64,000 bases of DNA from the NCBI GenBank assembly GCA_963844415.1, contig CAWJOA010000006.1, forward strand, positions 550,494-614,493, in the 5' to 3' direction. The position numbers and the translations under genes were made by a program. Below the pieces are notes generated by a model. It saw only the letters and a program-made list of their open reading frames with translations. It did no database searches and was not told the origin of the DNA. This DNA comes from an uncultured Chloroflexia bacterium (GTDB taxonomy: Bacteria > Chloroflexota > Limnocylindria > QHBO01). This document shows, piece after piece, positions 1 through 64,000 of this stretch; the stretch's first letter is position 1, and every line of letters starts with the position of its first letter.

Positions 1-29
1 GCACGGTCGTTGCCTGGCGCGGCGAGCGG

Positions 30-1061
30 GTGACCGTGGACGCATTGCCCGAGCGGGCGGCGCGCCTCGACGACCGGATGGCGCGCGAGCAGGCCTACGC
101 CCTCTACACCGACGCGCTCGACGCGCTCAACCCGCTCTATGTCCAGCGCCTCGACGCCTGGCGCGCTGCCGGCGACCCCGTGGCCCTGGCGGCGAAGGAG
201 GGAACCGACCCGGCCGCCATGCTCGCCAGCCTCGAGCGCTTCTCGTTCAACGTCGAGACCCCGTACTACGCGGCACTCCGGCGCTACCTCGCGCTCATCG
301 GAATCGAGCAGGGCGACGCCGGCGAGGCCGACCTCTGGTACGTCGAGCGCGGCAGCTCGTGGTCGAGCTGGTTCGGCGCGCGCGAGGTCGGGCGCGCCCT
401 GGAGGCCGCACGGCGCACGCCCCTCGAGGTTTCCGAGGTCGACGGCTGGCGCGCGGTTGCCGCACAGCTGCGCGGCGAGTCGAGCGACGTCTTCGGTACG
501 AGCGTGGTCGGCGCCGCCTACGAGACACTCGTCGCCGACCCCGACTGGCTCACCGCCGAGATCGAGATGGCCCCCGACGAGGTGGCTGCCTTCGTCGACT
601 TCGCCACCTTCGTGCGCCTCATGCACCTGCGGCGCGCGCAGGCGGAGCTCACCTACGAGCTGCGGCTCTACGCCGCGACCGATGCCGCGCTCCAGCGCGC
701 CTACTACACCGGCATCGTCGGGCACCACATCGGCGCGAACGTGACCGAGGCCGCCTACCTGGCCGACATCGGTCAGCCGTTCGGATCGGTGCGCCGGCTC
801 GAGACGGCCCTGCTGGGATCGATGCTGGTCGAGGTCCTCGAGGAGCGGCACGGGCAGCACTGGTGGAGCGAAGAGCCCGCCGTCGCGCTCCTGGACCGCG
901 TCGGGGGCGCGACGTCGATGCCGGACGCGCTTGCCGAACTCGGGTATGATGCCCTGGACTGGAGACCCGTCCTGCGTCAGATCCGGACGCGGCTCATCGG
1001 CGAGATGAGCGGATACGGCGGGCCCAACATCACCACCCGTGCCGGGACCCGCAAGGTCTGA
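30..1061 (+). CDS. hypothetical protein (no family recognised)
   Basis: 343-aa ORF with protein-like composition. The GTG at 30 overlaps a TGA at 31-33 in the frame that is open from base 1 (GTGA), which suggests coupling to a gene ending at the window edge. I can name no diagnostic motif. Confidence 0.55.
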   Translation: MTVDALPERAARLDDRMAREQAYALYTDALDALNPLYVQRLDAWRAAGDPVALAAKEGTDPAAMLASLERFSFNVETPYYAALRRYLALIGIEQGDAGEADLWYVERGSSWSSWFGAREVGRALEAARRTPLEVSEVDGWRAVAAQLRGESSDVFGTSVVGAAYETLVADPDWLTAEIEMAPDEVAAFVDFATFVRLMHLRRAQAELTYELRLYAATDAALQRAYYTGIVGHHIGANVTEAAYLADIGQPFGSVRRLETALLGSMLVEVLEERHGQHWWSEEPAVALLDRVGGATSMPDALAELGYDALDWRPVLRQIRTRLIGEMSGYGGPNITTRAGTRKV

Positions 1062-1238
1062 TCCTTTGACCGCACGCGATCCCGAACCTCACTGCCCGAC
1101 CGTCGGTCGTGTCCGCCCGGAGGTCGTCCCCTTCCATGACCGATCCTGACGCCGGACCTCCGGCCGAGCAGGACGGTGCACCCCAAGCACATCGAGGTCT
1201 GATCCCCCAATGAAGCACCGCTGGCTGGCGAGGCGCAC

Positions 1239-2711
1239 ATGAACGACGACGCACGGCCGCAGCAGCAGCGTCGCCGATCGCGACGCGGCGCCAACAATGC
1301 CCCTCGCCGTCAGGGCGGGAACCAGCGCGGGTTCAGCCAACGCCGCCGCAACGACTACGCGTCGGGGCAGTACTCCTCCATCTTCACCGGTCCCTTCCCG
1401 ACCGATGCCGACGAGGACGGCCTGAACCTCACCGACCTCCAGGCGAAGCCGATCGACGAGCTGCGCGAGCTGGCGGCCGAGCACGACATCGAGGGCTCCG
1501 AGGAACTGGAGCACTCCGACCTCGTGCTCAAGCTGCTCGACGTCATCCCGCTGGCCCCGAGTCAGCCGCGCGACCGCAACGGGCAGCCGGGGGTCGCCGA
1601 GGGGATCCTCGAGATCGTCGACGAGGGCTTCGGGTTCCTGCGCGTGAACGGCGTGATGCCCTCGCCCCAGGACATCTACGTGTCCACGTCGCAGGTCCGC
1701 CGCTTCGGGCTGCGCACGGGCGATCGCGTCACCGGCCAGACCCGCCAGCCGAAGGACCAGGAGAAGTACTGGGGCCTGCTGCGCGTCGACACGGTGAACG
1801 GCGTCGAACCCGAGGTCGCCAAGCGCCGGCCGTACTTCGACTCGCTGGTGCCGGTCTTCCCCGACGAGATGTTCGACCTGGAGACCGACCAGAAGAACCT
1901 GACCCAGCGTCTCATCAACCTCATCAGCCCGGTGGGCAAGGGCCAGCGTGGCCTCATCCTGTCGCCGGCCAAGGCCGGCAAGACGACGGTGCTCAAGCAC
2001 ATCGCGGCGGGCATCACCGACAACTCGCCCGAAGCGCTGCTCATGGTCGCCCTCATCGGCGAGCGGCCGGAGGAGGTCACCGACATGGAGCGCTCGGTGA
2101 AGGGCGAGATCTACTCGAGCACCTTCGACGAGCCGACCGAGAACCACACCCGCGTCGCGGAGATGTGCCTCGAGATCGCCAAGCGGCAGGTCGAGACCGG
2201 GCGCGACGTCGTCATCCTGCTCGACTCGATCACGCGCCTGGCGCGGGCATACAACCTGGCCCTGCCGGCCTCGGGCAAGACCCTCTCCGGCGGCGTGGAT
2301 CCGGTCGCGCTGTACCCACCGAAGCGCTTCTTCGGCGCGGCGCGCAACATCGAGCACGGCGGCTCGCTGACGATCATCGCCACCTGCCTGGTCGACACCG
2401 GCTCGCGCATGGACGACGTGATCTACGAGGAGTTCAAGGGCACCGGCAACATGGAGCTGGCCCTCGACCGCAAGCTGTCCGAGAAGCGGATCTTCCCGGC
2501 CATCGACGTCCTGCGCTCCGGCACCCGGCGCGAGGAGCTGCTGCTCGACGAGAACGAGCTGCGGATGGTCTGGACGATGCGCCGGATGCTGTCCGCGGTC
2601 GGCCCGAACGAGGGCATCGAGCTGCTCATGCAGCGGCTCGGCAAGACCGCCAACAACGCCGAGTTCCTGGTCTCGCTCTCGAAGAGCGTCGAGGCCTCCG
2701 AGCGACCGTAG
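1239..2711 (+). CDS. rho: transcription termination factor Rho, with an Arg/Gln-rich N-terminal extension
   Basis: Shows the Rho N-terminal/CSD region (GILEIVDEGFGFLRV...YVSTSQVRRFGLRTGD), Walker A (SPAKAGKTT) and the RecA-like core through to the C-terminus. Confidence 0.95.
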   Translation: MNDDARPQQQRRRSRRGANNAPRRQGGNQRGFSQRRRNDYASGQYSSIFTGPFPTDADEDGLNLTDLQAKPIDELRELAAEHDIEGSEELEHSDLVLKLLDVIPLAPSQPRDRNGQPGVAEGILEIVDEGFGFLRVNGVMPSPQDIYVSTSQVRRFGLRTGDRVTGQTRQPKDQEKYWGLLRVDTVNGVEPEVAKRRPYFDSLVPVFPDEMFDLETDQKNLTQRLINLISPVGKGQRGLILSPAKAGKTTVLKHIAAGITDNSPEALLMVALIGERPEEVTDMERSVKGEIYSSTFDEPTENHTRVAEMCLEIAKRQVETGRDVVILLDSITRLARAYNLALPASGKTLSGGVDPVALYPPKRFFGAARNIEHGGSLTIIATCLVDTGSRMDDVIYEEFKGTGNMELALDRKLSEKRIFPAIDVLRSGTRREELLLDENELRMVWTMRRMLSAVGPNEGIELLMQRLGKTANNAEFLVSLSKSVEASERP

Positions 2712-2740
2712 TCTCGACCTCGCGCTGACCCACATGCGGC

Positions 2741-4123
2741 ATGCTTGAGCCGATGCGCGCCATGCGCCGACTCGCCGCCCTCGCCATGGCGCTCGTCCTG
2801 CTCGCGGCCTGCGACGCAGGGACCGCCTCCGACACCCCGTCACCGTCGGCGAGCCCGCCGTCCGCCGCCACGGCCGAGCCGTCCGCCAGTCCCGTCACCG
2901 GGGCGGTGGAGCCGGCGCCCGGCTCCGACAGCGAGGTGTACGCGCCGAATCCCGGCGCGATCGTCGTTGCCATCGACGCTGGCCATGGCGGATGCCTCGA
3001 CTGGGGCGTCCCCGACCCCTCGCAGCGCGGCGTGGAGCTGGCCGAGAAGACGATGACCCTGCTGATGGCGCAGCGCCTTCGGGATCGGCTCACTGCCGAC
3101 GGGATCGGCGTGCTGATGATCCGCGACGGCGACGTCGCGCTGGCCGGCGACCTCGAGCCGGACTTCGGCTGCGATGGGCCTCCATGGCGCGACGTCGATG
3201 GCGACGGGAACGCCGGCTTCGAGGAGAGCGGTCGGATCCGCACGCGCGACGAGCTCCAGGCCCGCATCGACATGGCCAACCTCGCCGCGGCCGATGCGTT
3301 CGTCAGCATCCACGTCAACTCGCCGACGGAGGGCGGCCAGGTGATCGAGATCGCTTTCGGCCAGACCTTCTACGATGACGAGACACCGTGGGGCCCAGCT
3401 GCGAGCTCGAGCCTGGCCAATGAGATCCAGCGCGGCGCCGTCGCCGCCATCGACCCGCTGACGACCTACACGCGCCAGGACCGCGGCACCGAGGCGGTCG
3501 CCTACTACGCGATCAGCCGCACCTGGGAGGGCGGGGACACGTGCGAGCGCGAGGGCGACGAATTCTGCAAGCCGCAGCGAGGGCTCCTCATGCCATCCGC
3601 GCTTGCCGAGGTCGGCTCGATCACGCTCCGCGCCGAGCACGACCTCCTTGCCTCCACGGCGGGCCAGGATGCCGTTGCCGACGGCCTCTTCGACGGACTC
3701 GTCGAGTTCTTCGCCGCCCGGCCGCTGGCCGGGCGCATCGGCCTGGCAGACGCGCCGGTCGGCGCCGCTCCGGAATCGGTCCCCGGTGTGGGGCCACCCT
3801 TCTGGCCGCCGCCCGCGCCCGACGGCTCGGTCGCGCTGCGGCTCACGAACACCGGGACCGAGGCATGGGCCGCCGGCTCGGTGCTCGTCGCCGGATGGGA
3901 GGTCACCGATGCGCCCTACCTTGCCGATGCACCCGAGAACCTCGCTGCGCTCGACGCCGAGATTCCGGCACTCGGGCCCGGCGAATCGGCCGTCGTCGGG
4001 GTCGATCTGCCCCCGGCCCCGACCGGGGGCCGCGCCGTGGCATGGATCTCGCTGTCGGTCGGGCGTGCATCCCTGGCCGACGGGGGGTCGGTCGCGCTTC
4101 AGCTCTCCAGCGAAGCGCCCTGA
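2741..4123 (+). CDS. N-acetylmuramoyl-L-alanine amidase (Amidase_3) lipoprotein with a C-terminal beta-sandwich-like extension
   Basis: Signal peptide plus lipobox-like LLAAC. Amidase_3 motifs are VVAIDAGHGG and FVSIHVNS. Confidence 0.85.
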   Translation: MLEPMRAMRRLAALAMALVLLAACDAGTASDTPSPSASPPSAATAEPSASPVTGAVEPAPGSDSEVYAPNPGAIVVAIDAGHGGCLDWGVPDPSQRGVELAEKTMTLLMAQRLRDRLTADGIGVLMIRDGDVALAGDLEPDFGCDGPPWRDVDGDGNAGFEESGRIRTRDELQARIDMANLAAADAFVSIHVNSPTEGGQVIEIAFGQTFYDDETPWGPAASSSLANEIQRGAVAAIDPLTTYTRQDRGTEAVAYYAISRTWEGGDTCEREGDEFCKPQRGLLMPSALAEVGSITLRAEHDLLASTAGQDAVADGLFDGLVEFFAARPLAGRIGLADAPVGAAPESVPGVGPPFWPPPAPDGSVALRLTNTGTEAWAAGSVLVAGWEVTDAPYLADAPENLAALDAEIPALGPGESAVVGVDLPPAPTGGRAVAWISLSVGRASLADGGSVALQLSSEAP

Positions 4124-4340
4124 TGTGCTGCCTACCGCACCAAACCGCATGACCCGCAGGTACCGTCCTGCCCTGGCGCGGAATCCGGTTGCCGGTCCGT
4201 TTTCACGCTGCTACCATGCGCCGAGCATGAGATCCGGCCATCGGCCACCGGCGGGAACGCTGACCTCCCGGTCGGACCGACAGGAGATTCATGCGACAGC
4301 GTTGACCCTTCAACCCGTGTAGGCGGAGCTGAGTTTCGTA

Positions 4341-5129
4341 TTGCCTGATCCGCGCCGGCGCCTTCGGCGTCTAACGAATTGGAGTCTGCCGACACGGGTG
4401 ATTGCTCACCTCTCCGTCGCCAGCCTCGTCGCCGCCGCCGGCTTCGCCGGACTCTCGGGGACCGCCGAGACAGGCGCCGACGGCGACCACTTCGCCGGAT
4501 CAGCCCCCTTCGTCACGACCGTCTACGGCAACACCGCTCCGAGCGAGCGCTCCGCGACGAGCCAGTACGACACCCGCGACGGCGCCAACGAGAAGGCCGC
4601 CATCCTCGACCGCAGCGCACGCGCCGAGCCCCCCGCGCCGAGCGGCCCGCTGCCACAGCCCGTGGCGGTCGATCCCGATGCCACGCCACTCCCGGCGCCC
4701 GGCAGCGTCGGGTCCGCGTCGACCTCCATCGGTGGCACCACGACGTCGGTCCGCGCCCCGAACGCCGCGCCCGCTGCCCTCGTGTGGCCGGTGCCGGCGG
4801 GCTCGATCAGCCAGTTCTATCACGCAGGGCACCTGGCACTCGACATCGCGGCGTCGTACGGCGCGCAGGTGTCGGCAGCCCAGGCCGGCGTCGTCACCAC
4901 GGCCGGCTGGCGGAACAACGGCGGCGGCAACGTGATCTCGATCGATCACGGCAACGGGATGGTCACCGTCTACAACCACCTCGGCTCGATCTGGGTCTCT
5001 CCCGGTCAGTACGTGTCCGCCGGGCAGGGGATCGGTGGAGTCGGCTGCACGGGCATGTGCACCGGGCCGCACGTTCACTTCGAGGTGATCGTGAACGGCA
5101 TCATCGACAACCCCCTCCGCTATCTGTAG
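4341..5129 (+). CDS. M23 family metallopeptidase (LytM-type)
   Basis: C-terminal M23 core HLALDI...ISIDHGNGMVTVYNHL...GPHVHFEV. The start is uncertain: TTG at 4341, or GTG at 4398 preceded by GGAG. Confidence 0.85.
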   Translation: MPDPRRRLRRLTNWSLPTRVIAHLSVASLVAAAGFAGLSGTAETGADGDHFAGSAPFVTTVYGNTAPSERSATSQYDTRDGANEKAAILDRSARAEPPAPSGPLPQPVAVDPDATPLPAPGSVGSASTSIGGTTTSVRAPNAAPAALVWPVPAGSISQFYHAGHLALDIAASYGAQVSAAQAGVVTTAGWRNNGGGNVISIDHGNGMVTVYNHLGSIWVSPGQYVSAGQGIGGVGCTGMCTGPHVHFEVIVNGIIDNPLRYL

Positions 5130-5204
5130 ACCGCGCCACACGGCGTCCGTCGACCCTGCCGCCACTGCCACCCGCGCCGATCGCAGGCGTATGCTCCGCC
5201 CCTG

Positions 5205-6482
5205 ATGCCCGGCTTCGCTGACCGCGCGCGCATCCTCGTCGCCGGTGGCGCCGGCGGCGCCGGCGCCAGCACCTTCCGACGCGAGGCGCACGTGCCCCGT
5301 GGCGGCCCGGACGGCGGAGACGGCGGCAGGGGCGGCAGCGTGATCCTCGTCGTCGAGGCCGGCCAGACGACGCTCGGCGACTTCCAGCGCAAGCGACACT
5401 TCCGCGCCCTTCCCGGCGGCCGCGGCACCGGCCGCAAGGCGCACGGCCGCAATGCCGCCGATGTCGTCGTCCGCGTCCCGCCCGGCACCGTCGTGCGCAC
5501 CCATCCCGACGGCGAGCGCATCGGCGAGCTGCTCGAGAGCGACGCCCGGCTCGTCGTGGCGCGCGGCGGACGCGGCGGGCGGGGGAACGCGCGCTTCGCG
5601 ACGCCGACGAACCGGGCACCACGCCACGCCGAGAAGGGCACGCCGGGCGAGGAGCGCTGGATCGAGCTCGAGCTGAAGCTCATCGCCGACATCGGCCTCG
5701 TCGGCGCGCCGAATGCCGGCAAGTCGACCCTGCTGGCGGCGCTCACCGAGGCCCGCCCGGAGGTCGGTGCCTACCCCTTCACGACGGTGAGCCCGAACCT
5801 CGGCGTGCTCGCGCTGGACGAGGACGGGGAGCGCTTCGCGGTCATCGCCGACGTCCCCGGCCTCATCGAGGGCGCCCACGAGGGCAAGGGGCTGGGCCAC
5901 CAGTTCCTGCGCCACGTCGAGCGCACGCGGGTGCTGGTCGGTGTCGTCGACGGTGCGGCGCGCGAGCCGGTGCCCGAGTGGGAGGCCGTCGCCGAGGAGC
6001 TGCGCCTGCACGACCCGGCGCTCGTTGAGCGACCGATGCCGCTCGTCGTCACCAAGCTCGACCTGCCCGAGGTGCGCGACCGCTGGCCGGAGATCCGCGA
6101 CCAGCTGGCCGGGGCGATCGGCGTGAGCGCCCACGACGGCACCGGGCTCGACGAGCTGCGCGCGCGCCTGGCGACCGCCCTCGACGAGGCCGAGGCCACC
6201 GCATCGGTCGAGCTGTCCGACGAGGACCGCATCGTCCATCGCTTCGACCCGCTGGCCGAGGGCTGGCAGGTCGTCGCGGAGGGCGACGGACTCAGGGTGC
6301 AGGGCCGGCGCATCGAGACCGCCGCCGCGCGCACGGACTTCGAGAACGACGAGTCGCGCGACCGCTTCTGGCGTCTCCTCGAGCGGCTCGGGATCGACGA
6401 GGAGCTCCGGAAGCGCGGCGCCGGACCGGGCACCACCGTCCACATCGGTCCAGCCGAGCTCGAATGGGGCGAGGACGAGTGA
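5205..6482 (+). CDS. obg: GTPase Obg/CgtA with a C-terminal OCT extension
   Basis: Glycine-rich Obg fold (GGDGGRGGSV), G1 motif GAPNAGKST and an OCT-like tail. Confidence 0.95.
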   Translation: MPGFADRARILVAGGAGGAGASTFRREAHVPRGGPDGGDGGRGGSVILVVEAGQTTLGDFQRKRHFRALPGGRGTGRKAHGRNAADVVVRVPPGTVVRTHPDGERIGELLESDARLVVARGGRGGRGNARFATPTNRAPRHAEKGTPGEERWIELELKLIADIGLVGAPNAGKSTLLAALTEARPEVGAYPFTTVSPNLGVLALDEDGERFAVIADVPGLIEGAHEGKGLGHQFLRHVERTRVLVGVVDGAAREPVPEWEAVAEELRLHDPALVERPMPLVVTKLDLPEVRDRWPEIRDQLAGAIGVSAHDGTGLDELRARLATALDEAEATASVELSDEDRIVHRFDPLAEGWQVVAEGDGLRVQGRRIETAAARTDFENDESRDRFWRLLERLGIDEELRKRGAGPGTTVHIGPAELEWGEDE

Positions 6483-7168
6483 CGATCGACCTCTTCGCCG
6501 CGCCGAGGACGCAGCGCGCCCCCGAGCAGACGGCCGAGGGCCCGAGGCGGATCGGGATTCTGGGCGGCACGTTCGACCCGCCGCACGTCGGGCACCTGTG
6601 GCTGGCGACGCTGGCGGCGGACGCCATCGGCCTCGACCGGGTGCTGTTCATGCCGGCCGCACAGCCGCCGCACAAGCCCGGCGACGTGATCGCGAGCGCG
6701 GCCGATCGACTGCTGATGACGCGCCTGGCGATCGCCGCCGACGAGTCCTTCGACCTGACGCTCATCGAGATGGAGCGCTCCGGGCCGTCGTACACGATCG
6801 ACAGCGTCGTCGAGCTGCGGGGCCTCTACGGCGACGACGCCGAGCTGTTCCTGCTCATGGCCGCCGACTCGCTGGCGCAGATCGACACGTGGCGCCAGCC
6901 CGACGAGCTGCTCGAGCGGATCGAGTGGGTGGTCGGGCCGCGGCCGGGCGTGGCGCTGCCGGATCGGTCGGCGCTGGAGGATCGGTTCGGCGAGAACGCT
7001 GCGCGCATCCACCTGCTCGACGGCCCGTCGCTCGACGTGAGCAGCACCGCGGTCCGCGAGCGAGTGGCGGCCGGGCACGCCATCCGCTACCTTGTGCCGC
7101 GCGGCGTCGAGGAGCTGATCGTCGATCGCGGGCTCTACCGCCGCGAGCGAAGGAGTGGCCCGTCCTGA
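6479..7168 (+). CDS. nadD: nicotinate-nucleotide adenylyltransferase
   Basis: GILGGTFDPPHVGH motif. The GTG at 6479 overlaps the obg TGA (GTGA); an alternative in-frame ATG lies at 6464. Confidence 0.9.
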   Translation: MTIDLFAAPRTQRAPEQTAEGPRRIGILGGTFDPPHVGHLWLATLAADAIGLDRVLFMPAAQPPHKPGDVIASAADRLLMTRLAIAADESFDLTLIEMERSGPSYTIDSVVELRGLYGDDAELFLLMAADSLAQIDTWRQPDELLERIEWVVGPRPGVALPDRSALEDRFGENAARIHLLDGPSLDVSSTAVRERVAAGHAIRYLVPRGVEELIVDRGLYRRERRSGPS

Positions 7169-7182
7169 CCGATCCCGACCGC

Positions 7183-7539
7183 GTGGAGATCCCGTCCGAT
7201 GCCGCCGAGCTCGCGCACCGGATCGTCGAGATCGCGTCCGACAAGAAGGGCAACGACATCGTCCTGCTGCGGACCGCCGAGCTCACCACCATGGCCGACT
7301 TCTTCGTGATCGCGTCGGGCCGCTCCGATCGCCAGGTCCAGGCGCTGGCCGGCGCGATCGTTGACGAGCTGCGCGACGAGGGGATTCGCCCGCTGGGCGT
7401 CGAGGGCAAGTCCTCCGCGCGCTGGGTGCTGCTGGACTACGGGAGCGTCATCGTGCACGTCTTCGCGCCCGAGGAGCGCGAGTACTACGGCCTCGAGCGG
7501 CTGTGGGGCAAGGCTGCCCAGGTCGTGCGCGTCGTCTGA
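7183..7539 (+). CDS. rsfS: ribosome silencing factor RsfS
   Basis: RsfS-like sequence DKKGNDIVLL...ADFFVIASGRSDRQVQA...WVLLDYGSVIVHVF. The start is uncertain (GTG at 7183 or CTG at 7165); the track ORF starting at 6598 is a read-through of nadD in another frame. Confidence 0.85.
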   Translation: MEIPSDAAELAHRIVEIASDKKGNDIVLLRTAELTTMADFFVIASGRSDRQVQALAGAIVDELRDEGIRPLGVEGKSSARWVLLDYGSVIVHVFAPEEREYYGLERLWGKAAQVVRVV

Positions 7540-7541
7540 CG

Positions 7542-7631
7542 CTACGACCTGGCGTCGTTGCGCGCGAGCGCGACGAGAACGAGCACGAAGATGGTTGCGA
7601 CCGTGAGGCCGATGATGAGCATGAGGCGCAT
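7542..7631 (-). CDS. candidate small hydrophobic peptide (29 aa, or 26 aa from the internal ATG at 7622)
   Basis: Hand translation gives MRLMLIIGLTVATIFVLVLVALARNDARS*. GAGG lies 9 nt upstream of the second ATG. The ORF is below the size cutoff of the track and there is no homology evidence. Confidence 0.25.
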   Translation of the reverse strand: MRLMLIIGLTVATIFVLVLVALARNDARS

Positions 7632-7754
7632 CCTCGTGGCGGCGCATAAGAGGATCGGCAGATTCGGGTGAAGAAGTTCTCATCACCGGAAGTACCGGGT
7701 GGGTCCCGAAGGGGTGGCCCATCGGTCCCATTGAGAGGGACTGCCCGGATTCCC

Positions 7755-8045
7755 ATGCTCGGCGCCATGACCGCCCAGGCGCGACGTTCGCGACCGATCG
7801 AGACCTGCCGCTTCTGCGACGGGGCGCTGCTGACGTCGGTGTTCGACACCGTCTTCCGCGACCCCGCGGCCGATGAGCGCCTCTTCTTCGCCATCCCCGG
7901 CGCGCTGTGCGTGCCGTGCCGCCAGCTCTACGTCGACCAGCAGCTGATCGGCATCCTCGGCCTCGACGGCGCGCGCTGCACGTTCGCGATCGAGTCCGAT
8001 CGCGTCCTCCAGACCGGCTCGGCGGGGCAGGCTCCCGCCGCCTAG
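7755..8045 (+). CDS. hypothetical zinc-ribbon protein (CxxC...CxxC)
   Basis: CRFCDG and CVPCRQ pairs, with GAGAGGGA about 14 nt upstream of the ATG at 7755. Its stop overlaps the holA stop in a shared CTAG. Confidence 0.5.
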   Translation: MLGAMTAQARRSRPIETCRFCDGALLTSVFDTVFRDPAADERLFFAIPGALCVPCRQLYVDQQLIGILGLDGARCTFAIESDRVLQTGSAGQAPAA

Positions 8046-9065
8046 GCGCGTCGCGCCAGCAGGTGCTCGCCGAGCCAGGCGGCGAGGGCGGGCTGCTCCT
8101 CCATCACGTTCGACTTGATCGCCAGGTCGGCCTCCCACAGGCCGATGAGCATCGCCTCGAGCTCCTCGCCGCGATAGCGCCTGGCGGCATCCACCAGCCG
8201 TTCGGCCACGCGCGCGTTGCCCCGTGCCACGCGCTTCGCGATCTCGGTCGGCGGCGTCTTCCGCGCCGCGAGGTCGCGCGCCACGATCAGGTCGCTCACC
8301 CGACCCGCCAGTGAGGCGAGGATCCGCAACCCGGGCTGGCCCTCGTCCAACGCGCGTTGCAGCGCCGCCGCCGCTGCGGCGGGCTCGCGCCGGTCGACGG
8401 CGTTCGTGATCGCGAAGACCGATGCGGGCCGCGTGTCCGCGGTCAGCGCCTCGACGTCGTCTGCGCTGATCGGCCGCTCGCCGGCGTAGGTGGCCAGCTT
8501 GCGCAGCTCCGAGTCGGCGATGCGCGTCATCTCGCCGCGCTCGACATCGGTCTCCCAGATCCCGCCGCCGATGCGCTCGGCGAGCACGTGCGCCGCCCGC
8601 GTCTCGACCTTCACGCCGATGCGCGCCGCGTGCGCGGTGATCCACCCGCGCAGCTCGCCGCGGCGCGGGGCGGCGTGCTCCTCGACGCGGCCGCCACGGG
8701 CCTTCACCGCTTCGGCCAGGCGCTTCAGCAGGGCCGGCGGCTTCGTGATGTCGCGTGACGGGCCGCTCCTCGAGCAGCGCCAGCGCCGAGCCGTCGGGCA
8801 GGTCGGTCACGAGCGCCAGCAGCTTGTCGGCCATCGCGGTCGAGCGGCCGGCGGCCTTGAGCGGCTGGCGGAGGACCGCCAGGTGCGAGCCGAAGAGGCT
8901 CATCGTGCCCGCCTCGAGCCGGGCGCGATCGATCGCGCCGTCGGGTGCCGATCCGGCGTTGACCTCGACGACGTCGGTCGCGTCGACCGAGGCCGCGAAG
9001 TCGCGGACCGCGGCGTCGAGGCCGAAGCCGTCGTCGCCGTGGACGAGGAGCAGCGAAACGCTCAT
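8042..9065 (-). pseudogene. holA: DNA polymerase III delta subunit, reading frame broken as assembled
   Basis: The N-terminal part (MSVSLLLVHGDDGFGLD...LALLEERP) lies in one frame from 9065. The C-terminal part (SRDITKPPALLKRLAEAVKARGGRVEE... to 8042) lies in another. The junction is at about 8757-8766. Confidence 0.8.
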
Positions 9066-9618
9066 GCGCCAGCGTCCCAGGCCGCGCGCAGGCGAGCGAC
9101 GAGGTCGTCGACCGACAGCTCGGTCGCCTCGGCCAGCTGCTCGTGAGGGCGTGTGCGGGCCGCCGCGCCGTCTCGATCGACTCGGCGTGCTCGGGATGCC
9201 GGACCTTCATGTCGTCCAGGCGCTCGTCGACGGTCATGAACGCCTGGCCCACGTGCCGGTCGGCGACGGCCACGAGGACCGACGGCCAGCCGATGGGATG
9301 GCGATCGTCGTCGAGGAGCGCATGTAGCGGATGGGAGGCGACCGGCATCGCGAGCTCGGGGTAGCCGAGCGTCTCGAGCCGCAGCGCCCCGACGATGCCG
9401 TGCTCGCCGCCGGTGCGGCGGACCTCGACCTTGTCGATGTCGTGGAGGAGTGCGGCCGCCTCGACCAGCGCGCCGTCCACCGGGATCGAGGCCTCGGCCA
9501 CCAGCCCGGCGGCCGCCACGGCGACGCGCGCCACGCCCTCGGAGTGGACGACGATGCCGTGTGGCAACCCAGCGTCGGCCAGCAGCCGTCGGGCGGTGTC
9601 TCGGTCGGGGATGGCCAC
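9062..9618 (-). pseudogene. HD-domain phosphohydrolase, reading frame broken as assembled
   Basis: GTG at 9618 and an HD motif (LLHDIDK). The last ~25 codons (HEQLAEATELSVDDLVARLRAAWDAGA*) are in another frame and end in an ATGA overlap with the holA start. The junction is at about 9141-9150. Confidence 0.7.
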
Positions 9619-9627
9619 GGACCGATG

Positions 9628-12077
9628 CTACCGGTGCTTGGCGGCCAATGCACCGACACCGAACCAGTCCAGCCGGCATCGGTCCGGACGCGGAGGGTGG
9701 TGCCGTCGCTCACGACCTCGACGTCGCCATCCAGGTCGGTCCGGAACACCGTGATCCGCGAGTGCGCCGCGAGCGTGGCCAGCGTCTCGGGCGCGGGATG
9801 GCCGTACTCGTTGCCCTCGCCGGACGAGATGACCGCGACCGATGGCCGGATCGCTTCGACGAGTCCGGGTGTGGTCGATGAGTTCGAGCCGTGGTGGCCG
9901 ACCTTCAGGACGTCCACCGATCCGAGCACGCCGCGCGAGACGAGCGCGGTCTCGACCGGCGCCTCGGCGTCGCCGGTCAGCAACGCATCGAAGCCGCCCA
10001 TCTCGACGAGCAGGACCACCGAGCCGTTGTTGATGTCGCCCTCGGGCAGTGGGGCGTCGGCGTCGGCCTGCGTGGGATAGAGGACGGTGGCTATGGTGCC
10101 CGCCCCGAGATCGAGCCGCTGGCCCGCCCGAGCCAGCACGGTCGGGATCGCGGCATGGGCCGCATCGGTCAGAAGGCGGTCGTTCGCAGGGTTCTCGAAC
10201 GGGATGCCGGCGTGCAGCAGCGCGCCGATGCGGTGGCGGTCGAGGACGTCGACGAGCCCGGCGACATGGTCCTGGTGCGGATGGCTGAGCACGAGCAGGT
10301 CGATCCGGCGGGCGAAGAACGGCAGGTTCGCGCCCAGGCGCCGCAGCGTCAGCTCGGGATCGGGCCCGCCGTCGACGAGCGTCGTCGTGCCGTCCGGCGC
10401 CTCGATGAGGATCGCGTCCCCCTGACCGATGTCGAGCACGGTCAGGTGCAGCAGCCCGTCCGGGCGCGACGCGATCGTGATCGCCAGGAGGACGGCCACG
10501 AGCGACGCGCCGATCGGCAGTGGGCGCGCGGTTCGCCGCAGGATCGCGCCGAGCCGGCTCGGTGAGTCGTCGGGAGCCGGCGTCGCCGGCGGCGCATCGG
10601 CCTCGCGGATCGCCCAGTTCGCGAGCGCCAGCATCGGCAGCCAGGCGACGGCCAACGGCGGCGGGACCGTCACGTCGACCGCCGCATGCGGCACCGATGC
10701 GACCGTCGTTCCGAGCACGACGATCACCCGCAGCACGAGCCACGCGGCACCACCGGCGAACCAGGTCAGGACCGTGCCGACGACCGGAAGCGGGAAGATC
10801 GCGTCGACGACCCCGGCGATCGAGGCGATCGCGCTGAACAGCATCGCCACCGGCACGAAGGGAACGACGAGCACGTTCGCGATCGGCGCCACGAGGGAGA
10901 GGCGCTCGAAGTTGACGAGGATGACCGGCAGCGTCGTCAGCTGCGCGGCGAGCGTCAGCGCGACCGGCTCGCGGATCCAGCCCGGCCATCGGTGCAGGCG
11001 GCGCTCGATCGGTGCGCCGAACCAGACGAGCCCCGCCGTCGCCAGCAGGGACAGCTGGAAGCCGACGTCCCACAGCACCGGCGGCGCGGCCAGCAGCATG
11101 ACGAGCGCAGCGAGCGCCAGGGCCGAGGCGGCGTGCGCGCGCGACCCGCCGAGCCGGGCGACGAGCATGGCGGCGGCCATGAGCGCGGCCCGCACGACCG
11201 ATGGGCTCGCGCCGGTGAGGAGGACGTACCCGCCAACGGTCGCGGCGGCGACGGCAGCCGTCGTCCACCGGCCTCCGGGGCGGCGAGCCAACGGCTGGAC
11301 GGTGGCCGCGACCAGCGCGGCCACGATCGCGATGTTCCAGCCCGAGATGGCGACGACGTGGGTGAGGCCCGCGGTCGCGAACGCGTCGTTGATCTCCGGC
11401 GCGATTGCGCTGCGGACGCCGAGCAGGATCCCGGCGCCGAGCGCGGCCTCCGGCTCGGGGACGAGGTCGTTGAGCCCACCGAGCAGCGTCCCGCGTAGCC
11501 CGGCCAGGAGCGCGGCCGGTCCGGATGCCTCGGTCACGACCTCGGCCGAGCGGGCGCGCGCGATCGCGCCGACGCCCTGGCGCGCCAGGTATTCGCGGTA
11601 GGCGAAGCCGTCGAAGTCCTCCGCCAGCTCCACGCGCGACCTCACGAGGAGCTGGTCGCCCGCTCCGGCATCGACGCCCCGCGGCAGCCACACGAGGAGC
11701 CGGTCGCCGAGCCGATGCACCGCACCGTCCCGGGCGACCGCCAGGTTGCCGAGCACGAGCTGCATCCGATCCTCGCGCGGCCGTGGGTCGTCGACGACCG
11801 TGCCGAGGATCTCGACCTCGCCGCCGCCGACGAGCATCGCGACCGACGTCTCGAGCACGGGCTCGGCAGCTTCGCCTCGCCACGCGCCGATCCCGAAGGC
11901 GGCCAGCCCGACGCCCACGAGGAGCGCGGATCGCCAGCGTCCCGCCACGCCGACGGCGACGAGTCCGATCCCGCCGCCGGCCAGCGGGAGCACCGGCAGG
12001 CTTGCCGCATCGGCGGCGAGGATGCCGGCCGCGACGCCGCCGAGGATGGCCGGCAGGACGAAGGTGGCGCCGCTCAT
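9628..12077 (-). CDS. comEC: DNA internalisation competence protein ComEC/Rec2 (DUF4131 + ComEC + metallo-beta-lactamase domains)
   Basis: Polytopic membrane core followed by an MBL domain (LDIGQGDAILI, LSHPHQDHVAG, VGHHGS). The track ORF formally runs on to 9234 across the HD gene. A stop at 9628-9630 is reached only after a 1-nt frame change near 9668-9676, so the 3' end is uncertain. Confidence 0.8.
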
Positions 12078-12080
12078 CGC

Positions 12081-12821
12081 TCAGCCCGCGGTCGCCACCC
12101 CCTGGATGTCCTCGAGCTGGCCGCGGTGGATGACGCCGCGGTCCACGGCGTCCTGGAGCGACGCGAACGGCTGCTCCTGGCGAGCGGCCACGATCTTCTG
12201 GACGGTGACGGCGCCGATGCCGGGCAACGCCTCGAGCTCCTCCGGCGTGGCGGTGTTCAGGTTGACCAGCCCGGTCGTGGCGCCGCCCGCGGTCCCGTCA
12301 CCCGAACCCCCGCCGCCGGCCACGGCGGGCGTCGACGGCACCGGTCCCGGTGGCGTTTCACCGATCCGCGGCACCTGCACCTGCTCCCCGTCGCCGAGCG
12401 GCTGGGCGAGGTTGATGGCCGTTGCGGCCGCCTCGAGGTCGGCGTCGGATGCGTAGCCGCCGGCGGCCGCGATCGCGTCGGCAATCCGTGATCCGGCGGG
12501 CAGCTCCCGGATCCCGGGCTCGGCGACCGCGCCCTCGACGTCGACGAAGATCGCCCCGCCCGAGGGCGGCGGCTGATTCGAGGTCGAAGGTGGCTCGGCC
12601 GATGGCGTCCCGACGAGCAGGCCGACGCCAGGATCGGTCGTCGGCGCGGGCGAGGGAGCCGCGACGGGCACGAGGAGGATGACGACGGCCAGGGCGGCCA
12701 GCACGACGGCGGCGCCGCCCGCGGCGACCAGGATGCGATCGGATCGGGACACAGCTCGCCTCCAGCGCGGAGGCGAGAATCGGTCCAGAAGATCTGCGTC
12801 CGAAGTCCGGCACCCGGGCAC
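12081..12821 (-). CDS. comEA: competence protein ComEA (SLBB + helix-hairpin-helix DNA-binding)
   Basis: Contains an N-terminal TM segment. The C-terminal HhH motif is LNTATPEELEALPGIGAVTVQKIVAAR. The start codon is uncertain. Confidence 0.85.
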   Translation of the reverse strand: MPGCRTSDADLLDRFSPPRWRRAVSRSDRILVAAGGAAVVLAALAVVILLVPVAAPSPAPTTDPGVGLLVGTPSAEPPSTSNQPPPSGGAIFVDVEGAVAEPGIRELPAGSRIADAIAAAGGYASDADLEAAATAINLAQPLGDGEQVQVPRIGETPPGPVPSTPAVAGGGGSGDGTAGGATTGLVNLNTATPEELEALPGIGAVTVQKIVAARQEQPFASLQDAVDRGVIHRGQLEDIQGVATAG

Positions 12822-12901
12822 TCGGCGCCGGGCTCCGGAAGCAGGTGGGCAGCCTACGCCGATGCCGCTTACCGCACGGTTATCGGCGCCTTACCGCGGC
12901 C

Positions 12902-15460
12902 TCAGTCGCGCGGCGTCACCACGTTCACGAGTCGCCCAGGAATCTGGACCACGCGCGCCGGCGCGCGGCCGGCGAGGTAGCGCTGGACGTGCTCCGACGC
13001 GAGCGCCATGCGCTCGATCTCGTCGGCCGGGGTGTCCGGGGTCACGACCAGGCGGTCGCGCAGCTTGCCGTCGACCTGGACCGGCAGCTCGATCGTCTCG
13101 GCGGCGACGAGCTCCGGATCGGCCTCCGGCCAGGGACCGTGGTGGATCGAGTACGGGTGGCCGCGGCGCTCCCACAGCTCCTCCGCCACGTGCGGCGCGA
13201 TCGGCGCCAGCAGCTTCAGCAGGATGTCGACCGCCTCCCCGTAGGCCGGTGACCCGGCGAGGCCGGTCTCGCGGGCGCGAATGATCGCGTTCGTCAGCTC
13301 CATCAGCTTGCTGATCGCGGTGTTGAAGTGGAGCTCGTCGATGTCCTCGCCGACGGCGTCGATCGTCACGTGCGCCGCCCGCCGCAGCGCCCGAGTCAGC
13401 TCCTCGGCGGACCCGAGCATCTCGTCCGCGCGCGGGCCACCGGATCCCAGGATCTCGCCGGCGATGTTCGGCGAGGGCATCGGCCGCTGCGCATCGGCAG
13501 CCGAGGGCAGCGCGGCGCCCCAGACCCGGCTCAGCCAGCGCTGGATGCCGTCGATGCCGGTCGGGTTCCACGGCCCGCCCTGGTCCCACGGGCCGATGAA
13601 CATCAGGAAGGCGCGGACGGTGTCGGCCCCGTAGCGGGCGACGAGCTCGTCGGGCGCCTGGACGTTGCCGCGCGACTTGCTCATCCGGTTGTGGTCGGCG
13701 CCGAGGATCTGGCCCTGGTTGCGCAGCTTCAGCGTCGGCTCGTCGAACTCGAGATGCCCGAGGTCGCGCAGCGCCTTCACGAAGAAGCGGTAGTAGAGCA
13801 GGTGCAGCACGCCGTGCTCCGCGCCGCCGGTGTAGAGGTGCATCGGCATCCAGGCACGCACCTCCTCGGGGTCCCAGGCGACGTCGGCGTTGGTGGGGGA
13901 GCAGTAGCGCAGGAAATACCAGGCCGAGTCGATGAACGTGTCGAGCGTGTCGGTCTCGCGCCGCGCCGGTCCGTCGCACACCGGGCAGGAGGCGGCCAGC
14001 CACTCCGCGTTGTTCTGTAACGGCGAGACGCCGGTCGGCGCGAAGGCGACGTGCTCCGGCAGCGTGACCGGCAGCTGCGACTCCGGCACCGGCTGCGCGC
14101 CATGCTCGTCGCAGTACACGATCGGGATCGGCGCACCCCAGTAGCGCTGGCGGCTCACCAGCCAGTCGCGCTGGCGGTACGTGACCGCGAACCGCCCCTG
14201 CCCGCGCTCCTCGAGCGCCTTCGTGATCGCGCCGATGGCCTCGGCGGCCCGGCGACCCGTGAACTCGCCGGAGTCGACCAGCACCTCGTCGTCGGTGTGC
14301 GCCATGAACGCCTCGCCATCGGAGACCGATCCGCCCGCCGGCGCGACCACGAACCGGATCGGCAGGTCGTACTGCTGCGCGAACGCGAAGTCGCGCTCGT
14401 CGTGGGCGGGGACGGCCATGATCGCGCCGGTGCCGTAGCCGGGCAGCACGTAGTCGGCGATCCAGATCGGGATGCGCTCGCTCGTCATCGGGTTGATGGC
14501 ATGGGCACCGATGAAGACGCCGGTCTTGGGGCGCTCGGTGCTCATGCGCTCGATCTCGGTCTCGCGCCGCGCGCTGGTGACGTAGGCGTCGACATCGGCC
14601 TTGCGGTCGTCCGTCGTCAGGACCGCTACGAGCGGATGCTCGGGTGCCAGGACCATGAACGTCGCGCCGAACACGGTGTCGGGGCGGGTGGTGAAGACCC
14701 GGATCGGCTCGACGTCATCGGCCTCGACCGCGAAGTCGATCTCCGCACCCTCGGATCGGCCGATCCAGTTCGTCTGCACCAGTCGGATCGGCTCGGGGTA
14801 GTCGAGCCCGGTGTAGTCGAGCAGCTCGTCGGAGTAGTTCGTGATCCGGAACCACCACTGCTCGAGGTCGCGCTTGATGACCGGCGTGTTGCAGCGCCAG
14901 CAGCGCCGGTCCGTGCCGAGCACCTGCTCGCGGGCCAGCGTGACCTGGTCCTTCGGGCACCAGTCGACCGCGCCCATGGCCCGGTAGGCGAGCCCGGCCT
15001 CGTAGAACTTCAGGAAGATCCACTGGGTCCAGCGGTAGTAGTCCGGGTCGCTCGTGGCGAGCTCGCGCGACCAGTCGAACATCGCGCCCATCGTCCGGAA
15101 CTGGGTCCGCATGCGCTCGATGTTCGCGTTCGTCCACTCCGCGGGATCCAGGCCGCGGTCGATCGCCGCGTTCTCGGCCGGCAGCCCGAAGCTGTCGAAG
15201 CCCATCGGGAACATCACGTTGTAGCCGCGCATGCGGTGCATCCGCGCCACGATGTCCGGCCCGGTCGCGGCATACCAGTGACCGATGTGCAGGTCACCGG
15301 ACGGGTACGGGTACATCGTCAGGATGTAGCGCTTCGGGCGCGGGTCGTCGTCGCGGGCGACGTACAGCTCGTCGGCCTCCCAGCGGTCGCGCCACTTCTG
15401 CTCGAAGCTGCCGGGGTCGAAGCGGTCGGGGCGGGTGCGGGTGGGGGACTCGGTCGTCAT
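12902..15460 (-). CDS. leuS: leucine--tRNA ligase
   Basis: 852 aa with the class I HIGH motif (PYPSGDLHIGH) and KMSKS (NRMSKSRGN), plus the LeuS-type editing and anticodon domains. Confidence 0.97.
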   Translation of the reverse strand: MTTESPTRTRPDRFDPGSFEQKWRDRWEADELYVARDDDPRPKRYILTMYPYPSGDLHIGHWYAATGPDIVARMHRMRGYNVMFPMGFDSFGLPAENAAIDRGLDPAEWTNANIERMRTQFRTMGAMFDWSRELATSDPDYYRWTQWIFLKFYEAGLAYRAMGAVDWCPKDQVTLAREQVLGTDRRCWRCNTPVIKRDLEQWWFRITNYSDELLDYTGLDYPEPIRLVQTNWIGRSEGAEIDFAVEADDVEPIRVFTTRPDTVFGATFMVLAPEHPLVAVLTTDDRKADVDAYVTSARRETEIERMSTERPKTGVFIGAHAINPMTSERIPIWIADYVLPGYGTGAIMAVPAHDERDFAFAQQYDLPIRFVVAPAGGSVSDGEAFMAHTDDEVLVDSGEFTGRRAAEAIGAITKALEERGQGRFAVTYRQRDWLVSRQRYWGAPIPIVYCDEHGAQPVPESQLPVTLPEHVAFAPTGVSPLQNNAEWLAASCPVCDGPARRETDTLDTFIDSAWYFLRYCSPTNADVAWDPEEVRAWMPMHLYTGGAEHGVLHLLYYRFFVKALRDLGHLEFDEPTLKLRNQGQILGADHNRMSKSRGNVQAPDELVARYGADTVRAFLMFIGPWDQGGPWNPTGIDGIQRWLSRVWGAALPSAADAQRPMPSPNIAGEILGSGGPRADEMLGSAEELTRALRRAAHVTIDAVGEDIDELHFNTAISKLMELTNAIIRARETGLAGSPAYGEAVDILLKLLAPIAPHVAEELWERRGHPYSIHHGPWPEADPELVAAETIELPVQVDGKLRDRLVVTPDTPADEIERMALASEHVQRYLAGRAPARVVQIPGRLVNVVTPRD

Positions 15461-16017
15461 CGGTCCTGTGCCTCCTGGGGGAACCAGGCCATCAGCACCT
15501 CGTCGCGGAATGCGTCGCCGGATCGGTACTGCATGCGGCGCATGCCCTCACGGACGAAGCCGCGCTTCTCGTACACCGCGATCGCGCGCTCGTTGTCGGG
15601 GAAGACGCCCAGCGACAGCTTGCGCAGGCCGCGGTCGAACGCCCAGCGCTGGGCGGACTCGACCAGCACGGAACCGATGCCGACGTCGCGCCACGCCTCC
15701 GCGATCGTGATGGAGAGGGTGCCGATGTGCTCGGTGGCGACCCCGCGGTCGACGCTGACGAGGACGTTGCCGACGACCTCGCCGCCGGCCTCCGCAACCA
15801 GCACGAGGTGCTCGTCGGCGCGGATCATCTCGCTGATCCAGAAGCTCTCCGACGGCTCGCTCACCGCGCCCGGTGCGGTGATCAGCCAACGGCCTTCCTT
15901 GCGCACGTCGGAGAAGAGGCGCGCGAGGCCACTCCCGTCGGTCGGCCGGGCCGGGCGCAGGGTCCAGCGCCGCCCATCTCGGGCGGTCCTCGCCTCGCCT
16001 GTGCCGGTCGCGATCAT
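15457..16017 (-). CDS. GNAT family N-acetyltransferase
   Basis: Acetyl-CoA-binding core (IAEAWRDVGIGSVLV...NERAIAVYEKRGF). Its stop overlaps the leuS start (ATGA). Confidence 0.8.
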   Translation of the reverse strand: MIATGTGEARTARDGRRWTLRPARPTDGSGLARLFSDVRKEGRWLITAPGAVSEPSESFWISEMIRADEHLVLVAEAGGEVVGNVLVSVDRGVATEHIGTLSITIAEAWRDVGIGSVLVESAQRWAFDRGLRKLSLGVFPDNERAIAVYEKRGFVREGMRRMQYRSGDAFRDEVLMAWFPQEAQDR

Positions 16018-16121
16018 CTGCGTGCCTCTGTGCGTGCCTCTCCGGAGAACAACGAACCCCTCCGTCTGTCAGGACGAAGGGGTGCTTCGCGGTACCACCT
16101 GAGCTTGACCGATCGAGGGAG

Positions 16122-16197
16122 TGGTGGAGCTGGGGGGACTCGAACCCCCGACCCCCTGCATGCCATGCAGGTGCTCTCCCAGCTGAGCTACAACCCC
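16122..16197 (-). tRNA. tRNA-Ala (anticodon GGC), CCA encoded
   Basis: Hand-folded cloverleaf with acceptor GGGGTTG/CAGCTCC including G3:U70. The anticodon stem is CCTGC/GCAGG with loop ATGGCAT, and the T-arm is GGGGGTTCGAGTCCCCC. Confidence 0.9.
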
Positions 16198-16518
16198 ACG
16201 CGAACGTTTCCGTGGTCGGTCCACTCGTCGGCGCTCTATCGGTCGCCATCCGGCCCGGTTTCTGGGCTGCTCTCGGGCGAGTTCCGCGCTCCTCGTTCGC
16301 CGGCTTCCACCCTCCCGGCTCGCTCGTGAACGAGGTGCAGCGCGTACGTGCTCCCGCGTCAACGCATCGATTTCGAGGATAGCACAGGCGTTCGGTCACC
16401 CTCAATCAGGCCGAGGATGCGTCAGTCGGCGGCCACGATCGACTCGGCGAGCGCGATGAACCCTGCCGCGAACCGGGCGCCCGGCGGGATCTCTTCAACA
16501 GCCGCCGCCGCGCTTGAC

Positions 16519-16547
16519 ACGAGTCCTATATTCACAATATGACTCGT
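16519..16547 (+). promoter_or_regulatory. candidate TetR operator and near-leaderless promoter
   Basis: Perfect 7-bp inverted repeat ACGAGTC (16519-16525) / GACTCGT (16541-16547). It brackets TATATT (16527-16532) and the TetR ATG at 16539. Confidence 0.35.
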
Positions 16548-17153
16548 ATCGTCAATCACTCCACTCGGCCCTATCGCAGCGAGCTCCGGGCCGAACAGAC
16601 CGAGGAGACGCGCGGACGGATCCTCGACGCCGCCGGGCGGGTCATGGCCACCGGCGTGGCGAGCCTCTCGGTCCCGGCCGTCGCGCGCGAGGCCGGGGTG
16701 TCGGTCCCGACGGTGTATCGGCACTTTGGAACGAAGGCCGAGCTCGTGGCTGAGCTGTTCCCCCACGCCGCGCGACGTGCCGGCCTGGACGGATTGCCCG
16801 ATCCGTCCACCGTCGGCGACGTCCGGAGCTTCGTGCGCGCGGTGTTCGAGCGGCTCGACGCTCTCGACGACGTGAGCCGCGCGGCATTCGCCAGCCCGAT
16901 TGCCGACAAGGTGCGCCACGCGACGATGCCGTCGCGTATCGAGCGTGTCCGCGCAATCGGCAGGTCGGTCGAGCCGCCGCTGGCGAAGGCCGACCTCGAC
17001 CGGATCACCCGGATCCTGGTGATCCTCATCTCCTCGTCGTCGCTTCGGACCTGGCGCGACCACCTGGGGGCATCGCCCGAGCAGGCGGCCGACGACATCG
17101 ACTGGATCCTGCGCGCCGCGATCGCCGCGGCGACCCGCGAGGTGGCGGAATGA
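16539..17153 (+). CDS. TetR/AcrR family transcriptional regulator
   Basis: N-terminal HTH: RILDAAGRVMATGVASLSVPAVAREAGVSVPTVYRHFGTKAELV. Confidence 0.85.
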   Translation: MTRIVNHSTRPYRSELRAEQTEETRGRILDAAGRVMATGVASLSVPAVAREAGVSVPTVYRHFGTKAELVAELFPHAARRAGLDGLPDPSTVGDVRSFVRAVFERLDALDDVSRAAFASPIADKVRHATMPSRIERVRAIGRSVEPPLAKADLDRITRILVILISSSSLRTWRDHLGASPEQAADDIDWILRAAIAAATREVAE

Positions 17154-19354
17154 GCGCGAACGCCATCCGCCGCCTTCGCGACGTCCGGTTGACCGATGCG
17201 GCCGAGGTCGGCGGCAAGGCCGCCAGCCTGGGTGAGCTCCTGGCGTCTGGCGTCCGCGTCCCCGAAGGCGTCGTCGTGACCGTGGCCGGGGCCGAGCTGC
17301 CGACGCAGGAGCGGGTTTGGCAGCTGGGCGCCGGATCGTGGGAGATGGGCGCGGGGCCGTTCGCGGTCCGGTCGAGCGGTGTCGCCGAAGATGGCGTCGA
17401 CCGCTCGTATGCGGGCATGTACGAAACCGTGCTCGAGGTCGCGCCAGACGATCTGGGTGAGGCCGTCGAACGTTGCCTGGCCAGCGCGCTCGGCACGCGA
17501 GTCGCCGGGTACGAGCCCGGCACCAACGGTCGGATGGCCGTGATCATCCAGCGCATGGTTCGGCCCGCGGCGGCCGGCGTGGCCCTCACCGCGGATCCGA
17601 TCACCGGCGATCGTGAGACGACCACCGTCACCGCCGTCCGCGGCATCGGGGACCGATTGGTCGCCGGGGAGGCGGTGGGCGATGAGTGGGTCGTCGTCGA
17701 CGGGAAGGCGACGGCACGCCGTCGGCCGGAGGAGGCCATCGGTCCGGCGCAGGCCGTCCAGGTTGCGACCGAGGCTCGGCGCGTTGCGGCGGTGCGGGGC
17801 GCACCGCAGGACGTCGAGTGGGCGATCGACGGGGGCGGCACCCTGTGGATCCTCCAGGCCAGGCCGATGACGGCGCTTCCGCCTGACGTGTCGTGGACGC
17901 CGCCGGCGGGTGGCGCCTTCACCCGCCAGCTCAGGTTGGGCGAGTGGATCGGCGAGCCGGTGACCCCGCTCTTCGAGTCGTGGCTGCTGAGCGCGATGGA
18001 GGAGCGGATGCACGCCTGGTTCTTCGAAGAGATCGGGCAGCGCGCGCCCCGGCCGCTCCACGTCGTGGTCAACGGCTGGTACTTCTACTCGCTCAACTGG
18101 TTTGGGCCGAAGGCCCTCATCAGCAACCTGCCGCGGATGCTCTGGCACCTGGCGCGACACCCACGGCGCCTGGCGGGCATCAACCCGTCGACCGTGCGGC
18201 ACAGCTTCCCGATCGTCGAGCGGGAGTGGCGCGCGGAGTTCCGCCCGCGATATCGGGCCGCAGTGCGCGAGGCCGAGGCACGGGTCGAGACGGTGGCGGT
18301 GACGGAGCTGCCCGCCCTGATCGACGAGCAGGCCGAACTGGCCGGCGAGGCCTTCGGGTGGCTCGCGGCCCTTGCCGGCGCCGCGTACAAGATGGAGCTC
18401 AACCTTGCCGGGTTCTACGGGCGGCACCTGCGCGGGACCCTGGGCGGCAGCCACCTGCCGCTGCTCACTGGCTTCGTGGCCCCGCGTGAGCAGGCCGCCC
18501 ATGAAGTCGTCTCGCTGGACTGGTGGTATCCCATGGGCCCGACGGCATCGGCAACGCCGAAAGCCAGCGACCATGAATCGCTTGTCGACGCCAGGCACCG
18601 GGCCGAGGAGGCCGCTTTCAGCGCCCTCGCCTCGTCGCCGCGCCGCCTGTCGGCGTTCCGACGCCTGCTCGCCGACGCGCAGCACCTGGTCCCGATCCGC
18701 GAGGAGCAGACCGGCGAGCTGACCATCGGCTGGCCGGTCATGCGGCGCGCGGTGGAGCGGATCGGCGAGGCACTCGTCGACCGCGGCCTCATCGCCGAGG
18801 CCGACGACGTCTTCTTCCTCGCCCGCCATGAGGCCCTGGGTGCCCTGACGGACGGTCGCCTGGACGCCGCGGTGGACGTTGCCGAGCGGCGGGCCAACCG
18901 CGAGGAGCGGGCTCGGCTCGTGCCGCCGCTGCTCATCGGCCGGCTGAACCCGGTCGTCCAGCGGATGTGGGACGGCTTCCCGCGAGTGCTCGGCGCGACG
19001 CCATCGGAGACTGCGCTGGTCAGCGGGTCACCTGCCTCGGCTGGCCGCGCGACCGGGTCGGTGCGGGTCATCCGTAGCCCGGACGAGTTCGACGAGCTCC
19101 AGCCCGGCGAGATCCTGGTGGCGCCGATGACCGCGCCGGCCTGGACACCGCTCTTCAGCCGTGCCGCCGCGGTGGTGACCGATGTGGGAAGCCCTGCCGC
19201 GCACGCCTCGATCATCGCCCGTGAGTACGGAATCCCGGCCGTCGTCGGCTGCGGCGACGCGACGGCCCGGCTTCGAACCGGGATGCGCGTCACGGTCGAC
19301 GGAAGCACGGGCAACGTCGAGCTCGACTCATCGGTCGGCACTAACGCCGCTTGA
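17150..19354 (+). CDS. PEP/pyruvate-binding plus PEP-utilising mobile-domain protein (rifampin-phosphotransferase-like architecture)
   Basis: The N-terminal ATP-grasp begins VGGKAASLGEL. The C-terminal swivel domain carries the catalytic-type His (VVTDVGSPAAHASIIAREYGIPAVVG). There is no C-terminal PEP-binding TIM barrel. The start overlaps the TetR stop (ATGA). Confidence 0.8.
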   Translation: MSANAIRRLRDVRLTDAAEVGGKAASLGELLASGVRVPEGVVVTVAGAELPTQERVWQLGAGSWEMGAGPFAVRSSGVAEDGVDRSYAGMYETVLEVAPDDLGEAVERCLASALGTRVAGYEPGTNGRMAVIIQRMVRPAAAGVALTADPITGDRETTTVTAVRGIGDRLVAGEAVGDEWVVVDGKATARRRPEEAIGPAQAVQVATEARRVAAVRGAPQDVEWAIDGGGTLWILQARPMTALPPDVSWTPPAGGAFTRQLRLGEWIGEPVTPLFESWLLSAMEERMHAWFFEEIGQRAPRPLHVVVNGWYFYSLNWFGPKALISNLPRMLWHLARHPRRLAGINPSTVRHSFPIVEREWRAEFRPRYRAAVREAEARVETVAVTELPALIDEQAELAGEAFGWLAALAGAAYKMELNLAGFYGRHLRGTLGGSHLPLLTGFVAPREQAAHEVVSLDWWYPMGPTASATPKASDHESLVDARHRAEEAAFSALASSPRRLSAFRRLLADAQHLVPIREEQTGELTIGWPVMRRAVERIGEALVDRGLIAEADDVFFLARHEALGALTDGRLDAAVDVAERRANREERARLVPPLLIGRLNPVVQRMWDGFPRVLGATPSETALVSGSPASAGRATGSVRVIRSPDEFDELQPGEILVAPMTAPAWTPLFSRAAAVVTDVGSPAAHASIIAREYGIPAVVGCGDATARLRTGMRVTVDGSTGNVELDSSVGTNAA

Positions 19355-19381
19355 CCCTCACGTAGCGTTAGGCTCTAGCCT
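19351..19381 (+). promoter_or_regulatory. MerR-type promoter with a 19-nt spacer containing an imperfect palindrome
   Basis: TTGACC (19351-19356), a 19-nt spacer ctcacgtagcgttaggctc, then TAGCCT (19376-19381), with the ATG at 19389. CCTCACG / CGTTAGG are imperfect inverted halves. Confidence 0.45.
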
Positions 19382-19388
19382 CTCGCGG

Positions 19389-20159
19389 ATGGACGAACCG
19401 TTGAGCCACACGGTCGGCGCCGTCGCCCGCATGAGCGGCGTGACGGTGCGGACGCTGCACCACTACGACGAGATCGGGCTGCTGCATCCCAGCGGCCGGT
19501 CCGAGAACGGCTACCGCCGCTACGCCGATGCCGATCTCGAGCGGCTGCAGCGCATCCTCTTCTACCGCGAGCTCGGGTTCGGCCTCGACGACATCAACAC
19601 GGTCATGACCGATGGCGACGCCGATGCGATCGGCCACCTCCGCCGCCAGCACGCGATGCTGCGCGACCGGATCGGCCGGCTCGAGCGCATGGCGGCATCG
19701 GTCGAGAAGGCGATGGAGGCACAGACGATGGGAATCTCGCTCACGCCGGAGGAGCGCCTGGAGGTCTTCGGCGACCACGACCCGGATCAGTACGCCGCCG
19801 AGGCGGAGGAGCGCTGGGGCAAGACCGATGCGTTCCGCGAGTCACAGCGGCGCGTGTCGCGCTACACGAAGGCCGACTGGCTCCAGCTGAAGGCCGAATC
19901 CGAGGCCTACGGCGGGCGGCTGGTGGACGCGATGCGCTCCGGCGCCGCTCCCGACTCGGAAGCGGCGATGGATGCCGCGGAGGAGCATCGGCAGCATATC
20001 AGCCGCTGGTTCTACGACTGCTCGTACGAGATCCACGTGGGGCTCGGTCAGATGTACGTCGACGATCCGCGGTTCACCGCGACGTACGAGGCGATCGCGC
20101 CGGGGCTGGCCGCGTACCTCAACGACGCGATCCAGGCGAACGCCGCGCGGCGCGGATAG
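19389..20159 (+). CDS. MerR family regulator with a TipAS-like antibiotic-recognition C-terminal domain (TipAL/Mta-like)
   Basis: The MerR HTH is VGAVARMSGVTVRTLHHYDEIGLL...YRRY. The C-terminal TipAS-like region is WGKTDAFRESQRR...YVDDPRFTATYE. Confidence 0.85.
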   Translation: MDEPLSHTVGAVARMSGVTVRTLHHYDEIGLLHPSGRSENGYRRYADADLERLQRILFYRELGFGLDDINTVMTDGDADAIGHLRRQHAMLRDRIGRLERMAASVEKAMEAQTMGISLTPEERLEVFGDHDPDQYAAEAEERWGKTDAFRESQRRVSRYTKADWLQLKAESEAYGGRLVDAMRSGAAPDSEAAMDAAEEHRQHISRWFYDCSYEIHVGLGQMYVDDPRFTATYEAIAPGLAAYLNDAIQANAARRG

Positions 20160-20203
20160 CCCCACGGACCCCGCAAGGGCGGTTTGACAGGCGGTATGTC
20201 GAT

Positions 20204-20228
20204 ATTGTTGACTATGTTAGTCAACAAG
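20204..20228. promoter_or_regulatory. perfect 10-3-10 palindrome, candidate Rrf2/IscR-type operator
   Basis: ATTGTTGACTATGTTAGTCAACAAG has arms TTGTTGACTA / TAGTCAACAA. It lies 21 nt upstream of the ABC binding-protein start, in a locally AT-richer stretch. Confidence 0.55.
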
Positions 20229-20248
20229 CCGCATCGACAGAGGCGCCA

Positions 20249-21274
20249 ATGCTCCGCCACGTCACCGTCGCCCTCGTGGGGCTCATCCTGCTCGCATCCT
20301 GCTCGCCCAGCTCCGGAGCCGAGGGCGAAGGCGGTACGACGCTGAGGCTCGGGTACTTCCCGAACGTCACGCACGCCCCCGCGCTCGTCGGGCTCGAGGA
20401 GGGGATCTTTGCAGAGGCGCTCGGCGACGTGGAGCTCCAGGCGCAGGCATTCAACGCCGGGCCGGACGTGGTGGAGGCGATCTTCAACGGGGCGCTCGAC
20501 GCGAGCTATATCGGGCCCAACCCGGCCATCAACGCGTTCTCCCAGTCCGAGGGCCAGGCCATCCGCATCGTCGCGGGCACGACGTCGGGAGGGGCGGCGC
20601 TCATCGTGAACCCGGAGATCACCTCGCCCGACCAGCTGGCCGGCACCGTCCTCGCCACGCCGCAGCTCGGCAACACGCAGGACGTCGCGCTGCGGGCCTG
20701 GCTGCTCGAGCAGGGATACGAGACCGACCTCGAGGGCGGCGGCGACGTGTCGATCATGCCGCAGGCCAATGCCCAGGCGCTCGAGGCCTTCATCGCCGGC
20801 GACATCGACGGGGCCTGGGTCCCTGAGCCGTGGGCCACGCGCATGGTCGAGGAGGGCGGCGGCTCCGTGCTCGTCGACGAGGCGGACCTGTGGCCGGACG
20901 GCCAGTTCGTGACCACGCACCTCATCGTCGCCACCGAGTTCCTCGAGGAGCATCCGGACGTCGTGCAGGCGCTGCTCACCGGCCACGTGGAGGCGGTGGC
21001 GTTCGCCAACGAGCAGACCGATGCGGCCCAGGCGGCGGTCATCGCCCAGATCGAGGCCGTCACCGGCAGCGGGCTGTCGCCGGAGATCCTTGCCACCGCG
21101 TGGGAGAACCTCGAGTTCACGGTCGACCCGATCGCGTCGTCGCTGGCGACGTCGGCCGAGCACGCCACGGAGCTCGGGCTGCTCGATCCCACCGACCTCG
21201 AGGGTATCTACGACCTCGCGCTGCTCAACGAGGTGCTCGGGGAGGCCGGCGAACCGGAGATCCCCGCCCCGTGA
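20249..21274 (+). CDS. ABC transporter substrate-binding lipoprotein, NitT/TauT (sulfonate/nitrate/taurine) family
   Basis: Lipobox LLASC and an SsuA/NMT1-like start LRLGYFPNVTHAP. Confidence 0.85.
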   Translation: MLRHVTVALVGLILLASCSPSSGAEGEGGTTLRLGYFPNVTHAPALVGLEEGIFAEALGDVELQAQAFNAGPDVVEAIFNGALDASYIGPNPAINAFSQSEGQAIRIVAGTTSGGAALIVNPEITSPDQLAGTVLATPQLGNTQDVALRAWLLEQGYETDLEGGGDVSIMPQANAQALEAFIAGDIDGAWVPEPWATRMVEEGGGSVLVDEADLWPDGQFVTTHLIVATEFLEEHPDVVQALLTGHVEAVAFANEQTDAAQAAVIAQIEAVTGSGLSPEILATAWENLEFTVDPIASSLATSAEHATELGLLDPTDLEGIYDLALLNEVLGEAGEPEIPAP

Positions 21275-22077
21275 CGGCCGTTGCCGCCGTCCGCGAGCCG
21301 CGCGTCGTGCCGGCCGTGGAGCCGGCCGCGGAGCCGACCGCGATCGATGTCCGCGGCCTCCACAAGGTCTATGGGCCGCGCGGCAACCATGTCCTCGCGC
21401 TTCGCGACGTCACGATGTCGGTCCGGCGGGGCGAGTTCGTCTGCCTGGTCGGGGCATCGGGATGCGGCAAGAGCACCCTGCTCAACCTGCTCGCCGGCCT
21501 CGACCGCGTCCAGGCGGGCTCGGTCGAGGTCAACGGCCGCGTCAGCCTCCTCTTCCAGGAGTCCGCGCTCTTCCCGTGGCTGACGGCACGCGAGAACGTC
21601 GAGCTGCCGATGCGTCTCGCCGGCGAGCGCTCCGCACCCCGCCGTGAGCGCGCGGAGGCGCTCCTCTCGACGGTTCGCCTCGACGGCTTCGCCGACAAGC
21701 GGCCGCACGAGCTGTCCGGCGGGATGCGACAGCGCGTCGCGCTGGCCAGGGCGCTCGCCCAGGGCGCCGACATCCTGCTCATGGACGAGCCGTTCGGCGC
21801 CCTCGACGCGATGACCCGCGACATCCTCCACGACGAGCTCGAGCGGATCTGGGCCGAGGGCGGCCTGACCGGCGTCTTCGTGACCCACGACGTCCGCGAG
21901 GCGGTGCGCCTCGGCGACCGGGTGATCGTGCTGACCAGCCGGCCCGGCACGGTCGCCGAGGAGTTCGAGGTGCCGCTGCCGCGACCCCGCCAGCACGGTG
22001 GCGGCGAGATCGCGCGGCTGACCGACGCGATCACCGCGCGGCTCCGAGCCGAGGTGCGCAGTCACGCGAATGACTGA
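21271..22077 (+). CDS. ABC transporter ATP-binding protein (NitT/TauT family)
   Basis: Walker A GASGCGKST, signature LSGGMRQR and Walker B ILLMDEP. The GTG at 21271 overlaps the upstream stop (GTGA). Confidence 0.9.
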   Translation: MTAVAAVREPRVVPAVEPAAEPTAIDVRGLHKVYGPRGNHVLALRDVTMSVRRGEFVCLVGASGCGKSTLLNLLAGLDRVQAGSVEVNGRVSLLFQESALFPWLTARENVELPMRLAGERSAPRRERAEALLSTVRLDGFADKRPHELSGGMRQRVALARALAQGADILLMDEPFGALDAMTRDILHDELERIWAEGGLTGVFVTHDVREAVRLGDRVIVLTSRPGTVAEEFEVPLPRPRQHGGGEIARLTDAITARLRAEVRSHAND

Positions 22078-22936
22078 GGCCGCCCGCCGCCTCGAGGCCG
22101 ATGAGCTCAGCGGGCTCGACCGCCTCGAGCTCCCGATCGCTTCCCACCCGTCCTGGGCCAGCCGGGCATGGGCATCGACGTGGCCGCAGCTGGCGGCCAT
22201 CGCAATCCTGCTCGGCCTCTGGCAGCTGGTGGTGACGCTCGAGCTGAAGGATCCGTGGGTCCTGCCCGGGCCGGCCACGGTCATCCCGAGGCTCTTCGAC
22301 GACCTCGGCGGGAACCTTCCGTCCGCGATCGCGACGACGCTGCGACGCGCGTCGATCGGCTATCTCCTCGCGCTCGGCATCGGGATGGCGGTCGGCCTGG
22401 CGATCGTCCGCTGGCGAGTCCTGCGGACCGCGGTTGCCTCGCTCATCACCGGCCTGCAGACGATGCCCTCGATCGCCTGGTTCCCGTTCGCCATCCTCCT
22501 CTTCGGCCTGACCGAGACCGCGATCATGTTCGTCATCATCCTCGGCGCGGCGCCCTCGATCGCGAACGGCCTGATCAACGGCGTCGACCACATCCCTCGC
22601 ATCCTGCTTCGCGCCGGCGACGTGCTCGGCGCGCGGGGCATCAACCGCTATCGGTTCGTGGTGCTGCCGGCCGCGCTGCCGGCGTTCGTCGGCGGCATGA
22701 AGCAGGCGTGGGCCTTCGCCTGGCGCAGCCTGATGGCCGGCGAGCTGCTCGTCATCATCGCCCAGCAGCCGTCACTCGGCGCGCAGCTCCAGCTTCAGCG
22801 AGACCTCGCCGACGCCGAGGGCCTGCTGGCGACGATGATCGTCATCCTCGTGATCGGCATCCTCGTCGACCTGGTCGTGTTCGGCACGGTCGAGCGGCGC
22901 ATCCGCGCTCGACGCGGCCTCGCCGACCCCGCCTGA
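22070..22936 (+). CDS. ABC transporter permease (NitT/TauT family)
   Basis: Six-TM BPD-type permease. Its start overlaps the end of the ATPase gene. Confidence 0.9.
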   Translation: MTEAARRLEADELSGLDRLELPIASHPSWASRAWASTWPQLAAIAILLGLWQLVVTLELKDPWVLPGPATVIPRLFDDLGGNLPSAIATTLRRASIGYLLALGIGMAVGLAIVRWRVLRTAVASLITGLQTMPSIAWFPFAILLFGLTETAIMFVIILGAAPSIANGLINGVDHIPRILLRAGDVLGARGINRYRFVVLPAALPAFVGGMKQAWAFAWRSLMAGELLVIIAQQPSLGAQLQLQRDLADAEGLLATMIVILVIGILVDLVVFGTVERRIRARRGLADPA

Positions 22937-22951
22937 CGGCGCGCCGGCGCG

Positions 22952-23479
22952 CTATCCCCGTCGCGCCGCGTTCCGGCGGCGCGGCGCGGCGGTCTTGAAC
23001 GGCGTCGGGCCCCGCACCCGGCCGAGCGAGATCCAGGCGTCGGGAGCGGCGGTCAGGCGCTCGACCTCCTCCGACAGGTTGCCGTCGACGAGGTCCTGGA
23101 GCGACATCCCCTCGAGGATCTCGCGCAGGCCGGCACGGACGGCGATCCAGACGCGCTGGAGGTGCTGAGCCGGGCCTGGGTACTCGATTCGCTCCGGGCG
23201 GTCGCCGCGGACGTCGGCGATCGGTCCGTCGACGGCGCGGATGACGTCGGCGAGGCTGACCTCCGCCGGGGGCCGCGCCAACCGGAAGCCACCCGACGCC
23301 CCGCGCTGGCTCTGCACGATCCCGGCGTGCTTGAGGTCGAGCAGCACGCTCTCGAGGAACTCGACGGGGATGTTCTGCCGGGCGGCGAGCGCGTCCCGCT
23401 TCAGCCGTCCCTCGGGACCGGCCATGGCCAGCTCGGCGGCGGCGCGCAGTGCGTAGTCGGCCCGTGCCGATACCCTCAT
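22952..23479 (-). CDS. Rrf2 family transcriptional regulator
   Basis: MRVSARADYALRAAAELA...LKHAGIVQSQRGASGGFRLARP. I see no obvious three-Cys cluster. Confidence 0.85.
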   Translation of the reverse strand: MRVSARADYALRAAAELAMAGPEGRLKRDALAARQNIPVEFLESVLLDLKHAGIVQSQRGASGGFRLARPPAEVSLADVIRAVDGPIADVRGDRPERIEYPGPAQHLQRVWIAVRAGLREILEGMSLQDLVDGNLSEEVERLTAAPDAWISLGRVRGPTPFKTAAPRRRNAARRG

Positions 23480-23536
23480 GCGTCGATTCTGGCACGCGCT
23501 GGCCACCGCGAACGCCGCCGCCTATGCTCACCGGCG

Positions 23537-24241
23537 GTGACCGATCCCGATCGCGACTGCTGCTCGGCCGGTGCCGACCCACGCATCGCCCGCGACTTCG
23601 ACGCGCGCTACGAGGGGTGGACGCCGGAGGAGGGCTTTCCCGAGCTCGTCGACGTCTCCGGCGCGATCCTCGATCTCCTGCGCGACACCGCGCTCCGCCG
23701 TCCGAGCGTCATCGACCTCGGCTGCGGCACCGGAGCGCTGGGCGTGGCGCTGCTCGAGATGGGCGCCGCGCGCCTCACCGGCGTCGACCTGTCGCCGGCG
23801 AGCATCGACCTGGCCCGGCGACGCGCCGACGACGCCGGGTTCGGCGGCGTCAGCGCCTTCGAGGTCGGCAACGGGGCCGAGACCCACGCGGCGCCGCACG
23901 ACTGGGTCGTCCTCGACCGCGTGATCTGCTGCTACGGCGACGTCGACGGCCTCGTCGGGCGTGCGATCGACCTCGCACAGGAGCGGATCGCGATCGCCGT
24001 GCCGGAGTCGCGCGGCTGGCGCGGCCTCGTCAACCGCCCGCTGTGGTTCGCCGAGTTCGCCTGGGATCGCCTGCAGGGCGGCTGCCGTGGCTACGTCCAC
24101 GACCTGCGGCGGATCGAGCGCCGCCTGGCTGCTGCCGGGTTCGTGCCGGCCGGCAGCGACCGCATCGGCCTCTGGCACATCGGCATCTATGACCGGCCGA
24201 ACACCTCGGCCAGCCCGGACTCGAGGTCGCGCGGCGCGTAG
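23537..24241 (+). CDS. class I SAM-dependent methyltransferase
   Basis: Motif I VIDLGCGTGALG. The GTG start at 23537 is inferred. The 3' end overlaps the convergent epimerase gene by about 55 nt. Confidence 0.7.
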   Translation: MTDPDRDCCSAGADPRIARDFDARYEGWTPEEGFPELVDVSGAILDLLRDTALRRPSVIDLGCGTGALGVALLEMGAARLTGVDLSPASIDLARRRADDAGFGGVSAFEVGNGAETHAAPHDWVVLDRVICCYGDVDGLVGRAIDLAQERIAIAVPESRGWRGLVNRPLWFAEFAWDRLQGGCRGYVHDLRRIERRLAAAGFVPAGSDRIGLWHIGIYDRPNTSASPDSRSRGA

Positions 24242-25140
24242 CCGAGCTCGCGGCGCGCCTTCGCATCGGTGGCCCAGTAGCTCACGCCGGCGCTGGCGCT
24301 GACGAGCTCGCCCAGGTCGGGACCGATGCGCCGCACGAGCGGCGCAGCCGCGCGCAGCATCCAGGTCGGGGTCGCCAGCCGCGGCGGCCGATGGCCGCCG
24401 ATCGCCGCGACACGCCGCACGAGCTCGGCAAGCGTCGTGAGCTCCCCGCCGAGGACGTACGACTCGCCGGCTCGCCCGCGGCCGCCGACGAGCGCGATGC
24501 CGGCCGCGATGTCCTCCACGTGCGCCATGTTCATCCCGAGGTCGCCGAACGTGATCGCTCGCAGCCGCCCCTCCGCGGCCTCGGCCAGCACGCCGCCGAG
24601 CGACGAGTGGTCGCCGGGACCGTAGACCCCGCCCGGCATGGCGATGAGCACCGGCGCCCCGGCGGCGATCCGCTCGGCCGCGAGCAGGTGCGCCCGGTGC
24701 TTCGTCTCGTCGTAGACGCTGACGTACCGATACGGACGCGGCCGATCGTAGGTCTCGTCCACGACCCGGTAGCCGGTGTCGCCGAAGGCGTTGACCGTCG
24801 AAACGTGGACGATGCGGCCGACGCCGGCCGCCATCGCCGCGTCGAGCACCGTCGCGGTCGCGGTCACATTGGCCGCCTCCATCGCCGGGCGGTCGGCGGC
24901 CCGGATGCCGACCCGGTAGTCGCCGGCGAGGTGGTAGGCGACGTCGCAGCCGCGCAGCGCATCGGTCACGGCCGAGGCGTCGAGCACGTCGCCGACGATG
25001 ACCTCGCAGCCGGCATCGCGCAGCGCGGCGGCGGAGCGTTCGGAGCGGGCGATGGCCCGCACGTCGACGCCCGAGGCACGCAGCCGGGTGACGAGCGAGC
25101 GCCCGATGAAGCCGCCGCCGCCGGTGACGAAGGCGCGCAC
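24187..25140 (-). CDS. NAD-dependent epimerase/dehydratase (extended SDR)
   Basis: Rossmann motif MRAFVTGGGGFIGRSL, with a YxxxK region present. Confidence 0.85.
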   Translation of the reverse strand: MRAFVTGGGGFIGRSLVTRLRASGVDVRAIARSERSAAALRDAGCEVIVGDVLDASAVTDALRGCDVAYHLAGDYRVGIRAADRPAMEAANVTATATVLDAAMAAGVGRIVHVSTVNAFGDTGYRVVDETYDRPRPYRYVSVYDETKHRAHLLAAERIAAGAPVLIAMPGGVYGPGDHSSLGGVLAEAAEGRLRAITFGDLGMNMAHVEDIAAGIALVGGRGRAGESYVLGGELTTLAELVRRVAAIGGHRPPRLATPTWMLRAAAPLVRRIGPDLGELVSASAGVSYWATDAKARRELGYAPRDLESGLAEVFGRS

Positions 25141-25144
25141 CGGG

Positions 25145-25579
25145 CTAGGTGGCGGCGAAGCGCGCGCGGAGCCGCTCGAGGGTCGCGTCGATCTCGCCGC
25201 CCGCGGCGCCGGCGATCATCGGCTCCATGAAGCGGGTCAGCATCGAGCCGCGGATCTCCATCCCGAAGCGCAGGTCCGTCTCGGCCCCGGCCTCGGCGAG
25301 GTCGAGCGAGGCGGCGACGTTCACGCCCGAGACCTCGCTGGTGATCACGAGGTGGCGCGGCGGGTCGTACTCGGCGACGGTGAGCGGAGCCTCGACCCGC
25401 TGCGAGCCGAGCGCGCGGACGACACGGGCCGTGGATCCGGCACCGAGCTCGCCGCCCGAGGTGACCTCGGCGCTCACGATGCCCGCCATCCACTCGTCGA
25501 GGTTGTCGAGATCGGCGAGGTACGCGAAGAGGGCGCCGGGCGGCGCAGCGATCCGTGACTCGCGCTCGACCCGCTTCAT
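25145..25579 (-). CDS. SRPBCC (polyketide cyclase/dehydrase-like) family protein
   Basis: 144 aa with a typical SRPBCC N-terminus (ESRIAAPPGALFAYLADLDNLDEWM). Confidence 0.7.
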   Translation of the reverse strand: MKRVERESRIAAPPGALFAYLADLDNLDEWMAGIVSAEVTSGGELGAGSTARVVRALGSQRVEAPLTVAEYDPPRHLVITSEVSGVNVAASLDLAEAGAETDLRFGMEIRGSMLTRFMEPMIAGAAGGEIDATLERLRARFAAT

Positions 25580-25582
25580 CGG

Positions 25583-26404
25583 TCAGGCATCGGCGGCCGG
25601 CGCCTGCTCGCCGGCGAGCGGAGGCGTCGGTCCGGATCGGTCCTCATCGGTCAGGTGGTAGGGGTCCCGCAGGTGGACCGGCTTCGTGTCGTGCCGCCCG
25701 CGGATCCGGAGATTGATGAGCTCGACGAAGACGCTGAAGGCCATCGCGAAGTAGATGTAGCCCTTCGGGATGTGGAAGTCGAGGCCCTCGGCCACCAATG
25801 ACATGCCGATGAGCAGCAGGAAGCTCAGCGCCAGGATCTTCACCGTCGGGTGGCGGTTCACGAAGTTGCTGATCGCGCCGGAGCTGATGAGCATCACGCC
25901 GACGGCGATGACGACCGCGGTGACCATGACCCACAGGTCCTCGGCCATCCCGACCGCGGTGATGACCGAGTCGAGGCTGAACACGATGTCGAGCAGCAGG
26001 ATCTGCGCGATCACGCTCGAGAACGCGGCCGTCCCCGCCGCGACCGCGCCCGGAGCGTGCTCGGCGCCCTCGAGCCGGTCGTGGATCTCGAACGTCGCCT
26101 TGCCGAGCAGGAACAGCCCACCACCGATGAGGATGATGTCTCGCCCGCTGATGTCCATGCCGAGGATGTTGAAGAGCGGAGCGGTCAGGCCGATGACCCA
26201 CTGGATGGTGAACAGCAGGCCGATGCGCATGAACATCGCCAGGCTGAGGCCGATGATCCGTGCCCGATCCTGCTGCTCGCGCGGCAGCTTCCCGACGAGG
26301 ATGCTGATGAACACGATGTTGTCGATGCCGAGCACGATCTCGAGCACCGTCAGGGTGAGCAGGGCGACCGCCCAGGTTCCCGGGTCGCCGAGGAAGTCGA
26401 ACAC
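25583..26404 (-). CDS. TerC family integral membrane protein
   Basis: Multi-TM protein with the TerC signature LEIVLGIDNIVFISI and a second DSVITAVG repeat. The start is a GTG. Confidence 0.85.
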   Translation of the reverse strand: MFDFLGDPGTWAVALLTLTVLEIVLGIDNIVFISILVGKLPREQQDRARIIGLSLAMFMRIGLLFTIQWVIGLTAPLFNILGMDISGRDIILIGGGLFLLGKATFEIHDRLEGAEHAPGAVAAGTAAFSSVIAQILLLDIVFSLDSVITAVGMAEDLWVMVTAVVIAVGVMLISSGAISNFVNRHPTVKILALSFLLLIGMSLVAEGLDFHIPKGYIYFAMAFSVFVELINLRIRGRHDTKPVHLRDPYHLTDEDRSGPTPPLAGEQAPAADA

Positions 26405-26490
26405 GTCGTGGCTCGCTAGCGGGGATTCGCGGCGTCAGCGCTTCGCACGAAGCGTACCGCGCCCGCGCCGACGTCGCCGAATGACCATCC

Positions 26491-27258
26491 TCAATGGAGA
26501 ATCTGGGACAGGAAGCGCTTCGTGCGCTCGTGCTGTGGCGCCTCGAAGATCTGCTGCGGCGGTCCCTGCTCGACGATCACGCCCTCGTCGAAGAAGACCA
26601 TCCGGTCCGCGACCGCGCGCGCGAATCCCATCTCATGGGTGACGCAGATCATCGTCATGCCGGCGTCTCGGGCGAGCGACTGCATGACGTCGAGCACCTC
26701 ACTGATCATCTCCGGGTCGAGGGCCGACGTGGGCTCGTCGAAGAGCATGATCTTCGGGCTCATGGCCAGGGCGCGCGCGATCGCGACGCGTTGCTGCTGT
26801 CCACCCGAAAGCTGCGCGGGGTACTTGTGCGCCTGCTCCGGGATGCCGACCCGTTCGAGGAGCTTCATGCCGACCGCTTCCGCATCGGCGCGCGCGTACC
26901 GCCGCACCCGCATCGGCGCGAGCACGAGGTTCTCGAGCACGGTGAGGTGCGGGAACAGGTTGAATGACTGGAAGACCATGCCGATCTCGCTGCGAATGGC
27001 GGCGATGTTGCGCACGTCGTTCGAGAGCTCGATGCCGTCGACGATGATCTCGCCGCGCTGGTGCTCCTCGAGGCGGTTGATCGTGCGGATGAAGGTCGAC
27101 TTGCCGGAGCCCGACGCGCCGAAGATCACGACCACCTCGCCGGTCTTCACCGTGAGGTCGATGCCGCGCAGCACGTGGAGCTGGTCGAACCACTTGTGGA
27201 CGTCGCGGCAGACGATGATGTCGTCGCGCTCCGCATCGGTCCTGCGCTCATCGGTCAT
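26491..27258 (-). CDS. polar amino-acid ABC transporter ATP-binding protein
   Basis: [24 protein letters not shown] and [13 protein letters not shown] motifs. The start ATG at 27258 overlaps the upstream stop (ATGA). Confidence 0.92.
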
Positions 27259-28451
27259 CAGCGCACCCCCACGCCGAGCTGGCGCTCGAGCCGGTAGCTC
27301 GCCTGGCTCATGGCGTAGCAGAGGACGAAGAAGACGGCGGCGATGAACACGTAGACCTCCATCTGGGCCCCGAAGGATTCCGGCTGCGCCAGGACCGCAC
27401 GGCTGATGCCGAGCAGCTCCAGCAGACCGATGATCGTGACGAGCGTCGTGTCCTTGAGCAGGCTGATGAAGAGGCCGACGTTGGCCGGGATGACCGCTCG
27501 CAATGCCTGCGGAAGGACGATGAACCGATTGGTCGAGATGCCGCTGAGCCCGAGCGCCTGGGCCGCCTCGACCTGGCCGCTCGGGATGGCCTGCAGCCCG
27601 CCGCGCACGTTCTCGGCGACGTACGCCGCCGAGAAGAGGGTGATGCCGCCGATCGCCCGCGCCACACGGTCGAGGCGCCACTCCCCGGGCAGGAACAGCG
27701 GCAGGATGATGTCGGCCATGAAGAGGATCGTGACGAGCGGGACGCCGCGGATGAGCTCGATGTAGCCGGTGCTCAGGATCCGCACCACCGGCAGCTTGCT
27801 GCGGCGGCCGAGCGCCAGCAGTACGCCCAGCGGGAACGACAGGAGGATCCCCGTCACCGCCAGCACGACCGTCAGCAGCAGCCCGCCCCACAGGTTGGAG
27901 CTGACCGATGGCAGCGCCGTCGTGCCGAAGCCGCTGATCAGCGCGAAGGCGACCGGCAGCGAGATCAGCCAGGCCCAGGTCAGCGCGCGGCGCGAGACGA
28001 GGCGGCGCAGGCCGATCGCGTAGGCGACCCAGATCAGCGCGGTGTTCAGCGCGAGCGCGCCCGCGGCGATGACGCCGAGCGGCGAGACGAGCATGAGCAC
28101 GGCGAGCATGAGCTGCGCGGCCGAGAGGGTGATCGCGAGCGCTCGCATGGCGCGGCCGAAGACGCCGGCGGAGAGGCCGCTCAGGACGGAGACGATCGCC
28201 AGCTCGAGCCAGATGCGCCACGCCTCGTCGGCCGGGTACTGGCCGATGAGGAAGATGCGCAGGTTGTTCGTGATCACGCTCCAGCGCGCCTCGGTCACCG
28301 CCCATTGGCCGATCGTGATGACGAGCCACACGAGGACGCCCACGATGACGACGGTGACGACCGAGCTGATCGGCCCGCTGAAGAGGTTTGCGCGCAGCCA
28401 GGCGACCGGACCGATCGTGTCGCGCGGTGGCGGGAGCGTCTCGACGGTCAT
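27258..28451 (-). CDS. amino-acid ABC transporter permease (AapM-like long form)
   Basis: Polytopic, with a His/Glu/Gln/Arg-type permease core ([12 protein letters not shown]..., EAAQALGLS). Confidence 0.88.
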
Positions 28452-29629
28452 CGCTCGAGCACCTGGACGCGGCGGTTGTAGAGGTTCATGAGGAAGCTGG
28501 TGAAGAGGCTGATCGCGAGGTACGTGCTCATGACGAGGACGATCACCGGGACCGGCTGGCCGGTCTGGTTGGCCATCGTCTGGCCGACCTTGAAGAGGTC
28601 GGGGTAGCCGATCGCGATCGCCAGGCTCGAGTTCTTCGTCAGGTTCAGGTACTGGCTGGTGAGGGGCGGGACGATGATCCGCAGCGCCTGCGGGAAGATG
28701 ATCAGCCGCAGCGTCTCGCGTTCGCTCAGGCCGAGGGCGCGCGCCGCCTCGACCTGGCCCGTTCGCACCGCCTGGATGCCACCCCGGACGACCTCACCGA
28801 TGAACGCGGCGGTGTAGAGCACCAGCCCGACCAGCAGTGCGGCGAACTCCGGCGAGAGTCCCATGCCGCCGTTGAAGTTGAACCGCTCGCGCACCGGGAC
28901 GTCGAACGCGACCGGGGCTGTGAGGACCCATCCGAGCGCGGCGATCGCGAACAACGCGAGCCAGCCGAGCGCGCGCAGCCCGCGAATCGGCCGCCCGGCG
29001 TCCTCGCGGCTGCGCGCGGTGCGGCGGACGACGACGAGCACCACGACCCCGACCGCGACGAAGGCCAGCCAGGCGAGGAGCCCCGACGTGACCTGGGGCG
29101 CGGGCAGGAAGACGCCGCGCTGGCTGACGAAGATCGAGCCGGGGAGGCTGATCGCCTCGGCGACGGCCGGCAGCGCCAGGAAGACGGCGAAGTAGAGGAT
29201 GAAGAGCTGCACGAGGAGCGGCGTGTTGCGGATGACCTCGACGTACCACGAGGCGATGCGCCGGACGAGCCAGTTCGGCGACAGCCGCGCCACGCCGACG
29301 ATGACCCCGAGGATCGTCGACAGGATGATGCCGAGCACGCTGACGATGAGGGTATTCAGCAGACCGACCAGGAACGCGCGGGCGTAGGTATCGGTCGGGG
29401 AGTAGGGGATCAGCGTCTCGCTGATGTCGAACCCGGCGCTGCGGCCCAGGAAGCTGAACCCGAACCCGAGCCCGCGCTCGGCCATGGCGGCGGTGAAGTT
29501 CGCGACCATGAACGCCGCCAGCGCGGCGACGACGAGCACGGCGACGGCCTGTGCCGCGAGGCGCAGGACGCGGACGTCCCGCCACGGCGGCACGCCGGGC
29601 GCGCTGGACGGGCGTGGCGCCGCCGTCAT
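28448..29629 (-). CDS. amino-acid ABC transporter permease (AapQ-like long form)
   Basis: Polytopic, with [10 protein letters not shown]...[12 protein letters not shown]. Confidence 0.88.
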
Positions 29630-29684
29630 CGGGGCTGGTGGGGAGTGCCGGGGCCGGCCGGAGCCGGCCCCGAGCGCTCAGGTC

Positions 29685-30839
29685 CTATCGGAACGGAGGT
29701 GCGTAGAGCAGGCCGCCCTCGGTCCACAGGCTGTTCAGCCCGCGCTCGAGCGCGAACGGCGTGCCCGGTCCGAGGTTGCGGTCGTAGATCTCGCCGTAGT
29801 TGCCGACGGCGCCGATCATTGTCACGACCCAGTCGTCCTCGAGGCCGAGGCCGGAATCGAAGGGGTCGGCGCCCTCCGGCAGGACGCCCAGCAGGCGCTG
29901 GACGACCGGGTCCTCGCTGGTCTCGGCCATCTCCACGACATTGTCCTGGGTGATCCCGAGCTCCTCCGCCTCGATCGTGGCGAAGACGACCCACTTCACG
30001 ATGTTGAACCACTGGTCGTCGCCCAGCGGGGCGACCGGGCCGAGCGGCTCCTTGCTCATGACCTCCTCGAGGATGAGGTGGTCGTCCGGGTTCGCGAACG
30101 CTGTCCGCCGGGCGACCAGCTGCGATCGGTCGCTGGTGACCGCGTCACAGCGTCCCTCCTCGTAGGCGCCGTAGGTCGGGTCGATGTCGGGGAAGACGAG
30201 CGGCTCAATGCTGTCACCGAGCCGGTCCGCGAGGTTGAGCTCGGTCGTCGTGCCCGACTGGACACAGACCGTCGCGCCCTCGAGCTCATCGATCGTCGTT
30301 GCATCGGTCAGGGTCGAGTTCACCATGATCGCCTGGCCGTCATAGAAGGTCGTCGGCGCGAAGAGGCCCCACGTCGTGTCGCGGCTGACGGTCCACGTCG
30401 TGTTGCGGATGAGGACGTCGACCTCGCCGGTCTGAAGCGCCGGGCCGCGCTGGTCGGTGTTGAGCGCGCGGAACTCCACGGCCTCCGGGTCGCCGAGCAC
30501 GGCGGCCGCGAGGGCGCGGCAGAAGTCGGCGTCGAACCCGGTGTTCTCGCCGTTCTCGTCGATGAAGCTGAACCCGGGCAGTGCACCGTTCACGCCGCAG
30601 ATGAGCTGCCCGCGCTCCTGGACGGTGGCGAGCCGGCCACCCTCGGCCGACGGTTCGTCGGTTGCTTCGGCCGGTGTCTCCTCGGCCGCGCCGGTCTCCG
30701 CGGGTGTCTCCTCGGCCCCGGTCGCGTCCGGGCTCGGTGCCTGGTCGCCGCAGCCGGCCAGGGCGAGGACGAGCACGAGCATGCCGAAGATGGTCCAGAT
30801 GGATCTGGTCACAGGTCTTCCTCCCACTGCGATGCACAA
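29685..30839 (-). CDS. amino-acid ABC transporter substrate-binding lipoprotein (general L-amino-acid AapJ-like)
   Basis: Lipobox LALAGC, an acidic linker and an SBP_bac_3-like body. Confidence 0.85.
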   Translation of the reverse strand: MCIAVGGRPVTRSIWTIFGMLVLVLALAGCGDQAPSPDATGAEETPAETGAAEETPAEATDEPSAEGGRLATVQERGQLICGVNGALPGFSFIDENGENTGFDADFCRALAAAVLGDPEAVEFRALNTDQRGPALQTGEVDVLIRNTTWTVSRDTTWGLFAPTTFYDGQAIMVNSTLTDATTIDELEGATVCVQSGTTTELNLADRLGDSIEPLVFPDIDPTYGAYEEGRCDAVTSDRSQLVARRTAFANPDDHLILEEVMSKEPLGPVAPLGDDQWFNIVKWVVFATIEAEELGITQDNVVEMAETSEDPVVQRLLGVLPEGADPFDSGLGLEDDWVVTMIGAVGNYGEIYDRNLGPGTPFALERGLNSLWTEGGLLYAPPFR

Positions 30840-31077
30840 GCCGGTCCTCTCGGAAGGACCGCAGCCTCAAGCCTCCGCGAAGTGCGCATCATGCCCTGTT
30901 CAGGACGGCGGGGTCCAGCGAATCGGCGCGGTTTCACCGGTGGAAGTAACGGTGAAGATCAGTCCGCAGGAGGCCTCTGGAGGGTCGTTCCGATCACCGG
31001 GTGCAAGCGGCGGCCAAGATGGAGCCCGAAGTTGGCCGAAAGCGTCGTCCGGTGAAATGTCGACCTGGGGAGGGAAG

Positions 31078-31153
31078 TGGTGGAGATGAGGGGACTCGAA
31101 CCCCTGACCCCCGCGATGCGAACGCGGTGCTCTCCCAGCTGAGCTACATCCCC
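31078..31153 (-). tRNA. tRNA-Ala (anticodon CGC), CCA encoded
   Basis: Acceptor GGGGATG/CATCTCC with G3:U70. The anticodon stem is CCGCG/CGCGG with loop TTCGCAT. Confidence 0.9.
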
Positions 31154-31188
31154 ACGGGCCGGCGCGAAGTATACCCGCTTCCCTGATT

Positions 31189-31207
31189 CGAACATTCGTT
31201 CTATATT
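31189..31207 (+). promoter_or_regulatory. LexA (Cheo-type) SOS box abutting a -10 hexamer upstream of imuA
   Basis: CGAACATTCGTTC (31189-31201) is followed directly by TATATT (31202-31207). The ATG is at 31217. Confidence 0.7.
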
Positions 31208-31216
31208 GGCGGTCCA

Positions 31217-32032
31217 ATGCCACGGACCGATGTCGCCGCTTCGCCGTCCCTGGCGAACGCCCTCGAGAGCCTCCGCGCTCGGGGCCTCGGGCTGCGTCGC
31301 GGCAGCGAGCCGGAGCCGCTGGAAGCCTCCCGGCCGGCCATCCCGAGTGGCCACCCCGCGCTCGATGCGGCACTGGCTGGCGGGCGGGGGAGCACCGGCG
31401 GCTGGCCGCGCGGCGCGCTCGCGCTGCTCGACGCACCCGTCGGCGGCGGGGCGACGACGCTGGCGCTGAGCGCGGTGGCGGCGACCCAGGCGGTCGGTGG
31501 GCTGGCGGCCTGGCTCGACCTCGACGGCACCTTCGACCCGGCCGTCGCCGCGTGCGGTGAGGTCTGCCTCGACTGGCTCCTCGTGGCGAGCCCGCGCGAC
31601 CCAGCCGAGGCGATCGAGCTCGCGGCCTGGCTCGGCCGCTCGGGGCTCATCGACGCGCTCGTCCTCGACCTCGGGGAGCGGGGCGTGCCGGATCGGCGGG
31701 CGCTGGACCGGCTCGGTTCGCTGCTGGCCCGCTCCGCGACGACCTCCGCGCTCGTCGTCGCGCCGGCCGGCCGCGTCGTCGCCGGGGCGGTGGCCGGCGT
31801 GCGGGTGGCACTGCATCGGTCCGCCTGGCTGGCGGTCGGGCGCGACCTCGTCGGGCAGCGCGTCCGGGCCACCGTCGAGCGGCATCGCTGGGCGCTGGCC
31901 GGCGGCACCGCGGAGCTCGACCTGTGGTTCGCGGAGGGGCGACGCATCGGTCCACTGCTGCGTGCGGTGGCCGAGCCACGCCCGATCGAGTCGGCGGAGG
32001 AGCGCCCGGCGCTCCAGGTGGTCGGGGCGTGA
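31217..32032 (+). CDS. imuA: ImuA-like (RecA-fold, SulA/ImuA family) mutasome component
   Basis: The call rests on position upstream of and coupled to imuB, and on a degenerate RecA-like P-loop region (LLDAPVGGGATTLAL). The family assignment comes from context plus fold-like motifs. Confidence 0.7.
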   Translation: MPRTDVAASPSLANALESLRARGLGLRRGSEPEPLEASRPAIPSGHPALDAALAGGRGSTGGWPRGALALLDAPVGGGATTLALSAVAATQAVGGLAAWLDLDGTFDPAVAACGEVCLDWLLVASPRDPAEAIELAAWLGRSGLIDALVLDLGERGVPDRRALDRLGSLLARSATTSALVVAPAGRVVAGAVAGVRVALHRSAWLAVGRDLVGQRVRATVERHRWALAGGTAELDLWFAEGRRIGPLLRAVAEPRPIESAEERPALQVVGA

Positions 32033-33108
32033 CGCAGCGCCTGCTCGCCCTCGTCTGGCCCGAGCTGCGCGAGGCCGATGCCGACGCGGACCCCTTCGAT
32101 CGCATCCTCGACGCGCTCGACGACCTCTCGCCGCGGGTCGAGGCGGTCGACGTCGGCGTGGCGCTCGTCGACATCACCGGCCTGGAGGCACTGGTTGGCC
32201 CGGAACGGAGAGTCGCGGCACGGGCCGTGATGCTGGCGCGGGGCGTGGCGCCGCTCGCCGTCCGCTGCGGGGTCGGCGACAACCGCTGGCTGGCGACGCT
32301 GGCCGCCCGGCTGGCACGCTTCGAGCGCGACGGCGCGCCGGCCGCGTTCCGCACCCTCGAGCGCGCGGAGCTGAGCGACCTGCCGCTGACCCTCCTGCCG
32401 GTCGATCCGGCCACGCGCCAGCGCCTCGCGCTCTTCGGCCTGACGACGATGGCCCAGCTCGCCGGTCTGCCGCGCTCGTCGGTCGGCGCCCAGTTCGGCG
32501 CGGTCGGCGAACGGCTCCAGGACCTGGCGCGCGGGCACGACCCACGGCCGATCGTGCCGCGCCGGCGTCCCGAGCGGCTCGAGGCCGGCGCCATCTTCGA
32601 GACGCCGATCGACGGGGTCGGCGCCGCGGGGCTCACCCTGCGTCGCCTGGCCGGCGACCTGTGCGATCGGCTTCGCGAGCGCCACCTGGCCCCGGGCCGC
32701 GCCGTGCTGGAGCTGCGCTTCGAGGACGCGCCCGACCTGCGCGTCGCCCAGCCCTTCCCGCAGCCGGTCCTCGAGCCGGACTGGATCGCGCGGCTGCTCC
32801 TCTCGCGCCTCGAGGCTGCCGCCCGGATGCGGTTCACCTCAATCACCACGGTGGGCGGTGAATCGCAGGAGCCGCGAGACGAGCCACGGGTCGCATCGGT
32901 CCATCTGACGTTCGATCGCCTGGCGGACCCCGCAACGCGCCAGCTCCCCGCCTTCGAGGCGCGTGCCGGACGCTGGGAGGAGCTGCGCTGGTCACTGGAG
33001 CGGATCCGGCATCGGTTCGGCGCCGGCCGCCTGTGGCGGGCGACTGCCGAGCGGCCGACCGCGGCGCTGCCGGAGCATCGGTCGCGGCTGGTGGGACTCA
33101 ACGAGTGA
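32029..33108 (+). CDS. imuB: ImuB, Y-family DNA polymerase-like protein (short, 359 aa)
   Basis: The Y-family-like N-terminus lacks obvious catalytic acidic triad conservation (LLALVWPEL...VDITGLEALVG...LFGLTTMAQLAGLP). The GTG at 32029 overlaps the imuA TGA. Confidence 0.8.
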   Translation: MTQRLLALVWPELREADADADPFDRILDALDDLSPRVEAVDVGVALVDITGLEALVGPERRVAARAVMLARGVAPLAVRCGVGDNRWLATLAARLARFERDGAPAAFRTLERAELSDLPLTLLPVDPATRQRLALFGLTTMAQLAGLPRSSVGAQFGAVGERLQDLARGHDPRPIVPRRRPERLEAGAIFETPIDGVGAAGLTLRRLAGDLCDRLRERHLAPGRAVLELRFEDAPDLRVAQPFPQPVLEPDWIARLLLSRLEAAARMRFTSITTVGGESQEPRDEPRVASVHLTFDRLADPATRQLPAFEARAGRWEELRWSLERIRHRFGAGRLWRATAERPTAALPEHRSRLVGLNE

Positions 33109-33359
33109 CCCGGCGCTACCTCGACCACCCGCTCGTGCAGGTCGAGACCGATGCCGACGGCACGCCCGTGCGACTGCGCCTGGACGGGACCGATCACGGC
33201 GAGGTCGGCATCTGCAACCGCTGGCGGGTCGACGACGGCTGGTGGCGGGAGCCGGTCGCCCGCGCCTGCTACAAGGTCGTCACCCGCTCCGGCCTGCTGT
33301 GCACGATCTTCCTCGACGAGATCCGCGGCACCTGGCACCTCGAGCGCGTCTTCGATTGA
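33105..33359 (+). CDS. small conserved-looking protein coupled to imuB (84 aa; possibly a detached ImuB C-terminal module, DUF6504-like)
   Basis: The GTG at 33105 overlaps the imuB TGA (GTGA). It carries a Trp-rich motif: RWRVDDGWWREPVARACYKVV...GTWHLERVFD. Confidence 0.55.
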   Translation: MTRRYLDHPLVQVETDADGTPVRLRLDGTDHGEVGICNRWRVDDGWWREPVARACYKVVTRSGLLCTIFLDEIRGTWHLERVFD

Positions 33360-33435
33360 CGCCCGGCCCATACTCGAACAGAGCCCGTGCCACCGTGCCC
33401 CAACGCTGGCACTGCTCGTGCTGGAGGCCACACCG

Positions 33436-33756
33436 ATGAATTCCGGCACGACCGCCGACCAGCCCGCGGCCTCCGAGCTCGACCTTCCCGGTCCCGACGA
33501 TCCGGTGGCCTGGAACTACGTGCAGGCCGAGACACTCGTGGTCGGGCCAGATGGCGAGGACCTGGGCCGCGTCGCGGCCATGCTCGGCACCGAGACCGAG
33601 GGGATCTTCCACGGCGTGGCAGTGACCCCGTACGCCGACGGCACGACCCGGGTCGTGCCGGCCGATGCGGTCACCGGCCTCACCTCGTCGCGCGTGCAGA
33701 TCGCGTGGGACGCCGACCAGCTGACCGCCGCCGAGGCCTTCCAGCCGGTCGGGTAG
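33436..33756 (+). CDS. hypothetical protein (PRC-barrel/DUF2171-like)
   Basis: 106 aa, containing EDLGRVAAMLGTETEGIFHGVAV. The assignment is weak. Confidence 0.45.
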   Translation: MNSGTTADQPAASELDLPGPDDPVAWNYVQAETLVVGPDGEDLGRVAAMLGTETEGIFHGVAVTPYADGTTRVVPADAVTGLTSSRVQIAWDADQLTAAEAFQPVG

Positions 33757-33766
33757 GATCGGCCGC

Positions 33767-34541
33767 GTGACCGATCCCGCGCACCGCGTCGACCGGCTCT
33801 GGCCGGATCCCGTCGCAGACCTTCTCCTCGACGATGCGATGGCCGGCTTCACGCTGCCGGCGCCGCCCGGGGACCGCCCGCTCGTGGGCGTGAACATGGT
33901 CACCAGCATCGACGGCCGCGCGCAGCTGGAGGGCACGGCCGAGGGCCTCGCAGGCCGCGCCGATCGGCGGCTCATGCGCCACTACCGCGCCGCCTACGAC
34001 GCCGTCGGCAGCGGCGCCGGCACTCTGCGCGCGGCCGGCCTGTGGCTGCGGGTCGGCGACGACCTCGCGACGCGACGCGCGGCCGAGGGTCGTCGCGCCC
34101 AACCCGGTCGGGGTGGTGATCGCGGGGGACGAGGCGGTGCCGCTCGACGCGCGCTGGTTCGACGGCGACGAGCGCCGCATCCTCGTCGTCGGCCGCTCCA
34201 ATCCCATCGAGGCGGCCCCCGTCGGGACCGAGCTCGTTCGGGCCTCCGACGCGCGGCCGGCCCCCGCCTGGATCCTGGCGAGCCTCGCGGCGCGCGGCAT
34301 CCGCACCCTCCTGCTCGAGGGCGGGCCGCACCTGAACGCCGCCTTCCTGGCGGCCGGGCTCATCGACGAGCTGTACTGGACGGTCGGCGCGCACCTGCTG
34401 GGAACCGACGCGCTGCCGATGATCGCGCCGATCCCCGGCGGTTCGCCGTACGCCACCGAGCCGCATCGCGGTCGGCTGGTCAGCATCCTGCGCCACGACG
34501 ACGAGCTCTTCCTGCGCTACCGGTTCGATCCCGGCGGATGA
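33767..34541 (+). pseudogene. RibD C-terminal domain / dihydrofolate-reductase-like reductase, reading frame broken as assembled
   Basis: The N-terminal part (VNMVTSIDGRAQLEG...) lies in one frame. The C-terminal part (NPVGVVIAGDEAVPLD...LLLEGGPHLNAAFLAAGLIDELYWTV...) lies in another. The junction is at about 34095-34106. Confidence 0.7.
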
Positions 34542-34560
34542 GCGCAGGTAGCATCGGTCC

Positions 34561-35436
34561 GTGACCTCCGTCGAACTCGGGCGCATCGGTGCCTGGGGCC
34601 ATCTCGATACGCTCTCGATCCCCGAGGCCCGCGCGTACGCGGCTCGCGTCGAGGCGCTCGGCTACGGCAGCCTCTGGGTGCCGGAGACGGTCGGTCGCGA
34701 ACCGTTCGCACTGCTTGCCCTGCTGGCGGGCGAGACCTCGCGGCTCGTCCTCGGGACGAGCATCGTGAACATCTGGGGCCGCGACGCCCAGGCCACGCGG
34801 ATGGGCGCGAAGACGCTGGCCGAGGCGACCGCCGGCCGGTTCGTCCTCGGCCTCGGCGTCAGCCATCCGCACCTCGCGGGCAAGCTGCGTGGCCATCACT
34901 TCGAGCGTCCGTTGTCGAAGATGCGCGAGTACCTCGCCGCCTACCACGCCGCGATCTATCGCGGCCCGCCCGACGACGGCCACGAGCCGCCGGTCCTCGT
35001 CGCCGCGCTTCGTGAGCGGATGACAGACCTCGCCGCCACCGACGCCGACGGCGCCTTCCCGTACCTCGTCACGCCCGAGCGGGTGGCCTGGATGCGTGCG
35101 CGCCTCGACGGCGCGGCCGACGGCGCCCGACCGATCCTGGCGGTGACCCTGCCGGTGTCGCTGAGCGGAGCCGATGCCGCGCGCGCCTACCTCAAGCCCT
35201 ACCTGCGCACGCCCACGTACCAGGCATCGTGGGAGCTCCAGGGCTTCACCGCCGACGACTGGGAGGCGCCGGGCAGCGACCGGCTCGTGTCGGCGATGGT
35301 CATCACCGGCTCCATCGCCGACGCCCGCGCGCGCCTGGACGCCCTGCATGCCGCCGGCGCCGACCACGTTGCGATCGTTCCGGTCGCGCCGGACGGGACC
35401 GATGACCACCTGCCGACGCTGGAGGCACTGGCTTGA
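34561..35436 (+). CDS. LLM-class (luciferase-like) F420-dependent oxidoreductase
   Basis: IGAWGHLDTLS...ALGYGSLWVPETVGREPF is typical of the Rv1855c-like LLM subgroup. Confidence 0.8.
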   Translation: MTSVELGRIGAWGHLDTLSIPEARAYAARVEALGYGSLWVPETVGREPFALLALLAGETSRLVLGTSIVNIWGRDAQATRMGAKTLAEATAGRFVLGLGVSHPHLAGKLRGHHFERPLSKMREYLAAYHAAIYRGPPDDGHEPPVLVAALRERMTDLAATDADGAFPYLVTPERVAWMRARLDGAADGARPILAVTLPVSLSGADAARAYLKPYLRTPTYQASWELQGFTADDWEAPGSDRLVSAMVITGSIADARARLDALHAAGADHVAIVPVAPDGTDDHLPTLEALA

Positions 35437-36725
35437 CCCAGCCGCCGGCCGTCGCCCGTGCCATGGTCACCGCGGCCGCCATCCCGGCCGCGGACCTGCC
35501 GCGGCTGCGCAGGCGCATGCGCTGGGTGCTCTTCGGGGTCGCGGCCCTCGGGAGCACCGGCTATATCGCTGCGGTCACCGTCGGCACGCTCGTCGCCGCG
35601 GAGCTCTCGGGCGGAGCGGCGCTCGGTGGCCTGCCGACCACGCTGACTACGATCGGTACCGCCGTCGCCGCCAGCCTCATCGCGATGGTCATGCTGCGCG
35701 CCGGCCGGCGGCTCGGCCTGCTGCTCGGGCTGGCAGTCGGCGTCCTCGGCGGTGGCGTGGTGTTCGTCTCCGTGCTCACCGGCTCGATCCCGCTCCTGCT
35801 GCTCGGCAGCGCGTTCACCGGCTTCGCCAACGCCGCCGGCAACCTCGGCCGCTACATCGCCGCCGACATGGCCACTCCCGATCGCCGCGCCTCGGCGTTG
35901 GGACTCGTCGTGTGGGGCACGACGATCGGCGCGGTGATCGGGCCCAACCTCACCGCGCCGGCCGGCGACGCCGCCATCGCGCTCGGCCTTCCGGAGCTGG
36001 CGGGGCCGTACCTGCTGACGGTCGTCTTCATCGGACTGGCGTGGATCATGTCGGCGATCCTGCTCAGGCCGGAGCCATACGCGCTCGCCGATCCATCGGC
36101 CCTGCCCAGCGCGACGGAGCCGCCACGCGAGGCGCCTGCGCTGCGCGTGATCGTGGCGCGGCCGTCGGTCGCTGTCGCGCTCGTCTCGCTGGTGGCCGCG
36201 CAGGTCGTGATGGTGCTGATCATGACGATGACCCCGATCCACCTGACCGATCACGGCCACGGGCTCGCGACGGTCGGTCTCGTCCTCTCGGCGCACACGT
36301 TCGGCATGTTCGGCCTCTCGCCGATCACCGGGCGCCTCACCGATCGCTTCGGCGGCCCGCCGGTCATCGCCGCCGGCCTCCTCGGCCTCGCCGCGGCCGC
36401 CCTGCTCGCCGCGCTGGCGCCGGCCGATGGTGGGTTCCCGCTGACGTTCGCCCTCTTCCTGCTCGGCTATGGCTGGAACCTGTGCTTCGTGGCCGCCTCG
36501 TCGATGCTCAGCCACGGCCTGCAGCTCGCGGAGCGGACGCGGATCCAGGGCATCGCCGACACGCTGACGTGGGGCACCGCCGCGCTCGCCAGCCTCTCGT
36601 CGGGGCTGGTCGTGGCCGCCGCGTCGTACACCGTGCTCGGCTTTATCGGCGTCGGGCTGACGTTCATCCCGGCCGCGTTCCTCGCGCTCCAGGGCCGCAA
36701 CCTCCGCCCCGTCGCCACCGCGTGA
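35433..36725 (+). CDS. MFS transporter
   Basis: 12-TM profile. The TTG start overlaps the upstream TGA. Confidence 0.85.
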   Translation: MTQPPAVARAMVTAAAIPAADLPRLRRRMRWVLFGVAALGSTGYIAAVTVGTLVAAELSGGAALGGLPTTLTTIGTAVAASLIAMVMLRAGRRLGLLLGLAVGVLGGGVVFVSVLTGSIPLLLLGSAFTGFANAAGNLGRYIAADMATPDRRASALGLVVWGTTIGAVIGPNLTAPAGDAAIALGLPELAGPYLLTVVFIGLAWIMSAILLRPEPYALADPSALPSATEPPREAPALRVIVARPSVAVALVSLVAAQVVMVLIMTMTPIHLTDHGHGLATVGLVLSAHTFGMFGLSPITGRLTDRFGGPPVIAAGLLGLAAAALLAALAPADGGFPLTFALFLLGYGWNLCFVAASSMLSHGLQLAERTRIQGIADTLTWGTAALASLSSGLVVAAASYTVLGFIGVGLTFIPAAFLALQGRNLRPVATA

Positions 36726-37285
36726 TCCGCACCGATCGGCTCCTCCTGCGCCGCTGGACCGATGCGGATCTCGCCCCGTTCGCGGCCATGAACGCCGACC
36801 CGGTCGTGATGCAGCACATGCAGGGGCTGATGTCGCATGAGGCCTCCGACGCGTCCGCCAATCGCATCGAGCGGCACTGGGAGGAGCACGGCTGGGGACT
36901 GTGGGCCGTCGAGGTGCCCGGCGTCGCGCCGTTCGTCGGCTACGTCGGGCTCTGGCCCGCCGACGACGTCGCCGATGGCATGGTCGTGGTCGGCTGGCGC
37001 CTGGCGAGCGCCCACTGGGGGAACGGCTATGCCACCGAGGCCGCCCGCGAGGCGCTCCGTTTCGGCTTCACCGACGTCGGCCTGGACGAGATCGTGTCGT
37101 TCACCGTGCCGCAGGACGTCCGTTCGCGGCGGGTCATGGAGCGGATCGGGCTCGTGCGCGACCCCGCGCGCGACTTCGACCATCCCCGCGTCGACCCGAT
37201 CGCCTACCCGCATCTCGTGGCGCACGTGTTCTACCGCCTGTCCGGCGCCGACTGGCGAGCTCGAGACGCCAACTTCCCGGAATAG
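36722..37285 (+). CDS. GNAT family N-acetyltransferase (RimJ/RimL-like)
   Basis: IRTDRLLLRRWTDADLAPF...WGNGYATEAAREAL. The GTG overlaps the MFS TGA. Confidence 0.8.
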   Translation: MIRTDRLLLRRWTDADLAPFAAMNADPVVMQHMQGLMSHEASDASANRIERHWEEHGWGLWAVEVPGVAPFVGYVGLWPADDVADGMVVVGWRLASAHWGNGYATEAAREALRFGFTDVGLDEIVSFTVPQDVRSRRVMERIGLVRDPARDFDHPRVDPIAYPHLVAHVFYRLSGADWRARDANFPE

Positions 37286-37302
37286 AACATCCGTTCTATC
37301 AT
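37285..37302 (+). promoter_or_regulatory. LexA (Cheo-type) SOS box abutting a -10 hexamer upstream of dnaE2
   Basis: GAACATCCGTTC (37285-37296) is followed directly by TATCAT (37297-37302). The ATG is at 37312. The box starts on the last base of the GNAT stop codon. Confidence 0.7.
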
Positions 37303-37311
37303 GAGTGTCCG

Positions 37312-40300
37312 ATGGGCACGCCGGACGACTACTGCGAGCTCCACGCGCACACGAACTTCAGCTTCCTCGATGGTGCGTCGCATCCCGAGGAGCTGATCGC
37401 TCGCGCCGCGCAGCTCGGCATGCCGGCGCTGGCCATCACCGACCACGCCGGCCTGTATTCCGCCGTGCGTGCCTGGAAGGCGGCGCAGGAGACCGAGACC
37501 GATGCCGCCCACGCGGCGGGGCTGTCGCCGGTGCGCCCGATCATCGGCCTCGAGATCACCATCCCGCGCACCGATGACGAGCTGCGCCTCGCCCACCGCG
37601 GGCGGAAGCTGAACGAGCCGCTGCGAGGAGCGCGCGCGAGCCGCGGCTGGCCCGGCGAGTTCCACGCCGGACCGATGCCGGGCGACCACCTCGTCCTGCT
37701 CGCGCGAGACGTCGACGGCTACACCGCCCTCAGCCGCCTGGTGAGCCGTGGCCACCTGGCGGGCGAGAAGCAGTTCCCGGTCTTCGAGCGCGGGCAGGTC
37801 ACCGCCATCCTCGACGAGGCGCGCGGCCACCTCTTCGGCCTCTCCGGCTGCCGCAACGGCGAGGTGCCGCGGCACCTGCTGGCCGGCGACCGCGATGCGG
37901 CGCTCGACGCCGCCCGTCGCTGGGCGGGCCGCTTCGCCACCGACGACTTCGCCGTCGAGCTGTCGCATCACCTGCAACCCGACGACGACTGGCTGGTCGC
38001 CCAGCTGGCGGCGCTCGCCGACGAGCTCGGCCTGCCGACGGTCGTCACCAACGAGGTCCACTACGCCGATCCCGACGGGCACCGGCTCCAGGACGTCCTC
38101 GTCTGCATCCGCCATGGCGCGACGCTCAGCCGAGGCGCGCGAGCTGCTGCTGCCCAACGCCGAGTACCGGCTCAAGACCGGGGCGGAGCTGGCGGGCATC
38201 GGCGCCGGGCTGCCGGACGAGCGCAGCCGCCGTGCCTGGGCCGACGGCCTGGCGCGCAGCGCCGCCATCGGTGAAGCGTGCCGGCTGGAGCTCGGCTTCG
38301 AGCGCTATCGGTTTCCGGGCTTCAGCGTGCCCGAGGGGGAGACCGCGTTCTCATATCTCTACCAGCTTGCACACGACGGCTTACTGCGCCGTTACCGGCC
38401 GGTTACCACGCGGGCGCTGAAGCAGCTGGCGCACGAGCTCGACGTCATCGAGCGCACGAACCTCGCCGAGTTCTTCCTGATCGTGTGGGACCTGATGGAG
38501 TTCGCGCGGCGCGGCAAGATCATCGGCCAGGGGCGGGGGAGCGCCGGCGACTCGATCGTGGCCTACTGCCTCGGCATCACCAAGGTCGACCCGATCGCGC
38601 ACAAGCTCCTGTTCGAGCGCTTCATCAACGAGGCGCGCGCGTTGCCGGACATCGACATCGACTTCGACGTCAACCGGCGCGAGGAGGTCATCCAGTACCT
38701 CTACGAGCGGTACGGCGCCGATCACGCCGCCATGGTCTGCACGATCGTGACGTACCGCGCCCGGAGCGCCGTGCGCGAGGTGGCCAAGGCGCTCGGCTTC
38801 CCGCTCGAGGGGATCGACGCACTGGCCAAGGCGCTCGACACGCGCGAGGCCGGGGACGTGGCGCGGGACCTGGCGCTGGACGGGAGCTTTGCGTGGCTGT
38901 TCGACGAGCTCGGGATCGACATGGCCGCGGCCGCCGTCCCACCGGGCCGAGACGGTCGTGCCGACCCCGGCCTCGTGCGCAAGTCGTCGGACTCGTCGTG
39001 GAACCACCGGCCGCGGCCGATGCTCGATCCGCAGCCGGTCGGCCAGGGCCACTGGTCGCCGCCGCGCAAGCCGCGGGTGCTCGACGCATCGGTCACGACC
39101 GTGCGCCACGAGTCGGAGTCGACGAAGCGGTACGCGCGAAGCGGCGAGCTGGCCGGCGCGGAGCTGCGCGTGCCCGTGCCTCGCGACAACGGCTCGCCGG
39201 GGCCGTCGAGCGGGCGGCCGTCGCTGGTGCGCGTCGACCCGGAGTCGGGGATGCCGGTGGAGCCGCGGCGTCGCGTGCGGGTCGTGCCGGAGGTGCCGTG
39301 GGAGGGAGCGCAGGCCGACGGCATATCGCCACTAGTGGTAACGGGCAGCCAAAGTGGCGCCAAAGGGGGCCAGGGAAAGGGATTGGCGTCAGATTCCGCA
39401 CCGGAACCGGGTCAGAAGCTGTGGAAATCTCAGCCTTCAGATGCTGCTGAGGACGCAGCGGCGCCCATTCAGGTGCTACCTAACACTAGTGGCGATATCG
39501 CGGCGAGCAACGCCGCCACCGCCGCCACGCACGCTCCGAAGAACCGATGGCAGTGGCTGCTCCAGCTGTGTGCCGAGATCGACGGCTTCCCGCGCCACCT
39601 CGGCATCCACGTCGGCGGCATGCTCGTCACGAGGACCCCGCTCATCGAGCTCGTGCCGATCGAGCGCGCCACGATGCCGAACCGCGTCGTCACCCAGTAC
39701 GACAAGGAGGACGTCGAGCAGCTCGGCCTCGTGAAGATCGACATCCTCAGCCTGCGCACGCTGGGCGTGGTGAGCGACGCCCTCGACCGGATCGAGCGCG
39801 ACACCGGACAACGCATCGACCTCGACAGCCTCCCGCACGACGACCCCGAGGTGTACCGCGACATCCAGGCCGCCGACACGGTCGGCATGTTCCAGATCGA
39901 GAGCCGCGCCCAGATGCAGGCGCTGCCGAAGGCGCGGCCCGAGCGCTTCGAGGACCTCGTCGTGCAGGTCGCGATCATCCGCCCCGGCCCGGTGCAGGGC
40001 AACGCCGTCCACCCGTACCTCAGAAGGCGGGCCGGCGAGGAAGCGGTCACGTACGCCCACCCCGCACTGCAGCCCATCCTGGAGGACACCCTCGGCGTGA
40101 TCCTCTACCAGGAGCAGGTCATGCAGGTCGCGATCGAGGTGTGCGGCTACACCGCGGTCGAGGCCGACATCTTCCGCAAGGCGATGGGCTCTCACCGCAG
40201 CCACGCGAAGATGCAGGCCGAGCGCCCGCGCTTCATCGGTGGCGCCATGGCAACCGGCCTGACCGAGGAGCAGGCCGAGGAGCTCTTCCAGAAGTGCAGT

Positions 40301-41289
40301 CAGCCTTCGCCGAGTTCGGCTTCGCCCGCGCCCATGCCGCGGCCTTCGCGAAGATCGCCTACGACACCGCCTGGCTGAAGCGCTACTACCCCGCGCACTA
40401 CACCGTCGGCGTGCTCAACAACCAGCCGATGGGCTTCTACAGCCCGGCGGTCGTCATCAACGACGCGAAGCGCCACGGCATCGCGGTGCTGCCGATCGAC
40501 GTCAACGAGTCGGCCTGGGAGCACGACACGCGTCGCATCGGCGACGCGTGGGCCATTCGCCTGGGACTGCGCCAGGTGAAGGGCATCGACGAGCGCGCGC
40601 GCGAGGTCCTCGAAGCGGAGCGCCGACGCGGTCCGTATCGGTCCGTTCGCGACTTCGTGGCCAGAACCCGCCTTGGCGAGCAGGTCGTCGAGCGGTTGAT
40701 CAGCATCGGTGCCTTCGACTGGACCGATGCGCCCCGCCGCGAGCTGCTCTGGCAGCTGCGCACCACCCTGGCCGATGCCGACCCCGAGCATCCCGCGTTG
40801 GGCCTGACCGATGACGCCCAGCGCGCGCTCGGCGCGTCGCTGCCGCCGATGACGGCGGCCGAGCGGGTCGCCGCCGACTACCGCGACACCGGCGTCGCCC
40901 CGAACCTCCACGCCGTCGAGCTGTTCCGCGAGCGCCTGACGGCGCGCGGGGTGATCTCGATCGGCGAGGCGGCCCGGCGGCGCGATCGGTCCGTCATCCG
41001 GCTGGCCGGCCTGGCGGTCAGCGTCCAGCATCCGATGACGGCCAAGGGCTTCGTGTTCATCGCGCTCGAGGACGAGACCGGGATGATGAACGTGACCCTG
41101 CGACCGAACGTGTACCAGGCGCACCGGGCGCTGCTGCACCGCCATCCGCTGCTCGTCATCGACGGGCGGCTCCAGGTCGAGGGGAAGGTGCTCAACGTCG
41201 TCGCGATGCGGCTGCGTTCCGTGGACGAGGCGCTCGACGGTCCGTCCGAACAGCTGCCGCTGGCCAAGCAGCAGCGAATGTTCCGCTAG
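37312..41289 (+). pseudogene. dnaE2: error-prone DNA polymerase III alpha (DnaE2), two reading-frame breaks as assembled plus a long internal insert
   Basis: Has a PHP domain (CELHAHTNFSFLDGAS), a pol III alpha core (GRGSAGDSIVAYCLGIT...DIDIDF) and fingers (RHLGIHVGGM...FQIESRAQM), plus an OB fold near the C-terminus. The pieces lie in three frames, with junctions at about 38126-38133 and about 40290-40300. Confidence 0.9.
39323..39499. repeat. 177-bp lower-GC segment bounded by perfect 15-bp inverted repeats (MITE-like), in frame inside dnaE2
   Basis: The arms are ATATCGCCACTAGTG (39323-39337) and its exact reverse complement CACTAGTGGCGATAT (39485-39499). By hand count the interior is about 60% GC. 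Confidence 0.6.
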
Positions 41290-41310
41290 CGTACGCGTGT
41301 GGTCAGTGCA

Positions 41311-41652
41311 ATGAAGGCCGAGCTCCTCGCATTCGCCCTGACCCTGCCCGAGGCCTGGGAGGACCACCCATGGGGCGAGTCGGTGGCCAAAGTTGGCAAG
41401 AAGGTCTTCGTCTTCTTCAGCGTCGACGCACCGGAGTACGAGCGAAGCTTCACGGTCAAGCTGCGTGACTCGCACGAGGAAGCCAGCGCCCTGGGCTGGA
41501 CCGCCGATCCGGGCTACGGCCTCGGCCGCGGCGGCTGGCTGACCGTCACCGCGCCCGATGACGCGCCGATGGAGCTCCTCCAGGCCTGGATCGTCGAGAG
41601 CTACCGCGCCGTCGCGCCGAAGCGGCTGGTCGCGCTTCTCCCGGACGCGTAG
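41311..41652 (+). CDS. MmcQ/YjbR family DNA-binding protein
   Basis: LPEAWEDHPWGE...KVGKKVFVF pattern. An alternative GTG start lies at 41299. Confidence 0.7.
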   Translation: MKAELLAFALTLPEAWEDHPWGESVAKVGKKVFVFFSVDAPEYERSFTVKLRDSHEEASALGWTADPGYGLGRGGWLTVTAPDDAPMELLQAWIVESYRAVAPKRLVALLPDA

Positions 41653-41790
41653 CGGTCGCCGTCCCAGCACAGTCGCTGAGCGGTTGTAGCCAGCCGTGCA
41701 CGAGGAACCGATCCCGGACCGGGGCGTCCAACTCCGCAACGACGCTGCGCAGCATCGATCCGACGCCCCGCCTCACAAGGAGGACGGTCG

Positions 41791-42860
41791 ATGCGACGTC
41801 CCTGGCTCTCGCTCCTCGCGGCAACCGCCGCGCTGCTCATCACCGCCGCGCCCACGCTGGCGTGCGGCGGCCTCATCGGTCCCAATGGGGCCGTCAACCT
41901 GCTGCGGACAACGACCTTCGCCGGCTACCACGACGGCGTCGAGCACTACGTCACCAGCTTCGAGTTCGCCGGTGGCGGCGGGGCATTCGGCTCGATCACG
42001 CCCCTCCCCGACATCCCGACCACGGTCGAGCGCGGCGGCGACTGGACCCTCCAGCGCCTGATCCTCGAGACGCAACCTGCGGACCTCTTCGCCCTGCGCA
42101 AGACACGGCCGACTCGGCTCGGCTCTCCGTCGGCGAGGCCGAGGTCCTGCTCGAGACGACCGTCGACGCGCTCGACATCACGATCCTGCGCGGTGGCGGC
42201 GACGAGGTCGGGCTGTGGGCCAAGAATCACGGCTTCCGCCTGCCGCCCGACGCCCCCGAGGTGCTCGACTTCTACGCCGAGCGCTCGCCGATCTTCATGG
42301 CCGCGGCCTTCGACGCCGATCGCGCTGCCGAGCTCGGCCAGGCACTCGGCGACGGCACGCCGATCCACCTCACGATCCCGACCGACAACCCGTGGGTGCC
42401 GCTCCGCATCCTGGCCCTCGGCAAGTCCGCCGCCGAGACGGTGCAGGCCGACGTCTTCCTGCTCACCGACGAGAAGCCGGCGCTACTGCCCAAGGCGGGC
42501 GCGCCCTTCGGCGAGTCGGCGGGCCTGATCCTCGATCACAGCGCGGCCGCGACCGACGGCCTCCTCGCCGACCTGCGATCCGACGCCGGCATGGAGTGGG
42601 TGCCCGACGAGGCATGGCTGACGAAGGTCGTCGTCGACGCGAACGCCGACGAGCTGAACTTCGACCTGGCCATCGACGTCTCCGGCGCGGGCAAGCCGTC
42701 CGCCGTGGATGCCGGCTTCGCGCCATTCGGGCCGGCCCCGGTGCCTCGCGCGCCGATCGCCCTCTTCCTCGGCCTCGCGGCGGTGCTCGTCATCGGGCTG
42801 CCGATCGCGCTCAACCGGGCGCGGCGCTCGACCGGCTCGCCGCCGTGGGCCGGCGCATGA
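41791..42860 (+). pseudogene. DUF2330-like secreted/membrane-anchored protein, reading frame broken as assembled
   Basis: The signal peptide and CGGLIGPNG...YHDGVEHYVTSFEFAG lie in one frame. The remainder (LSVGEAEVLLETTVDALDITIL... to the C-terminal TM) lies in another. The junction is at about 42085-42115. Confidence 0.7.
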
Positions 42861-43258
42861 GCCATCGGTCTCGCCTGGCGGTCGCCGCGCTGCTCGTCAC
42901 CGCGACGGCGACCGCCGGGTGCGCCGCCGGCCCGGTGACGGTCACGATCACGATCCACCACTCGGCCTTCGACCTCACCGAGGTGAGCGTGCCGGCCGGC
43001 GTGCCGGTCACCTTCGTCCTCGTCAACGAGGACCCGATCGACCACGAGTGGCTGATCGGCGACGCCGCGTTCCACGACGCGCACCGCACCGGGACGCACG
43101 CCTCGCACGGCGACGTGCCGACCGAGGTCACGATTCCCGCGCTCGAGACGGCGCGCACGACGATCACATTCGACGAGGCGGGAACGCTCGCCTACATCTG
43201 CCACCTGCCCGCCCACGAGTCCTACGGCATGGTCGGAACGCTCACCGTCGAGGGCTGA
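42857..43258 (+). CDS. cupredoxin-domain (type-1 copper-like) lipoprotein
   Basis: Lipobox TATAGC and ligand-like pattern DHEW...YICHLPAHESYGM. The ATG overlaps the DUF2330 TGA (ATGA). Confidence 0.75.
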   Translation: MSHRSRLAVAALLVTATATAGCAAGPVTVTITIHHSAFDLTEVSVPAGVPVTFVLVNEDPIDHEWLIGDAAFHDAHRTGTHASHGDVPTEVTIPALETARTTITFDEAGTLAYICHLPAHESYGMVGTLTVEG

Positions 43259-43270
43259 CCGGCCGCGAAG

Positions 43271-44081
43271 CTAAGAGGCCGCCTCGGGGGCACCGAGCAG
43301 GCCCGGCAGGACGCTGCCGAAGAAGTAGCCGGCCACGCCGGCGACCGCGCCGATGGCGAGGATCTCGAGTCCGGACGTCCACCAGGACCGATGCGTCCAT
43401 CGGCTCTTCACGACCCCGATCCCGAACAGCACGGCCAGCGTGAGGGCGACGGACGCGACGACCGCGGCCGTGTCGCTGAGGAACAGGTGCGGCAGGATCG
43501 GCACGATGCTGCCGAGGCCGAAGGCGGCGCCCATGACGAGCGCGCCCTGCATCGGCGATCCGTACGGCTCGTCGACCGCGAGGCTGAGCTCCTTCTCGAC
43601 CATCGTCTTCAACAATGCATCGGGGTGCTCGGCCATGATCCGCGCCACCTCGCGGGCCCGTTTCGGGCGGCAGGCCGTCCTCGGCGAACATGTACGCCAG
43701 CTCGGCCTCGGCCTCGCCGGGCCGCTCGTGGACCTCGTCCCGCTCGTCGACGATCTGCGCGTCGAAGATCTCGCGCTGGCTCTTGCTGCTGATGTACTCG
43801 CCGGCCGCCATGCTGAAGATCCCGCCGAGCGCGGCGGCGAAGCCGGCCACGAGCACGTAGTACGCGTCCTGGGATGCACCGGCCACGAAGTTCACGACGG
43901 CGACCGTGCTGATCAGGCCGTCCTGAGCGCCGAAGATCGCCTCGCGGACCTCGCCCAGCAGCGCCGCCTTGCGGCGCTCATCGGTCAGGTGGGCCCGAAG
44001 GAAGTCGCTGTCGAACTCCCCGGCGGCCATCGAGGCGCGCAGGTCCTCATCGGCGAGGAGCGCCGCGGTCCGCTCATCCAT
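43271..44081 (-). pseudogene. VIT1/CCC1 family iron/manganese transporter, reading frame broken as assembled
   Basis: The N-terminal part (FGAQDGLISTVAVV...MAAGEYISSKSQRE...) lies in one frame. The C-terminal TM part (AREVARIMAEHPDALL...GALVMGAAFGLGSIVPILP...) lies in another. The junction is at about 43655-43670. Confidence 0.75.
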
Positions 44082-44174
44082 GAACCGATGCTAGCCGCTG
44101 GCCGTATCCGAGGTGAGGGAACGTTCGACCGCCCCGCGGCGTCCGGACGGCACACCGAACGGGAGGGACGACCC

Positions 44175-45116
44175 ATGATCCGGCACTCAGCACTGCATCG
44201 GCCGTTGGTGCCGATGCTCACCGTCCTGCTGCTCGCGCTCCTTGCCACCGCCTGCGCTTCGGGGGCGGGATCGGCCTTGGTCGGCGGCGATGCCGCCGAG
44301 CCTCAGGCATCCGAGGCCCCGGACGCCGCACTGGGGGCATCGGGAGGCGAGGGAGGCGAAGGCGACGGATCCGAGCCGCGCGGCAACGTCGCGCCGATCG
44401 AGCAGCGCATCGTGAAGACCGGCGAGGTCGGGCTGCTCGCCGACGACGTCGCGGTCATCGTGGCGCAGGTCCGCGCCCTCGCCGTCGAGCTGGACGGCTA
44501 CGTCGGCGGGTCCGAGGCCGGAACGTCGGCTGAGACGGCGACTGTGACGCTCCGCGTGCCCGCCGCGCGCTTCGACGAGCTCCTCACCCGGCTCGGCGAC
44601 CTCGCCAACGTGGAGGTCGTCGCGACGTCGACGCGCGAGCAGGACGTGACCGGCCAGGTCGTCGATCTGGAGGCCCGCATCCGCAACCTCGAGGCGTCGG
44701 AGGCGTCGTATCGCGTGCTCTTCGAACGGGCCGAGCGGATCGAGGACGTCCTCACCGTCCAGCAGAGGCTCGACGAGGTTCGCGGCGAGATCGAGCAGCT
44801 GGAGGGCCAGCTCGCCGCGATCGAGGCGCAGGCCGCGCTATCGACGCTGACCGTGACCATCATCCCGCGCGACGAGCCGGTCGCCGACGTCCAGGCCGGC
44901 TGGGATCCCGGCGCCCAGGCCAAGAACGCCGTCGCCGCGCTCGTCGGGCTGGGGCAGGGCCTCTTCGACGCGCTCACCTGGATCGTGATCGTGATCCTGC
45001 CGATCGTGCTGATCGGCGGCCTCGTCACGCTCGGGGCGCTGCGGCTCTTCCCGGAGCTGCGGCGGAGAGTGACGCCCGTCGAGACGGACGCGTCCGGAGA
45101 GCAGCCGGCGGGTTGA
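44175..45116 (+). CDS. DUF4349-like lipoprotein with a coiled-coil region and C-terminal TM
   Basis: GGGAGGGA RBS, lipobox LLATAC, RIVKTGEVGLL... and a C-terminal hydrophobic anchor. Confidence 0.7.
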   Translation: MIRHSALHRPLVPMLTVLLLALLATACASGAGSALVGGDAAEPQASEAPDAALGASGGEGGEGDGSEPRGNVAPIEQRIVKTGEVGLLADDVAVIVAQVRALAVELDGYVGGSEAGTSAETATVTLRVPAARFDELLTRLGDLANVEVVATSTREQDVTGQVVDLEARIRNLEASEASYRVLFERAERIEDVLTVQQRLDEVRGEIEQLEGQLAAIEAQAALSTLTVTIIPRDEPVADVQAGWDPGAQAKNAVAALVGLGQGLFDALTWIVIVILPIVLIGGLVTLGALRLFPELRRRVTPVETDASGEQPAG

Positions 45117-45124
45117 GCTGAAGC

Positions 45125-45727
45125 TCAGTCGCGCTCGCCGGCCACACGCCATGCCAGGGGCAGCAGCAGGGCGGCGAGCGCGACCTTGGCGAGGTCCGAC
45201 GGCAGGAAGACGAGGGCGCCGACCTCGATGGCGGTCGCCGCCGGCAGGTCGGCGACGATCGCGAGGACCGGGACACCGATGGCGTACACGATGAGCGTCC
45301 CGATCAGCATCAGGCCCGCCGCGCGCGGGAAGGTCCGATCCCATCCGGCCTCCGCCAACCGGCCCACGACGGCGGCGGCCACGACGAAGCCGACGAGGTA
45401 GCCGCCGGTGGCGCCGATGAGGTGAGCGGAACCGCCATCCCCTTCGGCGAACACCCCAAGGCCGAGCGCGCCGGCCAGGACGTACACGAGCATCGACAGC
45501 GCGCCCCGCCACATGCCCAGTGCCGTGCCGACCAGCAGGACGGCACCGGTCTGGAGCGTGTACGGCACCGGCGTCCAGGGAACCGTGAACGCGACCTGGG
45601 CGGACAGCGCGGTGAGCGCCGCGCCGGCGACGATCAGCGCGGCGTCGCGGACGAGAGGCGCGAGGCGCTCGAGCGGCAAGAGGTCGGCGAGGGTGGCCGG
45701 GCGTCGCAGGGTGGCGGTGGTGCTCAT
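45125..45727 (-). CDS. bioY: biotin transporter BioY
   Basis: PVPYTLQTGAVLLVGTALG...GGYLVGF pattern with six TM segments. It lies only 27 nt downstream of argF. Confidence 0.85.
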   Translation of the reverse strand: MSTTATLRRPATLADLLPLERLAPLVRDAALIVAGAALTALSAQVAFTVPWTPVPYTLQTGAVLLVGTALGMWRGALSMLVYVLAGALGLGVFAEGDGGSAHLIGATGGYLVGFVVAAAVVGRLAEAGWDRTFPRAAGLMLIGTLIVYAIGVPVLAIVADLPAATAIEVGALVFLPSDLAKVALAALLLPLAWRVAGERD

Positions 45728-45754
45728 CGGCGCCGATTCTAGACTCGCCGGCGG

Positions 45755-46726
45755 TCAGCGGCGACCGAGCAGGTCGATGAGAAGCGCCTCCTGGACGTAT
45801 CGGCGGTTCTCGGCCTGCTCCAGCGCCAGCGACCGCGGCCCATCGAGCACCGCCGCGCTGATCTCCTCACCGCGGTGGGCCGGCATGCAGTGCATCGCCA
45901 TGACGTGGGGCGCGGCGCCGGCCAGCAGCGCCTCGGTGACCTGGAAGCCGGCGAAGCGCGCGCGGCGCTCGTCGGCCTCGGCCTCGCGGCCCATGCTGGC
46001 CCACACGTCGGTGTAGACCGCGTCGGCGCCGGCCACGGCGGCGGCCGGGTCGGTGCCGATGCTGACCCGCGCGCGGTGTCGTCCTGCGAGCGTCCGGGCG
46101 CGGGCGACGACGGCCGGGTCCGGCGCGTAGCCCGGCGGCGTGGCCACGCGCAGGTCGATGCCTGCCAGGGCGCCGGCGAGCAGCAGCGAGTGCGCGACGT
46201 TGTTCCCGTCGCCGACGTAGGCGAGGGACAGGCCGGCGAGGCGGCCGAATCGCCGGCGAAGCGTGAGCAGGTCGGCCAGCGCCTGGCACGGATGCTCCGC
46301 ATCGGTCAGCGCGTTGACGACCGGGACGGTGGCGGCGGCCGCCATCTCGAGCAGGGTCTCGTGGGCGAACGTGCGCAGGACGATCGCGTCGACGAGCCGC
46401 GACAGGTTGCGGGCAACGTCGGCCGGCAGCTCGCGCCGGCCGAGGCCGACCTCGTCGGGACCGAGCGCGATCGCGTCTCCGCCGAGCGAGGTGACGGCGA
46501 CCTCGAAGCTCACCCGCGTCCGCAGGGAGGGCTTCTCGAACAGGAGCGCCACCTGGCGGCCAGCGAGCGGCCGCAGCGGGAGCGAGGCTCGATCGCTGCG
46601 CAGCTGCTCGGCACGGTCGAGAAGGCGGGCGAGGCCAAGGCCCTCCAGGTCCTCGGCACCGAGCAGGTGGCGAGCCGGCAGCGCGGCCCCGCGGGCAGGG
46701 CTCGACGGTGCGACGCGGGTCGTCAT
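45755..46726 (-). CDS. argF: ornithine carbamoyltransferase
   Basis: FEKPSLRTRVSFE, HPCQALADL and DVWASMG motifs, plus the ornithine-binding HCMPAHRGEE. The ATG at 46726 overlaps the argD stop. Confidence 0.93.
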   Translation of the reverse strand: MTTRVAPSSPARGAALPARHLLGAEDLEGLGLARLLDRAEQLRSDRASLPLRPLAGRQVALLFEKPSLRTRVSFEVAVTSLGGDAIALGPDEVGLGRRELPADVARNLSRLVDAIVLRTFAHETLLEMAAAATVPVVNALTDAEHPCQALADLLTLRRRFGRLAGLSLAYVGDGNNVAHSLLLAGALAGIDLRVATPPGYAPDPAVVARARTLAGRHRARVSIGTDPAAAVAGADAVYTDVWASMGREAEADERRARFAGFQVTEALLAGAAPHVMAMHCMPAHRGEEISAAVLDGPRSLALEQAENRRYVQEALLIDLLGRR

Positions 46727-47925
46727 GCGGCGGCCGCCTCGCCGAGCGCGGCACCGATCCGTTCCAGCGCCATCTCCACCTCCGTCGCGCTGATGACGAG
46801 CGGCGGGACGAGGCGCAGGGTCGTATCGCCGGTGGCGTTCACGAGCAGCCGGTGACGGTCGCGGGCGATGGCGACCGCCTGCCGCGCGATCGGTCCGGCC
46901 GTCTCGACGCCGATCATCAGGCCACGCCCGCGGATCGCGGTCGCCAGGCCGGCGGTCACGAGGCGCTCGAGGCCGGTCGCCAGCTGCTCGCCGCGCTCGC
47001 GGGCGTTGGCCATCACGTCGCCCTCGTCGATGGCGCGCAGCGTCGCCAGCGCGGCGGCGCACGACAGCGGGTTGCCGCCCAGCGTCGTGCCGTGGTCGCC
47101 GACCTCGAAGGCGGCCGCCGACTCGCGAACGAGCAGGGCTCCGATCGGGACCCCGCCGGCAAGGCCCTTGGCCAGCGTGACCGCGTCGGGAACGATCGGC
47201 GACTGCTCGAAGGCGAAGAACGTGCCGGTGCGGCCGACGCCGGTCTGGATCTCGTCGAGGATCAGCAGCGCGCCGACGCGGTCGCAGGCCGCTCGCGCGG
47301 CGATGAGGAACTCGTCGGTCAGTGGGTGGATGCCGCCCTCTCCGAGGATCGGCTCCAGGAGCACGGCACAGGTGGCATCGGTCACGGCGCGCTCGAGCGC
47401 AGCCACGTCGTTCGCCGCCACGTGGCTGAAGCCGCCCGGCAGGGGAGCGAATGGCTCCTGGTACTTCGGCTGGCCGGTGGCGGCCAGCGACCCGAGGGTG
47501 CGCCCGTGGAACGAGCCGACGAGGCTGACGACCTCGTGCGCGCCGCGCTCGCCACCGTGACGCCGGGCGAGCTTGATCGCCGCCTCGTTGGCCTCGGTGC
47601 CGGAGTTCGTGAAGAAGGCGCGGTCGAACGGCGAGCGCGCGACCAGGGCCTCGGCGAGCTCGAGCTGCGGCAGGGTGTAGTAGAGGTTCGAGACCTGGAG
47701 CAGCGTCGCCGCCTGGCGGGCCACCGCGGTGGCAACCGCCGGGTTGGCGTGCCCGAGGACGTCGACCGCGATCCCGGCCACGAGGTCGAGGTACTCGACG
47801 CCGGCGTCATCGGTCACCCAGCAGCCACGGCCGGAGATCAGCGTCAACGGCTGGCGGGCGTACGTCTGGAGGTGGACCCTGGCCTCGCGCTCCGCGACAT
47901 CCGAGGTCGGCGACACGGCGCTCAC
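46723..47925 (-). CDS. argD: acetylornithine aminotransferase
   Basis: Class III aminotransferase with GTEANEAAIKLAR, LILDEIQTGVGRTG and the PLP-Lys context TLAKGLAGG. The GTG at 47925 overlaps the upstream TGA. Confidence 0.92.
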   Translation of the reverse strand: MSAVSPTSDVAEREARVHLQTYARQPLTLISGRGCWVTDDAGVEYLDLVAGIAVDVLGHANPAVATAVARQAATLLQVSNLYYTLPQLELAEALVARSPFDRAFFTNSGTEANEAAIKLARRHGGERGAHEVVSLVGSFHGRTLGSLAATGQPKYQEPFAPLPGGFSHVAANDVAALERAVTDATCAVLLEPILGEGGIHPLTDEFLIAARAACDRVGALLILDEIQTGVGRTGTFFAFEQSPIVPDAVTLAKGLAGGVPIGALLVRESAAAFEVGDHGTTLGGNPLSCAAALATLRAIDEGDVMANARERGEQLATGLERLVTAGLATAIRGRGLMIGVETAGPIARQAVAIARDRHRLLVNATGDTTLRLVPPLVISATEVEMALERIGAALGEAAAA

Positions 47926-48431
47926 AGGTCCAGGGCCATCGCGTGGCCGACGCCCGAGCGGGCCGGCCACGGGACGCGGTCGGCGTGCAGGATCTCGGGA
48001 AGGTCGCCCATCGGCAGCTCCGTGAACCCGTGACGGGCGAAGTAGCCAGGATTGCGGGTGACCGCGAAGAGACGGCCGATGCCGTGCTTGCGCGCGTCGC
48101 GCACCACGGCGTGGACGAGTGCCTCCCCGAGGCCCAGTCCGTGCGCCTCCGGCGTCACGCTGAGCGATCGCAGCTCACCGATGTTGTCGCCGAAGTCCCG
48201 CAACGTGGCGCAACCGACCACCTCGTCGTTGAACTGGGCCACCCACCACGTGTCGATCGCCTCCGTCACCTCCTCCCGCGTCCGCGGCAGGAGGACGTGG
48301 GCCGCGACGTAGATGTCGATGACCTGGAGGATGCGGTCGACGTCGGCGATCCGCGCGCGCCGCACGTACGACGCGCCCGCGGTGAGCGGCGAGATCGTGC
48401 CGACAGTCCGGAGGTCGTTCCGGCGCGTCAT
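47922..48431 (-). CDS. single-domain GNAT acetyltransferase inside the arg operon (candidate short-form N-acetylglutamate synthase)
   Basis: GNAT core (RSLSVTPEAHGLGLGEALV...). It is translationally coupled on both sides, to argG and argD. The function is inferred from context. Confidence 0.65.
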   Translation of the reverse strand: MTRRNDLRTVGTISPLTAGASYVRRARIADVDRILQVIDIYVAAHVLLPRTREEVTEAIDTWWVAQFNDEVVGCATLRDFGDNIGELRSLSVTPEAHGLGLGEALVHAVVRDARKHGIGRLFAVTRNPGYFARHGFTELPMGDLPEILHADRVPWPARSGVGHAMALDL

Positions 48432-49705
48432 CGGACCGCCTCCGCCGGATCCGGAGCAGCGTCCGCGCGGTCCGCGCCGAGCTCCGCGAGCAGCGAGCGC
48501 GTGCCCTCGACGCCATCGCGGGCGGCGGCCTGCGTCCGCACCGGCAGGCCCCAGATGGCGATGAAGCCGACCGCGGAGGCATGGTCGAACCGGTCGCCGG
48601 TGTCGTAGGTGGCGAGGCCGACGTCGTACAGCGAGTGCGGGGACCGACGCCCGGTCACGGCCAGGCTGCCGGCCGTCAGCCGCACGCGCACGTCGCCGCT
48701 GACGAAGCGCTGGGTGTGCGACACGAAGGCGCGCAGCGCGACGCCGAGCTCGCTGAGCCACAGGCCGTCGTAGGCGAGGGTCGCGAGCCGATCGCCGACG
48801 GAGCGCTTGTAGGCGAGAAGCTCGCGCGACAGGGTCAGCTGCTCGAGCGCCGCGTGCGCGGCGTGCAGCACCACCGCTGCCGGCGCCTCGTAGATCTCGC
48901 GGCTCTTGATGCCGATGAGCCGATCCTCGACGTGGTCGATCCGCCCCACGCCGTAGGCTCCGGCCTCGCGGTTCAGGGTCTCGATCAGGCGGACCCCGTC
49001 GAGCGCCTCGCCGTCGAGCGAGACCGGCACGCCGGCCTCGAAGCCGATGACCAGCTCGCGCGCCGCTCGCGGTGCCTCGGCCGGGTCGGCCGTCCACTCG
49101 AACGCCTCCGGCGGCGGGGCGACCCACGGGTCCTCGAGCACGCCGGCCTCGATCGACCGGCCCCACAGGTTGGCATCGATGCTGAACGGCGAGCTCGGCC
49201 CGCTCGGGACGTCGATGCCGCGCTCGCGCGCGTAGGCGAGCTCCTCGTCGCGGGTCATCCCCATCCCGACGCGCATCGGGGCGATGACGCGCAGGCTCGG
49301 GTCGAGTGCCGCGACGGCGACATCGAAGCGCACCTGGTCGTTGCCCTTGCCAGTGCAGCCGTGCGCCACGAGGCCGGCGCCTGACTCGTGTGCGGCATCG
49401 ACGAGCAGCCGCGCGATGAGGGGGCGGGCGAGAGCGGTGGCCAGCGGGTACTGGCCCTGGTACACCGCCCCGGCCTGGAGCGCGGGCCAGACGTACTCCG
49501 TGACGAAGGCCGCTCGCGCGTCGACGACGATCGCCCGGCGCGCCCCGCCGGCCAGTGCGCGGCGCTGCACCGCGGCGGCATCGACGCCGCCACCGACGTC
49601 GGCGGTCAGGGTGACGACGCCGAGGCCGTGCGTCTCGCGCAGCCACGGCACGGCGACCGAGGTGTCCAGGCCGCCGGAGTAGGCGAGGACGACGGTCTCG
49701 CTCAT
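48428..49705 (-). CDS. argG: argininosuccinate synthase
   Basis: AYSGGLDTS ATP-PPase motif and the GCTGKGNDQVRF motif. Confidence 0.95.
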   Translation of the reverse strand: MSETVVLAYSGGLDTSVAVPWLRETHGLGVVTLTADVGGGVDAAAVQRRALAGGARRAIVVDARAAFVTEYVWPALQAGAVYQGQYPLATALARPLIARLLVDAAHESGAGLVAHGCTGKGNDQVRFDVAVAALDPSLRVIAPMRVGMGMTRDEELAYARERGIDVPSGPSSPFSIDANLWGRSIEAGVLEDPWVAPPPEAFEWTADPAEAPRAARELVIGFEAGVPVSLDGEALDGVRLIETLNREAGAYGVGRIDHVEDRLIGIKSREIYEAPAAVVLHAAHAALEQLTLSRELLAYKRSVGDRLATLAYDGLWLSELGVALRAFVSHTQRFVSGDVRVRLTAGSLAVTGRRSPHSLYDVGLATYDTGDRFDHASAVGFIAIWGLPVRTQAAARDGVEGTRSLLAELGADRADAAPDPAEAVR

Positions 49706-50202
49706 CGCTCGACCTCCGCCGTGACGGTGGCGCGGGCGGCATCGGCGACGATCGCCTCGAGCCGTTCGCGGAACCGCCGCATCGCGCCGGCGTCGGCGCA
49801 GGCAACGAAGATCGTGTCGTCGCCGGCGATCGTGCCGACGACCTCGTCCCACGCCGACAGGTCGACCGACGAGGCGATGGCGTTCGCCGCGCCCGGCGAC
49901 GTGCGCAGCACGACGAGCGGGGGCGCCTCGGCGATCGTGAGCGGCAGGTCGGCCAGCAGCCGTCGGAGCCGGTTCTCGGCGGCCGCCGCCGCGCCCTCGG
50001 TGACGTCGTCGGGGAGCAGGTAGGTGAGGCGTCCGCCGCGCACCCCGCGCACCACCCCGAGACCGGCGAGGTCGCGCGAGACCGTTGCCTGGGTGACGTC
50101 CATCCCGCGCTCGGCGAGCGCGGAGACGAGATCGGCCTGGGTGCGGATCGTGCCGGTCGCGATCAGCCGTCGGACGAGATCGCGCCGCTCGAAAGTGCTC
50201 AT
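49702..50202 (-). CDS. argR: arginine repressor
   Basis: Winged-helix N-terminus (IRTQADLVSALAERGMDVTQATVSRDL). The C-terminal arginine-binding domain shows the GTIAGDDTIFV motif. Confidence 0.9.
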   Translation of the reverse strand: MSTFERRDLVRRLIATGTIRTQADLVSALAERGMDVTQATVSRDLAGLGVVRGVRGGRLTYLLPDDVTEGAAAAAENRLRRLLADLPLTIAEAPPLVVLRTSPGAANAIASSVDLSAWDEVVGTIAGDDTIFVACADAGAMRRFRERLEAIVADAARATVTAEVER

Positions 50203-50221
50203 CGGTTCGTCTTCCTCTCGG

Positions 50222-51001
50222 TCAGGTACTTCCGGCGCGCGCCACCCGCGCGCCCGTCACGGTGGTCCCGGTCATCGCGCCGTCCAGCGCATCGCGCACG
50301 GCCGCCGGGTCGGTGCCGTCCACGATCGAGACCGAGCAGCCGGCCGTCGCCGCGGCGAGCGCGGCGCGCAGCTTGGGGATCATCCCGCCCGACGCCGAAC
50401 CGTCTGCGAGCATCGCCTCGGCCTCGTCGGCGCCGAGCGTGGCGAGGAGGCGGTCGCCACGGAGCACGCCGCGCACGTCGGTCAGCAGCACGAGCCGGCC
50501 GCCGCGGGCCGCCGCGATCGCGCCGGCCACCTCGTCGGCATTGACGTTCAGCAGCTCGCCGTCGGTGGACAGCGCGATCGGCGCGACGACCGGCACCAGC
50601 CCCGCGGCGGCGAGCGCGGCGAGGAGCCCCGTGTCGACACGCGTGATCCGCCCGACGGCGCCGAGCCGCGGGTCGAAGCGCTCGGCGGTCAGGAGGCCGC
50701 CGTCGGCACCGCCCAGCCCGATGGCCGGCACGCCGGCGGCCACCAGCCTCGCGACGAGCCGCGCGTTCGCCAGCCCGCGGAGGACCGCGATCGCCACCTC
50801 GAGGGTCCCCGGATCGGTCACACGCAGGCCGTCAATCGTCGCCGGCTCGTGGCCGAGGCGGCGCGACCAGTCGGCGACGTCGTTGCCGCCACCGTGGATC
50901 ACGACCCACCCCGCCGCGGCGCGGGCGGCGAGCTCATCAATCGACGCGGTGTGCGCGCCGGCCACGCCGCCGAGCTTGATCGTCAGCGGACCGTCGCTCA
51001 T
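50222..51001 (-). CDS. argB: acetylglutamate kinase
   Basis: AAK family: IKLGG..., VVIHGGG, NVNADEVAG. Confidence 0.92.
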   Translation of the reverse strand: MSDGPLTIKLGGVAGAHTASIDELAARAAAGWVVIHGGGNDVADWSRRLGHEPATIDGLRVTDPGTLEVAIAVLRGLANARLVARLVAAGVPAIGLGGADGGLLTAERFDPRLGAVGRITRVDTGLLAALAAAGLVPVVAPIALSTDGELLNVNADEVAGAIAAARGGRLVLLTDVRGVLRGDRLLATLGADEAEAMLADGSASGGMIPKLRAALAAATAGCSVSIVDGTDPAAVRDALDGAMTGTTVTGARVARAGST

Positions 51002-52188
51002 GTCGTGTACTCGCTGTTGATGGCCACGTACTCGGCCGACAGGTCGCAGCCCCAGGCGGTCCCGCGCCCGGGACCGCCGCCGAGGTCGAGCGCGAGCGTG
51101 ACGACGTCCGCGCGGAGGGCCGCCTCGGCGCCGGGCGCGTCGAACTCGACCGGCCCCGCGTCGTAGACCGCCACGTCACCGATGCGGATCCGCAGCCGGT
51201 CGGGATCCAGGGGCACCCCGCTCCGCCCGGCGGCGGCCGCGATGCGACCCCAGTTCGGGTCCCCGCCGTGGACCGCGGACTTCACGAGCGGCGAGCTTGC
51301 CACGGTGCGCGCCGCCGTCCGTGCCGCGGCATCGTCGGGGGCGCCGGCGACGGTCACCTCGATCAGGTGCTGCGCGCCCTCGCCGTCGGCCGCGATCGCG
51401 ATCGCGAGCTCGCGGCACACGTCCTCGAGGGCCGCATCGAATCGATCCAGGTCATCTCCGCGCTCGAGCGGCGCGGAACCGGCGGCGCCGTTGGCGAGCA
51501 CGAAGACCGCGTCGTTCGTCGAGGTGTCGCCGTCGACGGTGACCTGGTTGAACGTGCGGTCGACGATCGGCCCGAGCCGCGCCTGGAGCACGGCCGAGGT
51601 GATCGGTGCATCGGTCGTGAGGAAGGCGAGCATCGTCGCCATCTGCGGATGGATCATCCCCGCCCCCTTGGCCATGCCACCCACCCGCAGCGCCGTGCCG
51701 TCCGCGAGCGTCGCGGTGGCGGCGGCCTCCTTCGGACGCGTGTCCGTCGTCATGATCGCCCGAGCCGCGGCTGTCCCGGCCGCCGGCGACGCCTCGACCG
51801 CGAGGGCCCCGATTGCCTCGCGCATTGCGTCGACCGGCAACGTCGAGCCGATGAGTCCCGTGGAGGCGGGGAGCACCTCGTCCGGCGCGCATCCGACGCG
51901 CTCCGCGACCGCAGCGACCACCGCTCGCGCGTCGGCGATCCCGCCGCTGCCGGTGCCCGCGTTCGCGCTGCCGGCGTTGACGACGACGGCCCGCGCCACC
52001 CCGCCCGACGCCGCGAGCGCCGCCTCCGCCACGAGAACCGGTGCGGCCCGGAACCGGTTCGTCGTGAACGTCGCGGCCGCGCTGGCGGGCCCGTCGGACA
52101 CGAGCAGCACGAGGTCCGGCCCGCCCGAGGCGCGGATCCCGGCTTCGGCCACGCCCACGGCGAAGCCGTGCGCCGCCGTCACGCTCAC
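50998..52188 (-). CDS. argJ: bifunctional glutamate N-acetyltransferase / amino-acid acetyltransferase
   Basis: ArgJ autoprocessing site context (HPQMATMLAFLTTDA) and overall ArgJ pattern. Confidence 0.93.
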   Translation of the reverse strand: MSVTAAHGFAVGVAEAGIRASGGPDLVLLVSDGPASAAATFTTNRFRAAPVLVAEAALAASGGVARAVVVNAGSANAGTGSGGIADARAVVAAVAERVGCAPDEVLPASTGLIGSTLPVDAMREAIGALAVEASPAAGTAAARAIMTTDTRPKEAAATATLADGTALRVGGMAKGAGMIHPQMATMLAFLTTDAPITSAVLQARLGPIVDRTFNQVTVDGDTSTNDAVFVLANGAAGSAPLERGDDLDRFDAALEDVCRELAIAIAADGEGAQHLIEVTVAGAPDDAAARTAARTVASSPLVKSAVHGGDPNWGRIAAAAGRSGVPLDPDRLRIRIGDVAVYDAGPVEFDAPGAEAALRADVVTLALDLGGGPGRGTAWGCDLSAEYVAINSEYTT

Positions 52189-53207
52189 GGGTGCACCCCC
52201 AGCGACGACAGGCCGGCGGTCTCGTCGAGGCCGAGGACGGCGTTCATGTTCTGGATCGCCTGGCCCGCGGCGCCCTTGCCGAGGTTGTCGATGACCGAGA
52301 CGACCACCGCCCGCCGATCACCGACCGCCCTGGCGTGGACGAAGGCGTGGTTTGAGCCGGTCGCCTGCTTGGTGGCGGGCGGCGCATCGGTCACGTGGAC
52401 GAACGGCTCGGGGTCGTATGCGTCGTGGAGCACGCCGGCGAGCGCGGCGTCGTCGAGATTGTCGCGCAGCGACAGGTAGCAGGTCGCGTGCAGGCCACGC
52501 GACTGCGGGACGAGGTGCGGCACGAACGTGACCGGCGTCCCGGCGGCGCCGGCATCGGCCAGGCCCTGCTCGATCTCGGGGCGGTGGCGGTGGCCGCCGA
52601 GCGCGTACGCGCGGGTCGACTCGGTCAGCTCGGTGAACAGGTAATCGGCCCCGGCGTTGCGGCCCGCGCCGCTGATGCCGGACTTCGCGTCGACCACGAC
52701 CTCTCCGTCGAGCGCGCCGCAGCGCGCGAACGGCGCGAGCGCGAGCAGCGCGGCGGTCGGGTAGCAGCCGGGGTTCGCGACGAGCGACGCGCCGCCCAGG
52801 TTCTCGCGGGCCCACTCGGTGAGGCCGTACACCGCGCCCTCGAGCAGCTCGGGTGCCGGATGCGGGCCGCCGTACCACGTCGCGTAGGCGTCCGGGTCAC
52901 GGAGGCGGAAGTCGGCGCCGATGTCGATGACCGTCACGCCGCGATCGAGCAGTCGCGCGGCGAGGGGCGCCGAGGCGCCGTGCGGGAGGGCCAGGAACGC
53001 GACGTCGACGTCGCCCGGCTCCTCGTCGTCGACGGCGAGGTCCAGCGGCGCGAGGTGGGGATGGTCCTCCGCCAGTGACCGGCCGTGGCGCTCCCGCGCA
53101 TGGACCGATGCGATCCGCGCCCGCGGATGGCCCGCCAGCAGGCGAACGAGCTCGCCACCGGCATACCCGCCGGCGCCGACCACCGCGACCCGGATCGGGG
53201 CGGTCAT
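52185..53207 (-). CDS. argC: N-acetyl-gamma-glutamyl-phosphate reductase
   Basis: VAVVGAGGYAGGEL Rossmann motif and catalytic Cys context (ANPGCYPTA). The ATG at 53207 overlaps the argH stop. Confidence 0.93.
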   Translation of the reverse strand: MTAPIRVAVVGAGGYAGGELVRLLAGHPRARIASVHARERHGRSLAEDHPHLAPLDLAVDDEEPGDVDVAFLALPHGASAPLAARLLDRGVTVIDIGADFRLRDPDAYATWYGGPHPAPELLEGAVYGLTEWARENLGGASLVANPGCYPTAALLALAPFARCGALDGEVVVDAKSGISGAGRNAGADYLFTELTESTRAYALGGHRHRPEIEQGLADAGAAGTPVTFVPHLVPQSRGLHATCYLSLRDNLDDAALAGVLHDAYDPEPFVHVTDAPPATKQATGSNHAFVHARAVGDRRAVVVSVIDNLGKGAAGQAIQNMNAVLGLDETAGLSSLGVHP

Positions 53208-54595
53208 GGCGCGAGCCGTTGTCGCGCGACCGCGAGCGCGGCGCGAACCCGGGTCGGCGCGGTCCCGCCGTGGACGTCGGCGGCGGCGACGGCCTCCTCG
53301 AGGGTCGGCCGGACGGCGCCGTCGAGCTCGGGAAGTGCCGCGCGCAGGTCGTCCTCGGGCAGGTCGGACAGGTCGAGCCCGCGCCCTTCGGCATCGGCCA
53401 CCAGGCGGCCCACGCGGCGGTGCGCGTCGCGGAACGGGACGCCCCGCGCGACGAGGCGGTCGGCCAGCACGATCGCACCGGTGTGGCCGGTCGCCGCGGC
53501 GGCGCGCATCCGCTCGCGATCGAAGGCGACGCCGGCGACGACGCCGGTCATCACCTCGAGGCAGAGGCGCGCCGAGGCGAGGGCCTCGAGCATCGGTCGC
53601 CGCGTCTCCTGGAGGTCGCGGTGGTAGGCGAGGGGCAGGCCGCGCGGGACCGTGAGGATGACGAGCAGGTCGCCCTCGACCCGTGCGGCTCGGGCGCGGA
53701 CGAGCTCCGCGGCGTCGGGGTTCCGCTTGTTCGGCAGCATCGAGCTGCCGCTCGAATAGGCATCGGCGAGGCGGGCGAATCCGACGTACGGCGTCGCCCA
53801 CAGGACCAGCTCCCCGGCGAGCCGCGAGAGGTGGCCGAGCAGGATCGCGACGGCGGCGACGGTCTCGGCCGCGTAGTCGCGATCGGAGACCGCATCGATC
53901 GAGTTGTCGGTCACGCCGCCGAACCCCAGCGCGGCCGCGACCCGAGCGCGGTCGATCGCGAGCCCGGAGCCCGCCACCGCGCCCGACCCCGCCGGGCTGC
54001 GGTCGGCGCGGCGGGCGGCATCGGCCAGGCGGCCCGCGTCGCGCTCGAGCATCTCGACGTAGGCGAGCAGGTGATGCGCGAGCAGGACCGGCTGCGCGGG
54101 CTGCGTGTGGGTGTGGGCGGGCACGATCACGTCTGCCTCGGCCTCGGCGCGATCGACGAGCGTCAGCTGCAGTGAGCGGATCCCTTCCTGAAGGTCCGCC
54201 ACGGCCGCGGCCAGCCAGCGCCGCTCGTCGGTCACGACCTCCTCGTTCCGGCTGCGACCGGCCTGGAGCATCCCGCCGAGCTCCGGGCCGACGGCGTCGA
54301 TCACGGCCGCCTCGACGTTCATGTGGATGTCCTCGTGCTCGACACGCCACGCGAACGTGCCGGCCGCGATCCGGCTCGCGGCTTCGTCGAGCGCGGCGTC
54401 GAGGCGGGCGGACTCGGCGGCGTCGATCAGCCCGAGGCGCTCGAGCTCCGTGACGTGGACCCGGCTGGCGGCGACGTCGGCCGCGGCGAGCGGGAGGTCG
54501 ACCTCGAGCGTGCCGCTCAGTGCCAGGGCGGCATCGGCGGCTGCGTCGCGGAATCGGCCTTCCCACAGGGGAGCCTGGCGGGGTGAGGGAGTCAT
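53204..54595 (-). CDS. argH: argininosuccinate lyase
   Basis: Fumarate-lyase signature SSMLPNKRNPD and overall ASL pattern. Confidence 0.95.
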   Translation of the reverse strand: MTPSPRQAPLWEGRFRDAAADAALALSGTLEVDLPLAAADVAASRVHVTELERLGLIDAAESARLDAALDEAASRIAAGTFAWRVEHEDIHMNVEAAVIDAVGPELGGMLQAGRSRNEEVVTDERRWLAAAVADLQEGIRSLQLTLVDRAEAEADVIVPAHTHTQPAQPVLLAHHLLAYVEMLERDAGRLADAARRADRSPAGSGAVAGSGLAIDRARVAAALGFGGVTDNSIDAVSDRDYAAETVAAVAILLGHLSRLAGELVLWATPYVGFARLADAYSSGSSMLPNKRNPDAAELVRARAARVEGDLLVILTVPRGLPLAYHRDLQETRRPMLEALASARLCLEVMTGVVAGVAFDRERMRAAAATGHTGAIVLADRLVARGVPFRDAHRRVGRLVADAEGRGLDLSDLPEDDLRAALPELDGAVRPTLEEAVAAADVHGGTAPTRVRAALAVARQRLAP

Positions 54596-54598
54596 CGA

Positions 54599-54636
54599 GT
54601 TGAGTATTCATACACTCTCGTGCATCATCATGCAAC
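54599..54636. promoter_or_regulatory. tandem ARG boxes (candidate ArgR operator) in the argH / carA divergent region
   Basis: The 18-mers gtTGAGTattcATACAct (54599-54616) and cgTGCATcatcATGCAac (54619-54636) are separated by 2 nt. The second is a perfect TGCAT-N4-ATGCA palindrome. A TATGAAT -10-like element on the minus strand lies inside box 1. Confidence 0.55.
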
Positions 54637-54767
54637 CGAGCGGCCGTCCGCGACGCGAATGGGCGGACGCTCCGACGCGCGCGGACCGGCGTGCGCGCCG
54701 ACGAATCGACTACACTCACGGCGGTCCTTTAAGACCGGCACCGTGATGCCGGAAAGGAGCGAGGTCC

Positions 54768-55946
54768 GTGCAGACGATCATCCCCGCCACGGGGCGCGAG
54801 GCACCTGCCGCAACGCGGCTGGCTGCCGGCTTGGCGGATGGCGTCGAACGCCCACCGGACGGCCTGCTTGCCCTCGCACGCGGACTCGTGCTGCGCGGCT
54901 CGCTCCGCGGCGATCCGGTTGCGGCCGAAGGCGACCTCATCTTCACCACCGCCGCCACCGGCTGGGGCGAGATCCTCACCGATCCGTCATACGCCGGCCA
55001 GATCGTCGTCCTGACGCACCCGATGGCGGGGAGCTACCGGATCGCAGACGACGAGCTGGAGTCGGCCCGTGTCCACGCGCGAGCGCTCGTCTGCACCCGG
55101 CTGGTCACCCCGCCGCCCGGTCCAGGTCGCGCCCTCGAGGACGTCCTCGTCGAGGCCGGCATCCCGGCCGTGACCGGGGTCGACACGCGTGCACTGACCC
55201 TGGAGCTCCGCAGCGGCGGCGAGCGGCGGGCGGTCGTGCTGCCCGCCGGCCCGAGCGACGACGAGGCGGTCGGCGCCGCTCGCGAGGTCGTGGCCTGGGA
55301 GGCGGTCGATCACGTTGCCGGAGTCGCCACGCGGCGGCCCTACACGGTCGCGCCCACCGGCGAACGGCGGGCGCGGGCGACGCTCGTCGACTACGGCGTG
55401 AAGCGCTCGCTCCTCACCGCGCTCGCGGGGCGAGGGCTCGAGATCACCGTCCTGCCGCACGACGCGAGCGCCGCCGACGTCTCCGCGACCGGGGCCGACC
55501 TCATCGTGCTCTCGCCGGGACCCGGCGACCCATCGCGGATGGAGCCGCAGATCGCCACCGTCGACGAGCTGGCGCGGAGCGCGGCGGCCGGCGGGACGCC
55601 GGTCCTCGGCGTCTGTCTCGGCCACCAGCTCCTCGCCCTGGCCGCCGGGGCGGAGACGCGGCGGCTGGCCGTCGGCCACCACGGCGGCAACCACGCCGTG
55701 CTGGAGGCGGTGACCGGACGCGTCGACATCGGCGCCCACAACCACGAGGTCGAGGTCGTCGACGGACCCGAGCTGGCCGCGGCCGGCTACGCGGTCAGCC
55801 ATCGCGACCTGAACGACGGCACCGTCGAGGGCCTGGTCCATGTGAGCGGCCGGATCGCATCGGTCCAGTTCCATCCGGAGGGCGCGCCCGGACCGACCGA
55901 CGCGACTCGCGTCTTCGACCTGGCCATCGCGGCAGCCCTCGGGTGA
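54768..55946 (+). CDS. carA: carbamoyl-phosphate synthase small (glutaminase) subunit
   Basis: EILTDPSYAGQIV and the triad region GVCLGHQLLALA...HHGGNH...QFHPE. The GTG at 54768 follows AAAGGAG. There are about 30 extra N-terminal residues relative to what I expect. Confidence 0.9.
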   Translation: MQTIIPATGREAPAATRLAAGLADGVERPPDGLLALARGLVLRGSLRGDPVAAEGDLIFTTAATGWGEILTDPSYAGQIVVLTHPMAGSYRIADDELESARVHARALVCTRLVTPPPGPGRALEDVLVEAGIPAVTGVDTRALTLELRSGGERRAVVLPAGPSDDEAVGAAREVVAWEAVDHVAGVATRRPYTVAPTGERRARATLVDYGVKRSLLTALAGRGLEITVLPHDASAADVSATGADLIVLSPGPGDPSRMEPQIATVDELARSAAAGGTPVLGVCLGHQLLALAAGAETRRLAVGHHGGNHAVLEAVTGRVDIGAHNHEVEVVDGPELAAAGYAVSHRDLNDGTVEGLVHVSGRIASVQFHPEGAPGPTDATRVFDLAIAAALG

Positions 55947-58747
55947 GCCCACCGCGCAAGGTCCTCGTCATCGGCTCGGGACCGATCCTCATCGGGCAGG
56001 CGGCAGAGTTCGACTACGCCGGCGTGCAGGCCTGCCTGGCGCTGCGCGAGGCGGGCGTCGAGACGATCCTCGTCAATTCCAACCCGGCGACGGTGATGAC
56101 CGATCCGGACGTCGGCGGCACCGTGATCCTGGCGCCGCTGACGCTCGAGCGCGTGACGCGCGTCATCGAGGAGCACCGGCCCGATGCCCTGCTCCCGACG
56201 CTCGGCGGCCAGACCGGGCTGAACCTCGCGGTCGCGCTCGACGATGCCGGCGTCCTGGACCGATGCGGCGTCCGTGTCCTCGGCACGCCGCTCGACGCGG
56301 TGCGCGCCGCGGAGGACCGCGGTGGGTTCCGGTCGCTGGTGACCGGGATCGGCGAGCCCGTGCCCGAGTCGGCGGTCGTGGAGTCGGTCGACGACGGCCT
56401 GGACTTCGTGCGCATGCTCGGCGCACCGATCGTCGTGCGACCGGCGTTCACGCTCGGCGGCGGCGGCGGCGGCTTCGCGGCGACGCCGGAGGAGGCTCGG
56501 GAGCGGATCGCGGCCGGCATCGCGGCCAGCCCGATCGGCCAGGTCCTCGTCGAGCGTTCGCTGCTGGGCTGGTACGAGATCGAGTTCGAGGTCCTGCGCG
56601 ACGCCTCGGACACGACGATCGCGATCTGCGGGATGGAGAACCTCGACCCGATGGGCGTTCACACCGGCGACTCGATCGTCGTCGCGCCGATCCAGACCCT
56701 GCCGGACCCCGTCGTCCAGCGCCTGCGGCGCTGCGCGCTGAAGATCGTTCGCGCGCTGAAGCTGGAGGGCGGCTGCAACGTTCAGCTGGCGGTGGCGCCC
56801 GACGGCTCGGACTACCGGGTCATCGAGGTCAACCCGCGCGTCTCGCGCTCCTCCGCCCTGGCGTCGAAGGCCACCGGCTACCCGATCGCGCGGATCGCGG
56901 CGCTCATCGCGCTCGGCCACCGGCTCCACGAGATGCCGAACCCCGCGACCGGCGGCAACAGCGCGGCGTTCGAGCCCGCGGTCGACTACGTCGTCGTCAA
57001 GCTCCCGCGCTGGCCGTTCGACAAGTTCCCGCTGGCCGACCGCAGCCTCGGGGTGCAGATGAAGGCCACCGGCGAGGCGATGGCCATCGATCGCGAGTTC
57101 GGCCCGGCGCTGCTGAAGGCGGTCCGCTCGCTCGAGCCGCGCGGCCGCGGCTGGCTGTGGGAGGACCCGGCCTGGGGCCTCGCCGACCGCCCGCCGGACG
57201 ACCTCGTCGCCTTCCTGTCGCCATCGGACACGCGGCTGTGGCGGATGGTCGCCCTCCTGCGCCATGGCTGGACCGATGCGGCCGCCATCGCGGCCGCCAC
57301 CGGCATCGCCCCCTGGTTCACCGATCGGCTCGCCGAGGTCGTCGACGCCGAGCGGCGGGTCGTCGGGTCGCCGCTGGACGAGGCGAAGCGGGCCGGCTTC
57401 GGCGATGCCGAGATCGCGACGCTCTCCGGGGTGCCGGCGGTGGCGGTCCGGCGTGCCCGCGTGCGCGCCGGCATCGGTCCGTCCTACCGCCGGGTCGACA
57501 CCTGCGCCGGCGAGTTCCCGGCCGAGACGCCGTACTTCTACTCCTCCTACGCCGATCCCGAGGTGCGACCACCGGCCGAGCGGCGCAGCGTGATCGTCGT
57601 CGGGTCGGGACCGATCCGCATCGGCCAGGGGATCGAGTTCGACTACTGCTCGGTGCGCGCCGCGTGGGCGATCCGCGAGATGGGCCTCGACGCGGTCGTC
57701 ATCAACAACAACCCCGAGACGGTGTCGACCGATTACGACGCCTGCACGCGCCTCTACTTCGAGCCGCTCGACACCGAGTCGGTGCTCGACGTCATCGACC
57801 ACGAGCGGGCGCTGACCGGGACGCCGCCGTCGGTGGTGCTCACCTTCGGCGGTCAGACGGCGATCGACCTCGCCAAGGACCTCGCGTACGCCGACGTGCC
57901 GATCGCAGGACTGACGGCCGAGGCGATCGAGATCACCGAGGACCGCGAGCGATTCGCCGGCCTGCTCGACGAGCTCCGGCTGGACGGGCCGCGCGGCTCG
58001 CTGGCCGCCGACGCGGACGAGCTTCGCGCCTCCATCGCCGCACTCGGCGGGCTGCCGGTGATCGTGCGGCCCTCGTGGGTCATCGGCGGACGGGGGATCG
58101 CCGTTCTGCGCTCGCCGGCGGATCTCGCCGCCTACCTCGAGACCGATGTCGGCTGGCCGCTTCGCGTCGACGAGCTGGTCGCCGGGATCGAACTCGACGT
58201 CGACGCCATCAGCGACGGCGACGCGTGGTGCGTGCCCGGGATCCTCGAGCAGATCGATCCGCCGGGGGTCCACTCCGGCGACAGCGTCGCGGTCCTCCCG
58301 CCGCAGCGGCTGTCGCGCGCGGTCCAGGAACGCGCGGCGGAGGCGGCCGGGCGGATCGCCCTCGGACTCGGGGTCCGCGGCATCCTCAACGTTCAGATGA
58401 TCGTGACGGGGGAGCGGGTTGTCGTCATCGAAGCCAACCCGCGCGCGAGCCGCACGGTCCCGATCGTGGCCAAGGCGACCGGCTTCGACGTCGTCGCCGC
58501 GGCCGTGCGCTGCGCGCTCGGAGCCTCGCTGTCCGAGGTCGGCCTGCGCGCCGGACTGGCCGTGGACGGACCGCTCGTCGCGGTGAAGGCGCCGGTCGGC
58601 TCGCTGTGGCGGCTGCCCGGGGTCACCGCCGAGCTCGGTCCCGAGATGCGATCGACCGGCGAGGTGATGGGCCTGGCACCAGATGCCGCCGACGCGCATC
58701 GGCTGGCGGACGAGGCGGTCGCCGCGCATGCCGTGGGTGGTGGCTGA
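55943..58747 (+). CDS. carB: carbamoyl-phosphate synthase large subunit, 934 aa, apparently lacking the C-terminal MGS-like allosteric domain
   Basis: Two ATP-grasp halves (KVLVIGSGPILIGQAAEFDY... and SVIVVGSGPIRIGQGIEFDY...). It ends about 25 residues after EMRSTGEVMG. The GTG at 55943 overlaps the carA TGA. The 1375-aa track ORF from 54620 is a read-through artefact. Confidence 0.92.
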   Translation: MSPPRKVLVIGSGPILIGQAAEFDYAGVQACLALREAGVETILVNSNPATVMTDPDVGGTVILAPLTLERVTRVIEEHRPDALLPTLGGQTGLNLAVALDDAGVLDRCGVRVLGTPLDAVRAAEDRGGFRSLVTGIGEPVPESAVVESVDDGLDFVRMLGAPIVVRPAFTLGGGGGGFAATPEEARERIAAGIAASPIGQVLVERSLLGWYEIEFEVLRDASDTTIAICGMENLDPMGVHTGDSIVVAPIQTLPDPVVQRLRRCALKIVRALKLEGGCNVQLAVAPDGSDYRVIEVNPRVSRSSALASKATGYPIARIAALIALGHRLHEMPNPATGGNSAAFEPAVDYVVVKLPRWPFDKFPLADRSLGVQMKATGEAMAIDREFGPALLKAVRSLEPRGRGWLWEDPAWGLADRPPDDLVAFLSPSDTRLWRMVALLRHGWTDAAAIAAATGIAPWFTDRLAEVVDAERRVVGSPLDEAKRAGFGDAEIATLSGVPAVAVRRARVRAGIGPSYRRVDTCAGEFPAETPYFYSSYADPEVRPPAERRSVIVVGSGPIRIGQGIEFDYCSVRAAWAIREMGLDAVVINNNPETVSTDYDACTRLYFEPLDTESVLDVIDHERALTGTPPSVVLTFGGQTAIDLAKDLAYADVPIAGLTAEAIEITEDRERFAGLLDELRLDGPRGSLAADADELRASIAALGGLPVIVRPSWVIGGRGIAVLRSPADLAAYLETDVGWPLRVDELVAGIELDVDAISDGDAWCVPGILEQIDPPGVHSGDSVAVLPPQRLSRAVQERAAEAAGRIALGLGVRGILNVQMIVTGERVVVIEANPRASRTVPIVAKATGFDVVAAAVRCALGASLSEVGLRAGLAVDGPLVAVKAPVGSLWRLPGVTAELGPEMRSTGEVMGLAPDAADAHRLADEAVAAHAVGGG

Positions 58748-58769
58748 CGCCGTCTTCGGGGCATGAAGA

Positions 58770-58815
58770 GGGGCCGTCGGCTCCAGTACGGAGGGTCCTG
58801 GAACGCGACGGCCCC
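58770..58815. terminator. strong stem-loop in the convergent carB / membrane-protein intergenic region (possible bidirectional terminator)
   Basis: GGGGCCGTCG (58770-58779) pairs perfectly with CGACGGCCCC (58806-58815). A second hairpin GACTCG-AGAG-CGAGTC follows. There is no U-tract. Confidence 0.3.
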
Positions 58816-59017
58816 GAGAAGACTCGAGAGCGAGTCATCGCGAACGGGCGAAACCGCAGAATGTCGCGTCAGGCCCGAGCTTCCGTCGGCGACGGGTCAC
58901 GCCTGGGCGTCCGCTGACGGCCCGTACTCTCTCGTGTCTTACGCCCCCTACCCTAGCAAGTCCCGTGCCGATTGTCAGTCGGCCCGACGACGGAGGAGCC
59001 GCGAGGGCGCCGCCACG

Positions 59018-59674
59018 TCAGCGGCGGCGGGTCGTCCGGGCGCGATCGCTGCTGAGCTGCGTCTGGCGTCGGCGCAGGTAGCCGCCGTACCAGCCGCCCA
59101 GGAAGCCGAGCCCGGCCTGGTAGATGCCCTGGAGGACGAGGCTGGTCGCCACCTGTTCGGGCGGCCCGAAGGCGTCCGGCGTGATGCCCAGCGCCGCCGA
59201 CGTGGCGACGACGGCGAGGGCGACGAGGACGAAGCTCAGGATCGCCGCGGCGGTGCCGTACAGCGGCGGGCGCTGCCAGCCGAACCAGCCGGCGGCGATG
59301 AGCGCGCCGAACATCGCGAACGTGCCGGCCAGCGACAGGGGATCGGTCGGGCCGAGCCGAACCGATGCGTAGTAGCCCGCGGCCGCGATGAGCCCGGTCA
59401 CGACCCACGCTGCCAGGTTGCGACGGAGGAGGAAGGCCCGGACACGGATCGGGCGCAGCGGTCCCGACTCGTCGAAGCCCGCGAGCGGCGGCGGCTTGTT
59501 GGGGAGTGGCGGCGCCGGCGGGAAGATGCGGCTGAGCAAGCTCCCTCTCGGCTCGGTCGCGGTCTCCTCGGTCGCCTCGGGGTCGGTGTCGGGCAGATCG
59601 CCGCGGGCGGCGAGCCGCGCGCGGCGGCGGGCTTCGGCGCGCGTGGTGGCGCGGTCGTCATGTTGGGTGGACAT
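59018..59674 (-). CDS. hypothetical membrane protein (charged N-terminus plus about 3 TM segments)
   Basis: 218-aa ORF with a clear hydrophobic-segment pattern and no recognised family. Confidence 0.55.
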   Translation of the reverse strand: MSTQHDDRATTRAEARRRARLAARGDLPDTDPEATEETATEPRGSLLSRIFPPAPPLPNKPPPLAGFDESGPLRPIRVRAFLLRRNLAAWVVTGLIAAAGYYASVRLGPTDPLSLAGTFAMFGALIAAGWFGWQRPPLYGTAAAILSFVLVALAVVATSAALGITPDAFGPPEQVATSLVLQGIYQAGLGFLGGWYGGYLRRRQTQLSSDRARTTRRR

Positions 59675-59782
59675 CGGCCGCCGATTGTACTGTCAGCGCG
59701 CGGTAAGCGACCGGTAAGCGTCCGATAATCCCGCGTCGGCCATCCTGTCGAGGCCCGCACGCCTCCGTCGAAGAGGTGTGCC

Positions 59783-62638
59783 GTGCCCGTCGCCAGCTCC
59801 GTTTCCCTCCAGCGCCGCCTGCTCGTGCTGGCGGTCATCGCCACGATCCTTGCGCCGATGGCGACGACCCTCCAGGCGGTGCGCGGTGTCGGCCTGGCAT
59901 CGGTCGACCATCTCGTGATCAGCGAGGTCGTCACCGGTGGCGCATCGGCCTCGGACGAGCTCATCGAGCTGTACAACCCGACGAGCGCACCGTTGCCGCT
60001 CGAGGGACTCGAGGTCATCTACGTGACCTCGACCGGCGCGACGATCACGCGACGTGCGACGTGGGAGCTCGGCGCGCCGGGCGTGCCGGCCGGCGGCCAC
60101 GTCCTGATCGCGAACGCATCCGGCACCTACGCCTCGATCGCCGATGCCACGTACGCGTCGGGCATGGCCGCCACCGGCGGCAGCGTCGCAGTCCGCATCC
60201 TTGGCGCGACCACGGCGATCGACGCCGTCGGCTGGGGCGCTGCGGCCAGCACCTGGATGGAGGGGTCGCCGGCCGTCGCGCCGGCGTCGGGCGCGAGCAT
60301 CGAGCGCCTGCCGGGTGGCGCCCTCGGTTCGAGCTCGGACACCGGCGACAACCTCGTCGACTTCGTCGAGCGCCCCGTGCCCGAACCGCAGAACCTCGGA
60401 TCTCCGCCGACCCCGGATCCGGCGGCCGCGACCCCCAGCCCGGGGCCGTCGACGATGCCGGAGCCGCCTGTGACACCTGAGCCGACGCCCGAACCGACGC
60501 CGCCGCCATCGTCGACGCCGCATCCGACCCCGACTCCGACGTCGGCGGTCGCGGTCGCGGCGGCTCGCGCGGCGCCCGACGGCGCGATCGTCACGATCGA
60601 GGCCGTCGCGCTCACCGACTCCGGGTTCCACGATGGAGGCGGCTTCGTCGCCGATGCCACCGGCGGCATCGCGGTGCTCCTCGCCGATGGCACCTTCGCG
60701 CGCGGCCAGCGCTTGCGGATCACCGGCGAGCTCGACGACCGCTTCTCCCAGCGCACGCTCCGCGCGGACTCGGCGGCCAGCCTTGGCACGGCGCCGGAGC
60801 CGGAGCCGATGACGACGACCACCGGCGCGGTCGGCGAGCACCTCGAGGGTCGCCTGGTCGGCACGAGCGGCGCGATCGTCGGCAGCCCGACGGTGCTCAG
60901 CTCGGGGCTGGCCTTCGACGTGGACGACGGCAGCGGCGCGACCCGCGTCCTGGTCGGTGCCTCCACCGGCATCGTCACGTCGGCGTGGCTGCCGGGGATG
61001 AGCGTGGCCATCGTCGGCGTGGCCGGCCAGCGAGACTCGACGGGATCGGGCGCCGACGGCTACCGGGTGATGCTCCGCGACGCCGCCGACGTCCGCTCGC
61101 TCACCCCGCCGGGGGAAGCGTCGCCGTCGCCTGGCGATGGCGGTGATGGCGTGTCCACCATCGCTGAGGCGCGTCGCGCGGACCGCGACACGAGCCTGAC
61201 CATCCGCGGCACCGTGACCCTCCCGAGCGGCCTCGTGGACGACGATACGGCCGTCATCCAGGATGCGACCGGCGCGATCCTCCTCCGCCTCGGCGACGAC
61301 GGCGGCCGCCTGAACCTCGGCGCTCGCGTGGAGGTCAGCGGCACGCGCTCGACCCTGAGCGGAATGGAGTCACTCCGCGTCTCCGGACCGATCGAGACCC
61401 TCGGCAACGGACCCGAGCCGGCGGCTCGCCGGGTGCGGACCGGCGGTGTCCGCGAGGCCGACGAGGCGACGCTGGTCGTCGCGAGCGGGGCACTCGTGAC
61501 GTCGGCGCGGAGGTTCTCGAGCGGGACGGTCTCGTTCGAGATCGACGACGGCAGCGGGCCTCTCCGGGTCAGCCTCGCAGCGGCGCTCCGAGCGGATCGC
61601 GACTCGCTCTCCGCCGGCACGTGGGTGGAGGTGCGCGGCGTCCTTGGCCAGGAGACGAGCCTCGCACAGCCGGACGAGGGCTATCGGATCTGGCCGCGCA
61701 CGTCGGCCGAGGTGCGGGTGACGGCACCGGCGTCCGGCGACGACAACGGATCAGGCGGCGAAGGACCCGACGACGGCGGCTCGGGAGGTGAGTCCTCGGC
61801 GCCGATCGGCTCACTCGACGACCTCGGCGCTGCGGACCTCGCTCACCTGCGCATCGCCGCCACCCTCGTCGCCGGTCGCTGGAAGGAGCTCGGCCTCGGC
61901 GGCCTGCTGTGGGACGGTGCTCGCCTCGTCGCCGTCCACGCATCGTCCCGCGACGTCGTCGCTCGCCTGACGCGCGATCGACGTCCACCGCTCGCCGTCG
62001 ACCTCGGTGGGCTACAGGCCGCGGGCACCGACCGCGCCATGGGCGTGCCGGCGGTGAGGCTCGCCTCCGGTCCGGGCCAGACGATGGCGGTCGACGCTCC
62101 GCCCGCCCCGCCGCGCTCAACGCTCCGAGGCGATCTTCCGGCGTGGGTGGCCGTCGTCGGGCACCTGTCGGGTTCCGGCTCGCGCCGCCTCCTGACCGTG
62201 GACGGCGAACGCGTCGCGCTGCATGCGCGGTGCGAGCAGGACGATGAGGATGACGACGAGGGCCGCCGACGTCGCGGCCTCGTCTCGGTCACCGGCGTCG
62301 CGCTCGGCGATCCGGTCCGGCTGCTCGTTCCGTGCGGCGGCCTGCGTTCTGCGCCGAGCATCGCCGGCGGCGCGGCGCTCGCCGCCACGGACGGGAAGGC
62401 GGGTGCTCCCGGCCCGGCAGCGATCCCGATGGTCGAGAGCGCCCCGAGCGATTCGCGTCGACCGATCGCGGCGGGCCTCCTGATGGCTGCGGCAGCCGTG
62501 CTCGTGGGTGGTGCGGCGCTTCGTCGCAAGCGCGGATCGATGGGCGAGGAGCCCGTCGCGCAGGACGATGCGGACGACCCCGCGGAGTCCGGGCCGCGCC
62601 TGACGCTCGTGCGCGTGCCGCACGAGGGCGGTCCGTGA
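59783..62638 (+). CDS. large secreted/surface protein: signal peptide, lamin-tail domain, Pro/Thr linker, repeated OB-fold-like modules, C-proximal TM anchor
   Basis: LTD motif LVISEVVTGG...ELIELYNPTSAPLPLEGL...SIERLP. The PT-rich linker is PEPTPEPTPPPSSTPHPTPTPT. Two similar ~190-aa modules follow (TIEAVALTD...VGVAGQRD / TIRGTVTLP...VRGVLGQE). The TM segment is AAGLLMAAAAVLVGGAAL followed by RRKR. Confidence 0.75.
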   Translation: MPVASSVSLQRRLLVLAVIATILAPMATTLQAVRGVGLASVDHLVISEVVTGGASASDELIELYNPTSAPLPLEGLEVIYVTSTGATITRRATWELGAPGVPAGGHVLIANASGTYASIADATYASGMAATGGSVAVRILGATTAIDAVGWGAAASTWMEGSPAVAPASGASIERLPGGALGSSSDTGDNLVDFVERPVPEPQNLGSPPTPDPAAATPSPGPSTMPEPPVTPEPTPEPTPPPSSTPHPTPTPTSAVAVAAARAAPDGAIVTIEAVALTDSGFHDGGGFVADATGGIAVLLADGTFARGQRLRITGELDDRFSQRTLRADSAASLGTAPEPEPMTTTTGAVGEHLEGRLVGTSGAIVGSPTVLSSGLAFDVDDGSGATRVLVGASTGIVTSAWLPGMSVAIVGVAGQRDSTGSGADGYRVMLRDAADVRSLTPPGEASPSPGDGGDGVSTIAEARRADRDTSLTIRGTVTLPSGLVDDDTAVIQDATGAILLRLGDDGGRLNLGARVEVSGTRSTLSGMESLRVSGPIETLGNGPEPAARRVRTGGVREADEATLVVASGALVTSARRFSSGTVSFEIDDGSGPLRVSLAAALRADRDSLSAGTWVEVRGVLGQETSLAQPDEGYRIWPRTSAEVRVTAPASGDDNGSGGEGPDDGGSGGESSAPIGSLDDLGAADLAHLRIAATLVAGRWKELGLGGLLWDGARLVAVHASSRDVVARLTRDRRPPLAVDLGGLQAAGTDRAMGVPAVRLASGPGQTMAVDAPPAPPRSTLRGDLPAWVAVVGHLSGSGSRRLLTVDGERVALHARCEQDDEDDDEGRRRRGLVSVTGVALGDPVRLLVPCGGLRSAPSIAGGAALAATDGKAGAPGPAAIPMVESAPSDSRRPIAAGLLMAAAAVLVGGAALRRKRGSMGEEPVAQDDADDPAESGPRLTLVRVPHEGGP

Positions 62639-62707
62639 GCGTGAGCGCGGCGTATACTCCCGCGCGTTCATCGACCGAGCGCACGCACGAAGGGAGGCGC
62701 CGCCGCG

Positions 62708-63589
62708 TTGACCGACCTCAGCCGGGCCGACGCTCCTCGCACTGGGGCGCGTCAGTACCACATCGGTCTCGAACGGGGAGAGCTGGCCGAGTACGTCCTG
62801 CTCGTCGGCGACCCCGGTCGAGTGGCCAGGGTCGCCTCGCGCTGGGACGCGATCGAGGTCGAGCGCTCGAACCGTGAGATCACGACGGCGACCGGGACCC
62901 ACCAGGGCATGCGGCTCAGCTGCATGTCCACCGGCATGGGCACCGACAACGTCGAGATCGTGCTGGCCGAGGTCATGGAGATCACCGACGCGGCCACGTT
63001 CATTCGCATCGGGTCGTCCGGCGCGCTGCAGCCGGAGATCGCCCTCGGCGATCTGATCATCTCGACCGGAGCCGTCCGGCTGGAGAACACGACCGACTAC
63101 TACGTGCACCCCGGATTCCCGGCCGTGGCCCATCGCGACGTCGTGTGGGCCCTGGAAGCGGCCTGTCGACAGCTCGAGATCCGACCCCACGTGGGACTGA
63201 CGGCGACGGCGAGCGGCTTCTACGCTCCGCAGGGACGGCAGATGCGCACGCTCCCCGTTCGCTATCCTGAGCTCGCAGAGGAGCTTCGCCGCCAGCGTGT
63301 GGCGAATCTCGAGATGGAGTCGTCGGCACTTTTCGTGCTGGCTCATCTTGCGGGACTGCGGTCCGGCACCATCTGCGCGGCATACGCGCAGCGGACGGAC
63401 GGCACGTTCCTCGAAGGCGCGGCGAAGGAGGCCGCGGAGGCACGTTGCATCGATGCCGGATTGGCCGGCATCCACCTGCTGTGGCAGGTCGACACCGGAG
63501 GCGGCGATACGCTCGCCGCACGAGGGATCCAGGTCGGCAGCCAGGCGGGGTGGTCACAAGGAACGTCCGGCGACGATGCCGGCCACTAG
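62708..63589 (+). CDS. nucleoside phosphorylase, PNP_UDP_1 family (uridine-phosphorylase-like)
   Basis: LLVGDPGRV..., STGMGTDN, IRIGSSGAL and LEMESSALF motifs. The TTG start is inferred. Confidence 0.85.
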   Translation: MTDLSRADAPRTGARQYHIGLERGELAEYVLLVGDPGRVARVASRWDAIEVERSNREITTATGTHQGMRLSCMSTGMGTDNVEIVLAEVMEITDAATFIRIGSSGALQPEIALGDLIISTGAVRLENTTDYYVHPGFPAVAHRDVVWALEAACRQLEIRPHVGLTATASGFYAPQGRQMRTLPVRYPELAEELRRQRVANLEMESSALFVLAHLAGLRSGTICAAYAQRTDGTFLEGAAKEAAEARCIDAGLAGIHLLWQVDTGGGDTLAARGIQVGSQAGWSQGTSGDDAGH

Positions 63590-63605
63590 GAGGCAATGAT
63601 CACCA

Positions 63606-63749
63606 ATGGCGACCGAGGCCTACTGCGTCAAGTGCAAGGCAAAGCGTGAGATGCAGAATGCAACGAAGATCACCATGAAGAACGGCAAGCCGGCGACCCA
63701 GGGCACCTGCCCGGTCTGCGGCACGAAGATGTTCAGGATCGGCGGCTGA
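63606..63749 (+). CDS. small zinc-ribbon protein (47 aa, DUF5679-like)
   Basis: Hand translation gives MATEAYCVKCKAKREMQNATKITMKNGKPATQGTCPVCGTKMFRIGG*. AGGAGG lies 11 nt upstream. The ORF is absent from the track because of its size. Confidence 0.7.
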   Translation: MATEAYCVKCKAKREMQNATKITMKNGKPATQGTCPVCGTKMFRIGG

Positions 63750-63849
63750 TCCGCCCGCTCCGGATAACCTGACGGGCGCGCCCACGCGGCGCGCCCGTTT
63801 TCGTGCCCGTCGGTCGTGGTGGGCACGCCCGGCCGGTAGAATTCGCGCG

Positions 63850-64000
63850 GTGGAGCGCAGAGCCGAGCGGCCGATCCTCGCGATCGACATCGGCGGCACC
63901 CAGATCCGCGCGGCCCTCGTCACTTCAGATCGCACCGTTCACTGCCGCCGCGCAGTGCCGACCGCCGACGAAGAGGGCGTGGAAGCCGTCCTGCACCGGA
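63850..64000 (+). CDS. ROK family kinase/regulator (glucokinase-like), 5' partial at the window edge
   Basis: ILAIDIGGTQIRAALV is an ASKHA phosphate-1 motif. The ORF runs off the window. Confidence 0.65.
   Translation, partial: MERRAERPILAIDIGGTQIRAALVTSDRTVHCRRAVPTADEEGVEAVLHR

Follow-up and report, generated by a model that had tools for sequence, protein, structure and literature searches.

A palindromic, low-GC3 insert at a fixed position in the dnaE2 genes of Candidatus Limnocylindria

Here, we report that the dnaE2 genes of many Candidatus Limnocylindria, which are soil Chloroflexota, share a codon position at which homologous inserts of low GC3 are found, bounded by inverted repeats that change in concert. 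One of these inserts lies in the 64-kb window, the whole stretch of DNA analyzed here. The reading that we lean towards is that this unit is the local version, with arms of the 'W' type, of an old, locus-specific palindromic DNA segment in Limnocylindria dnaE2, a captured hairpin-ended selfish or non-coding element that is now translated as a spacer.

The inverted-repeat unit and its host gene

The gene that contains the unit encodes DnaE2, an error-prone DNA polymerase with PHP, Pol III alpha, HHH_6 and OB domains (Table 1). Extra bases in the assembly, a C at 38130/38131 and a CA at 40301-40302, split its reading over three frames, and there are many further 1-2-nt indels relative to L001, the closest relative. 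The dnaE2 reading frame is identical to the left and to the right of the element. Limnocylindria DnaE2 proteins carry a loop of ~210 residues in the thumb; query residues 237-473 map to 526-554 of Thermus aquaticus Pol III alpha (2hpi), where the thumb has ~28 residues in place of this lineage-specific loop. An AlphaFold model of the central 723 residues was uninformative (mean pLDDT 36), and the disorder that a first-pass annotation had ascribed to the linker is a claim drawn from composition and non-conservation only. Its suggestion that the segment is kept open within a permissive, non-conserved part of DnaE2 agrees with our results.

Table 1. Positions of dnaE2, the palindromic insert and its parts within the window.
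Feature	Position	Strand	Remarks
dnaE2, error-prone DNA polymerase	37312-41289	+	PHP, Pol III alpha, HHH_6 and OB
Conserved, normally composed portion of the loop	38840-39319	+	Conservation in alignment A1; the element lies at the C-terminal end of the loop
Region without detectable similarity to the closest relative (L001)	39300-39510	+	Sliding identity, alignment
Left arm, ATATCGCCACTAGTG	39323-39337	.	Contains the 10-nt palindrome CCACTAGTGG at 39329-39338
Interior, 146 nt	39338-39483	+	GC3 ~0.5; dnaE2-frame translation VTGSQSGAKGG...IQVLPN
Possible relic of a common-type left arm, GCAGCCAAAGTGGCGCC vs GGCCAAATTCCAACC	39345-39361	+	MAFFT placement in alignment A2
Conserved core, GGAAATCTCAGCC	39423-39435	+	Family consensus GGTAAATCT..GC; forward here, read W-K-S-Q
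CCTAAC motif	39479-39484	+	Adjoins the right arm on its inner side; alignment A2 columns 162-168
Right arm, CACTAGTGGCGATAT	39484-39498	.	Exact reverse complement of the left arm; overlaps the palindrome GCGATATCGC at 39492-39501

The perfect 15-nt inverted repeat described in the first-pass annotation is present and its left arm was correctly placed, but the right arm had been put at 39485-39499, one position too far. The unit is accordingly 176 nt long rather than 177 nt (59 codons) and is not divisible into whole codons; the added peptide as first quoted, 60 residues, covers the 180 nt from 39320 to 39499. We find an insert peptide of 59-60 residues. As had been observed, the dnaE2 frame alone is open across the unit, with two to four stops in each of the other five frames, and there is no target-site duplication: the flanks, GACGGC on the left and CGCGGC on the right, hold no direct repeat, and a reading of the junctions as a TA/TA duplication is indistinguishable from the inverted repeat itself. 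Both arms have palindromic cores, which give rise to a 9-nt direct repeat, CACTAGTGG (39330-39338 and 39484-39492). The CCTAAC motif of the window unit recurs in the common insert type, within its inner right repeat. Near the left end of the interior, a stretch may tentatively be taken as a relic of the common-type left arm, judging from its MAFFT placement.

The low GC content noted earlier was borne out. The unit has 58% GC and its interior 60%, compared with a window mean of 72.3% (sd 3.9), and no other 176-nt stretch in the 64 kb is lower; GC3 is 0.52 in the unit vs 0.95 in the flanking dnaE2 sequence. The tetranucleotide CTAG, found in both arms, is indeed strongly depleted in the window (11 observed vs 50.5 expected).

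Length alone does not set a 15-nt inverted repeat above chance in a window this rich in GC, as perfect inverted repeats of at least 15 nt with a spacing of 20-400 nt arose in 31 of 100 Markov-1 simulations of the window. Once weighted by composition, the repeat scores 33.1 bits (simulated mean 25.2, maximum 31.9), a value reached in none of 200 simulations, and it is the least probable inverted repeat in the window. It was found by a dedicated scan; the 25 longest window pairs listed in a general repeat search are longer, imperfect and GC-rich. An ordinary hypervariable disordered linker with a chance inverted repeat, or an artefact of long-read MAG assembly, would agree with the frequency expected from length and with the indel errors of the assembly (the frameshifts at 38130 and 40301 and the 1-2-nt indels vs L001). 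We regard this explanation as extremely improbable. Apart from the composition-weighted test, an independent assembly, L088, contains the same arms, which thus reflect neither chance nor misassembly; every long orthologous insert has its own covarying terminal repeat; and in every lineage GC3 is far lower than in the host gene. The arms of L088 and the covariation across 12 elements, described below, together refute it.

Homologous inserts in Limnocylindria dnaE2 genes

Long, dissimilar-looking linkers occur between ..RVVPE and HAPKNRWQWL in ~50 of 89 orthologues, and ~35 have short linkers, many of them with arm remnants (e.g., SSQIPT/SRQESG and DNPxxVWQN). In the alignment of DnaE2 orthologues, which the first-pass annotation had proposed as a way to look for an empty site, these short alleles are ragged products of deletion and offer no clean empty site. 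At the DNA level, 11 orthologous inserts share with the window the core, the motif CGTTAGG...CCTAAC and the terminal repeats, and each long insert has a terminal repeat of its own. A profile built from the other orthologues only places its best match within the 64 kb inside the element, at 39416-39441 (+ strand). Among the related genome-contig loci listed, which are mostly distant DnaE genes, L009 and L010 provided usable linker inserts; no linker was recognized in L008 (73% identity), which contributed Limnocylindria DNA to the copy searches only.

All 11 inserts have a GC3 of 0.48-0.70, compared with 0.86-0.95 in their flanks. For an old segment that is translated but otherwise neutral, in a genome of 72% GC, the persistence of so low a GC3 across the whole class is odd.

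Close relatives differ in the insert that they carry. L001, which is ~90% identical to the window, carries a different insert there: identity along dnaE2 is 85-100% outside the region of lost similarity and at random level inside it, and the blastn breakpoints fall at 39304 and 39509. Between L003 and L004, the insert is 77% identical, compared with 81% at four-fold sites. In L089, two diverged units stand in tandem, followed by an extra right end.

In L088, a distant orthologue, the arms match those of the window and the interior has diverged. Of the 15 nt of the left arm, 13 are identical to the window, together with the following GT (L088 744-758), as is the right-arm stretch CTAACACTAGTGGCGAT; the interior has the same length, 146 nt, with an ungapped identity of merely ~35-60%. 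Since the W arms are identical over 15 and 17 nt, synonymous positions included, while the interior is near saturation, drift and within-element homogenization are insufficient to explain them, which hints at a possible sequence-specific constraint on the W arms. On a tree of the flanking sequences, inserts in the short, forward, reverse and W states are intermingled. Two separate clades contain W-type inserts, the nearest relatives of each carrying the common type, and this distribution requires horizontal exchange or mobility.

Arm covariation, core orientation and the search for copies

Across the 12 elements of the covariation set, the arms pair in 79.6% of cells, vs 60% in shuffles and ~38% with a slid partner. 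The covariation score is 0.55 vs 0.25, and none of 500 shuffles reaches 0.55. Counted on the plain diagonal, without folding bias, the mismatches comprise 16 G-T and 14 A-C pairs; this balance indicates that the palindrome acts at the DNA level. An excess of G-U pairs (15 to 3) was discarded as a bias in the pair choice of RNAalifold, given the 16 to 14 obtained on the diagonal.

These counts bear directly on whether the unit could instead be a structured RNA in the dnaE2 mRNA, closed by the stem and regulating translation or mRNA stability. The closing stem covaries, and the fold check proposed in the first-pass annotation gave a better fold for the unit than for shuffled sequences (z = -3.9 and -5.4). 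We nevertheless judge an RNA role very unlikely, because the mismatches are balanced, the asymmetric core occurs in both orientations relative to transcription and the interior is unconserved; moreover, an Rfam search up to E = 10 gave no match inside the element, and a promoter/terminator scan detected no promoter-like or terminator-like site.

A profile of the forward core has its best matches in L001, L005, L009 and L090 inside the inserts, on the minus strand; these matches rest on a short core and their E-values are individually weak (0.07-3). In silico inversion of forward inserts yields the peptide motifs of natural reverse-type orthologues. The core is translated as K-S in the window, as V-N-L in L002 and as R-F-T in L090. 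Because it is found in either orientation and in different frames, it is the DNA that is conserved, not the peptide.

A core present in both orientations among orthologues would also be expected if the segment were an intragenic invertible cassette, with the arms as putative recombination sites and a flip that recodes the thumb loop or truncates DnaE2. The arm sequence and spacing that the window and L088 share despite their diverged interiors point the same way, as do the perfect arms, each with a palindrome as expected of protein-binding sites, and both 'recoding' and 'premature stop' intragenic invertons are documented (PMC10028968). Inversion would put three in-frame stops into the window element, and L004, L088, L089a and L090 would keep an open frame when inverted; at this composition, however, four open forms out of nine are not clearly above chance. 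Against a cassette, no close pair among the sampled sequences differs by a clean, recent flip alone, the arms are degenerate or imperfect or the element is lost in most lineages, and no recombinase or invertase was found within ~10 kb, among the genes at 28.4-45.8 kb. An invertase gene can sit elsewhere in the genome. We consider an invertible cassette unlikely on balance. Decidedly unlikely, in our estimate, is the wider proposal of a conserved device in dnaE2 that works at the DNA level, invertible or hairpin-extruding, with the arms as candidate sites of recombination or binding, and that would toggle between intact, recoded and truncated polymerase.

Searches for further copies of the element found none in the 64-kb window and none in ~200 kb of DNA from related genomes and loci; copies of the arms were likewise not found elsewhere in ~1.5 Mb of loci, ~200 kb of which is Limnocylindria DNA. 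A scan with the exact-arms pattern CGCCACTAGTG-N{131,161}-CACTAGTGGCG returned 0 matches in 596 Gb of species-representative genomes, a set that evidently excludes the genomes of the window and of L088. The sole match to the arms among JGI metagenome contigs, in the AT-rich contig L007, was dismissed as chance, its palindrome CGCCACTAGTGGCG recurring in a tandem repeat. At the protein level, the insert peptide retrieved three unrelated repeat proteins from a representative protein library, two of them via an LWKRQPG-like motif alone, and no matches in a word-index search; a search with the linker and its flanks recovered six fragments only. Low-copy relatives of the element may occur elsewhere in these genomes.

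The first-pass annotation had proposed a private MITE-like insertion. The terminal inverted repeats do bound the segment and its GC3 does look foreign or non-coding, but no dispersed copies were found in the searches above. A private insertion is contradicted by homologous inserts at this position in the dnaE2 genes of many Limnocylindria, by the lack of a second copy in any of the searches and by the lack of a target-site duplication. Of the findings that the first-pass annotation named as refuting its reading, the shared position and the absence of other copies were obtained, whereas the composition is unusual and the segment is missing or truncated in ~40% of orthologues.

A broader version of the idea is an active or recently active MITE family that strongly prefers the dnaE2 site and entered the gene several times, in separate lineages and in either orientation. 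Such a family would account for a small, AT-richer element that has terminal inverted repeats and is without coding capacity, for the presence/absence and version differences among close relatives, for identical W arms in two clades and for the two tandem units of L089; in-frame MITE insertions are also known, e.g., the Rickettsia palindromic elements (PMC10969869). The negative results weigh against it: the element lacks a target-site duplication, the searches found no other copy in the window and the ~200 kb of related DNA, no exact-arms match in the representative genomes and only an unrelated one in metagenomes, no trace of the insert peptide in other proteins searched, and no transposase within ~10 kb of the element, and the short alleles are not clean empty sites. 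An active MITE family is in our view improbable, and on copy number and target-site duplication the element does not qualify as a MITE.

Several other kinds of element were considered and rejected. An intein would need ~130 residues or more, compared with the 59-60 of the insert, which shows no conserved peptide across types and has junction residues that vary among orthologues. An intron and a clamp-binding motif were ruled out by length, missing motifs and the variability of frame and orientation. The GTTAGG/CCTAAC motifs resemble the core sites of integron attC, but in reversed order.

Proposed history and comparison with known elements

The captured palindromic segment that we favor is most likely descended from a small selfish or non-coding element with hairpin ends, of the MITE/REP type, that entered dnaE2 in frame. 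Ribosomes would read through it and produce an unconstrained spacer peptide, so that selection on DnaE2 would demand merely the absence of stop codons and a frame-compatible length, and the sequence would drift at about the synonymous rate with a composition like that of non-coding DNA. The inverted repeats of the element would themselves steer its change. Arm-matching processes, such as intramolecular template switching or gene conversion, would change the arms in concert and keep the ends complementary; the interior would have flipped several times; partial deletion would leave short alleles with arm remnants, or tandem duplication would add units; and whole insert versions may have been swapped between lineages.

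Quasipalindrome-associated template switching, known from E. coli genetics, can perfect imperfect inverted repeats in a single event and can invert the intervening DNA. It would yield paired 'compensatory' changes without strand bias, as seen in the dnaE2 arms. It is a mutational process rather than a family of elements, and it leaves the identity of the W arms across distant lineages unexplained.

A parallel in gene context may be drawn with the Rickettsia palindromic elements, which lie in frame inside conserved genes and are read through in permissive parts of the proteins (PMC10969869). The dnaE2 insert is similarly a non-coding-looking palindrome of the ~100-180 bp class, read through in frame in a permissive part of its protein. 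The Rickettsia elements, however, occur in many copies (44 insertions in R. conorii) spread over unrelated genes, whereas the present element is known at one locus; each of their families has a conserved peptide, whereas the dnaE2 insert types share none, and the dnaE2 core is read in three combinations of frame and orientation.

With bacterial MITEs such as Correia, ERIC and Nezha, the insert shares terminal inverted repeats, small size, a composition AT-richer than the host, the lack of an ORF and presence/absence polymorphism. It differs in that no target-site duplication, second copy or matching IS was found and in its orthologous position throughout the class. Intragenic invertons, in which recoding or premature-stop inversions take place inside genes (Chanin et al.; PMC10028968), likewise have an inverted-repeat pair wholly within a gene and enclosed DNA that occurs in both orientations. 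In dnaE2, by contrast, the two orientations were seen in comparisons between lineages, and the arms are degenerate in many of them.

Compared by sequence anatomy only, the ends of the common insert type resemble the hairpin ends of REP/REPIN sequences and of IS200/IS605-derived PATEs. They are ~26-nt quasi-palindromes (e.g., CAAATGCTC-ACCACGG-GAGCGTTAG) that are direct and inverted copies of each other, with a GTTAG/CTAAC motif beside the hairpin and no target-site duplication. REP/REPIN sequences, on the other hand, are extragenic, number tens to hundreds of copies and have a RAYT gene alongside, none of which was found for the dnaE2 insert in the loci examined.

In practice, the inserts make the DnaE2 linker look unalignable across orthologues, and they risk being mistaken for assembly errors. 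If our reading is true, they are a clean natural example of palindromic non-coding DNA long retained in an important protein and translated in several frames and both orientations, and they would bear on the birth of disordered protein linkers and on how much these tolerate. They also extend to coding regions a role usually discussed for intergenic repeats only, in which inverted repeats shape sequence evolution through concerted arm change, flips, deletions and swaps. The host gene encodes the SOS mutagenesis polymerase. If the arms are functional, a DNA structural switch would be tied to the control of mutation rate in an abundant uncultured soil lineage, and if the segment were an invertible cassette, it would give Limnocylindria populations a heritable, reversible switch on damage-induced mutagenesis.

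The inverted repeat and its low-GC interior

The first-pass annotation had described a 177-nt unit with perfect 15-bp terminal inverted repeats inside dnaE2. The exact repeat is real, but its right arm lies 1 nt further left than first reported, so the unit measures 176 nt (see table). As had been noted, the unit is poor in GC (58%, and 60% in its interior, where the window averages 72.3%, sd 3.9) and is in fact the lowest-GC 176-nt stretch of the entire 64 kb. It is likewise open only in the dnaE2 frame, the other five frames containing two to four stops each, and no target-site duplication flanks it. Both arms contain CTAG, which had been expected to be generally avoided, and the window holds only 11 such sites against 50.5 expected, two of them in the arms. 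This approximately five-fold depletion (100 of 100 shuffles gave higher counts than observed) fits known CTAG avoidance or a restriction system, and the two arm sites are conspicuous against it.

Perfect repeats spaced 20-400 nt apart were evaluated in Markov-1 simulations of the GC-rich window. The longest repeat reached at least 15 nt in 31 of 100 simulations. When weighted for composition, the observed repeat scores 33.1 bits, a value reached in none of 200 simulations (mean 25.2, maximum 31.9). Thus, the inverted repeat exceeds chance once its AT-rich composition is considered, not by length alone. Each arm also includes a palindrome (CCACTAGTGG and GCGATATCGC), and the arms therefore double as a 9-nt direct repeat, CACTAGTGG.

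Coordinates of the element and of features discussed with it
Feature	Sequence	Position
Left arm, ATATCGCCACTAGTG	window	39323-39337
Right arm, exact reverse complement	window	39484-39498
60-residue peptide of the first-pass annotation	window	39320-39499
Best match of the orthologue-derived profile	window	39416-39441
TCAGCC within the core	window	39430-39435
Similarity to L001 falls to random	window	~39300-39510
dnaE2	window	37312-41289
Conserved thumb insertion	window	38840-39319
Extra C in dnaE2	window	38130/38131
Extra CA in dnaE2	window	40301-40302
Second variable DnaE2 site (equivalent)	window	~40,600-40,650
RecA-fold protein gene	window	31187-32032
Segment unique to the window relative to L001	window	45,750-54,900
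Synteny with L001 resumes	window	54,924
Tandem units	L089	564-945
(GATGGCGCG)n encoding (DGA)n	L010	11486-11530
Tandem repeat	L007	1100-1320

The host gene and its surroundings

The host gene encodes an error-prone polymerase with PHP, Pol III alpha, HHH_6, and OB regions, whose nearest relatives are from MAGs labelled Candidatus Limnocylindria (Chloroflexota) by their sources. Relative to the related loci L001 and L006, the window gene has gained one C at one point and CA at another (net +3), which split it into three frames. Related long-read assemblies have dnaE2 frameshifts of their own elsewhere in the gene, and unpaired 1-2-nt indels separate the window from L001 roughly every 1-2 kb. 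For these reasons the frameshifts are probably assembly errors rather than evidence of a pseudogene, although dnaE2 could still be one; the likeliest source is long-read indel error, possibly linked to a motif. Each insertion generates a TCAGCC hexamer, a sequence found in the element core too and mildly over-represented in the window (60 sites vs 41 expected).

Against solved Pol III alpha structures, query residues 237-473 align opposite just ~28 Thermus residues (526-554), and Limnocylindria DnaE2 thus has a lineage-specific thumb loop of ~210 residues. The loop is mostly conserved and of normal composition, with the element at its C-terminal end. In this thumb region, the window gene and the aligned orthologues have a conserved insertion of ~160 residues that is basic, rich in Pro/Gly/Ser/Arg, and normal in GC3; the corresponding stretch of Pol III alpha is ~28 residues in Thermus and E. 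coli.

A second variable site follows ..NESAWEHDTR. Three orthologous proteins (P0008 from locus L005, P0009, and P0028) carry a ~60-residue insertion here, with a CxxC...CxH pattern that suggests a small zinc-binding module; this insertion is absent from the window and does not resemble the linker element. Upstream of dnaE2, at a distance of ~5 kb, is a gene for a RecA-fold protein of ~280 residues, probably an ImuA-like partner of the mutagenesis cassette, which is conserved in L001 and replaced by a larger RecA_N protein in locus L002.

Related inserts at a single site

We found no second copy of the element in the window, nor in all retrieved loci (1.5 Mb, ~200 kb of it from Limnocylindria), and protein-level searches returned none of its peptide. 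When 596 Gb of genomes, one set of species representatives, were scanned for the exact arms, there were zero matches. Among JGI metagenome contigs, the only match to the arms pattern was an unrelated AT-rich contig (L007), a coincidence since each unit of its ~170-bp tandem repeat holds the palindrome TTCGCCACTAGTGGCGCTA. With neither further copies in the sequences searched nor a target-site duplication, the original description as a MITE-like insertion is not upheld. No transposase or recombinase is encoded within ~10 kb.

Nor is the insertion private to this genome: homologous inserts occupy the same dnaE2 site in other Limnocylindria. Among 89 orthologues, the stretch from ..RVVPE to HAPKNRWQWL spans 10-30 residues in ~35 and 40-150 residues in ~50. 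We compared DNA from 11 long inserts and from a single short allele. Every long insert is bounded by inverted repeats of its own and has a short core (GGTAAATCT..GC), CCTAAC near the right end, and usually CGTTAGG near the left end. GC3 is 0.48-0.70 in each insert vs 0.86-0.95 in flanking dnaE2. A profile built only from the other orthologues finds its best match in the 64-kb window within the element. Loss by untidy deletion is frequent, judging from the recognisable arm remnants in many short alleles (e.g., SSQIPT|SRQESG, DNPxxVWQN, ESSPILTG) and from L006, where an L001-like insert is reduced to its right end.

In locus L089 (protein P0110), two full units that have clearly diverged stand in tandem, and an additional right-end copy comes after them (..HHAGIWQE..HHASIWQE); the right end is also repeated in P0048, P0095, and P0108. 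Short tandem coding repeats directly adjoin the palindromic insert in several orthologues (the L010 repeat, ATDATDATD in P0050/P0051, and TSNATTSNATTSNAT in P0095). This region of the linker, too, is slippage-prone.

The arm variant of the window (W) is rare. It recurs in a separate assembly, L088 (DnaE2 protein 77% identical to that of the window), which rules out an assembly artefact. The L088 arms (left, ATCGCCACTAGTGGT; right, CTAACACTAGTGGCGAT) are spaced 146 nt apart as in the window, and the interiors share only ~35-60% identity. In this comparison the W arms are far more strongly conserved than the interior, even at synonymous positions. L001, the closest relative of the window, is 85-100% identical along the gene (~90% overall) and similarity falls to random exactly between ~39300 and ~39510. 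The L001 insert is of the common type in reverse orientation, and near relatives of L088 also have the common type; whole versions are therefore exchanged or replaced at this single site. Elsewhere, synteny with L001 is broken by ~9 kb unique to the window.

A DNA palindrome probably remodelled by its own repeats

After normalising orientation, we aligned 12 elements, and their ends pair on one diagonal across ~30 positions. Paired cells make up 79.6%, vs 60% when shuffled and ~38% with the partner slid; 12 of 13 pairs have changes on both sides, and the covariation score (0.55 vs 0.25) was reached by none of 500 shuffles. In the common type, each end is a quasi-palindrome of ~26 nt, and either end is both a direct and an inverted copy of the other. 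When RNAalifold chose the pairs, G-U mismatches seemed to outnumber A-C mismatches (15 to 3), an artefact of that choice; the plain diagonal has 16 and 14, and selection on one RNA strand is thus not indicated. The element has no match in Rfam, and scanning it revealed no promoter-like or terminator-like sites. Together with a core found in both orientations with respect to transcription, these observations point to a DNA-level palindrome with arms changing in concert.

In L001, L005, L009, and L090, the top match of the forward-core profile in the whole locus lies inside the insert on the minus strand; these matches are individually weak (E 0.07-3), and all four fall within the same ~100-nt target. 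Forward inserts inverted in silico yield the peptide motifs of natural reverse-type orthologues (RRFRFTEV vs RRHRFTDS and LRHRIAEI; SVNLC vs SVNLGL). The core is translated as K-S in the window and L088, V-N-L in L002, L003, and L004, and R-F-T in reverse types. Judged from these sequences, the conserved entity is DNA rather than peptide. In a neighbour-joining tree built from the flanking protein, short, forward, reverse, and window-type states are mixed among one another, implying several flips and losses.

The best-supported reading is an old, captured, hairpin-ended element in dnaE2, remodelled by its repeats. A non-coding-type element would have been captured long ago in the permissive thumb loop and translated as a spacer. 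It would drift at about the synonymous rate, since the identity between L003 and L004 is 77% over the insert and 81% at four-fold sites, and its own repeats may continually remodel it: the arms would change in concert, the segment would flip, lose parts, or duplicate in tandem (L089), and alleles would now and then be replaced. We infer both the mobile origin and the mechanisms keeping the arms matched. Three facts misfit simple drift: the identity of W arms and spacing across distant lineages, the class-wide persistence of low GC3, and the patchy distribution of the W type. Because of these, we keep alive two other readings, an invertible cassette acting on dnaE2, of which the flipped window form contains three stops, and a site-preferring mobile element.

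In how it works, the element is closest to Rickettsia in-frame palindromic elements (RPE) and other intragenic MITEs (PMC10969869), but with a single copy found, no target-site duplication, and no conserved peptide it fits neither the MITE nor the RPE group. Its anatomy is similar to that of an intragenic inverton (PMC10028968), a comparison made here from assembled sequence. The element is moderately interesting now, and would be considerably more so if its arms prove to be functional sites.
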